Below are positions 1 to 64,000 of a stretch of DNA of 64,000 nt, piece by piece. A program made the translations under genes and the position numbers. The notes beneath the pieces are model-generated. The model ran no database searches. It saw only the letters and a program-made list of their open reading frames with translations, and was not told where the DNA came from. The stretch lies in NCBI GenBank assembly GCA_963771465.1, contig CAVYTU010000011.1:96001-160000 (forward strand), written 5' to 3'. Source of the DNA: an uncultured delta proteobacterium (lineage in GTDB: Bacteria > Desulfobacterota > Binatia > UBA9968). How positions within the stretch are numbered: the stretch's first letter is position 1; each line of letters begins with the position of its first letter.

Positions 1-330
1 GGTCGCATTCTTGGCCGCCAGGATCGGCCCGACCCCTCCTGCTACCACGATGATATCAACCTTGAGACGCACCAGCTCGGCCGCAAGCTCAGGGAGCCGA
101 TCGAGCTTCCCCTCGGCATATCGGTACTCGGTGGCGATGTTCTGTCCTTCGATGTAGCCACGCTCGCGCAGAGCCAGCCGAATTGCCTCGGCACGGGTGG
201 ACTCAGTAGCTGGATCGCCCGCCGATAGATACCCTATCCGCGGGACTTTCTTCGGCTGCTGCGCCCGAGCTGGAAAGGGAAGAGCCAAGAGCATCGAGCA
301 AAAAACTCGCCGAGTGATTTTTTTGTGCAT
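1..330 (-). CDS. ABC transporter substrate-binding protein (ABC_sub_bind/TrpX-like), 5' part; runs off window edge
   Basis: Manual translation from ATG 330: MHKKITRRVFCSMLLALPFPARAQQPKKVPRIGYL...EYRYAEGKLDRLPELAAELVRLKVDIIVVAGG, open to position 1. Confidence 0.85.
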   Translation of the reverse strand, partial: MHKKITRRVFCSMLLALPFPARAQQPKKVPRIGYLSAGDPATESTRAEAIRLALRERGYIEGQNIATEYRYAEGKLDRLPELAAELVRLKVDIIVVAGGVGPILAAKNAT

Positions 331-343
331 GGGGTTTCTCTTG

Positions 344-381
344 CCCTCACCCTAACCCTCTCCCACTTCGTGGGCGAGGGA
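344..381. repeat. REP-like palindrome CCCTCACCCTAACCCTCTCCCAC-TTC-GTGGGCGAGGGA
   Basis: Hairpin; identical copy at 1437-1474. Confidence 0.8.
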
Positions 382-431
382 ATAAATTAAATCGAAATAT
401 TTTTTATCGCCTAACGCCAGGCGTCTTTATT

Positions 432-1422
432 TCACTTAATCAACTTGGTCGCACGCGCCAGCAACTCCGGCGGAATCGTCAGGCCGATTTTCTTAGCGGT
501 CTGAAGGTTGATGACGAATTCAAACTTCATCGGCTGCTCACCGGCAGATCGGCGGGCTTGGCTCCCTTCAGGATTCTATCCACGTAGTATGCGACGCGCC
601 GGTAGCTCTCCGCGTGGTCCGCCCCGTAGTACATGAGCCCACCGGCATCTACAGCTTCTCTGTTGCTGTACATCGACGGTAACCGGCTCTTTAACGCAAA
701 GCCGACGGTCCGTTTTTGGTTAGCAAACATTAGCGCGCCCCCGAGCACGTAGAGTCCATCCGGGCGCTGCTTGTTTAGCGCAGCGAATACCCTCTCGAAA
801 TCGTCCGCGGCTCGTACCTCCCAAGGTTGAAGAGTCAACTTCAGCGCACGCGCCGCGACTGGGAGAACTTCTTTCACCTCGAGTACACGGGCCGGATTGG
901 CCGGATCGTAGAGAACCGCGACACGGGCAAGCTTTCGGAACGGCTTCTTTGAGCAGCTCCAGCCGCTTCCCGCCTAGTTCTCTGCTAAGGGTTGTAATGC
1001 CGGTGACGTTGCCGCCGGGACGGGCAAGGCTTTCAACAAAGCCTGCCTCGACAGGATCGATGCCACGCGCCCATCATAACGATGGGAATCGTCTTGGTAG
1101 CATTCTTGGCCGCCCGGATCGGTGCGTCCCTCCTGCTACCACATGATATCAACCTTGAGACGCACCAGCTCGGCGGCAAGCTCAGGGAGCCGATCGAGCT
1201 TCCCCTCCGCATATCGGTACTCGGTGGCGATGTTCTGTCCTTCTATGTAGCCACGCTCGCGCAGAGCCAGCCGAATTGCCTCGGCACGGGCGGAGTCACT
1301 AGCCGGATCGACCCCGATAGATACCCTATCCGCGGGACTTTCTTCGGCTGCTGCGCCCGAGCTGGAAAGGGAAGAGCCAAGAGCATCGAGCAAAAAGCTC
1401 GCCGAGTGATTTTTTTGTGCAT
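432..1422 (-). pseudogene. ABC transporter substrate-binding protein (same family), multiply frameshifted; possibly sequencing errors
   Basis: ORF pieces 1243-1443, 1136-1393 and 527-877 ([22 protein letters not shown]); C-terminus ...ATKLIK TGA at 432; 5' end near-identical to the copy at 1-330. Confidence 0.8.
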
Positions 1423-1436
1423 GGGGTTTCTCGTTG

Positions 1437-1474
1437 CCCTCACCCTAACCCTCTCCCACTTCGTGGGCGAGGGA
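1437..1474. repeat. REP-like palindrome, second copy
   Basis: Identical to 344-381. Confidence 0.8.
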
Positions 1475-1494
1475 AACGACTTCGATGGTGGAAG

Positions 1495-2496
1495 TTACGG
1501 AATCTTGTAGCCCATTTCTTTTGCGACTTCGGTGGCGAGGCGGTCGTCGGCGATTTCATTGAATGCAACTTTGCGGTCGACGAAGCGGCCTTGGGATTGC
1601 ACTGACTTCACCAAGATATCCATGCCGACGCGGGTGGGAATGCCGCTTGGACTGAGCGTGGTTAGGAATTGATCGTAGGTTTCGTTGGCCGCTTCGCGGT
1701 CCATTCTTAATAGTTTGATGATCAGCTCGACGGTTCTTGGCTTGTTCTTGCGGATTTCTTCTTTGGCGACTTGTAGCGAGCGGATGACGCGTTTGGTTTC
1801 CACCGGCCGTTCTTGAATCGTTCTCGCCAAGGTAGTCAAGCCGCCGCCCGGCATTTCCACCATCGCGCCGACGTCGAGAATTTTATTGAAGCCCTTTTTC
1901 TGCGCGCCGAAGGTCACCGGCGGAGACAACACGGCGGCGTCGACGTAGCCGGCTTCCAAGGAAATCAGTTGTTGAATTTGCTGTCCGCCGATGGACACCA
2001 AAACAAAATCTCTGGGATTGGCGCCGGCCTTTTCCACGGCCATGTTAAATGCCACGTGTACCGTGCCGCCGAGGCCGGTCACCGAAACCTTTTTTTGCTT
2101 GAGGCTTTCGAGAGTTTTGTACTGCGGTTTGGCCATGAGCCAGTAGGAGATGCGGTCGGAGGAGAACCAGATCGCGCGGGTGGCGAAACCGCTCATGGTG
2201 GCGTTCACCGACGCCGGGCCGACGCCGGCTTGATAGTCGATATCGCCTTGAGTCAGCGCCGCCGGCACCAAGGCGGACTGCATGAGGATGACTTCCATAT
2301 CCAAATTGTTGGCGTTGAAGATGCCCCATTCCTTGGCGGCGAGCAGCGGCAAGGCGGTGATGGTGAAGCCGGCGTTTGATATGCGGCTCTTGGTGCGCCG
2401 CTCCTGAGCATGGGTTGAACCCGCGCCAATTGCTATAGACGTGATCAGCGAGGTCGCAAACAACGCCGAGTTGAGGCGAAGGAATAATCGGTTCAT
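1495..2496 (-). CDS. NitT/TauT (NMT1/SsuA-like) ABC substrate-binding protein
   Basis: Signal peptide; LPLLAAKEWGIF...LDMEVI, ALTQGDID, GYVDAAVLSPP motifs. Confidence 0.85.
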   Translation of the reverse strand: MNRLFLRLNSALFATSLITSIAIGAGSTHAQERRTKSRISNAGFTITALPLLAAKEWGIFNANNLDMEVILMQSALVPAALTQGDIDYQAGVGPASVNATMSGFATRAIWFSSDRISYWLMAKPQYKTLESLKQKKVSVTGLGGTVHVAFNMAVEKAGANPRDFVLVSIGGQQIQQLISLEAGYVDAAVLSPPVTFGAQKKGFNKILDVGAMVEMPGGGLTTLARTIQERPVETKRVIRSLQVAKEEIRKNKPRTVELIIKLLRMDREAANETYDQFLTTLSPSGIPTRVGMDILVKSVQSQGRFVDRKVAFNEIADDRLATEVAKEMGYKIP

Positions 2497-2629
2497 TGTT
2501 TACTCCCTGGGTTACGGGCCAAGCCATCTTACTAGCATTGCGACTACTTACGCTATATCACTGTTGCTTGACAACATTTTCGTTCCTTGAAAATATCGCC
2601 AAACCGTCCCCAGGAAAAAACCCATCTCC

Positions 2630-4390
2630 ATGAACCAAGCAGCTGCGCCAACCGCCTCTGAGAAAGTGCAAGTCGATCCGATCACCTTGGAAGTGATTCG
2701 TCATGGGATCATTTCGATCTGTGACCAGATCGACGCCAACATGACGCGCACGGCGTTTAGCCCGTACATTTACGAGTACAAAGATTACGCTGTCGGCTTT
2801 GTCAGCGCGGCGGGAGAATTACTCGCCCAATCCACCGGCGGCATGCCGGTGTTCGTCGCCGACTCGGTGGGGGCGGCGGTGAAAGATGGCTTGGCGGTTT
2901 ACGGCCGCGACAATCTCAACAAAGGCGACGTCATCGTCTGCAACCACGCGGCGATTCAAGGCCAGCATTTGAACAACACGGTCATGTACACTCCCGTGTT
3001 CGCCGGGCCCGGCGCTGACGAGTTGATCGGTTTCTTCGCCGTCAACTGCCACTGGATCGACATCGGCGGCTCGGCGATCGGCTCGGTGTCCTATTCTTCC
3101 ACCGACATTTTCATGGAAGGTTTGCAACTCCGTTCGATCAAGTTGTGGTCCAAGGGCGAACCCAACGAAGAAGTCTACCGGATCATCGAGAACAACACCC
3201 GTTTCCCACTGGAATTACTGGGCGACATCGAAGCGCAGTTGGGCGGCTGTTTCTTGGGCCGCGATCTCACCCAGGCGATGGCCGACAAGTACGCCCAAAA
3301 ATATTTCTCGGCACGCTCGATAGGATTCTCGACCAATGCGAAGCGGCGACGCGGGAAAAGATTCGCGCGATTCCCGACGGCGTTTACCAGCATGAAGCGT
3401 TTCTCGACAACGACGGCGTGCGCGATGAGAAGATTCCCATTCGCGTCAAAGTGATCGTCGCCGGTGACGAGCTGACCGTCGATTTCAGTGAAATGTCGCC
3501 GCAAGTGAAGGGCTGTATCAACTCCGGTTTCTACGGTGGCGGACGCACCTGCGTGCGGGTCGCGTTTAAATATTTGATCGCCACTGACGAGCCCGCCAAC
3601 GAGGGAACGTTTAGGCCGGTGAAAATGATTTTGCCCGAAGGCAAGTTGATCAGCGCCGAAGCGACCGCGGCGATGGGTTTGTACAGCATCCCTTTTCCAA
3701 CGGTTATCGATTGCATCATCAAAGCTTTAGAGCCAGCGCTGCCTGAGCAAGTCACCGGCGCGCACTTCGGCACGTTTTCGTCACTCAGTTTCGCCGGCAA
3801 ACGGCAGGACAGCGGCGCGGTGTTCAAAGCCAATGACAGCGGCCACGGCGGCTGGGGCGCCTGCGCGACCCACGACGGCGCCGGACCGTTTCGCACCATG
3901 GCGCACGGCGACACGCGGCTGATCCCCATCGAGCTGCAAGAGTCGATGTACCCGTTCCGCGTCGAAGAATTCCGTCTGCGCCAAGATTCCGGCGGCGCGG
4001 GCAAATGGCGCGGCGGATTGGGTTTCGACAAGCAATATGTTTTGCTCGCGCCCTGCGAGCTGTGGGCCAACTTCGATCGCATCGGCTGTCCGCCCTGGGG
4101 CGTGCAAGGGGCGAAGGAAGGCAAGTCGGGCCAGGTGCTGATCACCAAGAACGGCGCGAGCGAAGCCCGAGCTGCTTTACAAAACGGAAAATCGACCATT
4201 GCAGGCGGGCGACCGCGTGCGCATGTCTACCGGCGGTGGCGGTGGTTACGGTGATCCACGCGAGCGGCCTGTTGAGTTGGTTCAGCGCGATGTGACTCGT
4301 GGCTTCGTTTCAATTGACAGCGCGCGCGATAATTACGGCGTCGTGATCGGTGCGGATGGGAAAGCGTCGCGAAGAAAGGATAAGGGATAA
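2630..4390 (+). CDS. Hydantoinase B/oxoprolinase family protein (two frameshifts, near 3296 and 4178)
   Basis: VDPITLEVI, RTAFSP, HWIDIGG, DSGGAGKWRGG and TGGGGGYGDP spread over ORFs 2630-3454, 3145-4254 and 4199-4390. Confidence 0.85.
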
Positions 4391-4464
4391 AGTCAGAAGG
4401 ATAAAATCGCAACAGCGACTCTCTTACGCTTTCTTAGCCTTTATCCCTCACATCCTTCATCCTT
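4376..4464. repeat. Heptamer tandem-repeat palindrome (AGGATAA / TTATCC, TCATCC)
   Basis: aggataagggataaa...aggataaa facing ctttatccc...catccttcatcctt. Confidence 0.6.
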
Positions 4465-4472
4465 GCCGAACT

Positions 4473-6525
4473 ATGAGCTACGCCATCGCCGTCGATATTG
4501 GCGGCACGTTTACCGATCTTGTCGCTTTCGATCACGAGACGCAAAAAGTTATCTATTCCAAAAGCCCGACCACCTACGACAATCTGGTCGAGGGAATTCT
4601 CGACTGTTTTCATAAAGCGAAGATCAAGCCGGCGGATGCGTCGCTGGTGAACCACGGCACGACGCTGGTGATCAATTCCCTAATCCAACGCAAGGGCGCC
4701 AAGACCGCGCTGGTCACGAGCAAAGGCTTTCGCGACATTCTGGAAATCGCCCGCGGCAACCGGCCCGATCCCTTCGATCTGTACTATCAGCGCGACGAGC
4801 CATTGATTCCGCGCGAGCTGCGCCTCGAAGTCCCTGAGCGTATGGGCAGCAAGGGCGAAGTGATCACGCCGCTCGATACACCGGCATTGGAAAAACTCGC
4901 CGGCGAAATCAAAAAACTTGGCGCCGAATCGGTGGCGGTTTTTTTCATGAACTCTTACATCAATCCAGTGCACGAAGAGGCGGCCGCCGAGACCTTGCGC
5001 GAACTTCTGCCGGACACCTATGTGACCTTCAGCACCGAGCTGACGCGCGAATGGTACGAGTACGAGCGTTGTTCCACCGTGGCCGCTAACGCTTACATCG
5101 GGCCGCAGGTGAGCACTTACATTCGCCGCTTGGACAACGATTTTAAGCAGCAAGGATTTGGCGGTTCGTTATTCATGATGGGATCCAACGGCGGACTGCT
5201 TTCGACCGATCGCACTTGCCGCCAGCCGATTGGTCTAGTCGAGTCCGGTCCCATCGGCGGCTGCATCGGCGCCAGCGCCTACGCGGAAAAACTTGGGATT
5301 CAAAAACCTCGTCGCCTTCGACATGGGCGGCACCACGGCGAAATGCGCGCTGGTGGAGAACGGCCGCTTCTCAGTCAATTCGCTTTACTACGCCAACGGC
5401 TACGTCAAAGGATTTCCGATTAAATCAGCCGTCATCGATATCGTCGAGGTGGGCTCCGGCGGCGGTTCCATCGCTTGGCTCGATTCGCAAAAGCGTTTGC
5501 ACGTCGGGCCGCAAAGCGCAGGATCGACTCCTGGACCCGTGTGCTACGGTCGTGGCGGCACCGAGCCGACCGTGACCGATGCCAACTTGGTTCTCGGTCG
5601 TCTCAATCCCGCCAATTTTCTCGGCGGCGAGATGCAGCTCGACGTGAGCGCGGCGGAGCGCGCCATCGCCGAGCGCATCGCCACGCCGCTCGGTTACGCG
5701 GGTGAAGGCGGCATGGTGCAGATGGCCGATGGAATTATTTCCATCGCCACCGTGATTATGGCGGGGGCGATTCGTAAAGTTTCCGTCGAGCATGGCCTCG
5801 ATCCGCGCGATTTTATTCTTTTCAGTTACGGCGGCGGCGGGCCGCTGCATTCCTCGGCGCTGGCCCATGAGCTGTCGATCCCAACCGTTGTCATTCCCCC
5901 CGAGCCGGGAAACTTTTCCGCCATCGGCATGCTGCTCGCTGACGCGCGCATCGATACCTCGAAGACCTTCGTCGGCATTCTCGACGACAAGTCGGTGCCC
6001 AAGATGGCCGAGACTTTCGCGACGCTGGAGCAGGAAGCGCAGACCGCGCTGGCGAGCGAGTTCGGCACCAGCGATGTGTTTTTCGAACGGCACGCCGAGA
6101 TGCGTTACCGCGGCCAGCGCCATAACATCAAAGTTCCAGTGTCAGGATTGAAGGATCGAGAAGCGATCCGCGCCGCCTTCGAGCGCGACTACAAGCGGCG
6201 CTACGGCCACGCCGACGCCAAGGCGCCGGCGGAATTTCAAGCGCTACACTTATCCGCCTTCGCGCGCTTGAAGCAGCCCGACGTCGCGCGCCTACCGCGC
6301 GCGGCGACACCAGCGGAAACGGCGCAGACGCGGCGAGTCTACATCGGCAATGCCGGCGGTTGGCTCGATGCGAAGATTTATCATCGCGACGCGCTGGAAC
6401 CAGGATTGAGTTCAGCCGGGCCGGCGGTGATCGAAGAATACGGCTCGACGACTGTGGTGTGGCCGGGCGATAGGTTTGAGATCGGCGCGCTGCGCGAGAT
6501 TAGGATTTCTTGTGCGCCGAAGTAA
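4473..6525 (+). CDS. Hydantoinase A/oxoprolinase family protein (frameshift near 5293)
   Basis: AVDIGGTFTD, HGTT, ESGP, DMGGTT, GPQSAGSTPGPVCYGRGG. Confidence 0.88.
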
Positions 6526-6782
6526 GTTTCGTTCCCACTAACAATTGCTGTCATTCCCGCGCGCGCGAAAATTCAGGTTCTGTCGTCATCTGGATGGCGG
6601 TTTTCATCGGCCGGACGAATTTTACGGCGTTCCTTTACTTATCGCCCAATCCCTTTACGACACGAGCGGAATTAAATCCTTCGCAACTAAACCTTGACGC
6701 TTGCCAGCTCCACGTACTAATTACCGGAGCAAGCGAGCAGCGTGAAATTGCTCAAGCCAACAAGGACAAGGAACAAATCGCT

Positions 6783-9014
6783 ATGGCTGAATTCAAAGTG
6801 ATCGGTACCGCGGTGCCGCGCGGCGAGGGTAAGAACAAAGTGAGCGGGGAGACGGTTTACGCCGCCGACTTAAAGTTGCCGAATTTACTCTGGGCGAAGA
6901 TTTTGCGCAGTCCCCATCCCCATGCGCGCATTGGCCGGGTCGATGTTTCGAAAGCTCTGAAAGTTCCCGGCGTGCGTGCGATTATCACCGGGGAAGACGT
7001 GAAAGGCCATCTGATCGGCAAGCAGATTCGCGATCTGCCGGTGCTGTGCTGGGATAAAGCGCGTTTTGTCGGTGATCGGGTTGCCGCGGTGGCCGCGGAG
7101 ACGGTCGATGCGGCGGAAGAGGCGGTTCACTTGATCGAAGTCGATTATGAAATTCTTCCCGCCGTGTTCGATCCGCTCGAAGCGATGGCACCGGGCGCGC
7201 CGCTGCTCCATGACAACGTTGCCGAGTATGACGGCGCGCCGAAAAATATTCTCGCCGCCGACCTGCGCAACGGCTTGACCCGGTTGGCGTGGAAGAAAGG
7301 AAATATCGAGCAAGGCTTCCGCGACGCCGATCTAGTTTTCGAACATACCTTCAACGTGCCGGCGCGCCATCAGGGTTACCTCGAACCGCACGCGGCGACT
7401 GTCGCCATTGAACCTGACGGCCACGTTCAAGTCTGGGCTTCGGTGAAAAATCCTTTCGGCGTGCGCAGCCAATTATCCAAGTGCTTGAGCTTGCCCGAAG
7501 CGCGCATCCGCATGAACGTGGTCAACGTCGGCGGCGAGTTTGGCGGCAAGGGCGACGGGGTGGATTTACCGATTCTCTACTTTCTCGCGCAGAAGTCCGG
7601 TCAGGCGGTGAAGATCGTCATGACCTACGCCGAAGAATTATCGGCGAGCAATCCGGCGCACCCGACGGTGATCACGATCAAAAGCGGTGTAAAGCGCGAT
7701 GGCACGATCGTCGCGCGCAAAATGCGCGCGCTGCACGCCAGCGGCGGCTACGGCGCGCTCAAGTCCAACACCTCATTGGCGACTTGGCACTACGCCGGCG
7801 GCCAGTATCGCATCGAGCACGCTGACGTCGAGTTCATGCAGATTTACACCAACACGGTTCCCGGCGGTTACTACCGCAGCCCCGGCGCGGTGGCGACGGC
7901 GTTCGCGGTGGATTGCCACACGGACATCATCGCTAAAGAATTAAAGATGGATCCGGCCGAGTTTCGCCTAAAGAATTTTCTCAGCGAAGGCGAAACCGAC
8001 GCTGTCGGTCAAGAACTAAAGGACGTGCGCTTTCGCGAGGTGTTGCAAGGCGCGCTCGATGCCGCCGGTTGGAAAAAACCGAAGAAGCGCAATCACGGCC
8101 GCGGTATCGCGCTCTCGGGCCGCCATATCAGCGGCGGCGACACCGGCGTGATTCTTAGCGCCGAGGCAGATGGCAGTTATTTAATTATCAGCCCAAGCAT
8201 CGATCAAGGCTCGGGCACGCATACCATCTTGCGCCAACTTGTCGCCGATCGAATGAAAGCCGGTATCGATCAGGTTCGCGTCGTCATTGGCGACACCGAC
8301 ACGGCGCCGCGCGACGGCGGCATGCGCGCTAGCCGCATGACCTATGTGGCCGGCAACGCCATGGTCAAAGCTTGCGACCAGCTGCGCGACAAATTATTCG
8401 ACCAAGCGGCGCGCATGTTGGAAAGCCGCACGGTTGAAATTGACTTCGACGGCGGCAAGTTTTCGCTACGCCAAGATCCGGGGCAACACGTGCCGCTGCC
8501 TCGTGTCGTCGCGCAAACGACGGAGCCGCTGCAAGTCACCGTCTATGAAGACTATCGCGCGCCCGACGAGTTTTCTTACATCTGCGCTCAAGTCGCTGAA
8601 GTCGAAGTTGATCCGGAAACCGGCGCGGTCAAACTGCATCGCATGGTGACCGCGCATGATGTCGGCACGATCATCAACCCGACGGCGCACCAGGGTCAGA
8701 TCGACGGCGCCGCGGTGATGGGCGTCGGCCAGGGATTGATGGAAGAGATTGTCATCGATCAAGGCCGGGTAACGAATAATAATCTCGGTGATTACAAGCT
8801 GCCGTCAATCGCCGATCTGTTCGAATTGAAAACAGTGTTAGTGGCGTCGGCAGGCGGCGTCGGCCCGCACAACGCCAAACCGATTGGCGAATTCGCCAAC
8901 AACGCGCCACCGGCGGCGATCGCCAATGCGATTGCCGATGCCGTCGGCGTACGGCTCTTCGATCTGCCGGTGAAGCCGGAGCGGATTTACCAGGCGTTGA
9001 GAGAAAAGCGTTGA
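6783..9014 (+). CDS. Xanthine dehydrogenase family molybdopterin-binding subunit
   Basis: LRSPHPHARI, YLEPHA, GGEFGGKG, DQGSG, AEVEVDPETG, GQIDG, KPIGE; ATG at 6783. Confidence 0.92.
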   Translation: MAEFKVIGTAVPRGEGKNKVSGETVYAADLKLPNLLWAKILRSPHPHARIGRVDVSKALKVPGVRAIITGEDVKGHLIGKQIRDLPVLCWDKARFVGDRVAAVAAETVDAAEEAVHLIEVDYEILPAVFDPLEAMAPGAPLLHDNVAEYDGAPKNILAADLRNGLTRLAWKKGNIEQGFRDADLVFEHTFNVPARHQGYLEPHAATVAIEPDGHVQVWASVKNPFGVRSQLSKCLSLPEARIRMNVVNVGGEFGGKGDGVDLPILYFLAQKSGQAVKIVMTYAEELSASNPAHPTVITIKSGVKRDGTIVARKMRALHASGGYGALKSNTSLATWHYAGGQYRIEHADVEFMQIYTNTVPGGYYRSPGAVATAFAVDCHTDIIAKELKMDPAEFRLKNFLSEGETDAVGQELKDVRFREVLQGALDAAGWKKPKKRNHGRGIALSGRHISGGDTGVILSAEADGSYLIISPSIDQGSGTHTILRQLVADRMKAGIDQVRVVIGDTDTAPRDGGMRASRMTYVAGNAMVKACDQLRDKLFDQAARMLESRTVEIDFDGGKFSLRQDPGQHVPLPRVVAQTTEPLQVTVYEDYRAPDEFSYICAQVAEVEVDPETGAVKLHRMVTAHDVGTIINPTAHQGQIDGAAVMGVGQGLMEEIVIDQGRVTNNNLGDYKLPSIADLFELKTVLVASAGGVGPHNAKPIGEFANNAPPAAIANAIADAVGVRLFDLPVKPERIYQALREKR

Positions 9015-9065
9015 GCGTGAAGAGCTGATTGAGATATCAATCATTCGAGGAGCGGGAGTGAAAAT

Positions 9066-9150
9066 ACGCAAAGGGCGCAAAAAGAAATCGGCTTCGCAAG
9101 GGCGCAGCATGCTGCGCCCTGCTTTTTTGCGATCTCTGCGTTGTTTGCGG
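9066..9150. repeat. CGCAAAG-type 9-mer repeat palindrome between convergent genes; possible terminator
   Basis: acgcaaagggcgcaaaaag facing ttttgcgatctctgcgttgtttgcgg. Confidence 0.55.
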
Positions 9151-9161
9151 CTAAGACGTTT

Positions 9162-10319
9162 TTATGCCGGCACGAGCTCCGGATCGACGGGGTATTCGGA
9201 TAGGATTTCAGCGCCGTCTTGGGTGACGCGCAGCAAGTGTTCGAGCTTGACCGGGTAATGATTGATCTCGCAGGCGACGATCATGTTTTCTTCCAGCGAG
9301 ATCATGTATTTCTCCGGGTCACCGCCGCGCAGCCAGGGTGATTCGTAAATGCACAGGCCGACGCCGTGAAAGCCGTCGAAGCCGAGCAATCTATTGGTCG
9401 CGCCTTTGCCGAAGCGGTCGAATGCTTCGGCGCATGAGCCTGGCTTCACCAACTGCACCGCTTCTTGCAGCGAGTGATAGGCTTCCTTGTAGCGTTGTTT
9501 GGTTTCCGCGGTGGGCGCGCCGTGGCTGAAGGTGCGGGCGAAGTCGCTGTAGTAGCCGCCCGGGCCGGCGACGGTGGCGTCGCAGATCACCAAATCGCCG
9601 TCGCGCACCACCAGATCGGCGCCCATGGGCTCGTTGTGCGGCCGGCTGTCGGCGAGGGAGGAATCGTAGATCGAAATAAACTCACTGCCGGCTTCAAAAC
9701 CTTGGTCCATCAAATAGTCGAGCATGATGCGGCTTAACTTATCTTCGGGCGGATCGGCTTTGCGCAATGCTTCGCGCACGAGATCGTAGCCGCGCGCTTT
9801 GGCTTTGGTCGTCCAGCGGATCAGTTGCAATTCGTCGGTGGTTTTGACCACCCGCGCCTGGTGGATCGCCGGGCAACCGTCGACCAAATTGATTCCTGCG
9901 CCTTTCAAGCCATCGATCGCGGTGAGATTCAAATAATCGACGCCGATCCGCTCGCCGACCGCGCCCAACTCTTTCAGACCGGCGACCGCTTGAGCGACGA
10001 AATCTTCGGTGGCAATCGGCGGGCGCATGGCGAACATGTAGGCGTCGAAGCGCAGACTACGATAGTCGCTCTTGCGCGACAGTTCGCGCTGGCAAACGAT
10101 CGGCTCGCCTTGGGCGGGAATCAACGCGAAACGCTGGATGCCAGTGGCGCGCAGGCCGAGCATCATGACGGTATTGGTCGCGTAGCGCACGTTCAAAAAA
10201 TCGCTGAGCAAGAGCGCGCCGAGTCTTTCTCTCTTCATCTCGCCTTGGAGTCGAGCCAGGCGCTCGTGTTTCAGCCGCACCATGTCGACGCCGAACGGAG
10301 TTAGATCAGGGTAGAACAT
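9162..10319 (-). CDS. M24 (Xaa-Pro/creatinase-like) metallopeptidase family protein
   Basis: NVRYAT, RVVKTTDE, D..GYYSDFART, HGVG, final two Glu ligands. Confidence 0.85.
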   Translation of the reverse strand: MFYPDLTPFGVDMVRLKHERLARLQGEMKRERLGALLLSDFLNVRYATNTVMMLGLRATGIQRFALIPAQGEPIVCQRELSRKSDYRSLRFDAYMFAMRPPIATEDFVAQAVAGLKELGAVGERIGVDYLNLTAIDGLKGAGINLVDGCPAIHQARVVKTTDELQLIRWTTKAKARGYDLVREALRKADPPEDKLSRIMLDYLMDQGFEAGSEFISIYDSSLADSRPHNEPMGADLVVRDGDLVICDATVAGPGGYYSDFARTFSHGAPTAETKQRYKEAYHSLQEAVQLVKPGSCAEAFDRFGKGATNRLLGFDGFHGVGLCIYESPWLRGGDPEKYMISLEENMIVACEINHYPVKLEHLLRVTQDGAEILSEYPVDPELVPA

Positions 10320-10494
10320 TTTTTTTCTCCTTTGATTTTGCCGTTGGTATCGGCAATCTGTTGTAGAGTCAAGGCGGCTTACGCCGCTTAGAGTCTAGGG
10401 TCGGTTATTCAACTCTTGACGCTAAACTCCAGACGTTGAACTTCGCGCTGCCTTGACTTTTAGCCCCGATTCAGTTTGCTAGTAGTCAGATGAG

Positions 10495-12120
10495 ATGACC
10501 ATGGATAACACGCTGCAAAATATTCATACCCTGGTGGAAAAGGGCACCATCGAGCAGCGCTGCGCGGCGTTGCTCGTGCTCGGTGCTCTCAAAGTCAACA
10601 ACGCGGCGACCACCAAACTGATCGGCACGATCCTCGACAGCCCGAACCCGGTGCTGAAGGATTACGCCCTGCGTTATTTCGAAGAGGTGCAGCCGAAAAG
10701 CAACACGACGCAGCTGCTCAGGATGCTCGATGACGGCGACCGCGACATTCAAGAGCGCGCGGTCAAATCCTTGATCGGCATCGGCCAGGCCGCGGTGCAG
10801 CCGCTGCTTCAAGGCGCCAAAGATGCCTCGCGCACCTGGCAGTTAAATTCCGCGCGGGTGCTCGCCGCGGTACGCGGCAAGCCGGCGCTCAAGGGCTTGC
10901 TGCAATTGCTTGTCGCCGGTACTGATGAGACCAACAAAGTCATCTGCGATCTGATGACCCCGGCGTTGCGCGAGATGGAGGCTAAAGATCTCGACGCGCT
11001 CTACGACGAAGTCGAGGAGTTCGCGGCTAAGCTCGATGTCAAACAGCAACGGCCGGCGGCAGTTTCGTCGATGCGTCTGCTGGGGCAACTGGGCCGGCCG
11101 CCGGCGCGCCGCTGGTTGTTTAAATTCGTCGGCGCCGAGCACCATCCCGCCGTGCGCGCCCATGCTTTGGTCGCGCTGCTGCGCTGTTTGCGCGACCAGG
11201 AGATTCGCAAAGACGAATACGCAAAATTATTTCCCCTGCTCGAAGAAGCCGAGTTCAGCGAGGTGACGCGCTTGACCCTCGACCTGCTGGATGCCCATGA
11301 GCTGCCGGACGATTCGCGTTCGCTGTTAGCCAAGCTCATGCAAAGCCCGCATAGCGACGTGCAAAAATTCGCACTGAGGAAAATGGGCGATGTGGCGACA
11401 CCGGCGACCATCCGCACACTGGTCGAAGAGTTGGGCGACGCCGACTATCGCAAGCGCGACGTCGCCGCCAGCTCGCTGCGCAAGATTCCTGAAGCGCGCA
11501 ATGTTCTGATCAAAGAGTTAACGACTTGTGAAGACCCAAGCAAAGCCTGGAGCATCGCAGAATTGTTGCCATCCTTCGAAGGCAAATGGCGCCACGATAC
11601 CGTGGAGACGCTGTGGAAACGTTTGCAAGCGGCGATCGGCGCAGACGAGCGCATCCAGACCGCTTTTCTTCACGTGCTCAAGAGCGCCGATCAGGAATTT
11701 GTTTATGACAAGCTCGCCGAGCACGGCGCCAAACTGGTCAAAGGAAAAAAGTACAAAGAGGCGGTGGGGTTTCTCGCGCCGCTCAAAGAGTTTCCCGCGG
11801 GTAAGCCGGACAGCAAGTTTCACCTCGCCTTCGCGCAACTAAAACTCCACTCGCATACCGTGGCAACCCATCGCCAGCATCCAGCCATCGAGCTGTTCAC
11901 CGAGCTCTACCGAAACTCCAGCTATCCGGTTTTCGAGACGCTGCGCAAGGACAAGAGCCTCGCACCGGAGGAGCTTTTCTCTTTGGGTTTCGGCTTAGTC
12001 GAGCGCAGCGGTCAAGAGCGCGGTCTGGGCGTGGACCTGCTCGAACATGTCGCCGAAAAGTTTCCTCGCAATAAGATTGGCAAGAACGCCAAGAACAAGC
12101 TCAAGCTGGTTGGTGCGTGA
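10495..12120 (+). CDS. HEAT-repeat protein
   Basis: Repeated helical units (LLRMLDDGDRDIQERAVKSL, LVEELGDADYRKRDVAASSL). Confidence 0.75.
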   Translation: MTMDNTLQNIHTLVEKGTIEQRCAALLVLGALKVNNAATTKLIGTILDSPNPVLKDYALRYFEEVQPKSNTTQLLRMLDDGDRDIQERAVKSLIGIGQAAVQPLLQGAKDASRTWQLNSARVLAAVRGKPALKGLLQLLVAGTDETNKVICDLMTPALREMEAKDLDALYDEVEEFAAKLDVKQQRPAAVSSMRLLGQLGRPPARRWLFKFVGAEHHPAVRAHALVALLRCLRDQEIRKDEYAKLFPLLEEAEFSEVTRLTLDLLDAHELPDDSRSLLAKLMQSPHSDVQKFALRKMGDVATPATIRTLVEELGDADYRKRDVAASSLRKIPEARNVLIKELTTCEDPSKAWSIAELLPSFEGKWRHDTVETLWKRLQAAIGADERIQTAFLHVLKSADQEFVYDKLAEHGAKLVKGKKYKEAVGFLAPLKEFPAGKPDSKFHLAFAQLKLHSHTVATHRQHPAIELFTELYRNSSYPVFETLRKDKSLAPEELFSLGFGLVERSGQERGLGVDLLEHVAEKFPRNKIGKNAKNKLKLVGA

Positions 12121-12175
12121 CCGAATCTTTGCTAGTCCCGCAATCTGTTTTTGGTTCCACTGCAAAGCAGAAATC

Positions 12176-12490
12176 ATGAAGGGCCTGGTTCTCTATACAC
12201 TGGCCGCGGCATTGTATGTCACCGGCGGTGTGTTCATGAAGCACTCCGCAGGACTGACGCGATGGTTGCCCGGGCTGGCACTGGTAGCGCTGTTCAGCGC
12301 CGGCGCACTGATGCAAGCCTGGGCGATGAAGCGCGAACCGCTGGGCTCGAGTTATGTTCTTGTGCTTGGTCTCGAAGCTCTGCTCGCGGTTCTTGCCGGT
12401 TACTTCCTTTTCGCCGAACAGATGACAATAAAAATGATTTCTGGTGTCGTCCTTGTGGTACTGGGAATAATTCTGCTGCGGCTATCCTAA
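12176..12490 (+). CDS. SMR/DMT family small multidrug transporter
   Basis: 104 aa, four hydrophobic segments, MKHSAGLT, PLGSSY, FAEQMT. Confidence 0.8.
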   Translation: MKGLVLYTLAAALYVTGGVFMKHSAGLTRWLPGLALVALFSAGALMQAWAMKREPLGSSYVLVLGLEALLAVLAGYFLFAEQMTIKMISGVVLVVLGIILLRLS

Positions 12491-12512
12491 AAGCTAAGAC
12501 CGATGCGCCTGA

Positions 12513-13583
12513 CTAGCGCTTTGGCAGCGGTCCTGGTCCGGAAAGCTTCTTGAACAAGTCGATCAGCTCTGTTTCGCGTGGCAGCTCGCGCAATTGTTTT
12601 TCAAAATCCTCCGACGCCAGAGGCATGGCGGGCTCCGAAGTGAGTTTCTCATAGGCTTTGACGTACTCCGGGTCAGCGAAGGTTTTGCGCATGGCTTCAC
12701 GCAAAATTTTCACTGGCTCCGCCGGCGTGCCCGGCGGCAAGACAAACGGCTGGCCGGTGTCGCGCGCGCCGCGAAAAAGATGGATGAGGCGGCGGTCTTG
12801 GTTCGAGCGAGCGAAACTCTCGATCTCGGGAAGCTTGGCCAGCCTGGCATCGGTGTGGTTGATGCCCTTAGGGATATCCATGGTAGCGTGAATGTTTATC
12901 AGATCTTTATCCAACCAATGCACGTTGCGGGTCAGCAAGCTGTCGAGAATGCTTACCCTGGCGTCGATTTCATTTCTTTCCAAGGCGAAGTCGATTTCCC
13001 GCGGCGTATAGCCCGTGACAAAACGGGGCTCTTTCATGTCCAACATGTAGGTGAACAGCCGGGCCATGGTGTAGAGACTGTGGCCCACGGCGGGAGCGCC
13101 GATACGAACGCCGCGGCTCGCAGTCAATTTTTCCGCGCTGTTGAATCCGGCAGCTTTGCGGGTAAGAAAAGCATAGGGCGCGTAGCGGGCATGGGAGCCG
13201 AGATAAATGAACTTATCTAGTTCATAGAGCACGTCGGTTTCGCCGAAAATCGTGCCCTGAACCATGCCGGTGAGCATGGCGCCGATGGTCAAACCGTCAG
13301 GCCGAACCGACTTGTACATGTGATTGGCGGCCTTGCGCCCGCCGGCGCCAGGCATGTATTGCACCACGATGTTAGGATGGCCGGGTATGTGTTTTTTCAA
13401 GACCGGAATCACTGCGCGAGTACGGAGATCGCCGGCGCCGCCGGCGTCAGTGCCGCTGACGAGTAGAATATTCTTGCCTTCGTAGACAGGCGTCTGGGCT
13501 ACGGCGATTGAGACCATGGCGAGCCACTGCGCCAGCAGAAGGAAAACGCTAAACCCGACGATTTGAAGTTTGAATTTATCCAT
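12513..13583 (-). CDS. TctC/Bug-like TTT substrate-binding protein
   Basis: YEGKNI, KHIPGHPNIVVQYMPGAGG, RPDGLTIG, C-terminal GPLPKR. Confidence 0.88.
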   Translation of the reverse strand: MDKFKLQIVGFSVFLLLAQWLAMVSIAVAQTPVYEGKNILLVSGTDAGGAGDLRTRAVIPVLKKHIPGHPNIVVQYMPGAGGRKAANHMYKSVRPDGLTIGAMLTGMVQGTIFGETDVLYELDKFIYLGSHARYAPYAFLTRKAAGFNSAEKLTASRGVRIGAPAVGHSLYTMARLFTYMLDMKEPRFVTGYTPREIDFALERNEIDARVSILDSLLTRNVHWLDKDLINIHATMDIPKGINHTDARLAKLPEIESFARSNQDRRLIHLFRGARDTGQPFVLPPGTPAEPVKILREAMRKTFADPEYVKAYEKLTSEPAMPLASEDFEKQLRELPRETELIDLFKKLSGPGPLPKR

Positions 13584-14413
13584 TAGTTGGTTAGCTCCCA
13601 CCAATTTTTATCCAAGTCGCTGAAGATAAAACTCGTTTTGCCGTTGTTGTTTTCAAGTGTGCCAACCTCGGTGATGCCTAAATCATTTTGTCTCGCTTCG
13701 AACTCGCGATGCGCTTGTTCCACTTCCACGGCTGAACCCATTTGCAACGTGAATCGGTTGACCGGCGCCAGGTATTGGCGTGGGCTGCGTTGCAGGACCA
13801 CGATGTACCAAGGGGTGGCTGGATGTTTGATATATTGCGCCGTATTGAAGCCAGCGGCGATTTCCAGACCGAGCACCTCGACGTAGAAGCGCCGGCTGCG
13901 CTCGACGTCGTCGCATTGAAGCGTGCCGTGGGTAAAAGCCTGGGGTACGTAACCGCGGCCGGGAAATTGTTCACTGCTTAATGTGTTGTCCCAATGGCCC
14001 GCCGTGTGCGAGCGGCCGTGCAGTGCGCCGCCGGGATTGTAGTATTCGATTTCCAAATGATTGCCGCCGGGCTCGTGAAAATAGATCGAGTAGGCGAAGT
14101 GCGCGCTCTGCGGTTTGGTGATCTTGCTCAGGCGATAATTTTCTTTATTCGCTTCGACAAACTTCCACGCTGCTTCCACTTCCTCATGACTGGCGACGCG
14201 AAAGCCATAGTGGTTGTCGAAAGTTTTTTCCGGCGCGCGGGGACCGCCTTCGTGAACGATCAGCTTCCAGTCGGTGTTGGGATGCTTGACCGTCGCTTCA
14301 CCCGGTTTGCGTTCGATCACTTCCATGGCCAGGAGATCGGTGAAGACCGGCAGCGTTTCCTCAAACGAGCGGCATTCGTAATGGCCGGCGATGAGCCCGA
14401 TAGTTTTAAGCAT
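13583..14413 (-). CDS. VOC/glyoxalase superfamily protein, two domains
   Basis: NHYGF, YFHEPGGNHLEIEY, THGTL, FSDLDKNWWELT; stop overlaps next start (TAATG). Confidence 0.85.
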   Translation of the reverse strand: MLKTIGLIAGHYECRSFEETLPVFTDLLAMEVIERKPGEATVKHPNTDWKLIVHEGGPRAPEKTFDNHYGFRVASHEEVEAAWKFVEANKENYRLSKITKPQSAHFAYSIYFHEPGGNHLEIEYYNPGGALHGRSHTAGHWDNTLSSEQFPGRGYVPQAFTHGTLQCDDVERSRRFYVEVLGLEIAAGFNTAQYIKHPATPWYIVVLQRSPRQYLAPVNRFTLQMGSAVEVEQAHREFEARQNDLGITEVGTLENNNGKTSFIFSDLDKNWWELTN

Positions 14414-14504
14414 GGCCTCTCTCCTCAAATCAATATGGCGATAAAATTACTTGTCTGACGCGCGGCGCGCAAGAGGAGCGGTTGCACGGCCGGATCTTTC
14501 GTCA

Positions 14505-15512
14505 TCAGTTTTTGTATAGAGTTTTAAGAAATCCTTCCTTTTCTAATTCGTCGAGGATGGTCGAATCGATGAAACGGCGCGGGTCGGCGGTTTTGGCGCC
14601 AGGGAGTTTCTCCATGCCTTCGAGAATCGTTTTCACTCCGTCGATTGACGTGCGCGGTATGCGGAGCATATGTTTCGCTTGGATGGCATAGGCTTCCTTC
14701 ACTTCGTCGCGATTTTTCGCCCGGGTCCATTTCTGAATTATCTTGATGCTGAACTCTTCGTCTTCGAGATAAGTCTTCATGCCTTCCAGGAAGCCGCGCA
14801 TGAATCGTTTCGCCGTATCGCGTTGGCCGTCGATGAAACGTTTGCGCGTGACCACGGTGCCGGTGATGTAAGTCTTGCCGATCTTGGTCATGTCGAACAG
14901 TTCGACGTAACCCAGGCTTTTCGCGCGCAAGTTGCTCGGTAGGGAGATCGGCGCGGCGTCGATGACGCCGTTCACCAGGCCTTGCACTAGCAAACCCATC
15001 TCGTTCAGTTGCACCATGGTGACGTCGGTGGCAGGGTCGAGATTCCATATTCTTAACATCGCGCGCGCCAGGGCATCGGGCGTGGCGCCGAAGCGGGTGA
15101 CGCCGACTCGTTTGCCTTTGAGATCTTGCGGCGTCTTGATTTTCGCATTGACGATGAAGCTGTAGAGCGGCTTGTCGAGGATCGCGCCCAAGAAGAGCGT
15201 ATCGGCGCCGCTCAGATTGGCGCTGACGCAAGCGTCGGTGACCGACTGAGCGATGGCGACTTCACCGGCGAGCAGCGCTTGCAGAGCGGTGATGCTGCTC
15301 GCGTGAATGAGCTCGACGTCGAGACCATGTTTTTTGAAATGGCTGGCGTCGTGAGCGATCCACGGTATCGCCTGGTTGACGGTGATGGCGCTGTAAGCGA
15401 GACGCAAAGGAGTGGGTTTTGCGGTCTCGGCCGCGTTTGCCGCCGGGCTTATAAAGAAAATCACGGCAAGCCCGGCAGTCAGGCTGCACAAGTATTGACC
15501 TCTAAGCTTCAT
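14505..15512 (-). CDS. NitT/TauT ABC substrate-binding protein
   Basis: FKKHGLDVEL, DLKGKRVGVTRFG, C-terminal ELEKEGF. Confidence 0.88.
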   Translation of the reverse strand: MKLRGQYLCSLTAGLAVIFFISPAANAAETAKPTPLRLAYSAITVNQAIPWIAHDASHFKKHGLDVELIHASSITALQALLAGEVAIAQSVTDACVSANLSGADTLFLGAILDKPLYSFIVNAKIKTPQDLKGKRVGVTRFGATPDALARAMLRIWNLDPATDVTMVQLNEMGLLVQGLVNGVIDAAPISLPSNLRAKSLGYVELFDMTKIGKTYITGTVVTRKRFIDGQRDTAKRFMRGFLEGMKTYLEDEEFSIKIIQKWTRAKNRDEVKEAYAIQAKHMLRIPRTSIDGVKTILEGMEKLPGAKTADPRRFIDSTILDELEKEGFLKTLYKN

Positions 15513-15859
15513 TGTTCTTCCATTGAGGCAACGCCAACTCGAATTATGCTTGCCAGTCATCGAGCAAAGTATCGTCTTCGCTAAAGGTCTTGCAAGGCGG
15601 CGGTGGATTAAAGTTTGCGGTGATCCTGACCGATCTAATGTAAAGAAGTTTAACAACGCGGCAGACTCACCTTAATGCCAAGGAACATGCGAGAAGCTAA
15701 AGGAGCGCGCGTTAGTTAATACGCGCCGGTGCGAGTGGTATGGATTTCGCTTCGTACAGGACTCTGGTTGATGCGATGAGCGGGCACCCCCATGTGGTCA
15801 CCATGGGTGTTCGGGAGCAAATGGTGAAACCGGCAGCCGAGTGCGCCGGATTTATTGCC

Positions 15860-16228
15860 ATGAGCTCAGCCGCCACTTTATTCACGCCGCAACGATTCGC
15901 TAGATTACGATTATGCACGTGCGGATTGGTTTTCATCGCGCTGCTGGCCGCCGATAATTTTGAGTTTCAATCCAAGGCCGCCGATGCGGGGTCAGCTACG
16001 GCTAAATTCCGAGTCAGCGCGCGTGTGGTCAGAAGCTGCCATGTTTCGTCCCAGACATTGATCGCGCAACCGAGCGTCACGGCGAATGTGCCGGTCAACG
16101 TGAAGTGCGACAAGAATGCCCCGAGTCGCCTCTCCACTCTGGAGCCCGTCCGTGCCACGGTGAGTTATACTTGGCTCGAAGGCTCGGAAGATTCTGCCGG
16201 CACCAAGCTCGTCACATTACATTTCTAA
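15860..16228 (+). CDS. Secreted protein resembling the N-terminus of spore coat U / Csu-type fimbrial subunits
   Basis: Hydrophobic leader, ATAKFRVSARVVRSCHV, VNVKC, terminal VTLHF; start uncertain. Confidence 0.45.
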   Translation: MSSAATLFTPQRFARLRLCTCGLVFIALLAADNFEFQSKAADAGSATAKFRVSARVVRSCHVSSQTLIAQPSVTANVPVNVKCDKNAPSRLSTLEPVRATVSYTWLEGSEDSAGTKLVTLHF

Positions 16229-16396
16229 GCCAGTGACGAATTGCCATTTCTCAATTCAATTCTTCAGCACTTCATCGATCACTTTCAGCGGCGCCCCAGC
16301 CATGCAGGCGAATTGACTTAGCAAAACGGTTTCTTATACTCATGCAACTTTATCGCTAGCGGAGTAGAATTAACCGAACAAGAAAGAGGTGTAACG

Positions 16397-17416
16397 TTGA
16401 TTTTCTCGAACATAAAGAACGCAGTGAACCTCTCGGTGTGGTTATTGGCCATGGGCGGCCAAATCGCTTGGGCGCAGAGCGACGACCGCACCAAGATGAT
16501 CGAAGCGGCGAAGAAAGAAGGCAGACTGGTTTGGTATACGTCGACCAACCTGACTGAGTCCAAGCCGCTGCTTGACGACTTCGAAAAGCAATACCCATTT
16601 ATCAAAGGCGAAATCGTTCGCGCCAGCGGCGAGAGGACGCTCAACCGTATCGTCACCGAAGCGCGCGCGAACCACTCCGCGTTCGATATCGTGACGATCA
16701 GCGAGGTCGATGCTTTGATCAACGCCAAACTGCTCGCGCCGTATCGCTCGCCGGAGGCGGCAAGCTTCATTCCCGAATTTAAAGAGCCGAACGGTTATTG
16801 GTCGGCGGTTTACATCAATTACACCACGATCGGCTACAACCCAAAGTTGGTGAGCGAGAAAGATGCGCCCAAACAGTGGGAAGATTTGTTGGACCCCAAG
16901 TGGCGCGGCAAGATCTCCATCGACCAAGAGCAGTATCCATGGTTTGGCACGTTGCATAAAGCTTGGGGGCGCGAGCGGGCGCAGAAGTATGTGCGTGGGA
17001 TGGCGAAGCAAAACATTCAGTGGAACAAAGGCCACACGCTGATCGCCCAGCTGATGACGGCGGGTGAGTTCCCGCTTGGAGTTATCTATGCGCACCGGGT
17101 CGAAGAGATGAAGCAAAGAGGCGCGCCGATTGAATGGGTGAGTACCGTCAATCCTATCGTGGTGACCGTTAACGCGGCAGGCTTGAGCTCCAAACCGCAG
17201 CATCCGAATACGGCGAAGCTCTTCTACGATTTTCTCATGTCCCGACCGGCGCAACAGCGGCTGAGATCGTTGCGGCGAATTCCGGCGCGGCCCGACATCG
17301 AACCATTTTCGCCACGCATGGAGCAGTCGAAGCTGAAATTGCAGGTCGAGCCATCGCAGACCGGACCGCAGTTCAACGCGACGATCAAAGAATTCCGCGA
17401 GATTTTCGGACTGTAA
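16397..17416 (+). CDS. ABC extracellular solute-binding protein (Fe3+/AfuA-like)
   Basis: AAKKEGRLVWYTS, PKQWEDLLDPKWRGK, HPNTAKLFYDFLMS. Confidence 0.88.
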   Translation: MIFSNIKNAVNLSVWLLAMGGQIAWAQSDDRTKMIEAAKKEGRLVWYTSTNLTESKPLLDDFEKQYPFIKGEIVRASGERTLNRIVTEARANHSAFDIVTISEVDALINAKLLAPYRSPEAASFIPEFKEPNGYWSAVYINYTTIGYNPKLVSEKDAPKQWEDLLDPKWRGKISIDQEQYPWFGTLHKAWGRERAQKYVRGMAKQNIQWNKGHTLIAQLMTAGEFPLGVIYAHRVEEMKQRGAPIEWVSTVNPIVVTVNAAGLSSKPQHPNTAKLFYDFLMSRPAQQRLRSLRRIPARPDIEPFSPRMEQSKLKLQVEPSQTGPQFNATIKEFREIFGL

Positions 17417-17469
17417 GCAGGTCAGCCAGAGTTTGGGGTTAAGCGCCGAGGCTTGTCCCGAGCGCATAG

Positions 17470-17571
17470 GCGAAATCGGAGCCGGAGCAGTTCGTCGACC
17501 TGAGTTTTCTGCAGGAGTTGGAGAAGGAAGGTTACTTCAACGAGATGGCGAAGCCCTATCCCGCAAAATAG
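17470..17571 (+). pseudogene. Relic C-terminus of a NitT/TauT SBP
   Basis: Manual translation AKSEPEQFVDLSFLQELEKEGYFNEMAKPYPAK* resembles the C-termini of SBPs at 14505 and 59475; no upstream body. Confidence 0.65.
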
Positions 17572-17655
17572 AGCATCGGATATTTAGCTGCAAAGAACAC
17601 AACGTACGCAAAGGGAATACGAATACTTTACCACGAAGATCGACGCGGGCTTTGT

Positions 17656-17916
17656 CTACGCCGTTGCGTTACGGGATCTGAACTTCTGGACGATCCATAA
17701 CAAGAGAAATGCGCCGACGATCGAGCCTATCCAACCGGCGCCCTGGCCGGCGTCATACCAGCCCACTGCTTGACCGAGGTACGTCGCGACAATCGAACCG
17801 GCAATCCCGATCAAGGTCGTCAGAATAAATCCCATATTCTCCTTGCCTGGCATGATGAGTTTCGCAATCACGCCGACGACAAATCCGATGATAATGGTCA
17901 TCAAAAGGCCAAACAT
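17656..17916 (-). CDS. GlsB/YeaQ/YmgE family stress-response membrane protein
   Basis: IIIGFVVGVIAKLIMPG, GIAGS, GWIGSIVGA. Confidence 0.9.
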   Translation of the reverse strand: MFGLLMTIIIGFVVGVIAKLIMPGKENMGFILTTLIGIAGSIVATYLGQAVGWYDAGQGAGWIGSIVGAFLLLWIVQKFRSRNATA

Positions 17917-17982
17917 GATCGTCTCCTTTGTCTACCGAGCCCTCGCCGGGGAAGTAGGGCATCCGCGCCGAAGTCGCAACCG

Positions 17983-18438
17983 CTATTTTAGCAGTTCGCC
18001 ATTTGTCAGCGCGGACAACCCTTGGTCAATTTTCTGATCGCTATTTTCCGGCACTTGTCCCTGCGGCGTAAGTCGGTTGATGATGTCCGGCAACATCTGG
18101 GCCATTGCCGAATTCGCCTGGTCCCGCGGCATTCTCAGCTGGGACGCCAGATCGCTGATCGTCGACGAGCCGAAGACCTGTTGTAGCTGGTCAGCGGAAA
18201 TGTTCATGTTTTGGCCGGTGCTTACCCAGGAGTCTGCATGCTGCGCGAGGCCGCCTTGACGGAACTTGCCAAGCACTTCTTCCAAGCCGCCATTTTGCTG
18301 CAGCATGGACAGTGCGATTTGCAGCAGTAAGTTTCCACTCTGCCCTTGGTTGCGCGCGGCGCCGAATGGACTTTGAGCTTGATTGCCGTCCAACAAAGAG
18401 CCGATCACATTGCCTAAGGGACCATCCAATAATCCCAT
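17983..18438 (-). CDS. YidB (DUF937) family protein
   Basis: QQNGGL, SWVSTGQNMNISADQL, LPDIINRLTPQGQVP. Confidence 0.9.
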   Translation of the reverse strand: MGLLDGPLGNVIGSLLDGNQAQSPFGAARNQGQSGNLLLQIALSMLQQNGGLEEVLGKFRQGGLAQHADSWVSTGQNMNISADQLQQVFGSSTISDLASQLRMPRDQANSAMAQMLPDIINRLTPQGQVPENSDQKIDQGLSALTNGELLK

Positions 18439-18611
18439 GGCTATTCCGCTCCTTTCAGATTGACATCAATCTGATAGTCGCACCTCTAGAGACCGAGCAA
18501 TGACTCTATCAGCAACTCTTTATTGGAAGCAATCTTTTCTGGAGCTGATTGCTTCTGTTAACGCTTAGTTGGAGTTATATCGGAATGGTATTGTCGCTCA
18601 AAAGCTGACCG

Positions 18612-18626
18612 TGGTAGGGCGATTGC
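18612..18626 (+). promoter_or_regulatory. Candidate sigma-54 (-24/-12) promoter of the BON gene
   Basis: TGGTAGGGCGATTGC has GG-N10-GC spacing, about 48 bp before ATG 18674. Confidence 0.4.
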
Positions 18627-18673
18627 CTGCAGAATGAATTTGGCGTTTCTCCAAACCAAAGGAGGTAAGGCTT

Positions 18674-18973
18674 ATGCAAGATAGAAAGTCGTTGCAATTG
18701 ATCACGGTAGCCATCGCTGTGTGCCTGGCTGCACTGTTGGGAGCTTGTAAAAAGGGTCCTGATGACGCAGCGTTGACGGCCAGCGTGAAATCGCAACTGT
18801 CGGCGCAAAGTCCGGCCTTGGCCTCCATGGTCAATGTAGAGACTAAGGAGGGAGTCGTAACTCTTACAGGGATGGTCGATAACGACTCGGCGAAGAGTCA
18901 GGCGGAGCAAGCCGCCAAGAGTGTCGCCAACGCGACATCGCCAAGAAACGACGGCAAACCCGATCCGTCGTAA
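18674..18973 (+). CDS. BON-domain lipoprotein, probably 3'-truncated
   Basis: Lipobox LGAC, DDAALTASVK, VETKEGVVTLTG; the tail after AKSVAN is not BON-like. Confidence 0.75.
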   Translation: MQDRKSLQLITVAIAVCLAALLGACKKGPDDAALTASVKSQLSAQSPALASMVNVETKEGVVTLTGMVDNDSAKSQAEQAAKSVANATSPRNDGKPDPS

Positions 18974-19005
18974 ATCCGTCCGCCCTTGAGAATTAGCTCG
19001 TACAT
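18931..19005 (-). pseudogene. 5' fragment of an N-acyl-D-amino-acid deacylase-type amidohydrolase
   Basis: GAGGTG RBS then MYELILKGGRIYDGSGLPSFLGDVA, matching the N-terminus of the gene at 37750-39456. Confidence 0.75.
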
Positions 19006-19157
19006 AAGTTCACCTCGGAAGACCGACTATATGGCGGCGATTATGTTCGCGCAACTGGTATGTCTTGCGACTATTCGTTCCACGCGATTCGAACTTATTG
19101 GGCGCAGTCAGTAATTCGATACATGTGACTTGCTTGTCGATTCAGTCGCAATGGCTC

Positions 19158-20447
19158 TCAGACTTCTTGTTGCAAAGTTTTAAGAGCGCGCAGAACCAGT
19201 TCCCGGCGGAATGCTTTTTCTTTGTCCGGCGACAGTTCGCGATTGCCAGTCGGGCTCGTGATGCCGCCGGAGGCGATGGCCCGCAGCGAGCCGACTTCCT
19301 TGGCGACGGGGATCATCGTGCAGATTTGCGTCACAGGGATTTCCAGCTTTTCTATTTCTTTGCTGATCGCTGCGCCGCAGCGAGTGCTGGAGCCTCAAGT
19401 AGACGTGAGGATCACGCCGGTGACTCCGGCTGCTTTTAACTGGTCGGCGATCTGCCGGCCGATCTGGGTGGCGTTTTCCACCGCGGCGTGGGCACCGCCG
19501 GTGGAGTGGACGAACTCATGCACTTTACCGATGACGCCTTCGCGTTCGAGCGCGCGCATAGTGTCGAGCGGCACTAAACGATTTGGATCTTGATTGGCGA
19601 ATGCAGTGTCGTAACCGGAGTGGACGGCGTCGTATTTGTCGGCGGTGAGAGAATTCACGCCGCTGATCGGAATAGTGGTGAAGCGCGTCGGTCGGCCGGG
19701 TTCGAGGTTGTCAGGATTGCCTTCAATCACCAAACCGCCGTCGGTGACCAGCGCGATCACGGCTGACTTCAGATCGCCTAGCGGCGCGGCTGGTTTGCTG
19801 CCGGCGAATTTCGGTGGCGCGATCTCGGAATGATATTCTTCGCCGCGCAATTTAGCGAGCAACATGTCGACGGCGCGCTCGGCGGGCGGCTTGGCGGCAA
19901 ACTCGTTGCGCTTGATACCGCGCGCCAAGTAGCCTTCGTCTGCTGGTTTGCCGATCGCTTCGCGGCGCGCCAGCTTCAATCCGAGCGCAGCCATGTGCTG
20001 CAGCGTTGGCACCATGCGTGCGATGGTCGCACCGGAATTGACGATGTAAATATGCTTTCGGTACAGGCTCGCGCCAACGTTGTCTTCGTCCATGCCGGCG
20101 ATGGCGGCGACGGCGAGTTTTTGCTGCGCCGCGTGGCAAATCGCGCCGCAGGCGACGCCGTAGCGGCCGCTCTCGAAAGCCGGACCAGCGACGACCAGAT
20201 CGGCTTTGAGTTCCGCCATGCGTTGAACCAATGCATCGTTGACTTCATCTTGATGCTCGGCAAAATAATTGTCGCCGCAATAGAGGGTCGCGACGACTTC
20301 GCCGTTGTCACGGAGCGCCTGTTGCAGCGCGCGCCCAGGACCGATGGGTCCGTCTTTGATGCCGGGACCGACATCGCCTTTTTCTTCACCACCGATCTGG
20401 GCGAAGAACTGATTCAAATAGTGGACGACGCGGATCTTTGTGCTCAT
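19158..20447 (-). CDS. grdB: Glycine/sarcosine/betaine reductase family selenoprotein B, Sec at codon 351 (429 aa)
   Basis: VVHYLNQFFAQIGGEEK, GPAFESGRYG, DPNRLVPLD, VILTST-UGA-GSSTRCGAAISKEIEKAGIPV continuing in frame to TGA 19158. Confidence 0.9.
19367..19383 (-). promoter_or_regulatory. SECIS-like hairpin
   Basis: UCGCUGC-GGC-GCAGCGA, a 7-bp stem at +12..+28 after the UGA at 19395-19397. Confidence 0.7.
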
Positions 20448-20477
20448 GGTGATAATTCCGAAAATCTACCGACTGAA

Positions 20478-20610
20478 AAATCCGAAATCCGAATGTCGAA
20501 ATCCGCAACCAACAAAGCCGAAATTCACAGCTCAAAATTTGAAACGTGCCGGTTTGGAATTTTCCTTGTTTTGATCATTTAGATTTGTTTCGAATTTCGA
20601 TTTCGAAATT
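20478..20610. repeat. Heptamer repeat palindrome (AAATCCG / CGAATTT)
   Basis: aaatccgaaatccgaatgtcgaaatccg facing tttcgaatttcgatttcgaaattt. Confidence 0.65.
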
Positions 20611-20613
20611 TAC

Positions 20614-21888
20614 TTAGCTCATGTAACTAGTCAGCCTTGACGCGCCCACTTGGCTGATGGCACCGACCAGGTCGCCGATCCAAAGCGTAATTTCTTGCTT
20701 CGCCGGCAGCGGAGGCAATCCTGGGCTGGTGTTATCGGGATTTGTATTATCCAAGTGCAGCGTGTCGCCGCCGATGACGCGATCGACAGCCGGCAGCGTA
20801 ATCGGGTCGCGAGTGAGGCCGGGGGTGACCAGCGCGTCGACGTTTTCCGGCACGAAGGTGATACCGGTGTCGGGATAGCGTTCCATGATGATCAGCGTCG
20901 CTTTCATGCCCAATTCCTCGGCCCGCGTGTAGGTCATCATCAAGTCGGTATCGACCGCGCCGCCGCCGATTTTCGTGCCGATGATGCCGTCGGCGTTCAA
21001 GACTTCTTTGGCCAACCGGGCATTAAGAAAAGCATTGCGCTCTTTCTCTGCAACAACTGCAGGCGCTACGGTGAGGACGACGCCGGCGAACCAGAGATCT
21101 GTGCCGTGACGGCGGTACAGTTCTAGGATCACCGGATGATTCTGCGCGAACCAAGTGTATGCCGAGTAGGAAAACATCAGCGCGCCGTCGAGGATTTCAT
21201 TGGGATGGACGATGGTCGGCATGAAGCCTTGAATGTTGCTGCCGTAGAAGACGGTTTCGGTTTGCTGCGTCGGGTGCTGGTGCGAGTGCATCGGAAAGAT
21301 ATAGGCGATGCGCGGTAGATGTTTCGGGCCTTGGTTAACGGTAACCGGTGGCAATTCGAATACTTGAGTTTCATCGGGCGCGAGACTCTTTGCTGCTTGC
21401 GCGAGATACACCGAGGTTTTCAATCCCGCTTTCTTCACGGCGAGGCGATATTCATTTTTGTCGACGTTCGCTTTCGGATAGGGCAGCAAGACGACGTTGT
21501 GCGTATTGGCGATTGGCGAGTATGCCGCTGCCGGGCCGCTCATGTCGATCAAGCTGCGCGAACGGGGCGCGAGCTGATCGGTTTCCACCACGGCGACGTT
21601 TTTAAGCGCCCGGGTTTGACCATCGCCGACCAAACCGGTGCCGCCGAGCGCGCCGGGAAAGTTTTCACCGCGCATTCGATAACGCGGTTCAAGCACGTCC
21701 AGCACGCGCAGGATGCGACAGGATTCCCCGGGATGGGTGAGTTCGATCTCGACTCGCTCGAAGAGCGGGTCGGATTCGAGCAGCGCAATCAACTCTGTGC
21801 GATCGACCGATAGAACATGATCGTCGATTTTCGTTCTCGAGCTGAAGCAAATATTCTTTACGTAGATGTGCCCGAGATCCAACCGCAT
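20614..21888 (-). CDS. Glycine/sarcosine/betaine reductase component B subunit (GrdE/G/I-like)
   Basis: PGESCRILRVLDVLEPR, IDMSGP, PTIVHPNEILDGA, QNHPVI..LYRRHG; adjacent to grdB. Confidence 0.85.
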   Translation of the reverse strand: MRLDLGHIYVKNICFSSRTKIDDHVLSVDRTELIALLESDPLFERVEIELTHPGESCRILRVLDVLEPRYRMRGENFPGALGGTGLVGDGQTRALKNVAVVETDQLAPRSRSLIDMSGPAAAYSPIANTHNVVLLPYPKANVDKNEYRLAVKKAGLKTSVYLAQAAKSLAPDETQVFELPPVTVNQGPKHLPRIAYIFPMHSHQHPTQQTETVFYGSNIQGFMPTIVHPNEILDGALMFSYSAYTWFAQNHPVILELYRRHGTDLWFAGVVLTVAPAVVAEKERNAFLNARLAKEVLNADGIIGTKIGGGAVDTDLMMTYTRAEELGMKATLIIMERYPDTGITFVPENVDALVTPGLTRDPITLPAVDRVIGGDTLHLDNTNPDNTSPGLPPLPAKQEITLWIGDLVGAISQVGASRLTSYMS

Positions 21889-21977
21889 GGGCCGATCATT
21901 ATCATCTATCGGTACGTGTGGGTAGGGGCGGGCGGTGCGGTCGATCGATTTGGACCGCCGGCTCGCGCAGCTGAGGT

Positions 21978-22082
21978 TCTAAACGCTCGCGTTGAGCGGC
22001 GGGCGATGAGCGTAGCGAGGAGGAGGGAACCGCAAGCAAGCGAAGCGCGCTTGCGGCCGTCCGCTCGAACGCGGGGTTAGGC
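21978..22082 (-). mobile_element. Integron attC recombination site
   Basis: Minus strand: R'' GCCTAAC-N5-L'' GTTCGAGC ... L' GCTCAAC-N6-R' GTT(T)AGA, 17 bp after the ORF stop. Confidence 0.8.
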
Positions 22083-22098
22083 GTGGTTCGAAATTCGT

Positions 22099-22302
22099 TT
22101 ACTTGGTCGGCGCGCGAGCCAGCTTCCACATCCAGAGACTCAGACCGCCCAGAATGATAAGAGCCAGCACACTTGGCCACAGCGGCATCGAATAGCCGGC
22201 GACGACCACCTCTGGGCGTATCAATAGCCGCGCCAATTGCGCGATGGCCATTAGACCAAACACAACACTCGCAGCTCGCAATCCAGTGGTTTGGGAGTTC
22301 AT
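22099..22302 (-). CDS. Small two-TM membrane protein; integron cassette ORF
   Basis: 67 aa, two hydrophobic segments, flanked by core GTTAGGC (22347-22353, minus) and attC. Confidence 0.7.
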   Translation of the reverse strand: MNSQTTGLRAASVVFGLMAIAQLARLLIRPEVVVAGYSMPLWPSVLALIILGGLSLWMWKLARAPTK

Positions 22303-22446
22303 GCTGTCATCTTCCTTTGGTTTCGCCCTACCCTCCTGTGCAGTACGCCTAACTACTAATACACAGATCTATCTTTGCTGAATATTGATATCGGCAAAAG
22401 ATAGCCTGCAAGGTAAAGGCCGATAATCTAACGACCTGCTGTTCTC

Positions 22447-23430
22447 CTACTGAAGTTTCTTTAGAATGCTCATGTCCTCGAGGTCTTCCGGCCTGAACGC
22501 TTTGGCGACCTGGAGAGTCTCGCGATAGATCTCAATTTCTTTTTCAATGGCTGGTCGGGGCTTTGTGCCATTGGCGCTATAGGTCGTCAACATCGAAGCA
22601 AACGCCTTGTCGGCGACCGACGCGTCGATCTTAAAAGAACCCGTGATGTACTGAACCATCTCCCGGCGATTCTCCGGATTTCGCAGATACGACATGGTTT
22701 TAAGCAGCGATCGAATGACGGCTTGAACAGTGGCGGTTTTCTTTTCCAGAGCCTGCACGGAAGTCACGAGCCCAATCGTGCTAAGGGGCGCGTGGTCCTT
22801 GGCTTCCGCCAAGCGGCTATAGCCTTTTGCCTCGGCCTCCTCGGCATACGGCGGCGGCAGCAAGGTCGCCGCGACTCGTTTGCTGAGCAGCGCCCTGTAA
22901 GCATTTTCGGTGACCTGGGTCGAAAGGAAGGTTATCCGAGATGGATCGATGCCGTTGCCCTTCAGAATCAATTTCGCCGACATGCCCATAGCGTCGGTCG
23001 GCGCATTTACGCCGATGACTTTGTCCATCAGCTCACGGATTGATTTGATTTCCGGTTGTGCGGTGAGAGCGAATGTCGGATTGTGCTGGACATAAAAAAC
23101 ACGTTTGATCGCAGATCCCCGCATCATGGCGGAAGTTGCAGCGCCAAGGGTTGTCGAGAAGTCCAAATCTCCAGCCACTAGAGCAACAATGGCTGTGGGC
23201 GGTGCCATTGCCACGAGTTGCGCTTCGATTCCTTCCTGAGAAAAGAAACCTTTGTCCTTGCCGAAATAGAAAACCATCACCGCCAAGGTCTTACCAGGTA
23301 TATGGATGGTAATTTTGGTGGGGGACGACGCGCCCCACACAATCGGAACGGAGAAGATGAATATGATATATATGAAGACGGGCACAGCTGTCGCGTTTTG
23401 CAGGAATGTCGTCAGATATGCAAAAGACAT
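22447..23430 (-). CDS. NitT/TauT ABC substrate-binding protein
   Basis: KGFFSQEGIEAQLV, ALVAGDLDF; GGAGG RBS before ATG 23430. Confidence 0.85.
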   Translation of the reverse strand: MSFAYLTTFLQNATAVPVFIYIIFIFSVPIVWGASSPTKITIHIPGKTLAVMVFYFGKDKGFFSQEGIEAQLVAMAPPTAIVALVAGDLDFSTTLGAATSAMMRGSAIKRVFYVQHNPTFALTAQPEIKSIRELMDKVIGVNAPTDAMGMSAKLILKGNGIDPSRITFLSTQVTENAYRALLSKRVAATLLPPPYAEEAEAKGYSRLAEAKDHAPLSTIGLVTSVQALEKKTATVQAVIRSLLKTMSYLRNPENRREMVQYITGSFKIDASVADKAFASMLTTYSANGTKPRPAIEKEIEIYRETLQVAKAFRPEDLEDMSILKKLQ

Positions 23431-23534
23431 TGCGTGCCCTCCTTTAAAATTCAATCTCTCCAACTGGAGAACTCAAACGACTGTGACTAACTACGAATAT
23501 TGAGTAGGTGAAACACTTGCCTCCCTCCGATGAT

Positions 23535-23563
23535 TTGAACGACTTGAACGTTTGAACCGGTTC
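23535..23563. repeat. GTTCAA 9-mer repeat family (half element)
   Basis: ttgaacgacttgaacgtttgaacc. Confidence 0.7.
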
Positions 23564-23566
23564 GCG

Positions 23567-24604
23567 TTAGCGCGCCGGCACCGGTCCGGCGGCGTTGAGC
23601 TTTTTGAATAGCTCAACGGTCTCCGGATCGCGCGGCAATTCTTTGAGCACGCGTTCCATATCTTCACCTAACAACGGCGTCGGCTCTTCACCGACGAGTT
23701 TCTTGTACTCTTTGTGAAAGTCCGGATCGCTGTACATCTTCGCGGTCGCGGCGCGAAGAATTTTTACCGGTTCCGACGGTGTGCCCGGAGGAAAGAATGA
23801 CGCTGTGCCGAATTGGCGGAATGCGCGCACCATCGCCAATAATTTTTTCTCACGCTCGGATTTGGCGAACTCTTCGATTTCAGGCAGACGGTCGAAGCCC
23901 GGTTGTTTGAGACCGCGCGGCACTTCCATGATCGCGTGGATGTCGATCATGCCTTTGGCGAGCCATTCCGCGTTCCGTATCGTCAGCGTATCCGGATTGT
24001 TGATCCGGCCGTCGATCTCGCCGCGCATGAGCGCGATGTCGAGCTCGTTGCCGGAGTAGCCGACGACCATTTTGGGATCTTTGAAACCGATCAGAAGCGC
24101 GAACAGGCGGCCAACGAAATAGTTCGAGTGGCCGACGGTTTGCGCGCCGATTCTAATTCCATTTGCCGAGCGTAGGGCCTCGATACTTTTTAGCCCGGCT
24201 TCTTTACGCGTGATGAAGACCCAGTGGTAGGTGCTGTGCGGCGAGCCCAGATAGATAAACTTGCTGAGATCATACGACACGCCTTTTTCACCGAGCACGG
24301 AATTCGCGACCAAGCCACCGCCGACGCGGCCGATGGTAAAACCGTCGGGCCGGACGCCCTTGAAAACATGGTTGGCGGCTTTCATGCCGCCACCGCCCGG
24401 CATGTACTCGGAGACGATGGTCGGTTCGCCGGGAATATGCTTTTTCAGAAAAGGAAGTAGCGCGCGGGTTTGGACATCGGAACTGCCGCCCGGCTCAGTG
24501 CCCTGGACGATGGTGATGGTTTTGCCTTGGTAGAAAGGAGTCTGTGCGAACGCGGACGTGAGCGAGAACAAGATGTAAGTGACAAGCGTGAACGGCTTCA
24601 GCAT
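23567..24604 (-). CDS. TctC/Bug-like TTT receptor
   Basis: FYQGKTI, MPGGGG, PDGFTIG, GPVPAR. Confidence 0.88.
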   Translation of the reverse strand: MLKPFTLVTYILFSLTSAFAQTPFYQGKTITIVQGTEPGGSSDVQTRALLPFLKKHIPGEPTIVSEYMPGGGGMKAANHVFKGVRPDGFTIGRVGGGLVANSVLGEKGVSYDLSKFIYLGSPHSTYHWVFITRKEAGLKSIEALRSANGIRIGAQTVGHSNYFVGRLFALLIGFKDPKMVVGYSGNELDIALMRGEIDGRINNPDTLTIRNAEWLAKGMIDIHAIMEVPRGLKQPGFDRLPEIEEFAKSEREKKLLAMVRAFRQFGTASFFPPGTPSEPVKILRAATAKMYSDPDFHKEYKKLVGEEPTPLLGEDMERVLKELPRDPETVELFKKLNAAGPVPAR

Positions 24605-24620
24605 ATCGGCTCCAGTACCT

Positions 24621-24684
24621 GTTCAAATCGTTCAAGCCGTTTTAAACGGAGTGGAGCGGTTGAACGACTTGACCGTTTTGAACC
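24621..24684. repeat. GTTCAA 9-mer palindromic element
   Basis: gttcaaatcgttcaagccg...ttgaacgacttgaccgttttgaacc. Confidence 0.8.
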
Positions 24685-24693
24685 TGCTTTAGA

Positions 24694-25749
24694 TTACCGC
24701 GGCGGCAGCGGCCCTTGATCGGCCATCAGTTTGTAGAGCGAGATGGTTTCAGGGTCGCGCGGCAACTCGCGGATTGCTTTCTCCATGTCCTCTCCGGTTA
24801 GCGGCGTTGGATCGGTTGTCATCAGTTTTTTGAATTCTTTGTGAAAATCGGGGTCCTTTAACGCCTTCGCCATGGCGCCGCGCAGCGTTGCGACGATTTC
24901 TTTGGGCGTCGCCGGTGGCAAGATGTAAGGCCAACGCGGATAGATAAAGGCGCGAAACAGCGCGATCAGCTGGCGCTCCCTGTCGGTCTTCGCAAACGTT
25001 TCCAGATCGGGCGCTTTGGGCAAACCTTGGGCGAACTTGCCTTTGGGTATCGTGATCGAGGCGTGAAAATGTAGCAACGATAATAGCTGACCATCGCGGC
25101 CACGCTGGAAAATGGAATCGGCGCCATTGGCGCGCGCATCCAATTCGCCATTGCCCAATGCAACGTCGAGTTCCAGACCGCCATAACCGACGACCATTTT
25201 CGGTTCTTTAAGGCCGAGCAGATACGCGAACATGCGACCCGAAACAAAGATCGGGTGGCCAACGGCCTGCGCACCGATCCTGAGCCCCGTGGCAGCGCGC
25301 AATTTTTCTAGGCTATCCAAGCCGGATTCCTTTCGGCTGACAAAAACATAGGGGTCGCCGCTTTCGGTGGAGCCGAGATAGATGAGTTTGTCGAGTTCAT
25401 ATTGCGAGCCGGCGAGGCCAAGAATCGGTCCGGCGACGAGACCGGCGCCGACCGCGCCGATCGACAGGCCATCGGGCTTCGCCGTCGAATAAATATGATT
25501 CGCCGCTTTCCTTCCTGCGGCGCCGGGCATGTTCTCAATGATGATCGTCGGGTTTCCCGGAATATGTTTTTTCAGGGTGGGCAGCAACGCGCGTGCTTGT
25601 AAATCTCCCGTCCCGCCGGGCTCGCCACCGCGGATGATCCGAATGGTTTTATTTTGGAAATAGGGAGCCTGAGCGGCGGCTGAGTTCGCCATCATGCACG
25701 AAGCTAATAACAGCAAGAAGATTCCAGAACGGATTCTTGGCAATTTCAT
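24694..25749 (-). CDS. TctC/Bug-like TTT receptor
   Basis: YFQNKTI, ENMPGAAG, KPDGLSIG, GPLPPR. Confidence 0.88.
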   Translation of the reverse strand: MKLPRIRSGIFLLLLASCMMANSAAAQAPYFQNKTIRIIRGGEPGGTGDLQARALLPTLKKHIPGNPTIIIENMPGAAGRKAANHIYSTAKPDGLSIGAVGAGLVAGPILGLAGSQYELDKLIYLGSTESGDPYVFVSRKESGLDSLEKLRAATGLRIGAQAVGHPIFVSGRMFAYLLGLKEPKMVVGYGGLELDVALGNGELDARANGADSIFQRGRDGQLLSLLHFHASITIPKGKFAQGLPKAPDLETFAKTDRERQLIALFRAFIYPRWPYILPPATPKEIVATLRGAMAKALKDPDFHKEFKKLMTTDPTPLTGEDMEKAIRELPRDPETISLYKLMADQGPLPPR

Positions 25750-25791
25750 TTTATCCTCCGCCGTTCGAAGAAGAATTACCGCAACGGACGC

Positions 25792-26260
25792 TCACCAGCC
25801 GAAAAGAAGTCCCGGCGGCCAGCGGGTCTCCAACATGTATTCGAACAGACCCCAGATGAGTACGTAGGCGCAGGCGCCGAGAATGAGCGAGGTGTACCAT
25901 TTTTCGCCGCCTTCGACGAGCGCGTAGAGAAAAACCAACAGCGGCAGTGTGATGACGATGCCTAAAAGCCAGATACCGAGCGCGCCGCCGATAAACCAAG
26001 CGAAGAACAAGAGCGTGCGTCGGCGCTCGGTCGCTTTGTCCAACTGGGAGTCGCTCACTTGATCCATATCCATGCCGGCGGTGTTCTTGCTGGTTTCCCA
26101 GCCGGTCATCTCACGAACGAGTTGAATCGAGACCATGATAAGTCCGGGGATGGCCGCGACGTAGACCGGCATGATCTTGGCGATGTTGGGCCAGTCCCAG
26201 CCCGAAACTGCAGCGACGACAAAAATGATCTAAAAGAAAGAGCGCAAAATTAGTTTTCAT
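25792..26260 (-). CDS. tctB: TctB-like small TTT membrane subunit (frameshift near 26230)
   Basis: ATG 26260 MKTNFALFLL joins IIFVVAAVSGWDWPNIAKIMPV...WPPGLLFGW after a one-base shift; four TM segments. Confidence 0.65.
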
Positions 26261-27779
26261 CCGGTGACCTCGCGATGGCGCCTTTTAATGTCGTTAATGG
26301 GTCTTCTTGCTTGGCGCGCAGCTTGCCGCGCAGGGTGAAAAAGAGCGATACCGCGGCGATTAAAAAATAATGATCACCGCCGGCCGGGTCATCCAGGTGA
26401 AACCGTAGCTCGCCACCGAACGATAGAGATATTTTTCCATCAGATCGCCGAGCACCAGGCCGAGAATCATCGCCGGTCGCGGGTATCCCGCGTGGCGCAT
26501 GAAGTAGCCGAGGATGCCAAACCCCACCAGCACGACGAGATCCAAGGGATCGCGGTTGACGCTGAAGGCGCCCATCAGGATGAACACGAACATGATCGGG
26601 AACCATGAAGGTGTAGCGCACCTCGGCGAGCTTGGCGAGTTGGCCGGCGAGGCAAAAGCCGACGAGCGTGCCGGCGATGCCGGCGACTCCCTGTATCCAC
26701 ACCACGCTGTAGATCAATTCCGGCGTTTTCTTGATCATCTCTGGGCCCGGAACGAAACCCCAGGCGAGCAATGCGACGATGAACAGCGCAGTGCTTACCC
26801 CCTGGGGAAATCCCAGCAGTAAGGTCGTCACCAAATCGCCGCCGTCTTTGGCGTCATTGGCGCTCTCCGGCGCGATTACGCCGCGCACGTCACCGGTGCC
26901 GAAAGTTTGCCGGCCGCCCTTACAGCTTTGCGCGGCGTGGCCATAGGCGAGCCAATCGACGACTTGGGAACCTAACCCCGGTACGATTCCGACCCAGACG
27001 CCGACAAAACTACAGCGCACTACCAGCCACCATTCACGCAGGGTGTCGCGAACGCCGTCGAATAGACTGCCTTTGAGGGGCACTGGTTGCTGTTCGACGC
27101 CGAGCTTGGTCAACGCGAGATCGAGCGCCGACGGCACGCCGAAAATCGCCAGGGCCATAATGCTGATCGACATGCCGTCGAGTAGATAGGGCTGGTCGTA
27201 AACAAAGCGCATGACGCCGCTCTGGGCCTGCTGGCCTATGGTCGCGAGCAAGAGTCCGAATGAAGTTGCGATCAGTCCTTTGAGCGGCCGACTGCCGGCG
27301 AGCACGGCGACCATGCTCAAACCCCAGAGCATGATGACGAACAGCTCCGGCGAACCCATCAGATAGATTAACGGCTTGGCAGCGGGTATCGCGGCGATGA
27401 GGGTAAACGTGCCGATCATACAACCCATGCCGCCGGCCATGAACGACGCGCCGAGGGCCCGCCGCCCCTCGCCCTTCTTACCCATCGGGTAACCGTCGAG
27501 CACCGTCGCTTGCGAACCCGAGCCGCCGGGGATGCCGAAGAGGATCGGCAGATAGGCGGCGCAAATCGCGCTTACTGAGCTTGCGCCGATCAACAGCGCG
27601 ATGCCGGTGAGCGGCTCCCATTTGATCACCACCGGCAGTAAAATCGCGTAGACTAAAGGTATACCCAAGCCTTGCGGCGCCACGGCGGTGAAGGTGCCGA
27701 TGCTGACGCCGATCATCATGGCGAAGAACACTTTTAGTTGAAGGATGTTTAAGAAACCTTTGATGGCTGCATCGAACAG
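26250..27779 (-). CDS. tctA: TctA large TTT membrane subunit (frameshifts near 26600 and 26362; start uncertain)
   Basis: GIPG..SQATVLDGYPM, GVIAPESANDA, GFVPGP; ORF 26360-26593 supplies the missing TMs (YPRPAMILGLVLG). Confidence 0.85.
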   Translation of the reverse strand: MFDAAIKGFLNILQLKVFFAMMIGVSIGTFTAVAPQGLGIPLVYAILLPVVIKWEPLTGIALLIGASSVSAICAAYLPILFGIPGGSGSQATVLDGYPMGKKGEGRRALGASFMAGGMGCMIGTFTLIAAIPAAKPLIYLMGSPELFVIMLWGLSMVAVLAGSRPLKGLIATSFGLLLATIGQQAQSGVMRFVYDQPYLLDGMSISIMALAIFGVPSALDLALTKLGVEQQPVPLKGSLFDGVRDTLREWWLVVRCSFVGVWVGIVPGLGSQVVDWLAYGHAAQSCKGGRQTFGTGDVRGVIAPESANDAKDGGDLVTTLLLGFPQGVSTALFIVALLAWGFVPGPEMIKKTPELIYSVVWIQGVAGIAGTLVGFCLAGQLAKLAEVRYTFMVPDHVRVHPDGRLQRQPRSLGSRRAGGVWHPRLLHAPRGIPATGDDSRPGARRSDGKISLSFGGELRFHLDDPAGGDHYFLIAAVSLFFTLRGKLRAKQEDPLTTLKGAIARSPDEN

Positions 27780-28032
27780 CGATGATCTCCATGGAGAATT
27801 ATCCTTATCTGATTCTATTTTTGATTTGGCGCAGCGCGCAATAGACCATCATTTTGTCCGACGTTCCAGTGGGCCAAGCCGAGATGCAGCGCACTTATAC
27901 TGGTTTCCTGGCATGCGGTGCAAGTGCAATTTCAAAAATAATTGTCCTCCTGATCGACTCATTAAGGTATAGGTCAGCGCGCTGGCAACGGGCCGGCACC
28001 GGAAAGGCTGTTGAGTATTTCGACTACCTCTC

Positions 28033-28069
28033 GTTTTGAACGGAGTGTAGCGGTTGAACGGTTTGAACC
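28033..28069. repeat. GTTCAA 9-mer element (reverse orientation)
   Basis: gttttgaacggagtgtagcggttgaacggtttgaacc. Confidence 0.8.
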
Positions 28070-28077
28070 TTCGAATT

Positions 28078-29112
28078 TTACCGCGGCGGCAGCGGTCCAG
28101 GGCCGGCGAATTTTTTATAAAGATCCACCGTCTCCCGGTCTCTCGGCAATTCGCGAATCGCCTTCTCATTTGCTTCCGGCGTAAGTGGACTTGGCTCATC
28201 GCCGCCGACTTTGCGGTATTCCTTGAAAAACTCGGGATCTTTGAAACTCTTGCGCAGCGCTTCTTTGATGATTTCTACCCGATCCTTGGGCATGGCGGGA
28301 GGAAGAATGAATGGCGCGCCCGTCACTCTGAAATTACGGAATATGGTCAGAAGCTTACGCTCCCGCTCGGTTTTGACAAAGCTGTCGAGCTCCGGCAAAT
28401 GGGAAAGACGCGGATGCTTTTCCTCTCTAGGAATGGCAACGATGACATGAATATCGATTAGACCCTTCTCAAGCCATTCGGCATCGCGACCCAAAATATC
28501 ATCGGAGCTCGCCAAGCCATCGATCTCGCCATTAAGCAACGCGGCCCTCCGCTCCGGATTCGTGAAGCCAATGATTTCCTTAATTTCTTTGAGCCCGAGG
28601 AGCCAAGCCATGATCCGCCCGACGGTATAGTTGGTGTGGCCGACGGCTTGATTGCCGATGCGTAAGCCCGAAGCTTGCCGGAGTTTATCGAGGGTTCTAA
28701 AGCCGGCCTCGCGGCGCGTCATAAAAATATAGTGCGTAACGCTGTAGGGTGATCCGACGAAATGCATTTTGTCGATATCGTACTGAACACCAACTTCGCC
28801 GAGTACCGCGCTTTCGACCACGGCGCCACCGACGCTGCCAATGGTTAGGCCGTCGGGACGGGCGGAATTGTAAATGTGATTGGCTGCTTTGCGCCCACCG
28901 GCACCGTCCATGTACTCGTGCACGATGGTAGGATTTCCCGGGATGTACTTGTGGAGAAACGGCGCCACCGTGCGCGCTCGGAAATCTCCCGATCCCCCAG
29001 CGGAGCGGCCATGAATAATGGTGACGGTCTTGCCCTGATAAAACGGAGCTTGGGCGAAGGCGAAAGTTAACCAGAAAAAACTGTAAGTGAGGAGAACAAA
29101 CGTCTTTAGCAT
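28078..29112 (-). CDS. TctC/Bug-like TTT receptor
   Basis: FYQGKTV, YIPGNP, RPDGLTIG, GPLPPR. Confidence 0.88.
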   Translation of the reverse strand: MLKTFVLLTYSFFWLTFAFAQAPFYQGKTVTIIHGRSAGGSGDFRARTVAPFLHKYIPGNPTIVHEYMDGAGGRKAANHIYNSARPDGLTIGSVGGAVVESAVLGEVGVQYDIDKMHFVGSPYSVTHYIFMTRREAGFRTLDKLRQASGLRIGNQAVGHTNYTVGRIMAWLLGLKEIKEIIGFTNPERRAALLNGEIDGLASSDDILGRDAEWLEKGLIDIHVIVAIPREEKHPRLSHLPELDSFVKTERERKLLTIFRNFRVTGAPFILPPAMPKDRVEIIKEALRKSFKDPEFFKEYRKVGGDEPSPLTPEANEKAIRELPRDRETVDLYKKFAGPGPLPPR

Positions 29113-29129
29113 ATTCCCTCCCTTAGCAT

Positions 29130-29210
29130 GTTCAAAACGTTCAAGCCGTTCAACCGCTACGCTCCGTTCAAACGTTTTGAACGAATTGAACTGCTCGAAT
29201 GGTTTGAACC
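29130..29210. repeat. GTTCAA 9-mer palindromic element
   Basis: gttcaaaacgttcaagccgttcaaccgctacgctccgttcaaacg...ttgaac arms. Confidence 0.85.
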
Positions 29211-29218
29211 ATTTTACG

Positions 29219-30265
29219 TCAGCGCGGCGGCAGCGGCCCAGGGCCGGCGAATTTTTTATAAAGTTCTACCGTCTCTGCATCTCTCGGCAGCTCGCGAATC
29301 GCTTTCTCGTTCGCTTCCGGCGTCAGCGGATTGGGATCTTCGCCGACGACTTTTCGATATTCCTTGAAAAACGCCGGATCACTGAAGCTCTTGCGCAGGG
29401 CTTCTTTGATGATCTCCACCCGATCCTTGGGCATAGCCGGAGGAAGAATGAACGGCGAGCCGGTCAATCTGAAGTTGCGGAACATGGTGAGTACCCTGCG
29501 CTCCCTGTCGGTTTTGACGAAGCCGTCGATTTCCGGCAAGTAGGAAAAACGCGGATGCTTTTCTTCTCTGGGAACGGCAACGATGACGTGGAGATCGACC
29601 AGACCCTTTTCCAGCCATTCGGCGTTGCGCGAGAGCAGATCGTCCGAGGAGACCACGGCATCGATCTCGCCGCGCATCAAAGCGACATCGCGCTCCGGAA
29701 TCGAAAAGCCGGTGACGTCTTTGGGGTCTTTTAATCCAAGCAGCCAACTGACGATGCGAGCGATATTGTAATTGGTATGGCCGACGGATTGGGCGCCAAA
29801 GCGCACACCCGAAGCTTGCCGCAGCTTGTCCAGCGTTCTGAAACCTGCCTCTCGGCGCGTCAGCAGGACATAATGGGTGGCGCTGTAAGGCGAGCCAACG
29901 AAAGGCATTTTGTCGAGATCGTACTGCACGCCTTTCTCGCCCAGCACTGCGCTGCCGACAACGCCGCCGCCCACGTTACCAATGGTTAAGCCATCGGGAC
30001 GGGCGGAATTAAAAATGTGATTGGCCGCTTTGCGCCCGCCGCCGCCGTCCATGTACTCGTGCACGATGGTAGGATTTCCGGGGATGTACTTGTGGAGAAA
30101 CGGCCCCACCGCGCGCACGCGGAAATCGCCCGATCCTCCCGCGTCGCGGCCATGAACAATGGTCAAAGTTTTACCCTGGTAGAAGGGAGCTTGTGCGTAC
30201 GCCGCAGTGGCGCAAAGAAGCAGCGCGCAGAAAGCGGCTTGGATAGTTGGTTTTAGTGTTACCAT
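29219..30265 (-). CDS. TctC/Bug-like TTT receptor
   Basis: Mature region highly similar to 28078-29112. Confidence 0.88.
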   Translation of the reverse strand: MVTLKPTIQAAFCALLLCATAAYAQAPFYQGKTLTIVHGRDAGGSGDFRVRAVGPFLHKYIPGNPTIVHEYMDGGGGRKAANHIFNSARPDGLTIGNVGGGVVGSAVLGEKGVQYDLDKMPFVGSPYSATHYVLLTRREAGFRTLDKLRQASGVRFGAQSVGHTNYNIARIVSWLLGLKDPKDVTGFSIPERDVALMRGEIDAVVSSDDLLSRNAEWLEKGLVDLHVIVAVPREEKHPRFSYLPEIDGFVKTDRERRVLTMFRNFRLTGSPFILPPAMPKDRVEIIKEALRKSFSDPAFFKEYRKVVGEDPNPLTPEANEKAIRELPRDAETVELYKKFAGPGPLPPR

Positions 30266-30288
30266 GACGATTACTCCTTACAAATAAC

Positions 30289-30368
30289 GTTCAAATCGCG
30301 CAAGCCGTTCAATCGCTTTGCTCCGTTCAAACGGTTTGAACGACTTGAACCGCTTGAACGTTTTGAAC
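30289..30368. repeat. GTTCAA 9-mer palindromic element
   Basis: gttcaa arms, central cgctttgctcc, four ttgaac units. Confidence 0.85.
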
Positions 30369-30377
30369 TCCCCAGTC

Positions 30378-31415
30378 CTACCGAGGTGGCAACGGTCCCG
30401 CTCCGATCAGTTTCTTGAAGATCTCGATAACGTCGGGATCACGGGGAATGTCTCTTATCGCCCGCTCGTTGTCTTCGGGCAAGAGCGGCGTTGCGTCCTC
30501 GCCGGTTAGCTTCTTATACTCGCGGGCGAATTCCGGGTCCTTAAAAGTTTTACGAAAGGCTTCTTGAAGAATCGCGACGCGATCCTTCGGCGTGCCCGGC
30601 GGCAGCACGTTGGGCGTGCCGCTAAGTCTAAACGAGCGCGCCAAGATGACCAGCTTGCGCTCCCTGTCCGATTTGGCGAAACTTTCTAGCTCGGGTAAAT
30701 GGGCGAACTGCGGATGCTTGTCTCCCTTGGGAGCTTCGATGATGGCATGAAAGTCGACTAGGCCTTTTTCAATCCAGTCGCGGTTGCGCAGGACGACAGC
30801 GTCAGCGGAGCTCGATCGGGCATCGATCTCGCCGCGCATCAAGGCGATGTCCAACTCCGGGCCGCTGTAGCTGGCAATGAACTTGGGATCGTTCAAGCCG
30901 ATTATATAGGCGAACAGGCGGCCTTCATTATAGTTAACGAACCCCACCGATTGGGCGCCGACCCTGACTCCAGTCGTGGCGCGAAGTTTTTCAATGCTGC
31001 TGAAACCGGCTTCTTTGCGGGTTACGAACAGGCCATGATACTGGCTGTACGGCGAGCCCATGTAGGAAAATTTGCTGTAGTCGTAAAGAATCCCCGAATC
31101 GCCCAGTACTGCTGAGGAAATCATGGCGACGCCTGGATTAGCCAGAGTCAGACCATCCGGGCGTGCGGAGTTATAAATATGATTGGCCGCCTTGCGCCCG
31201 CCACCACCCGGCATGTACTCGCTCACTAGCGTTGGGTTGCCGGGAATGTATCTTTGCAGAAACGGAAACAAAGCCCGGACGCGCAGGTCACCCGTACCGC
31301 CGGGGTCGCGGCCTTGGATGATCGTGATGGTCTTGCCCTGATAGAATAGGCTCTGGGCAGACGCGGCGGTCAACGAGAATAAAATGTAAGTGACGAGAAC
31401 AAACGTCTTTAGCAT
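30378..31415 (-). CDS. TctC/Bug-like TTT receptor
   Basis: GGAGG RBS, MLKTFVLVTY, FYQGKT, GPLPPR. Confidence 0.88.
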   Translation of the reverse strand: MLKTFVLVTYILFSLTAASAQSLFYQGKTITIIQGRDPGGTGDLRVRALFPFLQRYIPGNPTLVSEYMPGGGGRKAANHIYNSARPDGLTLANPGVAMISSAVLGDSGILYDYSKFSYMGSPYSQYHGLFVTRKEAGFSSIEKLRATTGVRVGAQSVGFVNYNEGRLFAYIIGLNDPKFIASYSGPELDIALMRGEIDARSSSADAVVLRNRDWIEKGLVDFHAIIEAPKGDKHPQFAHLPELESFAKSDRERKLVILARSFRLSGTPNVLPPGTPKDRVAILQEAFRKTFKDPEFAREYKKLTGEDATPLLPEDNERAIRDIPRDPDVIEIFKKLIGAGPLPPR

Positions 31416-31432
31416 GTTCCCTCCTTCGGCGC

Positions 31433-31510
31433 GTTCAAACCGTTCAATCCCCGCATGGTGGGCTTGTCGTACCATACGTTCCGTTCAAAACGTTTAGAAC
31501 GGCTTGAACG
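31433..31510. repeat. GTTCAA element interrupted by a second REP-like motif (catggtgggcttgtcgtaccat)
   Basis: Direct reading of the spacer. Confidence 0.75.
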
Positions 31511-31519
31511 CTGCTCGGC

Positions 31520-32587
31520 TTAGCGTGGCGGCAGCGGGTCTGCGCCGGAAACTTTTCTTAGCATGTCTTGCACCTCAACATCCCTCGGCATTTCCCGCAC
31601 GATCTTAGCCAAGTCGGCGGCGTTGAGAGGCGAAGGATCATCGTCCACCAATTTGCGAAAATACTTCGGGAACTCGGGATCGTTGAAGGTCTTGCGCATC
31701 GCCTCTTCGAGTATGGCGACGCGTTCCTTCGGCGTTCCCGGCGGCGCGACGTAAGGCGAGCCAACGCCACGAAAAGCGCGCCAAAGCCCAAGCAGTTTGC
31801 GCTCCCGTTCGTTCTTCACGAAGCTCTCGATTTCCGGCAAGTGGGCGAGTCGAGGATGTTTGAGCCCTCTGGGAATTTCCATGATCGCATGAAAGTTCAT
31901 TATCTTCTTTTCGAACCACTCGGGATTTCGCCGCAGGACGGATATTGCCGCATTGGCGCGCGCGTCGAGTTCGCGGTTCATTAGCGCGACATCGACTTCT
32001 GTCGAGGTGTAGCCGACGATGAACTTGGGCTCCTTCATGTCGAGAAAATAAGCGAATAGCCGTCCGGCGACGTAGGAAGTATGGCCGACGGTTTGGCCGC
32101 CAATACGGATACCTGGCTTCGCTCTCAACTTTTCCAGGCTGTCGAGTCCGAGTTCGCCCCGCGTATAGATGATCGCGTGGTTCTCATGCTCTGGCGTGCC
32201 GAGATAGATGAACTTATCGACGTCGTAGTTGACACCTTGCTCACGCATGATGCCCAAGGCCACGAATGCGCCGCCGGCGCCGCCGATGGTGAGACCGTCG
32301 GGACGGGCTGTATGAAACATGTGATTTGCCCCTTTGCGACCGCCGCCACCGTCCATGTACTCAATGACGACGGTGGGATTTCCCGGAATATGTTTTTTCA
32401 GAAAGGGAATCATCGCTTTTACTCGAAGGTCCCCGCTTCCGCCCGCTGCAGTGAACGCGATGAGCGTGACGGTTTTGCCCTCATAGAAATTGGCTTGGGA
32501 GTATGCCCGAGTCGACAGCAGCCCGAGCGCTGTAGTCGCGACGAGAAGAATAGCTACTGGAGAGAAAATGAGTTTGTTATACTTCAT
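31520..32587 (-). CDS. TctC/Bug-like TTT receptor
   Basis: FYEGKTV, HIPGNP, RPDGLTIG, DPLPPR. Confidence 0.88.
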   Translation of the reverse strand: MKYNKLIFSPVAILLVATTALGLLSTRAYSQANFYEGKTVTLIAFTAAGGSGDLRVKAMIPFLKKHIPGNPTVVIEYMDGGGGRKGANHMFHTARPDGLTIGGAGGAFVALGIMREQGVNYDVDKFIYLGTPEHENHAIIYTRGELGLDSLEKLRAKPGIRIGGQTVGHTSYVAGRLFAYFLDMKEPKFIVGYTSTEVDVALMNRELDARANAAISVLRRNPEWFEKKIMNFHAIMEIPRGLKHPRLAHLPEIESFVKNERERKLLGLWRAFRGVGSPYVAPPGTPKERVAILEEAMRKTFNDPEFPKYFRKLVDDDPSPLNAADLAKIVREMPRDVEVQDMLRKVSGADPLPPR

Positions 32588-32637
32588 AATCAACCTCCTT
32601 CAGTGCGTTCTTTTCGGCCCTGTATGGCGACGAAGAG

Positions 32638-32710
32638 AGTTTAGAACGTTCCAGCCGTTCAATCGCTACGCGCCGGTCAAAAGGATTTGAACCGCTTGAA
32701 CGTTTTGAAC
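32638..32710. repeat. GTTCAA 9-mer palindromic element
   Basis: gttccagccgttcaatcgctacgcgccggtcaaaagg...ttgaaccgcttgaacgttttgaac. Confidence 0.8.
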
Positions 32711-32721
32711 CTTCTTCATAT

Positions 32722-33792
32722 TTACCGCGGCGGCAGCTTCTTCGGGCCCGCGATTATTTTAAACAGCTCGATCGCCTCCGGATCGCGCGGGACTTCTTTG
32801 ATCGCCTTCTCGTGATTTTCCGGTAGCAACGGCGACGGACTGTCGCCGGATAGTTTGAGATAATATTTAGCGAACTCGGGGTCCAGATAGGTCTTGCGGA
32901 AAGCCTCCTTCAAAATATCGACGCGATCCTTCGGTGTTCCTGGGGGTAGCACGAAGGGAGTGCCGGTGACGCGAAAGCCCCGCTGCAGAGCGAGCATCTT
33001 ACGCTCGCGGTCGTTTTTGGCGAAGGTCTCGATCTCGGGAAGTTTGGCGAAGGTTGGATGGGGATGCTTGTCGCCTCTGGGTGTTTCCATAATCGCATGA
33101 ATGTTCACCAAACCCTTGTCGAGCCAATCGCGGTTGCGCTGCACGATGGTATCGGGGCCAGTGGCGCGGCCGTCGATCTCGCCGCGCATCATCGCCGGAT
33201 CGAGCTCGGCGCCGCCGAAGGCGGCGATAAACAGGGCCTCCTTTAGCCCAAGCATATAGACGAAAAGACGCCCCTCGTTATACGTGGAAAAGCCAATGGA
33301 CTGGCCGCCGATTTTGACTCCGGTGGCGGCGCGCAGCTTGTCGAGGGTATCGAAGCCGGCGTCTTTGCGGGTGACAAACACCGAATGGTAACTGCTATAC
33401 GGCGAGCCCAGGTAATGGAACTTGTCGATATCGTATAAGACGCCGGACTCTCCGAGTATGGCAAGGGAAACCATGCCCGAGCTCAGATTGCCGATGGTCA
33501 ATCCGTCGGGGCGAGAGGAGCGATAAACCTGATTGGCCGCCTTGCGGCTGCCGCCGCCGGGCACGAACTCCATGATGATGGTCGGATTGCCGGGAATATA
33601 TTTTTGCAGAAATGGCACCAGCGCTCGCACGCGCAGATCTCCGGTGCCGCCGGGATCGCGGCCTTGAACGATCGTGATCGTCTTGCCTTGAAAAAATGAC
33701 GCCTGGGAATAAGCCACAACCGGCGTTAGCGCCAGGACGAGCGATAGAGCTGAAAACCAACCAACGGTTAGGGTATTTTTGTCACCTTTCAC
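32722..33792 (-). CDS. TctC/Bug-like TTT receptor
   Basis: FFQGKTI, YIPGNP, RPDGLTIG, KLPPR. Confidence 0.88.
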   Translation of the reverse strand: MKGDKNTLTVGWFSALSLVLALTPVVAYSQASFFQGKTITIVQGRDPGGTGDLRVRALVPFLQKYIPGNPTIIMEFVPGGGSRKAANQVYRSSRPDGLTIGNLSSGMVSLAILGESGVLYDIDKFHYLGSPYSSYHSVFVTRKDAGFDTLDKLRAATGVKIGGQSIGFSTYNEGRLFVYMLGLKEALFIAAFGGAELDPAMMRGEIDGRATGPDTIVQRNRDWLDKGLVNIHAIMETPRGDKHPHPTFAKLPEIETFAKNDRERKMLALQRGFRVTGTPFVLPPGTPKDRVDILKEAFRKTYLDPEFAKYYLKLSGDSPSPLLPENHEKAIKEVPRDPEAIELFKIIAGPKKLPPR

Positions 33793-33986
33793 GGATCCAC
33801 CTCGCTTTCACGGTCGCTGTTGATAATTTATTCCAGGCATCAATTGCAAGCCTCGCCCAGCGTGACGATCAGCGCGGCAGCATCAGACGGAACAATTTTT
33901 GTTGTCCATGCATGTCCATTCGGTTATCACTTTGACGCACTGGGAAGCGATTTCATTTATCCGGGTTCGCATCTCCGCCAGCCGTA

Positions 33987-35024
33987 TCAGTTTCCTAAGA
34001 CCTTCTTCAATCGATCGGTGATCTCGGCGGGTTGACCGACGACTTCTTTTGCCAGTCGTTCCAATTCTTCGCCGCCCACCGGGTCGAACTCATAGTTGCG
34101 CTTTTTCACCTCGGCACGGAACTGCTCGTCGGCCATGGTCTTGGCGAAGCCGTCGCGCAGAGTCTTCAAGCGATCGGCCGGCATGCCGGGCGGGCCGAAC
34201 ATGGGCCGGCCCATGTCGTCGGCGCCGAGCAAGACCGTAGCGAGACGCCGTCCGGCATCCGCCGTTTTGTAACGATCCATCAATTCAAAAATGGTCGGCG
34301 TATTCGGCAGACGCGCGTCGCGCTTGCTGCCGCTCTGAAACAGGTGATGGGCGAAGCCGTTCTTGCGCCAGGTGTGATAGGGCTCTCGGCCGAAAAATGC
34401 TTCGATGGTAAATGCGCGGCAATGGATCTCACCGCGTTCGACGGCAAGGTCGATATCGGTGCCGCCGGGATAGCCGGTGACAATTTGGAATTTCGCGCCG
34501 ACTGTTTCTTGCAGAAGTTTCGGGAAATAGGAATCCGGGCCGGTGACGCCGGTGGCGCCGCATTTCGGCGCTTCTTTGGCCGTGCGCACATCCTCGATGG
34601 TTTTGTAAGGCGTGTCGCTGCGCATGTACATCTGGCTACTGCCGCGCGCCGGCGAGCCGATCCAAGAAAACTTCGCCCAATCGAACTGGATCTCGGATCG
34701 GCCGACCAATTGATTTAAGTAGAGCGATGGGATCACCGAGCCGATTATAGTCAGACCATCGGGTTTGGCGACCGTGTAGAGATGATTCACCGCCACCACG
34801 TGGCCCGCGCCGGGCATATTTTGCACGATGAAACTGGGATTACCCGGAATATGCCGGCCCATGTGATCGACAATCAGCCGCGCCCAGAAGTCATAGAGAT
34901 TTCCCGGCGGCGTACCGACGATGACGCGGATGGTTTTGCCTTGGTAGAAAGGTGTCTGGGCCTGGGCCGTGACGGTGAATCCTAAGAGAAAGCTACAGAA
35001 AACCAGCCGGAATAACCGTATCAT
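33987..35024 (-). CDS. TctC/Bug-like TTT receptor (two-Cys subgroup)
   Basis: VQNMPGAG, KPDGLT, PKCGATG, ERGEIHCR. Confidence 0.88.
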   Translation of the reverse strand: MIRLFRLVFCSFLLGFTVTAQAQTPFYQGKTIRVIVGTPPGNLYDFWARLIVDHMGRHIPGNPSFIVQNMPGAGHVVAVNHLYTVAKPDGLTIIGSVIPSLYLNQLVGRSEIQFDWAKFSWIGSPARGSSQMYMRSDTPYKTIEDVRTAKEAPKCGATGVTGPDSYFPKLLQETVGAKFQIVTGYPGGTDIDLAVERGEIHCRAFTIEAFFGREPYHTWRKNGFAHHLFQSGSKRDARLPNTPTIFELMDRYKTADAGRRLATVLLGADDMGRPMFGPPGMPADRLKTLRDGFAKTMADEQFRAEVKKRNYEFDPVGGEELERLAKEVVGQPAEITDRLKKVLGN

Positions 35025-35233
35025 GGCGCACCTCCCGAGACTTGAGCGTTGCGCCGGATACTGTACTAAAAAATTGGCGTAAAGCTAGAGGGATTTTTAG
35101 CGCCACTCGATTTCAGCTTTAACGACGGGAGCCCGTGGCACTCCGTATCTGGATTTCGGTTTATTTACCCCATTGGCCGCGGGAGCAAGATATAGTTCGA
35201 AAAAGCTCTTTGCCCAGGAGTTGAACTGCCCAG

Positions 35234-36358
35234 CTATTTCTTCGCCACCAGCGACTCCAACCAAGGCCGGAACTCGTTGATCTTGTCTTTGTGTTCTTCC
35301 AAGCCGGTGAAAAGATACTCCCTTTTGGCGTCGAGGACGTAGAAGGGGTTGATGATGCCGTCCTTAAGAATGTCGACTCTCAGTGAATTTTCCCGGGTCA
35401 ATTTTTGAAACTGGTTCTGACCGTCGCGACTTAGAATCCAGTTCAGAAAAACTTTGGCGGCGTTGGCGTTCGGCGATGATGCGAGCCACGACGCCGGGTC
35501 GGTGCCGGCGCCGACGGCGGCGATGCCTTCGAAATGGATCGGCACGACGGGCAAGCCTTTGGCGGCTAAGTCATCACAGTCGACGCCGCCGATGGCGATC
35601 GAGAATTTACCGCCGGCGATCCAGTCGGCGATCTGCGGCAAATTCCTAGAGATGGTGACATCCATCTCGCCGTAGAGGCGCTTTAAATATTCGGGCCCCA
35701 AGTCTTTGCGGAAATAGACCGTGTACATCTGATTGCGCGCGCTGCCGATGCGCAAATCCTGGGAAACGATTTTGCTTTTCCACTTGGGTTGCAATAGATC
35801 CCAGTAGCTTTTCAGTTCACTCGATTTGACGAGATTCGTATTGATGCACGCCGCCGTGTAAGGCACGGCGCGCCACAGGGCGACGAATTTGTCTTCGTTG
35901 TCGGCGAACCAGAGTTTGCCTTTGAACCAGCCATTCCCGTCGAGCACTTCAGCAAGCATCAGTGCCGGACGGATCGGTTGGAGCAGACCTTTGTCTTTGA
36001 GCGTGCCGAGCAGGATGTCGGTGCCGCCCAAGACGAGGTCGGCTTGGCGCATGCCGGCGCGCTGCTCGGCCATGATGCGAGAGATAATTTCGCTGATCCG
36101 GCCCGGCGTATAATTTACTTTGATCTTTGGAAAGGCTTGCTGAAAAACCTCGGTGTAGAGTTTTTGCTGGTCGGCGCCGGGCGGACCGTAGATGACGAGC
36201 TTAGCTTCCTTCTCGGCGGCGCGTTGGGTTGCTTCCCAATCGGCTTTCCAATTCGCTGGTGCTTGCCCAGCGAAGAGAACAGGGCGGGCGTGAAGCGTGA
36301 AGAGTACAAAGCATAATAACAATCCGCGTTCGACGAATCGTGATCCTCGATCTTCCAT
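35234..36358 (-). CDS. ABC extracellular solute-binding protein (Fe3+/AfuA-like)
   Basis: AAEKEAKLVIYG, SYWDLLQPKWK, NAAKVFLNWILSRDGQ. Confidence 0.85.
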   Translation of the reverse strand: MEDRGSRFVERGLLLCFVLFTLHARPVLFAGQAPANWKADWEATQRAAEKEAKLVIYGPPGADQQKLYTEVFQQAFPKIKVNYTPGRISEIISRIMAEQRAGMRQADLVLGGTDILLGTLKDKGLLQPIRPALMLAEVLDGNGWFKGKLWFADNEDKFVALWRAVPYTAACINTNLVKSSELKSYWDLLQPKWKSKIVSQDLRIGSARNQMYTVYFRKDLGPEYLKRLYGEMDVTISRNLPQIADWIAGGKFSIAIGGVDCDDLAAKGLPVVPIHFEGIAAVGAGTDPASWLASSPNANAAKVFLNWILSRDGQNQFQKLTRENSLRVDILKDGIINPFYVLDAKREYLFTGLEEHKDKINEFRPWLESLVAKK

Positions 36359-36389
36359 CCTCGATTCCTCGACCAGCAGTCGTCCGGAT

Positions 36390-37581
36390 TTAGATTCTCA
36401 CGACGCGCGGCCGGTGCTCGACCATCTCACCTTTGTTGACCAACCGGCCCGAGCCGACGACATCGAAGTGGAGCATTTCGGTGTCCTTGAGATCGCGAAG
36501 AATGCCCGGCGGATCATCGCCGCGCAGGACGGCTTGGATCGCCGCCATCCAGAGCTTGCGCACCTGAATGACACCGCGATCGGAGTAGCCGAGATGTTCG
36601 GCGGCGCGGTCGGCGATGCGGCCTTGGCCGATCTGCGCGGCGGCGTCTTGGCCATTCACCGTGGTCATGTCGAACTGCACACGGGTGCCGCGCATAAGCG
36701 GGGGCGGCCGCGGCGAATTTCGTTTGGGCCGAACAGTGGACTGGCCATCTTTGAATGGAAAAAATTTTAGAATGAACGATTGCGTACTAAAGTCGTCCAC
36801 CGGCACGCGCCACGCCACATCGGCGAAATAACCGTTCGGGTCGTCTGGGCTTGAGCCGCCGTCATGGATGACCAACACGGGCGGCGTGTAAGAAACCTCG
36901 CGATGCCATTCCTTGCCGGCCACCGGGCCTTGGCGCCGGGCGACATAGCTGGCGAATAAGTCGTCGGCGATAACTTCGAACTCCGGCGTCTCGGCGCGTT
37001 CGGGGTTTTCTCTGGCGCCGTTGACTTCGCGGCCGTGCAGAATGGTTGCGTGCACCGGATCGAGACAGTTGTCGAGCTGATTCATGAAGTTACACTCGCG
37101 CACATAGCCGTCGTAGGTGCGCTCGCCGTCTTGGCGAATTAGAAAGTCGTAGCGCGGAAACGGCGGCGGTTCGCCTGACCCCATGTAAGCGAAGATGACG
37201 CCGCCCACTTCACGGGTGGGATAGGCTTTGAGCAGAATTTTTGCCTTAAAATTGCTGTCGGCCGGTTCACCCGGCTGCTCGATGCAGCGGCCGTTCACAT
37301 CGAACACCCAGCCATGATAGCAGCAGCGGATGCCGCCGGCTTCGACCCAGCCATATTCAAGTGAAGTGCCGCGATGGGGACAAGTCGGTTCGGTCAAACC
37401 GACACGGCCAAACTCGTCGCGGAAGAGCAGTAAGTCTTCGGCCAAACGGCGGACGATTTTCGGTTCGTCGGAGTTGATCTCGGTCGGAAAAACTGACGGG
37501 TAGCCAATATCTTCGCAAAGTTTCGCCAGCCGGTGTGCCCGGGCCGACGCGGGTCATCATTTCGTTTTCTTTTTGGTCCAT
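36390..37581 (-). CDS. Rieske non-heme iron oxygenase alpha subunit (phthalate/vanillate-type); frameshift near 37487
   Basis: TRVGPGTPAG..LRRYW, CPHRG...CCYHGW, DPVHATILH, EHLGYSD; removing one T from a T run joins the two frames. Confidence 0.88.
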
Positions 37582-37749
37582 CGCGGTTTCTCAGGAGCAA
37601 CGAGAAGATGTAACGGTTATCGTCGAATAGCAATTGTCATGAAACGAAGTCGTTTACGCAAATCATTGTCAAAACCGCAAAGGCTGGCGTCGTTTGCCCT
37701 CGGCGCAATACGTGAGATCCAAGATCGTTCAATGCATTGGCGCGCGCTC

Positions 37750-39456
37750 TTATTGGGTGACGGGATGCTGCATTTGATAGCGACTGTTGCGCAGCACGCG
37801 GCCCGGCGTGGCGCCAGTGTGCTTGCCATCCTCGATCAACACTTCGCCGTTGACGACGGTTAAGTGCACGCCATCCGCGAGCGCGCACACGCGCCAGCCG
37901 TTGTTCGGCAGATCATGCACAACTTCTGGTTTGCGCGGTTGCACCTTGTCGGGGTCAAAGACAACCAGGTCAGCGGCCATTCCCGGCTGCAACAGGCCGC
38001 GGTCGTAAATGCCGAAGGCGGTCGCAGAGTCAAAAGTGAGCCGGCGCACGGCCTGCTCCAGCGGCATGATGCCGCGCTCGCGCACCCAGTATCCCAGCAT
38101 GCGCGTGCTGTAGCCGACTTGACAGTGAAACTGCACATGGGCGCCGCCGTCGGAGAGACCGACGACCGTATACGGGCTGGTCAGAAACTCAGTCATCGCC
38201 TGCCGGTCGGTATTGTTCTGGCCGAGCGTGAACAACGTGTTCAACTCCTCCTCCACGACCAGATCCAAAAAGACGTCCAACGGATCCCTTCTCTGAGCGG
38301 CGGCAATTTCCGCTATGCTCTGGTTCTTTAGTCCCTGATTACGGGCCAAAAACGGCTCTTCCACCAACAGCAGATCCCAGCGTTTGGCCCAGCGCGAATC
38401 CGGCCCCAATGGCGCGTCGATTTCCGCGCGCAGCTTGCCGCGCAGCGTCGGATCGCCGTAGGCGCGGATCTTCTCTTCATCCGGCGAATTCATGATTTCC
38501 AACCAGGTGGGCAGCTGGCGAAACGTCTGGCAGTTTTTCATGGTAAAATGTCCGACCACACTGTTCGGGCTGCAGAGCGGCACCGCGCGATTGCCCTGCC
38601 GGCAACTTTCCTCGACGAAATCCAAGTGCTGTTTCCAGCGCATCGGCGCGCGCGCGTTCTCTGCGAGCGCATTGTAGATAACCCGCCGGCCGCTGGCCGC
38701 GGATAGCCGGCTCATGAGCCGATCTTTTAGCTCCGGCGTCGTGCCGCCGCCGCTCTGAATTACTCCGGTACCAAATTCGCCGAGCGTCTCGGCCAAGGCA
38801 AACAGTTCCGATTCCGGGGCGAAAGACGCCGGAATGAGAGTTCCTCGCACGTCAAAATGGCTCATGTTGCGCGACAACGATAATCCTAGAGCGCCGCCCT
38901 CCACTCCCTGGCGGATCACGTTGCGCATGAGGTCAAGTTCGCCTTCGGTTGCCGCTCTTTCCTGGCTCGCTTCCCCCATGGCGTAAAGCCGTATCGCCGT
39001 ATGCCCCATTAACGCGCCGACGTTGACGCCGAGCTTGCGGTCGAGCGCGTCCATGTATTGCGGGAAGGTCTCCCAGTTCCACGGCACTCCAGCCTGCAGC
39101 ACATCCATGGGGATCGCTTCCACCTGGGATAACATGCTGATGAGCTTCTCGTGATCACGGTTCCGCACCGGTGCCACGGCGAGAGAGCAATTGCCGATAA
39201 TCACACTAGTCGCGCCGTGATAGCATGAGAACGTGCACAGCGGATCCCAGGTCACCTGCGCGTCGTAGTGACAGTGGTTGTCGATAAATCCCGGCGCGAT
39301 CACCTTGCCGTCCGCGTCGATCGTGCGCTCGGCAGCACCGCTTAGCCGGCCCATTTCCGCTATTTTCCCCCGAGTGACGGCCACATCACCGCGGTATGAG
39401 GGCATCCCAGAACCGTCGACGATACGGCAATTCTTAATCAACAAATCGTAAGCCAT
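37750..39456 (-). CDS. N-acyl-D-amino-acid deacylase family amidohydrolase
   Basis: APGFIDNHCHYD, GNC, SDGGAH, DRGLLQPGMAADLVVFD. Confidence 0.9.
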   Translation of the reverse strand: MAYDLLIKNCRIVDGSGMPSYRGDVAVTRGKIAEMGRLSGAAERTIDADGKVIAPGFIDNHCHYDAQVTWDPLCTFSCYHGATSVIIGNCSLAVAPVRNRDHEKLISMLSQVEAIPMDVLQAGVPWNWETFPQYMDALDRKLGVNVGALMGHTAIRLYAMGEASQERAATEGELDLMRNVIRQGVEGGALGLSLSRNMSHFDVRGTLIPASFAPESELFALAETLGEFGTGVIQSGGGTTPELKDRLMSRLSAASGRRVIYNALAENARAPMRWKQHLDFVEESCRQGNRAVPLCSPNSVVGHFTMKNCQTFRQLPTWLEIMNSPDEEKIRAYGDPTLRGKLRAEIDAPLGPDSRWAKRWDLLLVEEPFLARNQGLKNQSIAEIAAAQRRDPLDVFLDLVVEEELNTLFTLGQNNTDRQAMTEFLTSPYTVVGLSDGGAHVQFHCQVGYSTRMLGYWVRERGIMPLEQAVRRLTFDSATAFGIYDRGLLQPGMAADLVVFDPDKVQPRKPEVVHDLPNNGWRVCALADGVHLTVVNGEVLIEDGKHTGATPGRVLRNSRYQMQHPVTQ

Positions 39457-39694
39457 GAGTTTCCTCCTAACTTAATTTCCAATGATTGGCCGACTATAGG
39501 ACTCGCTCACAATGCTGTCAATTGACTCAAACCTTGTGATCACGCCAAACTGATAGCTTAATCTTTCGAATCTGATAGATCAGCAGCGAAGATTTTGCGA
39601 TCGAGGATGCGATCTCGGAGTAAGAAGCCTGTGAAAAGTTTAGCGGCGAAAACCAAAAATGCTGGGTTCAGCGGAATCCGGACGAAGCGATCGG

Positions 39695-39750
39695 CGTGCT
39701 CGTTTCGTGCTCGTCGGTGAGCATTCACGAGCACGAACCGCGAACACGAT
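39695..39750. repeat. Hexamer repeat palindrome (TCGTGC / GCACGA)
   Basis: gtgctcgtttcgtgctcgtcg facing cacgagcacgaaccgcgaacacgat; related run at 56255-56292. Confidence 0.6.
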
Positions 39751-39754
39751 AGTG

Positions 39755-40045
39755 TCACTTAACCACGTGCGGCAAGAAATGCCCGCCGTCGCTTTTGGCC
39801 GTTTGATATTTGCCGGTTAGCTCGCGCATGGAATTGTACGTCGGCGTGCCGCGAATCTGTGTGTGTGCTTCGACGCTGTCCCAGTCCACCATCAGGATCA
39901 CACGGCTTGGATCTTCGATACTGGCAAAAAACTTGATGCCATGGGAGCCGGGATAATTAGCTTTGGCGAGAAACTCGCCAAACACTTTGATGTACTCGTC
40001 GCGTTTATCCGCCTGCACATGTTGAACGACGATTTCCTGGATCAT
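39755..40045 (-). CDS. Antibiotic biosynthesis monooxygenase (ABM) family protein
   Basis: 96 aa, SIEDPSRVILMVDWDSVEAH. Confidence 0.8.
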   Translation of the reverse strand: MIQEIVVQHVQADKRDEYIKVFGEFLAKANYPGSHGIKFFASIEDPSRVILMVDWDSVEAHTQIRGTPTYNSMRELTGKYQTAKSDGGHFLPHVVK

Positions 40046-40070
40046 TGATCACCCCTTGTGTCACTAACGG

Positions 40071-40119
40071 AAATGCCCCGCGTCCTTCCTGTGCGAGTGA
40101 AGAAGGGCGCGGGGCATTT
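40071..40119. terminator. Strong inverted repeat downstream of the cupin gene
   Basis: AAATGCCCCGCGTCCTTC...GAAGGGCGCGGGGCATTT. Confidence 0.65.
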
Positions 40120-40142
40120 ATTCGTGATAGGCAAAAACGCGC

Positions 40143-41378
40143 TTACACGCCGCCCGGCATGAAGGCGCCTTCGGGCGGGACGCGCTGGGTATAGACCCAA
40201 GCCGGCATGCCGGTTTTCATGCCTTCGGCGGCCAGCGCGGTTTCGTAATTTTTACGAACCTGTGGGTCTTCGTCGACGTAAGAGATCGCGTTGCCGCCGT
40301 CGCGGGTATCGGTTGCGCCGAGATCGCTCGCGTCGGCGCCGGGCGCGCCGCCGCGGCGAAAGGCCGGGCCGTAGGGGCCGTCGAATACCAGCAAGCGCAA
40401 ACCTTCGGGATCGGTGCCGAAGTGTTGATGATACCAGTCGCCGCGCATCGGCGCCGCGCTGATCATGCCGACCGGCTCGTAGGTTTGTCTTCTCACTTTG
40501 TCGCCTTGACCGTTTTCCCAGGGCTTCATGCCGAGAGTTTCCGGCCAGGTCTGGCTGTAGCCCTTGCCCTTGATACAGACGAGGATCGCGCCGGAGGAAT
40601 GTTTGTGCGCTTTGGAATACTGGCCGGTTTGGTATTGGGCGATCTTCATATAAAAGTTTGCGCTGGCCATATGCGGTTCGATGCGCCGGTAGTCGAAGGC
40701 GCGCCGATTGTCGCGCGGCAGCTCACAGCTGAGAATATCGGGAATGATATTGGTCTTGCGCATGGCGAGACCGCGCACCGGGTCGGCGAAAACATCTTCC
40801 ACCGGCTTGAAGTATTCATTCGAACCGTCGAAGCGGTTGAGAAACTCGTAGGGACAGTTCATGACGAAGTCGGCGTCGCGCACCAGGTTCATAATCGTCG
40901 GCGCCGTGGTGGCGGAGAGTAAAAGCGCCGGCGATGAGGTCGCGTTGACGATTTGGTGCCAGGCGTTCAGCGGGATCGCGAAGAGCGAGCCGGGTCCCCA
41001 CTCGAAGGTAAGTTTTCTTGACTTGTCATGCCAGACTTCCGTGGTGCCGCGGCCTTCGACGACGTAGAAAACTTCTTCATAAATATGGCGCTCGGCGTTG
41101 AGCGCGCCGGCGCCCGGCACTTCGACGACGTAGAGGCCGTACATGCCTTCGGTGCCGAGAAGCTGGATCGCGATGCCCTTGCCGCCCAAGCGCTTCCACG
41201 GTTTGAGCGGCAGGTCTTGGACCTTGTGGACACCGATATCGCGGTGCACTTCCAGTCCCTGCGCTTCGATGAACAAGTCGTACGGCGACTGAGGATTTTT
41301 CCACTTGCCGAAGCCGGCTTTTTTACCTTGTTCAGGTTCTTTCCAGTCAAATAGTTTTGCATTGGGTTCAACGCCCAT
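40143..41378 (-). CDS. Bicupin protein (gentisate dioxygenase-like fold)
   Basis: ERHIYEE..GRG..PLNAWH and KAHKH..KGKG..WYHQHF. Confidence 0.8.
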   Translation of the reverse strand: MGVEPNAKLFDWKEPEQGKKAGFGKWKNPQSPYDLFIEAQGLEVHRDIGVHKVQDLPLKPWKRLGGKGIAIQLLGTEGMYGLYVVEVPGAGALNAERHIYEEVFYVVEGRGTTEVWHDKSRKLTFEWGPGSLFAIPLNAWHQIVNATSSPALLLSATTAPTIMNLVRDADFVMNCPYEFLNRFDGSNEYFKPVEDVFADPVRGLAMRKTNIIPDILSCELPRDNRRAFDYRRIEPHMASANFYMKIAQYQTGQYSKAHKHSSGAILVCIKGKGYSQTWPETLGMKPWENGQGDKVRRQTYEPVGMISAAPMRGDWYHQHFGTDPEGLRLLVFDGPYGPAFRRGGAPGADASDLGATDTRDGGNAISYVDEDPQVRKNYETALAAEGMKTGMPAWVYTQRVPPEGAFMPGGV

Positions 41379-41470
41379 ATTGTTTGATCTCCTTTCGCTA
41401 CGAGCTACAGAACAGAGTTGGTACCGTACTGAATCGACATTTCTTTTTCAACTTCACGCCATTCCAACAC

Positions 41471-42565
41471 TCAACTCCCGCCCAGAAGTTCTTTGACGCG
41501 TTGGATGATATCCGCCGGCTGATCGATGACTTCACGCGCGGAGGTTTCCAATTCGTCCGCAGGGATGTGATCGACTTCCCATTGTCGCTTCTTTGCTTCG
41601 TCCAAAAGCTCCGGCTCACGTAGCGCTTTGGCGTAAGCGTCGCGCAAGATTTTTACTCGGTCCGCCGGCACTCCCGCCGTCGCTACTGTGGGGAAGTTGC
41701 CGAAGTTGTCACCGCCAAGCAACACTAGCGCTACTCGGCGCTTCGCGTCCGACGGGCGATAACGATCCATCAGCTCGTAGATCGTCGGCACGTTGGCGAG
41801 CTTGGGGTTGCGCTTCGGCGGCGTCTGCAGCATGACTCGAAGAAATCCGCTTTTGACCCAACCCTGCATCGGGCCGCGGCCGAGAAACGCCGCGGTGGTG
41901 ACGCCGCGGCACTGTGTTTCGCCTCTTTCGAGAGCCAAATCTTGCTCTTGGCCGCCCTTGTAACCACTGATGATGTTGACTTTCAAGCCGAGTCCTTCTT
42001 CGAGAAGTTTTAGCGTCATGTAACTCGCCGAGCCGGGAGCCGTCGACGAACATTTCGGCGCGGTGCTGGCGTTGCGTATGTCGTCGAGCGATTTGTACGG
42101 CGCGTCGCCGCGCATAACAAACAGATATTCGTGGCGCGCCGAAGAGCCGATCCAGCTAAACTTACGCCAATCGAACTGCGCTTCCTTACGGCCCGCGAGT
42201 TGGTGAAAATAATGCGCTGCCGATACCGAACCCATGGTCAAGCCGTCGGGTTTGGCGACGCCGTAGACGTAATTCGCCGCGATCAAACCGCCGGCGCCGG
42301 GCATGTTCTGAACGATGATTTGCGGCTGTCCGGGAATATGCTTGGTCATTTGCCGCGTCAGCGAGCGCGACCACATATCGGTGGAATCGCCGGCCAGCAA
42401 GCCAACGACGTAGGTAATCGTCTTGCCGTGGTAAAAATCGCTCTGGGCGAATATTCCATTGGGACTTGCGAGAAATGCGACAACGAAGCCGACAACCCAT
42501 GGGATAGTACGGTAGCAACGTGGTTTTTGCCGTTTCGAGAAAATGACATCATGTGACATAAACAT
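41471..42565 (-). CDS. TctC/Bug-like TTT receptor (two-Cys subgroup)
   Basis: VQNMPGAGG, KPDGLT, PKCS, GETQCR. Confidence 0.87.
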   Translation of the reverse strand: MFMSHDVIFSKRQKPRCYRTIPWVVGFVVAFLASPNGIFAQSDFYHGKTITYVVGLLAGDSTDMWSRSLTRQMTKHIPGQPQIIVQNMPGAGGLIAANYVYGVAKPDGLTMGSVSAAHYFHQLAGRKEAQFDWRKFSWIGSSARHEYLFVMRGDAPYKSLDDIRNASTAPKCSSTAPGSASYMTLKLLEEGLGLKVNIISGYKGGQEQDLALERGETQCRGVTTAAFLGRGPMQGWVKSGFLRVMLQTPPKRNPKLANVPTIYELMDRYRPSDAKRRVALVLLGGDNFGNFPTVATAGVPADRVKILRDAYAKALREPELLDEAKKRQWEVDHIPADELETSAREVIDQPADIIQRVKELLGGS

Positions 42566-42756
42566 GCTCCGACCTTATCCGATATCCATGGTTTCAATCA
42601 ACGTTTGGAGATGACGCCGCCGCCCATTGGCCGATTATTTTTGTTAATACTCAATCACGCGGTAAGTGTGGCCGAAACTATTACGAAGCTCTAGTGAATT
42701 CAATTCTTATCCTTGAAGCGTAGATCTCTGTGTCCATGGGCGACGGGCAATGCGCG

Positions 42757-43806
42757 TCACTGCAAAATCTCCTTCACTCGCTTGATAATCTCCGGCGGTT
42801 GGGTGACGGCGCGTTCGATGCGTTTTTGCAATTGCTCGCCGCCCATGGAGCTGCCCTCCCAGTCGACGAGTTTTTTCGCGTCGGCGCTGAAACCGGGATC
42901 GACGAGCATTTTCATGAACGCTTCACGCAATGTTTTAAGGTGCTCGATCGGAGTTCCTGGGGGCGCGGCGAAGGGACGGTCGAATTCGGTGTAGGCGAGC
43001 ATGACGTCCATCAAATTCAACACCGGCTTTGCCTGCGGCGTTACAAGTTCGTCAACAGTCGGCAGATCCTGCGGCAGCACGCGACTTTTTTTCGGACCTT
43101 GCTGCACGACGAAATTCATATAGCGCTTCTCCAGCCATTCGGGCCACGGCGATCGTAACACCGTGATGTCGGAGCTGGCGCGGCAGTCGGCTTCGCCGCG
43201 CTCCAGCGCGAGATCGATTTCCCGGCCGGATTTGTAGCCCATGACGTTTTGAAACTTAATGTTGAGCGCTTCTTCAACCAGGCTGCTGAAAATAAAGCTG
43301 ATGCTGCCGCTACCGCCCTGGGCAATACGCGGTGGTTTGGCCGCGGCGCGAATCTTGTCGGGGCTCGTCAATCCGGTGTCAGCTCGGCAGGCGAGCATCA
43401 TAGGCGCGTTGTTGAAACTACCGATCCAAGAAAACTTACGAAAATCGAAGCGGACTTCAGGTTTCCCGACCATTTGCTCCAGGTAATTGCCGCGGCCCAG
43501 GGCCGCGATGGTGAGGCCATCGCGCTTGGCGACGCCGTAGAGAAAATTCGCCGCGATGATACCGCTTGCGCCCGGCATGTTTTGCACGATCATCACTGGG
43601 TTGCCGGGAATATGCTTGCCGAGATAGCGGCCGACCAAGCGAGCCGAGTTATCGGTCACGCCGCCAGGCGCGAAGGCAACGAGGAGCTGAATCGTCTTGC
43701 CCTCGTAGTAGGGTCGCGCATTCGTGCTCGCCGCGTTGGCTTGTGCTGGAGCGATGGTGCACAGAAGAACGACCGACAAACGATTCAACTTCCTAAATAT
43801 TCGCAT
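42757..43806 (-). CDS. TctC/Bug-like TTT receptor
   Basis: YYEGKTI, FAPGGVTD, VQNMPGASG, GEADCR. Confidence 0.88.
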   Translation of the reverse strand: MRIFRKLNRLSVVLLCTIAPAQANAASTNARPYYEGKTIQLLVAFAPGGVTDNSARLVGRYLGKHIPGNPVMIVQNMPGASGIIAANFLYGVAKRDGLTIAALGRGNYLEQMVGKPEVRFDFRKFSWIGSFNNAPMMLACRADTGLTSPDKIRAAAKPPRIAQGGSGSISFIFSSLVEEALNIKFQNVMGYKSGREIDLALERGEADCRASSDITVLRSPWPEWLEKRYMNFVVQQGPKKSRVLPQDLPTVDELVTPQAKPVLNLMDVMLAYTEFDRPFAAPPGTPIEHLKTLREAFMKMLVDPGFSADAKKLVDWEGSSMGGEQLQKRIERAVTQPPEIIKRVKEILQ

Positions 43807-43854
43807 AACCGACTCTCTTTCGCGCCTTAAAGGCGCCGCCGGCCGTTGTCTAAT

Positions 43855-44898
43855 CTAATTGCCGCCCAGAAGCTCTTTGACTCTGCCGATTAGCTGCGGC
43901 GGTTGATCGATGACTTCCTTAGACAACTTTTGTAACTCGTCGCCGGCTATGTGTTCGACGCTCCAGTTGCGTCGTTTGGCTTCCTCAAGCAAGTCGGGGT
44001 CCTTCAGCGCGCGACTGTAAGCGTCGCGGAGAATTTGCAGACGATCCTGTGGCACGCCGGGCGGCGCCACCGCGAGGTATTGACCGAAGTAATCGGCGCC
44101 GAGCAGGACCGAAACGATGCGCTGCTTGGGCTCTGGAGTTTGATAACGGGTCATCAGCTCGTAGATCGTCGGCACATCGGGGAGAAGGGGACTGCGTTTG
44201 CGCGGGCTTTGTACCAGGACGCGGATGAAGCCATTCTTTTGCCAGGAGATAAACGGCTCGCGGGCATGGAACGATGAGGCGGACACCGACCGGCATTGTA
44301 CTTCACCGCGCTCGATGGCGAGGTCTTGATCGCTGCCGCTCTTGTAGCCGGTGACGATGCGGAATTTCGCGCCCAACGCGTCATCCAAGAGCCTCAGGTT
44401 AATATGCCCGCTCGATCCCGGCGCCGTGGCGGAACACTTGGGCGGCTCGCTGGCGGCTCGGATATCTTCGATGGACTTATACGGCGTATCGGTGCGCATC
44501 ATCAGCAACGCCTCCACTTTGCCCGCGGCGCCGATCCAACTGAACTTGCGCCAATCGAATTGGACCTCGCGTCGGCCCGTGAGCTGTTGAAAATAGAGAC
44601 CGGCGGAAATTTGTCCGATGGTCAGGCCGTCCGGTTTTGGGACGCGATAAAGATAATTCGCCGCGATCATGGAACCGCCCCCAGCCATGTTTTGTGCAAT
44701 GACATTGGGATTGCCCGGGATAAATTTAACCAGACTGCGTGTCAACGCGCGCGCCCAAAGATCGTTGACATCGCCCGCGGCCATGTTGATGATAAACGTA
44801 ATGGTCTTGCCGCGATAGAAGTCGGTTTGAGCTATCGCAGTGCCATGCGCGAGAACCGTTGTTAACGCCAATAGAAGCAGTGCAATTAGATTCTTCAT
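43855..44898 (-). CDS. TctC/Bug-like TTT receptor (two-Cys subgroup)
   Basis: MKNLIALL signal, FYRGKTI, PKCS, GEVQCR. Confidence 0.87.
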   Translation of the reverse strand: MKNLIALLLLALTTVLAHGTAIAQTDFYRGKTITFIINMAAGDVNDLWARALTRSLVKFIPGNPNVIAQNMAGGGSMIAANYLYRVPKPDGLTIGQISAGLYFQQLTGRREVQFDWRKFSWIGAAGKVEALLMMRTDTPYKSIEDIRAASEPPKCSATAPGSSGHINLRLLDDALGAKFRIVTGYKSGSDQDLAIERGEVQCRSVSASSFHAREPFISWQKNGFIRVLVQSPRKRSPLLPDVPTIYELMTRYQTPEPKQRIVSVLLGADYFGQYLAVAPPGVPQDRLQILRDAYSRALKDPDLLEEAKRRNWSVEHIAGDELQKLSKEVIDQPPQLIGRVKELLGGN

Positions 44899-44912
44899 TT
44901 TTGTTGAAACCC

Positions 44913-45641
44913 TTATCGAACCGGCAATGCCGGCCAAGTTGACAGTAGTTTGCCGAATCCGCTGAGTGGATGTTTCAGTCCGAGCTTTGACAGCATATAC
45001 CAATTCATCGCTGGATTGCTCGCGACCACGGGCAAGTTCAATTCACGCTCCATCTGCTCCAAACAATCCATCGGGTCAAGCACCGCGCCTTGGAAATAAA
45101 TCGCGTCGACTTGGCTTTGCTCGGCCATCGCCCGGCGCGCGTAGGCGATGACATCGTCGGGCGTCATTTTAAGCGCGTCGGTGTAGTGTTGCAAAATTTC
45201 GGCGGGCGAGGTGGTAACGATGTCGAATTGGGCGAGAAAATCGCGAATGAGTTGATTCAATGATGCGTCGAACGGAGTCAGCAGCAGAATTCGTTTAGCA
45301 GAAAAAGTTTTGAGCGCTGCCGCGGATGACCGCAGTGCCGTCGCTACGGGAATCTTGAGCGCCGAGGAAAATGCGCCAAACAAGGCAGGGTTCAAAACCT
45401 CGCGCGGCGCGCCGGGAAATATCAGGCCGTCCAGCCTTTGCTTTTGAGCGAACTGCGCGGCGCGGCCGACGATCAAGTCCAGCTTGCCTTGGACGTCGTT
45501 CAACACGCCATCGTGCAGCACCAGCTGCTCGTAGAGAACTTCGACATTGGCTGGAACCAGATTGAGAAACTTTTTGATATGCGAGCTCGACGGCACGCTC
45601 GGACCAAGCCAGCCGATTCTCACTTGTTGATTGTCAGACAT
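44913..45641 (-). CDS. Asp/Glu racemase / maleate isomerase / arylmalonate decarboxylase-like protein
   Basis: RIGWLGPS, IPVATA, KRILLLTPF, LEQMERELNLPVVASNPAM, GFGKLL. Confidence 0.8.
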   Translation of the reverse strand: MSDNQQVRIGWLGPSVPSSSHIKKFLNLVPANVEVLYEQLVLHDGVLNDVQGKLDLIVGRAAQFAQKQRLDGLIFPGAPREVLNPALFGAFSSALKIPVATALRSSAAALKTFSAKRILLLTPFDASLNQLIRDFLAQFDIVTTSPAEILQHYTDALKMTPDDVIAYARRAMAEQSQVDAIYFQGAVLDPMDCLEQMERELNLPVVASNPAMNWYMLSKLGLKHPLSGFGKLLSTWPALPVR

Positions 45642-45772
45642 TGACGCTCCATAAGCACAGCCGCTACGCGGGTGGAATTAATATGGATCCTGCACCGTCT
45701 CTTCATACAAGGCATCACTATACTATCTTTAACCTCGCTGGAAATTGGCCAACCGGCGGTTCATTTGTGGCA

Positions 45773-46876
45773 CTAAGCCTGCCCCCAGACTTTAACAGCC
45801 GTATCGACTACCAACTTGAGTTTTTGCCACTGCTCCGCTTCCGTGAGCAAGTTTCCTTCCATCGTCGAGGCGAAGCCGCATTGCGGACTGATGGCGAGAT
45901 TCTCCAACGGCACATACTTGCTGGCTTCGTCGACGCGCTTGGCGAGATCGTCCGCTGACTCCATTTCCACCACCTTGCTGCTGACGAGGCCGAGAACCAC
46001 GGTCTTGCCGCGCGGCACGAAGCGCAGCGGTTCGAAAGTGCCGGCGCGCGGCGACTCGTATTCGAGCAGAAACGCGTCGACCTGCAACTGACCGAACAGT
46101 TTTTCGGCGATGGCATCGTAGCCGCCTTCAGCGTACCACTGGCTGCGGTTATTGCCGCGGCACAGATGAATCGCCAAGATCAAGCCGTCGCGCTGTGCGC
46201 CTTCCAGACAAGCATTGTCGGCGCGGATTGCTTCGTCGAGGGCTCGGTCAGGATCGACGCCCGTTTCGCTCTTAATATAATTGCGCCACTTGGGATCGAT
46301 GTAATAGCTGTAGCGCGGAGCATCGATCTGGATGTAGTGCGCGCCATCGTTCGACAAGGCGTGAATCTCCGCCTTGATGATCGGTACGATATCCCAAAGA
46401 AAGGCGGAATGGTCGGGATAGACTTTATCGCTGACACCTGACTTGAAGTAAATCGCCGGAAATTGATTAGCTGTCGGCAGCGTGACTTTGATGTCTCCGG
46501 GATTGTGTTGCTTGAGGAAGGCAAACTCATGTTCGGTCAGGCGCCGGGTTTGTTTGATCTTGCCGACAACCGTGCCGGGTACCATCGAAGGGCGAGGTGA
46601 TGGCCCGGCGCCGGTTTGCCAAGTGCGTGGAACCGCCACACCTTCTTCGATTCCTTCCACGGCGTCGTTGAAGTCGCTCATGAAGTTGCCGCGGCGGAAT
46701 TCGCCGTCGGTGAAAATTTTGAAACCGAGTTCCTTCTGCCGTTCGACCGCCTGTAGAATGTACTTGTCTTCGAGCGCGTTCAGCTGCGCGTAGCCGATCT
46801 GCTCACTCCGCGCTTGTAAAAGCTCTGCCGGCCGAAGCAGGCTGCCAATATGATCTGCGCGATATTTGGCTGCCAT
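45773..46876 (-). CDS. Cobalamin-independent methionine synthase II family (single-barrel MetE-like) protein
   Basis: RADHIGSLLRP, TDGEFRR, HLCRGN, LEY, SPQCGFAS. Confidence 0.9.
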   Translation of the reverse strand: MAAKYRADHIGSLLRPAELLQARSEQIGYAQLNALEDKYILQAVERQKELGFKIFTDGEFRRGNFMSDFNDAVEGIEEGVAVPRTWQTGAGPSPRPSMVPGTVVGKIKQTRRLTEHEFAFLKQHNPGDIKVTLPTANQFPAIYFKSGVSDKVYPDHSAFLWDIVPIIKAEIHALSNDGAHYIQIDAPRYSYYIDPKWRNYIKSETGVDPDRALDEAIRADNACLEGAQRDGLILAIHLCRGNNRSQWYAEGGYDAIAEKLFGQLQVDAFLLEYESPRAGTFEPLRFVPRGKTVVLGLVSSKVVEMESADDLAKRVDEASKYVPLENLAISPQCGFASTMEGNLLTEAEQWQKLKLVVDTAVKVWGQA

Positions 46877-46890
46877 AAAATCTCCTTAGG

Positions 46891-46968
46891 AATGGAGTGA
46901 TAGAATGTTGGAACAATGGAGTATTGGGATTAGACAGCCCCGACCACTCCAGTACTCCATCTCTCCAG
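46891..46968. repeat. Octamer repeat palindrome (TGGAGTAA / TACTCCA)
   Basis: aatggagtgatagaatgttggaacaatggagtattgg facing cactccagtactccatctctccag. Confidence 0.7.
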
Positions 46969-46980
46969 TTTTCATCGACT

Positions 46981-48048
46981 CTATTCCATCAATAACTTCT
47001 TCAGCCGTTGGACGACTTCAGGTGGCTGCGTGATCACTTCCTTCGCCAGCGCTGATAGCTCTTCGCCGCCGACCGCTTCCACCGGCCAGCTGCGCTTCTT
47101 CGCTTCGGCGAGTAGCTCGGGATCTTTCATGGTCTTGCTCCAACCGTCACGCAAAATTTTTAATCGATCGGCGGGCATTTTTGGCGGTGCTATCCACGGC
47201 CGTCCGAACTCATTGGGCGCCATTACCAGCGTTGCGAGCCGCCGGTCGGCATCGCGGACTTTGTATCGCTCCATCAGCTCGATCAGAGTCGGTGTATCCG
47301 GGAGCGACGAATCGCGTTTGCGACCCGTCTGAACGAACGGACGGGTAAAGCCTTTCTTGAACCAACTGATGTGCGGTTCGCGGCCAAAAAATGCCGCGAT
47401 GGTGATCACGCGGCAGTGCAACTCGCCGCGTTCAAGGGCGAGATCGATGTCCGGCGCGCCTTGGTAGCCCGTGATGATATTAAATTTCACGCCAAAGATT
47501 TCTTCCATGAGCTTGGGCGTGTGGTAGGTAATCGAGCCCGTGCCCGTGGAGCCGCATTTGGGCGGCTCGGCAGCTTTGCGCAGATCGTCGATGGTTTTAT
47601 ACGGCGTATCGCTGCGAAACAGAACTGCCAATTCGGTTTGCTCCGGCGTGCCGAGCCAGTTGAATTGCGCCCAATCGAACTGCACCTCGTTTCGGCCGAT
47701 CAGTTGGTCTATATAGAGTCCCGGGTTGATCGAGCCGAGAGTGAGCCCGTCGGGTTTGGCAACATTATAAATGTGATTCGCTGCGATCACCGAGCCCGCG
47801 CCGGGCATGTTTTGTACCATCATGCTCGGATTGCCGGGAATATGTTTGCCCAAGTAGGTTGCGATGTGGCGCGTCCACAAATCGTAAAGGTCGCCAGGCT
47901 GCCCGCCGCGGATAACGCGGACGGTTTTGCCTTGGAAAAAGTTCGACTGGGCATTTACTAATTGGGGTGATGGGAGGCTCGCAGCGATGGCAATGACCAC
48001 CGCCGCGATAGAAATAACTCGGGAAGCTTTCAACATGTGCGAATTCAC
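46981..48048 (-). CDS. TctC/Bug-like TTT receptor (two-Cys subgroup)
   Basis: FFQGKTV, VQNMPGAG, PKCGS, GELHCR. Confidence 0.88.
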   Translation of the reverse strand: MNSHMLKASRVISIAAVVIAIAASLPSPQLVNAQSNFFQGKTVRVIRGGQPGDLYDLWTRHIATYLGKHIPGNPSMMVQNMPGAGSVIAANHIYNVAKPDGLTLGSINPGLYIDQLIGRNEVQFDWAQFNWLGTPEQTELAVLFRSDTPYKTIDDLRKAAEPPKCGSTGTGSITYHTPKLMEEIFGVKFNIITGYQGAPDIDLALERGELHCRVITIAAFFGREPHISWFKKGFTRPFVQTGRKRDSSLPDTPTLIELMERYKVRDADRRLATLVMAPNEFGRPWIAPPKMPADRLKILRDGWSKTMKDPELLAEAKKRSWPVEAVGGEELSALAKEVITQPPEVVQRLKKLLME

Positions 48049-48061
48049 TTGGCCGGCTCGA

Positions 48062-48988
48062 TCAATTACCTAAGGATTTCTTGATGTAATTGTATGCCGC
48101 GATCGCCGCGGTGGCGCCGTCGCCGGCGGAGGTGATCGCTTGGCGCGCCGAATCTTGGCGAATATCGCCGACGGCGTAAAGGCCGTCGCGCGCCGTCTTC
48201 ATCCAGGTGTCGGTCGGAACATGGCCGGTGTCGCTGAGCTTTACGAGTTTCTGCAACAGCGCCGTGTTCGGTTGCAAGCCAACATAAATAAAAATGCCTG
48301 CCAATTTGACTTCAGATATTACTCCGGACGCTAAGTCACGCACGCGCGCGCCAGCGACGACTTCGTCGCCCAACACTTCTTCAATGACCGTTTGGTGACG
48401 CGGCGTGATCTTCGCGTTGTCTAACACTCGTTGCACATAAGTCTGCTGCGCGGAAAACGATTCGCCCTGATGGAAGAGCAAAATTTTCTCGACGTAATTG
48501 GTCAGCGTGAGCGCTTCCTGCAGCGCCGAATCGCCGCCGCCGACCACGCCGACGGTTTGACCGTTATACAATGGCCCGTCGCAGCTGGCGCAGTGGCTGA
48601 CACCGCGGCCCATGAGTTTCTCTTCGCCAGGGACGCCCACATGCTTGAGCATCGAGCCGGTGGCAACGATTACTGTTTTGGCACGATGTTGCTCTTCGTC
48701 AGTAACGACCGACCAGATATTTTCTTGTGCTTCGAGGCGCACGACTTCGGCGCGCTGAAATTCGGCGCCGTAGTCGGAAGCTTGGCGTTGCAGGTTCGGG
48801 CAAAGATCGTAGCCGGTGATTGCGTCAGGGAAGCCGGGAAAGTCTTCGATCTTCTCGATGCTGATCAAATGGCCGCCGGGAATATTCGATTCCATAACCA
48901 GCGTCGCCAGACCGTGTCGCGCAGAGAATAGACCGGCGGTTAAGCCGGCGAGTCCCGAGCCGACGATTATTACGTCGTAGTCTGCCAT
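48062..48988 (-). CDS. trxB: Thioredoxin-disulfide reductase
   Basis: GSGLAG, GRGVSHCASCDG, GGGDSALQEA, AVGDIR, AGDGATAA. Confidence 0.9.
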   Translation of the reverse strand: MADYDVIIVGSGLAGLTAGLFSARHGLATLVMESNIPGGHLISIEKIEDFPGFPDAITGYDLCPNLQRQASDYGAEFQRAEVVRLEAQENIWSVVTDEEQHRAKTVIVATGSMLKHVGVPGEEKLMGRGVSHCASCDGPLYNGQTVGVVGGGDSALQEALTLTNYVEKILLFHQGESFSAQQTYVQRVLDNAKITPRHQTVIEEVLGDEVVAGARVRDLASGVISEVKLAGIFIYVGLQPNTALLQKLVKLSDTGHVPTDTWMKTARDGLYAVGDIRQDSARQAITSAGDGATAAIAAYNYIKKSLGN

Positions 48989-49022
48989 ATCGCTTAGCTG
49001 TTTTAAGTTTCGCTTATTGAAG

Positions 49023-49079
49023 CGGAGTGATGGAGTAATGGAGCGTTGGGTTTCGGAAGCACTACTCCATTACTCCAGT
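49023..49079. repeat. Octamer repeat palindrome, same family as 46891
   Basis: cggagtgatggagtaatggagcgttggg facing cactactccattactccag. Confidence 0.7.
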
Positions 49080-49088
49080 TCGTTTACG

Positions 49089-50750
49089 TCATCTCCACTT
49101 ATCGACCGACACCGTCTTCTGATAATTGCAGCCCATGATGCGCCAGTAGCCGTTGGTCTCGCCGCCGACTACGACGATGTGAATTTCTTCGGGCTTGAAC
49201 ATATGCACCATTTCGTCGGGGGCGGCTTTGAGCTTGGTCGCGTAGGGTTCCTCGCCGAACGTCGCTCTAGGGTAAATATAATTCTGGATCAGTTGATAAT
49301 CCCAGTATTCACCGGCGGGCATGAGCGCATTGTCGTAAACCCATTCGATCATTTTCTCTTTGGTATCGAAGCCGCCGCGGTCGATAAACTGCCGGGCCGC
49401 GATGGGATCGAGCAGGAACGTCGGCGCGCTATGGGCGTCCATGCCGCGCAGCATGCTCTGCACATGCTGACGCCAATATTTTTGGCGCACGCCGAGAGTG
49501 AAAGCCGTCGAACGGCAGCCGGTGAAAATACTCACGGTGCTGTCGGTCGATTTAAATCCCTGTTGGACGTGAAACGGCGTCCATGGGTTGCGCTCTTCAT
49601 TCTCCGCGAAGGTGACGCTGCCATAGGCGTAGCCGTTACCCTGGGAGCCCATGTAGCTGTCGCCGGGAAGCGAGCCGCCCTGGAGATTTTGCGAGAGCAA
49701 GCCGTAGGCGCGGCCGATGGTTGCGTTGGCCTGATTATACGGCGCCATGGCGCCGGTGCCGGAGTTCATGGCGATTTCTTGGCGGATCGGTCCGTTGACG
49801 ACGACCATCGCGGCCATCGAACTGGTGGTGCTGCCGCGCGCGCTCACGCCGCTCGCCGCCAGCGCGAGGATCACGGGAAAATATTCCGGCCTCGCCCCCG
49901 CCATCACCGCGTTGACCGCGACTTGCTCGACGGTAAACTCCCAATGCTGGCGAAATTGGTTCGAGCGCAAATGACCGGCTATTTCGTCCGGCTTATGGCT
50001 CGTGTGCGCGAGCATTTCCTTGACCCGTTTTTCCGTCGGCAGGACAATCGGCAGCTTGTCGGTCCAATTATTTGCCAAAAACAAACTCTGCAGGTTGTCA
50101 TCCGTATCGGAGTCCACCAGTCGCGGCGTCGAGCGCTCAAATTTGACTTCCTTAAGACCATCTCCCTCAGCCGGACGGGTGAGCCCTTCGATAACTTCTT
50201 GCATGACCGGCCGGCCGCTGATCGGACTCTTGCCGTCGACATAGGCGCGCAGTTGGTCCGCGGTTTTGCCCATCACCGGTTGGGGCACGAAAGTGTAACG
50301 CGCTTCGGACATGCCGTGCATTCGGGTCACCGATTGCACCGCCTTCTCGAAGACGTTGGTGTGGATAGCGACGGTGGGCACACCGTATTTGCTATCGAGG
50401 GCGATTGCGTGCACGGCGACCGCCGGCGCGCAGGTGCTTCAATGGCCGACACCGATGACGGCGCCGTCGCCGTTGGCCTTGATCATCTCCCAGGTTTTCG
50501 GATCGTCCTTGGTGTAGACGCTCGACATTTCCACCAGCTTGGTTTTCACCGAGGGCATGTGCTCGGTGAACCAATTCTCCACCTGGCGCAGGAACAACCC
50601 CGAGTCGTCGAAGCGCGGGTCGACCAAATAGATCGTCTTGCCGTCCAAGCTATCCAGTCGAGGCGCCATCGCTTTCGGCGTGATCTTGGGTGGAAACCCC
50701 ACCGGGTTTAACACGGAAATATTTTGCGTTCCGTTAGTATCGTCAGCCAT
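49089..50750 (-). CDS. UGSC-like selenoprotein fusion (UxxC domain + WTDxLPxxxPT domain), 553 aa, Sec at codon 104
   Basis: ORFs 50439-50798 and 49089-50414 are in frame, separated only by TGA in GVGH-U-STCAPAVAVH; GAGGAGG RBS before ATG 50750. Confidence 0.82.
50411..50429 (-). promoter_or_regulatory. SECIS-like hairpin
   Basis: GCG(C)CGGC-GGUC-GCCGUGC at +10..+28 after the UGA at 50439-50441. Confidence 0.55.
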
Positions 50751-50821
50751 GGATAAATCCTCCTCGTTCTTCTTATGATCTAGCTGAAAAGTAATCAACC
50801 GGTTTCTTGGCTAGCACACGA

Positions 50822-51925
50822 TTACTCGGCGAGAAGTTTTTTTACTTTCTCGATCACCTCGGGACTCTGTTCGATCACTTCGCGCGCCAACTTTTGCAAT
50901 TGCTCTCCCGGCGTGTAGTCGACATCCAGGTTGCTCTTCTTTGCTTCAGCGAGCAGCTCGGGGTCCTTGAGCGCTTGAGCGTAAGCGGCGCGCAGCATCT
51001 TCACCAGTTCAGGGCGCGTGCCCGGCGGCGCGATCATCGCCCGGCCGAAATCGTTTGCTGTGAGAACCGTTTCGGCGACGCTTCGGCTTACCTGCGGGGT
51101 CTTGTATTCGTTCATGATCTCCCAGATCGTCGGCGTCTCGGGCAGCCTGGGATCGCGCGTGCGCGCGTCCTGCACGAGGTGGCGGTCGTACCGCTTGGCA
51201 TGCCAGGTGTTAAACGGCTCGCGGCCGAAGTGAGATGAGATGTCATGACCGCGGCAAACCACCTCGCCCTTTTCCACGGCAAGATCGATTTCCTTGCCGC
51301 CGGAGTAGCCGACGATAACGTTAAACTTCGCGCCGACGGTTTCTTCCAAAACTTTGGGAAGAATGTAGCCGGAACTGGCAAATCCCGAGGCGCCGCACTT
51401 CGGCGGCTCTTTCGCCTTGATGACATCGCCGATGGTTTTGAACGGCGCGTCGGCGCGAAAGTAAAGCATCTGCGTCCATTTTTCCTGGGTGCCGATCCAC
51501 TCAAATTTGCGCACGTCGAACTTGACCTCGGTGCGTCCGACCAGTTGGGTAAGATAAAGACTGCTGTTCGGTATGCCGACGGTGAGGCCGTCGGGTTTGG
51601 CGACGCTGTAAACGAAATTGGAAGCCACCACGGAGCTCGCCCCGGGCATGTTTTGGACGATGAAGTTCGGGCTCCCCGGAATAAATTTCGGCATGCTGCG
51701 GGCAAACATGCGCGCCCATTGATCGGACAAACCGCCGGCAGTGAAGCCGACGATGATCCGAATCGTCTTGCCCTGGTAATAGGGCTCAGTCTGGGCGTAC
51801 CCCGGAGCCGTTACGGTTCCGTAGAGCAGAATCGAGAGCAGTAACACGTTAATTTTTAACGGATCGCTGCGAAACATTGTCGCAGGCTTCAACGCGCTCA
51901 CCGCATATCGCAATCGTTCAAACAT
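50822..51925 (-). CDS. TctC/Bug-like TTT receptor (two-Cys subgroup)
   Basis: YYQGKTI, GFTAGGLSD, PKCG, GEVVCR. Confidence 0.88.
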   Translation of the reverse strand: MFERLRYAVSALKPATMFRSDPLKINVLLLSILLYGTVTAPGYAQTEPYYQGKTIRIIVGFTAGGLSDQWARMFARSMPKFIPGSPNFIVQNMPGASSVVASNFVYSVAKPDGLTVGIPNSSLYLTQLVGRTEVKFDVRKFEWIGTQEKWTQMLYFRADAPFKTIGDVIKAKEPPKCGASGFASSGYILPKVLEETVGAKFNVIVGYSGGKEIDLAVEKGEVVCRGHDISSHFGREPFNTWHAKRYDRHLVQDARTRDPRLPETPTIWEIMNEYKTPQVSRSVAETVLTANDFGRAMIAPPGTRPELVKMLRAAYAQALKDPELLAEAKKSNLDVDYTPGEQLQKLAREVIEQSPEVIEKVKKLLAE

Positions 51926-52205
51926 TCTATACCTCGCTCCCTGTGTGTTGACCGCGCGCGGCGGCGAGCCGCCACTTTGCGGTAGTTGCTTCTTGCGGCG
52001 GGTGATTAAACGACGTAAGCGCGCTGCTTGTCAAGAAAAGGACTCAGTGTGATTCACTTTGCTGCCGGGATGATCGGGATTTTCATCTAGTATTCCCATC
52101 GAAATCAGACCAGCGATCGTCCTTGACGTTTAATTTGGATCTGCCTTATGTTGCAAACCGCACGAGGTCGCGTTGCTTGGGTCACCAATGCAGATTGGAG
52201 GCGAT

Positions 52206-53237
52206 ATGAAAAAGCTTTACGGATTGTTCATCTTACTTCTCATTGGGACTGCCGATGTCGCAGCGCAAACTCCCTACTTCCAGGGGAAGACCATAAGAAT
52301 TGTCGTCGGCTATCCCACCGCCAGCGCCCATGACCATTGGGCGCGCTTGATTGCGCCGCAGTTGACCAAATATATTCCGGGAAATCCCGCCGCCATCGTT
52401 CAAAACATGCCCGGCGCCGGCTCGATGACCGCGACCAATTATGTTTACAGCGTCGCCAAGCCCGATGGCTTGACCCTCGGTGTCAACAATGCGGCGCTCT
52501 ACTTCGAACAGCTTCTGAAAAAGCGCGAGGTCCAGTTCGATTGGGCAAAGCTCACCTGGGTCGGCAGCACGACGCCGACGACGCCACTCTTGTACATGTG
52601 GGCGAACACTCCCTACAAAACCATTCACGACGTGCGCACGGCATCGGTGCCGCCGAAATGCGGCGTCACGGGCACGGGCAACACCGGCTACTATCTTCCC
52701 AAATTGCTCGAAGAAACCATTGGCGCGAAGTTTCAACTGGTCTTAGGTTATGAAGGCGGCGCGAGCATCGAGTTGGCCGTGGAGCGCGGCGAGGTGCAGT
52801 GCCGCGCCTTTACCATCCAGGTTTTTTTTGGCCGCGAACCGTTTCATACTTGGCGCAGCAAAAACCAAGTGCGCGTACTGGTTCAAGGCGGCAAGAAGCG
52901 CGATCCGCGCTTGCCCGATACGCCGTTGCTTAGCGAGTTGATGGATCAATACAAGGTCTCGGAAGCCAATCGCCGTCTGGTGACCGTGATGATGGGCTCG
53001 GGTGAACTCGGCAGCGCGCCGATGTTCGCACCGCCGGGTGTCGGCGCGGAGCAAGTCAAGATTTTACGCGCGGCCTATGCCAAGGCGCTGACCAGCGCTG
53101 AGCTTATCGCCGAGGCCAAGAAGCAAGGTTACGATGCCGAGTTGATTCACGGCGAGGAGATTGAAGCACTCGCCAAAGAAGTTTTGACCCAGCCGGCCGA
53201 CGTGATCGCGGCGATGAAGAAGGTTATGGGAGAATAA
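52206..53237 (+). CDS. TctC/Bug-like TTT receptor (two-Cys subgroup)
   Basis: GGAGG RBS, YFQGKTI, PKCG, GEVQCR. Confidence 0.88.
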   Translation: MKKLYGLFILLLIGTADVAAQTPYFQGKTIRIVVGYPTASAHDHWARLIAPQLTKYIPGNPAAIVQNMPGAGSMTATNYVYSVAKPDGLTLGVNNAALYFEQLLKKREVQFDWAKLTWVGSTTPTTPLLYMWANTPYKTIHDVRTASVPPKCGVTGTGNTGYYLPKLLEETIGAKFQLVLGYEGGASIELAVERGEVQCRAFTIQVFFGREPFHTWRSKNQVRVLVQGGKKRDPRLPDTPLLSELMDQYKVSEANRRLVTVMMGSGELGSAPMFAPPGVGAEQVKILRAAYAKALTSAELIAEAKKQGYDAELIHGEEIEALAKEVLTQPADVIAAMKKVMGE

Positions 53238-53387
53238 CTTCGAACAAACGCTCCGTCCAATTCTCCCAGCCTAGTACGCCGAAGATTCCTTCGGAGTCGT
53301 TCACTCGCTTTGCCGACGTCGGTTTGAATCAGCGGCGCGATTGCGATATTCGCTCATCGTATAAATAGAAAATCTTGGAGGTCATTG

Positions 53388-54128
53388 GTGCTGGAAAACA
53401 AGGTGGTTGTAATAACCGGCAGCGGCCAGGGAATTGGCAAACATGCCGCGACAACGTTTGCCACGGAAAAAGCTAAAGTCGTGATCGCCGATGTCAACGC
53501 CGAGTTGGCGAAGAAGACGGCGGCGGAACTTAGTCGATTGACCGAAACGGTCGCCATCCCCGCCGACGTGCGCGATGAAGACAGCGTTAAAAAAATGGTT
53601 GACGAGGTGATCAAGCGCTTCGGCCAAATCGACGTGATGATGAACAACGCGGCGATTGTGCCGCATTTCGCCTGGAACATTCCGCGCTGGCCGCTGATTG
53701 CGGACATGCCGTTGGAATTTTGGCACCGTGTGGTTCAAACCAATCTTTACGGCACGTTTTTCGGTACCAAGCATGTCATTCCGCACATGACGAAACGAAA
53801 GGCAGGTCACATCATCAATCTCTATGGCGGCGGTGGCGTCAGACCCGGCGGCGCAGGAACTTACATGGTGACCAAGGACGGCATCCGCACCTTTACCCGT
53901 TACGTGGCGGAGGAAGTTCGCGACTCGAATATCTGCGTCGTGACGTTCTCGCCGCGTGTGCCCATCGCCACCGAGACTGCGCCCGAGGAAGCGCTCAAGC
54001 GTTTGCCCGGGCCGGCGGTCTTGGGAACCGGCTTCGTGCTTTGCGCGCAACTGCCCATGGAGCAGAGCGGCAAGTGCTTCGCCTACGATAACGGCAAGCT
54101 GGTCGATGAAGCGGTGCGGGAAGGATGA
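53388..54128 (+). CDS. Short-chain dehydrogenase/reductase
   Basis: TGSGQGIG, NNAA, YMVTK. Confidence 0.9.
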   Translation: MLENKVVVITGSGQGIGKHAATTFATEKAKVVIADVNAELAKKTAAELSRLTETVAIPADVRDEDSVKKMVDEVIKRFGQIDVMMNNAAIVPHFAWNIPRWPLIADMPLEFWHRVVQTNLYGTFFGTKHVIPHMTKRKAGHIINLYGGGGVRPGGAGTYMVTKDGIRTFTRYVAEEVRDSNICVVTFSPRVPIATETAPEEALKRLPGPAVLGTGFVLCAQLPMEQSGKCFAYDNGKLVDEAVREG

Positions 54129-54166
54129 GATCGGCGCGAGGCTCGCGGCGTGAGTAGGAGAACCAG

Positions 54167-55186
54167 ATGAAAGTTATCGATGCGGACGCGCATGTGATCG
54201 AGAACGAGTCGACTTGGGATTACATGCTGGAGTCCGAGCGGGCATTCAAACCGAAAGTCGTTGGCGCGACCAGCGCCAAAGACCCGTTCGATTATTGGAT
54301 GATCGATGGCCGGGTGATTCCGCGTAACAACGTCGGCCGCGATCTGCCGGTGGCGGCGCGCGAGATGAGCGATTTGAGCGTGCGCATTAAACATATGGAT
54401 GAATTGGGCATCGACTGCCAAGTGATCTATCCGACTTTTTTCATCACGCCGGTGAGCCGGCGGCCGGACATCGATTTCGCTGTGTCGCGGAGTTACAACC
54501 GCTGGATGGCGGACATCGTAAAGAAAGCACCCGATCGTTTTCGCTGGGTGCTCGTGCCGCCGTTGCAGAGCACTGAGCATCTTTCCGAAGAGCTAAAGTT
54601 CGGCAAAGCGAACGGCGCCTGCGGTGTCTACATGCGCGGCCTGGAGGTCGAGCGGAGTCTCAGCGATCCTTATTTCTTTCCATTGTACGAGCAGGCGAGC
54701 GCGCTGGACTTGCCGATCTGCGTGCACTCGGCCAACGGCGCGTTTACGACTTATGATTTCTTCGCCGACGATCCGGGCTTTTCCAAATTCAAACTCGCCG
54801 TCATCGGCGCGTTTCATTCGCTGGTCTTTCACGCCATCCCGCAACGCTTCCCGAAATTGAAAATGGGCATCATCGAAGTGAGCGCTCAGTGGATTCCCTA
54901 CGCTGTCCATGATTTGTCGCGGCGCTTCGCCCGGCGCGGCCGGTCGTTTCCAAAAAATGTCTTGAAAGAAAATCGCATTTACGTAACTTGCCAGACCGAC
55001 GACGATCTCGATCACGTGCTGGGCTATGCCGGCGACGACAATCTAGTCATCGGCACGGATTATGGCCACGCGGATAACGCGGTCGAAATCGAAGCGCTGA
55101 GGAAACTGCGCACGGATGGGAAAATCAGCGGGCAGGTGGTCGACAAGATCTTGGCCGACAACCCGCGCGCTTTATACGGTCTGTGA
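54167..55186 (+). CDS. Amidohydrolase 2 family protein
   Basis: IDADAHV, YNRWMAD, PICVH, GTDYGH. Confidence 0.88.
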   Translation: MKVIDADAHVIENESTWDYMLESERAFKPKVVGATSAKDPFDYWMIDGRVIPRNNVGRDLPVAAREMSDLSVRIKHMDELGIDCQVIYPTFFITPVSRRPDIDFAVSRSYNRWMADIVKKAPDRFRWVLVPPLQSTEHLSEELKFGKANGACGVYMRGLEVERSLSDPYFFPLYEQASALDLPICVHSANGAFTTYDFFADDPGFSKFKLAVIGAFHSLVFHAIPQRFPKLKMGIIEVSAQWIPYAVHDLSRRFARRGRSFPKNVLKENRIYVTCQTDDDLDHVLGYAGDDNLVIGTDYGHADNAVEIEALRKLRTDGKISGQVVDKILADNPRALYGL

Positions 55187-55213
55187 TTTCCGTAAAACTT
55201 TGGAGGACGTTGC

Positions 55214-56251
55214 ATGTTAAGCATCGATGCTGACGCTCATGTCATCGAGTGCGAGAAGACGTGGGATTATTTAGAAGGTAGCGACAAACGCTATCGCCCT
55301 GTGCCGATCGCCGTCGACATGCCGACGGGCAAGAAAAGCAACTTTTGGATCATCGGCGGACGCTTGATCGGCGGGCGCGATAACATCGGCCAAGATACTT
55401 CCAAAGAGTCGCGCGAAATGGCTAACATCGACTCGCGCTTGAAACACATGGACGAGATCGGCACCGGCGTACAGGTACTTTATCCGACGCTGTTCCTGCG
55501 GCCGGTGACGGACGATCCGCGCATCGAGCTCGCGCTTTGCCGTTCGTATAATCGTTGGATGGCCGATATCTGGTCGAAGGATAAGAAGCGCTTGCGCTGG
55601 GCGGTGCAGTTGCCACTCTTGTCGATGGATGAAGCCCGGGATGAATTGCGTTGGTCGAAAGGCAACGGAGCTTGCGCGGTTTTTATGCGTGGCATCGAGA
55701 CCAATCACGTCTTACACGATCCGTATTTTTTTCCGCTCTACGAAGAAGCGAGCCGGCTCAACCTGCCGATCGGCATTCATTCGGGAATAGGCAACTTCAC
55801 CGTCAACGACATGCTCGGCGGCGAGCCGTTTCGGGTCGCCAAGCTGATCGTCATCGGCGGCTTTCATTCGATGATCTTGAACGGCATCTTAGAAAAGTTC
55901 CCCAAGCTGCGCGTCGGCGCCATCGAAGTGGCGGCGCAGTGGGTGCCCTATATCGTTCACGATTTGAATCTGCGTTTTCCCAAGCTCGAAGGCAAAGAAG
56001 CGCGGCCCGACGTGCTGAGCGGCAGCAGCCAGCTATTCGTCGCCTGCCAGACCGACGACGATCTCCCCTACGTGCTCAAGTACGCCGGCGAGAATTGCTT
56101 GATGATCGGTTCGGACTACGGCCACGCCGACAATGCCAGTGAATTACTCGCGCTGGCAAAGCTCAAAGAGAACGGCGCGATCGATCCCAAGGTGATCGAC
56201 AAGATTCTTTACCATAATCCGGCGAAGTTTTATGGCTTGGATGTGGATTGA
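55214..56251 (+). CDS. Amidohydrolase 2 family protein (tandem paralog)
   Basis: IDADAHV, YNRWMAD, PIGIH, GSDYGH. Confidence 0.88.
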   Translation: MLSIDADAHVIECEKTWDYLEGSDKRYRPVPIAVDMPTGKKSNFWIIGGRLIGGRDNIGQDTSKESREMANIDSRLKHMDEIGTGVQVLYPTLFLRPVTDDPRIELALCRSYNRWMADIWSKDKKRLRWAVQLPLLSMDEARDELRWSKGNGACAVFMRGIETNHVLHDPYFFPLYEEASRLNLPIGIHSGIGNFTVNDMLGGEPFRVAKLIVIGGFHSMILNGILEKFPKLRVGAIEVAAQWVPYIVHDLNLRFPKLEGKEARPDVLSGSSQLFVACQTDDDLPYVLKYAGENCLMIGSDYGHADNASELLALAKLKENGAIDPKVIDKILYHNPAKFYGLDVD

Positions 56252-56321
56252 GGATCGTGACTCGTGATTCGTGCTCGTGGATCATGTCGTGCGCGAAAAG
56301 TTTCGATGACGAAGGCAGAAG

Positions 56322-57467
56322 ATGGCTGACATGTTCGATCTTGTGCTAACCGGCGGCACGGTTCTCAATCCGGCGACGAAGACGAACCAAAAGCTTGATG
56401 TTGCAGTCGCTGGTAACAAAGTGGCGGCGATTCAAGCGAACATTCCCCGCACCGGGGTGAAGCGCGTCATCGATGTAACGGGTTGCTACGTGACGCCGGG
56501 CTTGATCGACTTCCACGTGCACAGCTATTGGGGCGTGAATCCGTACGGCTGCGATCTCGACGCACTTTGTCTTGCTTCCGGTGTGACGACGGCATTCGAC
56601 GCCGGTTCGGCCGGGCCGGTGAACCTGCTGGGCTTTCGCAAGCTCGTGTACGAGAGATCGAAGACCCGCATGATCGGCTTCGTTGCGCTGGCTCAGCATG
56701 GCGTGTTGAACGAACCGGGCGAGCTGCTCAATTTAGGCTTCGCCGATCTCGACGGCTCGGCGCAGGCGGTGATCGACAACCGCGACATCGGCGTCGGCAT
56801 CAAAGTGCGCCTGCACAAAAAATCCATCGGCGACAACAGCCGCGCGGCGCTGCGCCTGGCGATCAAAGCCGGCGAAGCATCGGGCACGCCGATCATGGTG
56901 CATGTCGGCAGCACGGCGATCGGCATGGATGAGATCGCCGATACTTTACGCCCGGGTGACATCATCACGCACTGCTACACGCCGCAAAAACCTTCGATCA
57001 TCGACGAGCAGGGAAGGCTTTTGCCTTTGGTTCGCAAGGCCAAAGAACGAGGGGTGATTTTCGACGTCGGCCATGCCGGCGGCCATTTTGATTTCGGCCT
57101 CGTCGAACGCGCTATGGGTGAAGGTATCATCCCCGATGTCATCAGCTCCGATCTGCATGGCCGCTTGAGCCAGCCGGGCTTCGGCGTCGTCGGAGATCTG
57201 CCGACGACGTTGACGAAGTTCTTGCCGCTCGGTCTGAGCTTGGAAAAGATTATCGCCAGCTGCACGGTGGACGCCGCGCGCGTGGTCGGCTGGCAAGACC
57301 GCATCGGCAGTTTGGAAGTCGGCCGCGAGGCTGACATCGCTGTGCTGCAGGTCGTTAACGAACCGATCAAGCTGCGCGATTCGGTCGGCGGCGAGAAAAC
57401 CCACGGACAACGCATTGCCGCGAAGTGGACGGTGCGCGCCGGCGAAGTGTTTGCAGGGCGATGCTAG
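56322..57467 (+). CDS. Amidohydrolase/deacetylase family metallohydrolase (dihydroorotase-like)
   Basis: PGLIDFHVH, DAGSAG, GIKVR, MVH, THCY, DVGH, ISSDLH. Confidence 0.88.
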   Translation: MADMFDLVLTGGTVLNPATKTNQKLDVAVAGNKVAAIQANIPRTGVKRVIDVTGCYVTPGLIDFHVHSYWGVNPYGCDLDALCLASGVTTAFDAGSAGPVNLLGFRKLVYERSKTRMIGFVALAQHGVLNEPGELLNLGFADLDGSAQAVIDNRDIGVGIKVRLHKKSIGDNSRAALRLAIKAGEASGTPIMVHVGSTAIGMDEIADTLRPGDIITHCYTPQKPSIIDEQGRLLPLVRKAKERGVIFDVGHAGGHFDFGLVERAMGEGIIPDVISSDLHGRLSQPGFGVVGDLPTTLTKFLPLGLSLEKIIASCTVDAARVVGWQDRIGSLEVGREADIAVLQVVNEPIKLRDSVGGEKTHGQRIAAKWTVRAGEVFAGRC

Positions 57468-57564
57468 AGATTATATTTGTCAAGAAGAGCGTCTAATCTA
57501 TTTTACCAACGTGCAGTTCTTACGGGCAAGGTGAACTTGCCCTTTGATCGTGTGGAGGAAGAAA

Positions 57565-58596
57565 ATGCGAAAAAAGATTCTATTTTCATTGTTAGTCCTG
57601 GTTGGGTCAGCTACTTCGGTGACGGCACAGTCGCCTTACTATCAAGGCAAGACGATTACTATTATCACCGGCAGCCAGACTGGCGATCTCTATGACATTT
57701 ACGCGCGCATGATCGCGACGCATATGGGCAAGCATGTTCCCGGCGCGCCGAATATTCTGGTGCAGAACATGACTGGCGCGGGCCACATTGTCGCGGCGAA
57801 TTTTGTTTATAGTGTGGCCAAACCCGACGGCCTGACGTTGCTTGCGCCGAACCCTAATCTTTACATCGATCAACTGATCGGTCGGCCTGAGATTAAATTT
57901 GACTGGGCCAAGTTTATCTGGCTGGGCAATGCGTCGCGCACGACCGACTTGCTTTACATGCGGTCGGACAGTCCATTTAAAACCATCGACGACGTGCGCA
58001 GCGCCAAGGAACCGCCCAAGTGTGGCGCTACCGGCACCGGCACGACCGGCTACACGGTGCCGCGACTGTTGGAGGAGACCATCGGCGCGAAATTTAACTT
58101 GGTCACGGGATACAAAGGCGGCAACGAAGTCGATCTGGCGGTGGAGCGCGGCGAAATACAATGCCGGGCATTCAGTCTCACGGCATTTTTCGGCCGCGAA
58201 CCGTTTCACACTTGGAGAAAAACCAACTTCGTGCGCGCGATCATTCAGCTCGGGGCCAAGCGCGACAGCCGGTTGGCCGACGTACCGACCCTCAATGAGC
58301 TGATGGAGCGCCATAAAACTCCCGATGTCGGCCGGCGGCTGGCGATGTTGATCACGGCGTCGGAGATCTTCCAGCGTCCGTACATGGCTCCGCCTGGCGT
58401 GCGTCCCGAACAGGTTAAAGTCTTGCGCGACGCGTTCCAGAAGACTTTGAAAGACACGGCGTTCTTGGACGAAGTGAAGAGCAGGAAGCTTGACGCCGAG
58501 TATACTTCAGGCGAAGAGATGGACGCTCTGGCCAAAGAGATGATGTCGCAGCGACCGGAGATTATCGAGCGGTTGAGAAAAATTCTTGGAAATTAG
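57565..58596 (+). CDS. TctC/Bug-like TTT receptor (two-Cys subgroup)
   Basis: YYQGKTI, KPDGLT, PKCG, GEIQCR. Confidence 0.88.
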   Translation: MRKKILFSLLVLVGSATSVTAQSPYYQGKTITIITGSQTGDLYDIYARMIATHMGKHVPGAPNILVQNMTGAGHIVAANFVYSVAKPDGLTLLAPNPNLYIDQLIGRPEIKFDWAKFIWLGNASRTTDLLYMRSDSPFKTIDDVRSAKEPPKCGATGTGTTGYTVPRLLEETIGAKFNLVTGYKGGNEVDLAVERGEIQCRAFSLTAFFGREPFHTWRKTNFVRAIIQLGAKRDSRLADVPTLNELMERHKTPDVGRRLAMLITASEIFQRPYMAPPGVRPEQVKVLRDAFQKTLKDTAFLDEVKSRKLDAEYTSGEEMDALAKEMMSQRPEIIERLRKILGN

Positions 58597-58706
58597 TTTT
58601 TTGTAGCTCGTCGGGTGAGTCTCGCAAATTTTCTCAAGAGACGCTGATTACGATTCGGCATTGTGCAAGTACACAGTGTACCATTCCTCTACAGTTGGAG
58701 GTGATC

Positions 58707-59414
58707 ATGGGTTCATCATGGGAAAATGTAAGTGTCGATGATTCCAAAATGCACACCTACGTCAGCGTGTCGGAAGGGTCGAGCAAAGTTCCCGGCATCG
58801 TCGTTGTTCAAGGCCAGACCGGAGTCAATGATTTTTTGAAGTTCTCAGATATGGTCGCGACGAACGGATTCGTTGCGGCGGCGCCGGATCTCTATCATCG
58901 CGATCCTGCGGATTGCAAAGACGATGCACCGACGCGGCGCATGCGTTTGACCGATGCGACCGTGATCGCGGACGTTAACGCGACCGTCAGTTATTTGAAG
59001 ACACATCCTGCGGTCGACTCCGCTCGTATCGGTATCGTCGGTTTCTGCATGGGCGGGCGCGCGGTGTATCTCATGTCAGCGTTAAATGCCGATCTCAAAG
59101 CCGGCGTGATGTACTACGGCGGCGATCCGTTTCATGCCTGGGGCGATGCCCCATCGCCCTTCGATCGCACGGCGCAAATTCACTGCCCGATCATGGGCCA
59201 CTTCGGCGAAGACGATAAAAATCCGTCGCCGGCAGACATGAGGAAGCTTGACACCGAGATGACGCGTCTCGGCAAGCTCCATGAGTTTCACTCCTATGCG
59301 AATGCGGCCCACGCCTTTGCAAACTTCGGTTCAGCCGCATACCGCGAGCACGCGGCCACGGCGTCGTGGCCGAGGACATTTGGTTTTTTTGCCAAGCATC
59401 TTAAAAAGACTTGA
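58707..59414 (+). CDS. Dienelactone hydrolase family protein
   Basis: APDLY, GFCMGG, GEDD, HAF. Confidence 0.92.
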   Translation: MGSSWENVSVDDSKMHTYVSVSEGSSKVPGIVVVQGQTGVNDFLKFSDMVATNGFVAAAPDLYHRDPADCKDDAPTRRMRLTDATVIADVNATVSYLKTHPAVDSARIGIVGFCMGGRAVYLMSALNADLKAGVMYYGGDPFHAWGDAPSPFDRTAQIHCPIMGHFGEDDKNPSPADMRKLDTEMTRLGKLHEFHSYANAAHAFANFGSAAYREHAATASWPRTFGFFAKHLKKT

Positions 59415-59423
59415 GGTGGCCCC

Positions 59424-59471
59424 GTTCAATTCGTTCAAAAAGTTCAAATCGTTCCGCTTCGCAGCTTGAAC
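59424..59471. repeat. GTTCAA 9-mer element between convergent genes
   Basis: gttcaattcgttcaaaaagttcaaatcgttcc...ttgaac. Confidence 0.7.
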
Positions 59472-59474
59472 TTA

Positions 59475-60470
59475 CTACCGGTAGAGTTTGTCGATAAACC
59501 CTTCCTTTTCCAATTCCGCGACAGTCGAATCGTCGACGATATCGTCGACTTTTACCGTTGAAGCTGGTTTCTTAGCCAACGCCTCTTTCAGCTGGATCTC
59601 CATGCCTTCTCGGCCGACGTAAGGCGCGCGTTCGAATAGTTTGGCGTTGATCTCGTAGGCGGCTTCTAAGTAGGCCTCGTTATTCTGGCGTGAATATTTC
59701 GCCAGGATTTGTTTACTCTCTTCCTTGCGCGTCTTGAAGAATTGTACGCCTTCGGTCAGCGCCATGACCAAACGCTTGACGGTTGCGCGGTTTGTCGACA
59801 GGAAGCTTCTTGTCGTCGTGCCGCAAATGTACGGAAACGGGTAAGGCTTTTGAAACTCCGCGGTGCTGATCAGTACTCGCTGCGGCACGCCTTTGGTCAG
59901 ATGCAAGACTCCTGGAGGCGCGGGGAAAGCAGCGATCCTGCCGGTGCGAAATGCCGCGGCCCGTTCACCGCCGCCGCCGACTTGGATGATCGCCACGTCT
60001 TTATCCGGTTCCAAGCCAAGATTTCTAAGAAACACCCGCGCGATCACATCCGATGAACTGCCGATGCGACTGATGCCGAGACTTTTGCCTTTGAGTTGCT
60101 GCGCGGTTTTGATCGAGTCCTGGACGATGAGCTCATACGGCAGTGTATTCATAAAACAAGCGACGGCGACCAGGTTGGCGCCACCGACGGCGGCGCTGGC
60201 GATGGTGCCGCCGGTGCCATTGCCGAATTTCAGTTGGCCGGCAACGAGAACCGCGACGTTGGTCGATGAAGCCGGTATGAAGATCGACTCGACCTCCAAG
60301 CCGTATTTTTTGTACAAGCCTTTTTCCTGGGCGATGTACCAGTTGGCGCTCGGCGCGTCGATGGAGCTGTAGGACACCGTGAGCTTTTCCTGAGCGGAGG
60401 GATTATCGACCGCAAAGAGCGCAAAGTACACAAGGAATAATAACCCGCGCGCTGTTTTAGGCGTCGTCAT
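59475..60470 (-). CDS. NitT/TauT ABC substrate-binding protein
   Basis: KGLYKKYGLEVE, LKGKSLGISRIGS, ELEKEGFID. Confidence 0.88.
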   Translation of the reverse strand: MTTPKTARGLLFLVYFALFAVDNPSAQEKLTVSYSSIDAPSANWYIAQEKGLYKKYGLEVESIFIPASSTNVAVLVAGQLKFGNGTGGTIASAAVGGANLVAVACFMNTLPYELIVQDSIKTAQQLKGKSLGISRIGSSSDVIARVFLRNLGLEPDKDVAIIQVGGGGERAAAFRTGRIAAFPAPPGVLHLTKGVPQRVLISTAEFQKPYPFPYICGTTTRSFLSTNRATVKRLVMALTEGVQFFKTRKEESKQILAKYSRQNNEAYLEAAYEINAKLFERAPYVGREGMEIQLKEALAKKPASTVKVDDIVDDSTVAELEKEGFIDKLYR

Positions 60471-60578
60471 TGGGCCTCCGTTTCGCGTGGCATACTAGTG
60501 AAGGATTCTATTTCGGTCAAGGCGCCGTTGACGATAGTGTATTACGTCGGTTACTGTTCGAGCTGAAGGAGATCAAAC

Positions 60579-60863
60579 ATGCTCTCTGCTATCGTGCTGT
60601 TAAACACTGAACGAGACAAAACCAACAAGGTGGCTGAATCTCTCGCCGACCTCGACGGCGTGTCGGAGGTGTATTCGGTCGCGGGCCGCTACGACTTGGC
60701 GGCGATCGTACGCGCGAACGATAACGACCAGCTCGCCAAAGTCGTCACCGAAAAAATTCGCGCCGTGCCGGGCATCACCGGCTCAGAAACGCTCATCGCT
60801 TTTCGCGTCTACTCGCGCCATGATTTAGAGCGGATGTTCTCCATCGGCATGGAAAACCCGTAG
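60579..60863 (+). CDS. Stand-alone Lrp/AsnC ligand-binding (RAM) domain protein
   Basis: GVSEVYSVAGRYDL, PGITGSETLIAF; no HTH domain. Confidence 0.88.
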   Translation: MLSAIVLLNTERDKTNKVAESLADLDGVSEVYSVAGRYDLAAIVRANDNDQLAKVVTEKIRAVPGITGSETLIAFRVYSRHDLERMFSIGMENP

Positions 60864-60866
60864 CTT

Positions 60867-60982
60867 GCGACTGAAAAGACTCATCTACTTCGTTGCGCTC
60901 GATCTCCTCGCGTCACTGTACAAACAAACGCCTCCGCTCGTCGATTCTTCGCGCGTCTTGTAGCTGAACCTTTTTGAGACGC
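60867..60982. mobile_element. MITE-like element, about 115 bp
   Basis: Imperfect terminal inverted repeats GCGACTGAAAAGACTCATCTAC / GTAGCTGAACCTTTTTGAGACGC; non-coding. Confidence 0.55.
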
Positions 60983-60996
60983 CGGCTCAGAATCGC

Positions 60997-62484
60997 TCAA
61001 CTTCGGCGGAATAGTTTTACGATCAAGGGAATGAGCAGCAGAACTAACGAGAGCCCGAGGATGCTCGCGGAAATCGGATGAGTGATAAACACCGTCGCGT
61101 CGCCCTGGCTGATCGCTAAGGCGCGGCGCGCTTGAGTTTCGGCGAGCGGGCCGAGAATAAGGCCGATCACCGCCGGCGCGACCGGAAGATCCCAGCGGCG
61201 CATGGCGAAACCGAGCAGGCCAAAGACATAAAGCGTGATAAGATCGACCACCGATTGGTGCAAACTATAGGCGCCCAGTGTCGCGAAAACTAATATACCG
61301 CCGTAGAGCAGAGGCTGCGGTATCTCGAGCACCTTCACCCACATGCCCACCAATGGAAGATTGAGAATCAGCAACAGCACATTGCCGATGTATAAACTCG
61401 CGAGCAGTCCCCAAACCAGGTCGGGTTGCATCTGAAACAACATCGGTCCAGGTGAGATGCCGTAATTTTGAAATGCACTGAGCAAGACGGCGGCGGTCGC
61501 TGAAGTTGGAATTCCCAAGGTAAGCAGCGGCACCAGCGCGCCGGTGGCCGACGCGTTGTTCGCCGCTTCTGGTCCGGCGACGCCCTCGATGGCGCCCTTG
61601 CCGAATTCCTCGGGGTATTTCGTCAGCTTTTTTTCCATTGCGTAGGAGAGAAAAGTTGGGATTTCCGCGCCGCCCGCGGGAATTGAGCCGAAGGGAAAGC
61701 CGATCGCCGTGGCGCGCAGCCAAGCGGGCCATGAGCGCTGCCAATCTTGCTTCGACATCCACAGCGAACCTTTCAGCTCTTCGATCTTTTCTTCGAGACG
61801 GCTTGTGTAAGCGGCGACGTAGAGCGCCTCGCCGACGGCAAACAGTCCGACGGCGAGCACGACCACATCGATGCCGTCCAACAATTCCGGCACGCCGAAG
61901 GCGAAGCGTGATCTGCCGGTTTGACTATCGATGCCGACAACGCCAAGCAGCAAGCCGAGAAACAAACTGGTCAGGCCGCGTGAGGTGGAGCTGCCGATGA
62001 CAGCGGAGACCGTGGTGAAAGCAAAAACCATTAGCGCGAAATATTCCGCCGGGCCGAATCTCAGCGCGACTTCGACAATGATAGGCGCGAGGAGTGTGAC
62101 GAGAATAGTCGCGATCGTGCCGGCGACGAAGGAGCCGATGGCACAGGTGGCCAGCGCCGGACCGGCGCGGCCTTTCTTCGCCATTAGGTTTCCTTCCAAC
62201 CCGGTCACGATGGAGGCGGATTCGCCTGGTGTATTGAGCAAGATCGTCGTCGTCGAGCCGCCGTACATGGCGCCGTAATAAATGCCGGCGAACATGATCA
62301 GCGCGCCGGTGGGATCGAGCTTCACCGTGAGCGGCATAAGCATGGCCACGGTCAGTGCCGGTCCAACTCCCGGCAACACGCCGATAAATGTTCCGAGCAT
62401 GACGCCGAGGAAGCCCCAGAGTAAATTAATCGGCGTCAGCGCAATACTGAAGCCGTGCATTAGCGAGGTGAAAGTTTCCACCAT
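60997..62484 (-). CDS. tctA: TctA large TTT membrane subunit
   Basis: [40 protein letters not shown]. Confidence 0.93.
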
Positions 62485-62491
62485 GGCGAAA

Positions 62492-62992
62492 CTAAATCCC
62501 AGCGCCGCCGAGTAATGGCTTTAGCCAGCCGGCTGGCAAATTAACGTTTAGAAATTTGACAAAGAAAAAAAACACCGAAAGACCGAGCACGAGGCCGATG
62601 GCGAAGTCGCGCGGCATTTTGCCGCTGCCGAAACCGCGCGCAACGCACGCGAAAAGCGTCGCTTGAGCGAGGACGAAGCCGGCGCGGTGGATCAGCAGTA
62701 TCTGAGCGAACAGTCCGACGCTCACCCAGATGAAAGCGGCGGCCGAGAAGCGATGTTCGCCACGCGCTTCGGGTTCGTCCGGGCTTGTGTTGCGCCAGCC
62801 GCCGCTGAGTGTTTCGTAGAGCAACCAAATACCCAGCAGGATCAGGCCGCCGCTGACCACTGCGGGAGCGACGTTCGGTCCAATCTTGGCGTACCCACCG
62901 GCGCTGGACAGTTGTGAGGTGCCAACGGCAACCGCGACTCCCAGGACAAGCACGGCCAGCGAAAGAATCAGTTCGGCGGGTTTGGCTTTCAT
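62492..62992 (-). CDS. tctB: TctB small TTT membrane subunit
   Basis: [14 protein letters not shown]; lies between tctC and tctA. Confidence 0.88.
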
Positions 62993-63050
62993 AAGATAGA
63001 AGAGAGTAATCGTAGGAGCCAATCGACGCGCGGGTCAAAACCGGAATTTT

Positions 63051-63129
63051 CACCACGAAGTTCACGAAGGACACGAAGGTCTCGGAAAATTAATTTCCGA
63101 ACTTCGTGCTCTTCGTGTCCGTCGTGGTG
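63051..63129. repeat. 9-mer repeat palindrome (CACGAAG / CTTCGTG)
   Basis: caccacgaagttcacgaaggacacgaagg facing cttcgtgctcttcgtgtccgtcgtggtg. Confidence 0.8.
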
Positions 63130-63147
63130 CAGGAGTTTTTTGCCGCG

Positions 63148-64000
63148 CTATTTAGCGCTCTTGATCCCCAGCGAATCGATAATGCCGCCGACGCGTTTGG
63201 TGTCTTCGTCGACGAATTTCTTATAAGCATCGCCGCTCACAAAGATCGGCGACCAGCCAAGTTTATTCAGAGTTTCTTTCCATGAGGCTGATTCGGTGGC
63301 GCCGCGAACGATCTTGATCAAGGCGTCGCTTTGCGCCGGAGTTATTCCCGGCGCGCCGAAGATGCCGCGCCAGTTGGACAGCTCCACATCGATGCCTTGT
63401 TCCTTAAGCGACGGGTGGCCGTCGAGTTTTGTCGCGCTGGAAACCGCTAGGGCGCGCATGCGGCCGCCTTTGACCTGCTCGGCGAATTCGCCGATGCCGG
63501 AAACGCCGGTTGTGACATGGCCGCCGACGATGGCCGCGATCGCTTCGCCACCGCCCTTGAATGGTACGTAGTTAATCTTGGCCGGATCGACGCCAGCGGC
63601 CTTGGCGATCAAACCGACCAGGATGTGATCGGTGCCGCCCGCCGAGCCGCCGCCCCAGGAGATGCCGCCGGGATTCGCTTTGAAGGCTTTCACCAGGTCG
63701 GCCATTGTTTTATGCGGCGAACTTGCCGGCACGACGATGATTTCATATTCGCCCGTGAGCCGAGCCAAAGGGGTGACCATGGAAAGATTCACCGGCGAGT
63801 TCTCTAAATAGATGGCGCCGACCATGACCATGCCGCCGATCATTACGGCGTTTGCGTCGCCTTTGGATGAGTTGACGAACTGCGCCAGGCCGATGGTGCC
63901 GCCGGCGCCGCCCTTATTGTCAAATTGTACCGATGAAACCAGCTTAGCGCTCTGCATCGCGGCGGCGAGACTCCTGCCGGTCTGATCCCAGCCGCCGCCG
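63148..64000 (-). CDS. tctC: Canonical TctC citrate-type receptor; 5' end outside window
   Basis: GGGWDQTGR at the window edge, NKGGAGGTIGL, GGSAGGTDH, NWRG. Confidence 0.92.
   Translation of the reverse strand, partial: GGGWDQTGRSLAAAMQSAKLVSSVQFDNKGGAGGTIGLAQFVNSSKGDANAVMIGGMVMVGAIYLENSPVNLSMVTPLARLTGEYEIIVVPASSPHKTMADLVKAFKANPGGISWGGGSAGGTDHILVGLIAKAAGVDPAKINYVPFKGGGEAIAAIVGGHVTTGVSGIGEFAEQVKGGRMRALAVSSATKLDGHPSLKEQGIDVELSNWRGIFGAPGITPAQSDALIKIVRGATESASWKETLNKLGWSPIFVSGDAYKKFVDEDTKRVGGIIDSLGIKSAK

Follow-up and report, generated by a model that had tools for sequence, protein, structure and literature searches.

A predicted UGSC-family selenoprotein fused to an uncharacterised partner domain and encoded beside a thioredoxin-reductase-like gene in an uncultured member of the Binatia

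Does the single TGA that divides two minus-strand open reading frames at this locus end a gene or encode selenocysteine (Sec), and, if the latter, what might the uninterrupted protein do? In the window, by which we mean the whole 64,000-nucleotide stretch of DNA that was analysed, the open reading frames 50798..50439 and 50414..49089 form one frame, split by that one codon (50441..50439). Reading through it from the ATG at 50750 gives a translation of 553 residues with U104 inside GVGH-U-STCAP, which reproduces the two same-frame open reading frames and the U-x-x-C motif (GVGH-U-STC) noted in the preliminary description of this DNA. The motif of the window protein is U-S-T-C, and a literal U-G-S-C is not present. 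The full-length protein was modelled by AlphaFold2 with high confidence (pLDDT 93.8, pTM 0.92), and the features of the locus are collected in Table 1.

Table 1. Coordinates of the predicted features of the locus, numbered along the window
Feature	Position	Strand	Details
Predicted selenoprotein gene	49089..50750	minus	553 codons plus terminal TGA 49091..49089; UGSC domain and partner domain in one polypeptide
Shine-Dalgarno-like GAGGAGG	50759..50765	minus	8 nt 5' of ATG 50750; read from sequence
In-frame TGA, predicted U104	50439..50441	minus	First residue of U-S-T-C; TGA/TGC/Cys comparison across loci
UGSC domain, residues 13-171	50238..50714	minus	PF24696, E 5e-24
Partner domain, residues 205-553	49092..50138	minus	Motifs WTDxLPIVLPT, NAVMAG, NGPIR, ANATIGRA, FAENEE
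Putative bacterial SECIS-type hairpin	50406..50432	minus	Apical loop GGUC 50421..50418; fold and comparison of loci
Thioredoxin-reductase-like flavoprotein, 308 aa	48062..48988	minus	C133-A-S-C136; 100 nt 3' of the selenoprotein gene

The N-terminal part had been said to resemble the UGSC family, and this was borne out by a match to PF24696 that spans U104 and scores 85.8 bits (cut-off 25). On the equivalog model NF041046 the protein scores 61.2 bits, under the curated cut-off of 125, while paralogs in the same genome, whose motifs are U-G-S-C or U-G-A-C, reach 136.7, 133.5, 110.9 and 95.2 bits, the first two of which pass; on these scores the window protein is assigned to a divergent branch of the UGSC family. 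PF24696 was the only family listed when the N-terminal domain was searched by hmmscan at E<=10, a search in which the tool filters weak matches. In the structural model, the UGSC domain is a five-stranded alpha/beta domain of alternating strand-helix units in which U104 follows strand 3 and precedes helix 3. Its best structural matches are CheY/flavodoxin-like domains (Z 8-11, residues 34-198), and thioredoxin is absent from the 50 matches listed.

Comparison across related sequences bears directly on the identity of codon 104. Among 80 related genome loci it is TGA in 78 and TGC in two, and in a metagenome set of 80 loci there are 49 TGA and 28 TGC codons. All 14 full-length database homologs have Cys (C-S-T-C) at the position of U104, and these proteins, 546-558 aa long, align end to end with the 553-residue protein. 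The closest database homologs on file are 441-aa proteins whose starts fall inside the UGSC domain, so that the active site of the Sec forms is cut off in these public gene calls. The description of the selenoprotein as 'hidden' stands with respect to gene callers, which split it, but not with respect to the family, homologs of which NCBI already names 'UGSC family (seleno)protein'. The TGA is retained at this codon in independent assemblies and sequencing runs, and region-aligned contigs from four public soil runs have no listed difference at 50439-50441. One contig from an RNA library spans 50398-50458, with coverage too small to claim transcription. The host genome carries selA, selB, selD and a tRNA-Sec gene, all four above their family cut-offs; its selD itself has an in-frame TGA.

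Decoding of the UGA as Sec would proceed through a hairpin directly 3' of the codon, as comparison with other loci indicates. By its fold alone this hairpin is unexceptional (z -1.25 against shuffles), and no Rfam family matched the locus when gathering thresholds were applied; its role is supported by the comparison and not by fold energy by itself. In 79 unique Sec forms, codons +4..+9 (GCG CCG GCG GTC GCC GYG) are nearly free of synonymous variation (0 to 0.1 bit of entropy), as against 1.1-1.7 bits at other Ala, Pro and Val codons nearby, whereas the same six codons vary by 0.72-1.53 bits in 22 unique Cys forms, in which the hairpin is lost. Folding energy differs likewise: over the 36 nt 3' of the codon it averages -16.2 kcal/mol in Sec forms and -7.3 in Cys forms. 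The G-loop hairpin earlier placed at +10..+28 matches the core of the stem 50432..50406. With a Pfam match across the TGA, alternation of Sec and Cys, a hairpin constraint specific to Sec forms and the Sec machinery in the genome, the earlier proposal of a Sec protein is supported, and we assign the 553-codon gene, from its sequence, as a selenoprotein gene of the UGSC family.

The C-terminal part of the single 553-residue frame, residues 205-553, agrees with the earlier description of a fusion to a large uncharacterised domain. Its model is confident (pLDDT 92.7), and it has no match in Pfam or NCBIfam, even at E<=10; a Pfam search at that threshold with this domain and two stand-alone paralog partner domains returned chance-level rows only. 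Foldseek gave nothing at E<=0.001, its best result being a class I fumarate hydratase (E 0.011, TM 0.22-0.27), and a wide VIA search gave a best Z of 5.6 over 71 residues, with five chains at Z>=5 and the first 200 residues barely covered. The best E value in a profile search of PDB sequences was 0.43, while the clusters returned by ESM Atlas either had no name or carried UGSC in part. No cysteine is invariant in the alignment of the domain, nor can a catalytic motif be recognised.

Its association with UGSC proteins is consistent. Of the UGSC/partner pairs in the host genome three are fused and two split, each of the five with TGA, and there is one decayed copy besides; in five other genomes of the phylum all eight UGSC matches adjoin or are fused to one of eight partner-domain matches. 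Wherever examined, then, the domain appears from gene order and fusion to be an obligate partner of UGSC proteins, in the same polypeptide or in a neighbouring gene. A search with a stand-alone paralog found, among the matches listed, 120 close proteins of 345-384 aa, unnamed or 'hypothetical' and without Pfam families. Relatives of 709-741 aa were considered as new fusions and rejected, since they consist of the partner domain duplicated in tandem. Two other genomes have the partner domain joined either to AhpC/TSA at its N-terminus (PF00578, 50 bits) or to a stretch that weakly matches thioredoxin and contains CATC.

The gene downstream had been taken for trxB. The encoded protein scores 321 bits on TIGR01292, under the curated cut-off of 343.45, and 258 bits on the AhpF-homolog model TIGR03143, again below the curated cut-off, and a canonical trxB elsewhere in the host genome scores 415 bits on TIGR01292. 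All 21 neighbours that were aligned have C133-A-S-C136, and the FAD/NAD-type glycine motifs GSGLAG and GGGDSA are present. However, HQGESFSA replaces the HRRDKLRA of canonical TrxB in a stretch (HRRxxxR) that we take to be the NADPH motif of thioredoxin reductase and that varies among eight aligned neighbours. Of the earlier suggestion of an NADPH-driven reductase, the conserved partner gene is supported, and NADPH is kept only as a possible donor.

Synteny of this gene proved to be conserved in part of the family. It lies directly downstream in 34/74 genome loci and 32/72 metagenome loci with enough downstream sequence, and in 67 of 139 informative rows of a FastTree clade tree, across several deep clades (Binatia-type, Chloroflexota, Cys-form and GVGL-U). 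On that tree, well-supported branches force at least five changes of state, and the most parsimonious count is nine. The same subtype is found downstream of both Sec and Cys forms in clades that are ~54-70% identical to each other. In the largest clade, of Rokubacteria/Methylomirabilota type, it is downstream in none of 62 rows (54 informative, eight too short), and none lies within 6 kb of the four other UGSC/partner pairs of the host genome. The gene is a second, divergent copy beside canonical trxB and a candidate for a dedicated reductase gene. Gene neighbourhoods, defined by ORF-based clustering filtered by a codon-position GC rule, otherwise differ between clades and point to no single pathway; the CMD-family and Thioredoxin_9 neighbours conserved in Rokubacteria-type loci were considered as redox partners and rejected, since they have no CxxC.

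A UGSC domain, its partner domain and a thioredoxin-reductase (TrxR)-like gene of its own would together probably make a small self-contained reductase, and our best reading is that the 553-residue protein is probably a cytoplasmic selenoprotein acting as a Sec/Cys reductase driven by the TrxR-like flavoprotein. In the model, U104 and C107 would form the redox pair at the helix start of the flavodoxin/CheY-like UGSC domain, and the C-terminal partner domain of 350 residues would most likely bind and position the substrate. Conserved synteny suggests that the Se-S bond could be re-reduced after each two-electron turnover by the CASC disulfide of the flavoprotein; in other lineages a thioredoxin-fold domain joined to the partner domain may take this role. 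Much like GrdB and PrdB, the enzyme would probably reduce a small molecule or cleave it reductively. We put forward more tentatively, as a possibility that may well fail, that UGSC domain, obligate partner and TrxR-like flavoprotein constitute a selenoenzyme system of aerobic soil bacteria that is self-contained and has not been described before, in which the flavoprotein would feed the Sec/Cys pair on the flavodoxin-like domain and the pair would reductively cleave a bond in a substrate held by a catalytic domain of a new fold.

Several other explanations could account for parts of these data. Gene callers split the frame and file the closest homologs as 441-aa proteins, as would be seen if there were no selenoprotein and the TGA either ended a gene of 104 codons ahead of a separate one of 441 codons or had arisen by misassembly. 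We consider this hardly credible: a single Pfam domain spans the TGA and the 441-aa calls begin within it, Sec and Cys alternate at exactly that codon, the RNA is constrained in Sec forms only, the genome has the full Sec machinery, and the TGA recurs in independent assemblies and runs. Also very unlikely, though less so, is the full model of the preliminary description, an NADPH-driven reductase acting on a solute captured and imported via flanking TctC receptors. TctC genes do flank the pair in the window and in Binatia-type loci, but TctC-like neighbours are confined to those loci and one further locus, with none found in the other Chloroflexota or Rokubacteria-type loci; moreover, the host genome has 64 TctC matches, eight of them in the window, the nearest TctA membrane components are >10 kb away, and the NADPH-type motif of canonical TrxB is not kept in the neighbour. 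The receptor part of that model is accordingly not supported.

Improbable, but to be taken more seriously, is the explanation in which the UGSC-plus-partner selenoprotein is real and the TrxR-like gene a mere neighbour, electrons coming from the thioredoxin/glutathione pool, or the protein being no reductase at all (peroxidase-like, or a selenium/sulfur carrier). That the gene is seen in no row of the Rokubacteria-type clade and within 6 kb of none of the other host pairs would fit such an arrangement, as would the canonical trxB elsewhere in the genome. Against it, the same TrxR-like subtype has stayed downstream of Sec and Cys forms alike across divergent clades, it diverges from the canonical trxB beside which it occurs as a second copy, and elsewhere thioredoxin-fold domains are joined to the partner domain. 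We therefore prefer the TrxR-like-driven Sec/Cys reductase, and it is this reading that can be set beside known systems.

In AhpF-AhpC, a TrxR-type flavoprotein with a CxxC is encoded beside the single protein that it reduces. Similarly, the window flavoprotein adjoins its candidate acceptor; unlike AhpF, however, it has no N-terminal thioredoxin-like domain in its 308 aa, and the candidate acceptor, a Sec/Cys domain, differs in its modelled fold from AhpC. In the grd operon, TrxR and Trx genes lie alongside GrdB. Like GrdB and PrdB, of the glycine/sarcosine/betaine and D-proline reductases, the locus would combine a UxxC selenoprotein with another protein component that handles the substrate and with adjacent genes of a thioredoxin system; unlike the grd operon, it has no separate thioredoxin gene. 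The UxxC motif of PrdB is given in Table 2 of PMC2398784. Whereas GrdB and PrdB have proprotein partners, the window partner domain lacks an invariant Cys or Ser for a pyruvoyl group, and no relation to GrdB or PrdB was listed by hmmscan of the N-terminal domain at E<=10 with weak matches filtered. The parallel serves as an analogy of mechanism only.

The UGSC family and a 'UGSC/Unknown_1' fusion were published in 2008 (Zhang & Gladyshev 2008, PMC2398784). Because that publication covers both the family and a fusion of UGSC, and NCBI names homologs, the family is already known and the window gene is not a new selenoprotein. Like UGSC/Unknown_1, the window protein has a UxxC motif, alternates between Sec and Cys and is fused to a conserved domain without known function; Unknown_1 may correspond to the window partner domain. 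Unlike the family's namesake, its motif is U-S-T-C and not U-G-S-C, and it scores 61 bits on NF041046. A thioredoxin-like fold was guessed for UGSC in 2008 (PMC2398784), in contrast to the flavodoxin/CheY-like fold of the present model.

In metagenomes from oceans and fresh water, UGSC proteins ranked with the most abundant selenoproteins, the GOS survey containing 255 Sec sequences (PMC2398784); in a review of 2026 their function is still given as uncharacterised. The locus offers a compact test system in which the Sec domain is already fused to its partner and a candidate dedicated reductase adjoins, and if the proposed self-contained selenoenzyme system is true, it would represent, beyond the fermentative anaerobes, an equivalent of the glycine and proline reductases of clostridia. 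Users of public gene calls meet the Sec forms shortened to 441 residues, while the natural Cys versions, found in Alphaproteobacteria-type sequences, can be expressed without Sec machinery.

The reverse-strand frame whose single TGA had led gene callers to split it is a genuine selenoprotein gene, encoding 553 residues when the TGA is read through, with U104 lying within the motif GVGH-U-STCAP. The Pfam model of the UGSC family, PF24696, matches residues 13-171 (85.8 bits), so that one domain spans the TGA; the stricter NCBIfam model, NF041046, whose cut-off is 125 bits, gave just 61.2. Residues 205-553 gave no Pfam or NCBIfam match, even at E<=10. The family itself is known, and a 'UGSC/Unknown_1' fusion is included in Zhang and Gladyshev (2008; PMC2398784). 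The protein is a divergent U-S-T-C branch of this family, fused to the family's regular partner domain.

A search of a protein database yielded more than 6452 relatives. Among the matches listed, those nearest in sequence (80-93% identity) are recorded as 441-residue proteins beginning just past the TGA, and relatives sharing 64-70% identity run to full length (546-558 amino acids). Cysteine occupied the U position in all 14 aligned full-length relatives, and in genome loci of the best 80 of 506 relatives the codon was TGA in 78 and TGC in 2. A further 80 loci, drawn from metagenomes with a query carrying Cys at this position, had the GVGH motif with TGA in 33 and with TGC in 28, together with 16 loci of a GVGL-U-S[ST]C variant with TGA; one further locus lacked the N-terminus and two lay too close to a contig end for counting. 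The first 104 residues, and with them the active-site residue, are missing from the public 441-residue Sec-form records (P0003-P0011, P0022, P0026 and similar), some of which already carry the name 'UGSC family (seleno)protein'.

The strongest point for Sec decoding is the RNA signal. By itself, the hairpin past the TGA is not unusual (z -1.25). Across 79 unique Sec-form sequences, however, its six codons hardly vary at synonymous positions (entropy 0 to 0.1 bit), whereas neighbouring Ala, Pro and Val codons reach 1.1-1.7 bits and the hairpin codons of 22 unique Cys-form sequences 0.72-1.53 bits. Mean folding energy over the 36 nt past the codon was -16.2 kcal/mol in Sec forms versus -7.3 in Cys forms. 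The organism's own genome (6.9 Mb, 19 contigs) contains selA, selB, selD and tRNA-Sec, each above its family cut-off; selD carries an in-frame TGA, and selenophosphate synthetase is thus probably a selenoprotein too. Contigs from four public soil runs list no difference at the TGA, which speaks against an assembly error there. At the level of comparative evidence we take Sec decoding of the TGA as established. The hidden selenoprotein proposed in the preliminary description is therefore borne out by the domain that spans the TGA, by Sec/Cys alternation at the codon and by RNA constraint in Sec forms.

Coordinates of features in the window and in the organism's own genome (C11, contig of the window; C14, C17 and C18, other contigs)
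Feature	Location	Strand	Remark
Shine-Dalgarno-like GAGGAGG	50765..50759	-	Precedes ATG 50750; read from sequence
Selenoprotein frame	50750..49092	-	One interruption, TGA 50441..50439
Hairpin	50432..50406	-	Loop GGUC
TrxR-like gene	48988..48062	-	308 residues; 100 nt downstream of selenoprotein gene
MetE-catalytic-domain-like gene	45773-46876	-	PF01717; downstream of selenoprotein gene, same strand
Arylmalonate-decarboxylase-like gene	44913-45641	-	PF17645; downstream of selenoprotein gene, same strand
TctC-family receptor gene island	34044-63963 (C11:130044-159963)
TctA genes	26598-27725 and 61165-62424		Nearest >10 kb from selenoprotein locus
Cyclic di-GMP-II riboswitch aptamer	15760-15844	+	RF01786
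Further intact UGSC/partner units	C17:61013-62686, C17:441152-442963, C17:457662-459446		One fused, two split
Fused UGSC/partner unit	C18:174671-176284		Sec
Decayed UGSC/partner copy	C14:928545-929400		Several stops
selD	C14:200711-201637		In-frame TGA

Pairing with the partner domain extends beyond this locus. A further four intact copies, each carrying TGA, occur in the own genome: two as fusions, and two in which a UGSC gene of ~185 codons is followed by a distinct ~350-codon gene for the C-terminal domain. The hairpin of these four units differs, with the stem CGUCGUGG/CCACGACG. UGSC matches occurred in 7 of 61 sampled genomes of the phylum, and 26 of the 29 matches had exactly one TGA. 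In one genome, G034, the fused form is greatly expanded: nearly all of its 15 matches (13 with one TGA, two with none) fall in frames of 558-607 residues when read through. In five other genomes all eight UGSC matches adjoin or are fused to one of eight partner-domain matches; one of these genomes has a partner gene with an N-terminal AhpC/TSA domain (50 bits), and another has one with a weak N-terminal thioredoxin match and a CATC motif. The C-terminal domain is thus the regular companion of UGSC proteins, and around it thiol-redox modules recur. Its stand-alone form is widespread (120 matches listed, unnamed or 'hypothetical protein' at source), and three proteins of 709-741 amino acids (P0223, P0261, P0266) carry two tandem copies in a chain without a UGSC domain. 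Conserved polar residues include D231, T239, R347 and E383; no cysteine was invariant among the aligned relatives.

The full-length AlphaFold2 model was confident (pLDDT 93.8, pTM 0.92). The N-domain it predicts is built of successive strand-helix units, places U104 between the third strand and the third helix, and matches CheY/flavodoxin-like domains at Z 8-11, a commonplace range for such an arrangement; Zhang and Gladyshev (2008), by contrast, proposed a 'likely Trx-like fold'. The partner domain, modelled alone (pLDDT 92.7), had no clear solved relative by Foldseek (where class I fumarate hydratase came top at E 0.011 and TM 0.22-0.27) or wide VIA search (top Z 5.6 across 71 residues), and no PDB sequence-profile match fell below E 0.43.

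The adjacent TrxR-like gene probably encodes a dedicated reductase, as its conserved position suggests. Of the loci offering 400 nt or more of downstream sequence, 34 of 74 from genomes and 32 of 72 from metagenomes have such a gene immediately downstream in the same orientation, the latter comprising 19/28 Cys forms, 13/15 GVGL-U and 0/29 GVGH-U loci. These raw counts overstate independence because kin share labels. A FastTree phylogeny of 151 rows shows the neighbour in the clade of Cys forms, in that of GVGL-U forms, in two groups of Chloroflexota and in the Binatia-type clade of the window. None of the 62 rows in the Rokubacteria/Methylomirabilota-type clade has it (54 are informative and the other 8 too short to judge), and at least five changes of state are required by well-supported branches. 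That the gene is nevertheless retained between clades sharing only ~54-70% identity points to a working link. The protein keeps the CASC disulfide and glycine motifs, but scores 321 bits against a cut-off of 343 (the canonical trxB elsewhere in the genome, 415) and has HQGESFSA in place of the canonical HRRDKLRA. The synteny that the preliminary description asked to check is conserved; its suggested use of NADPH does not find support.

We infer that the U104/C107 pair alternates between selenol/thiol and selenenylsulfide, with the oxidised pair re-reduced by the TrxR-like protein and the substrate bound by the partner domain. The closest working analogy is GrdB/PrdB, UxxC selenoproteins with partner proteins and a thioredoxin system, although a Pfam profile search of the N-domain (E<=10, weak matches filtered out by the tool) detected no homology to either. 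Interest lies in the function of the UGSC/partner selenoprotein: UGSC is listed as uncharacterised in a 2026 review, the selenium and trace-element papers found to name it are, judging by their listing, surveys and reviews, and our literature searches found no publication tying it to a TrxR-like gene.

It had also been suggested that the system acts on a solute captured by TctC receptors. TctC-family genes do flank the selenoprotein/TrxR-like pair, but among genome loci such neighbours were confined to Binatia-type loci and one other related locus (L107), the family has 64 matches in the own genome (8 in the window), and TctA is distant; the proposal is not supported. Binatia-type neighbours also include amidohydrolase_2, SDR, an NMT1-type binding protein, MetE-like and arylmalonate-decarboxylase-like proteins, and Rokubacteria-type neighbours include CoA-transferase III, Zn-dependent alcohol dehydrogenase, luciferase-like monooxygenase and GFO/IDH/MocA; comparison of the two sets yielded no single pathway. 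The MetE-like gene recurs in eight loci, including that of the window. Elsewhere in the window, the cyclic di-GMP-II riboswitch aptamer scored 53.9 bits, just over the gathering score of 53.5.
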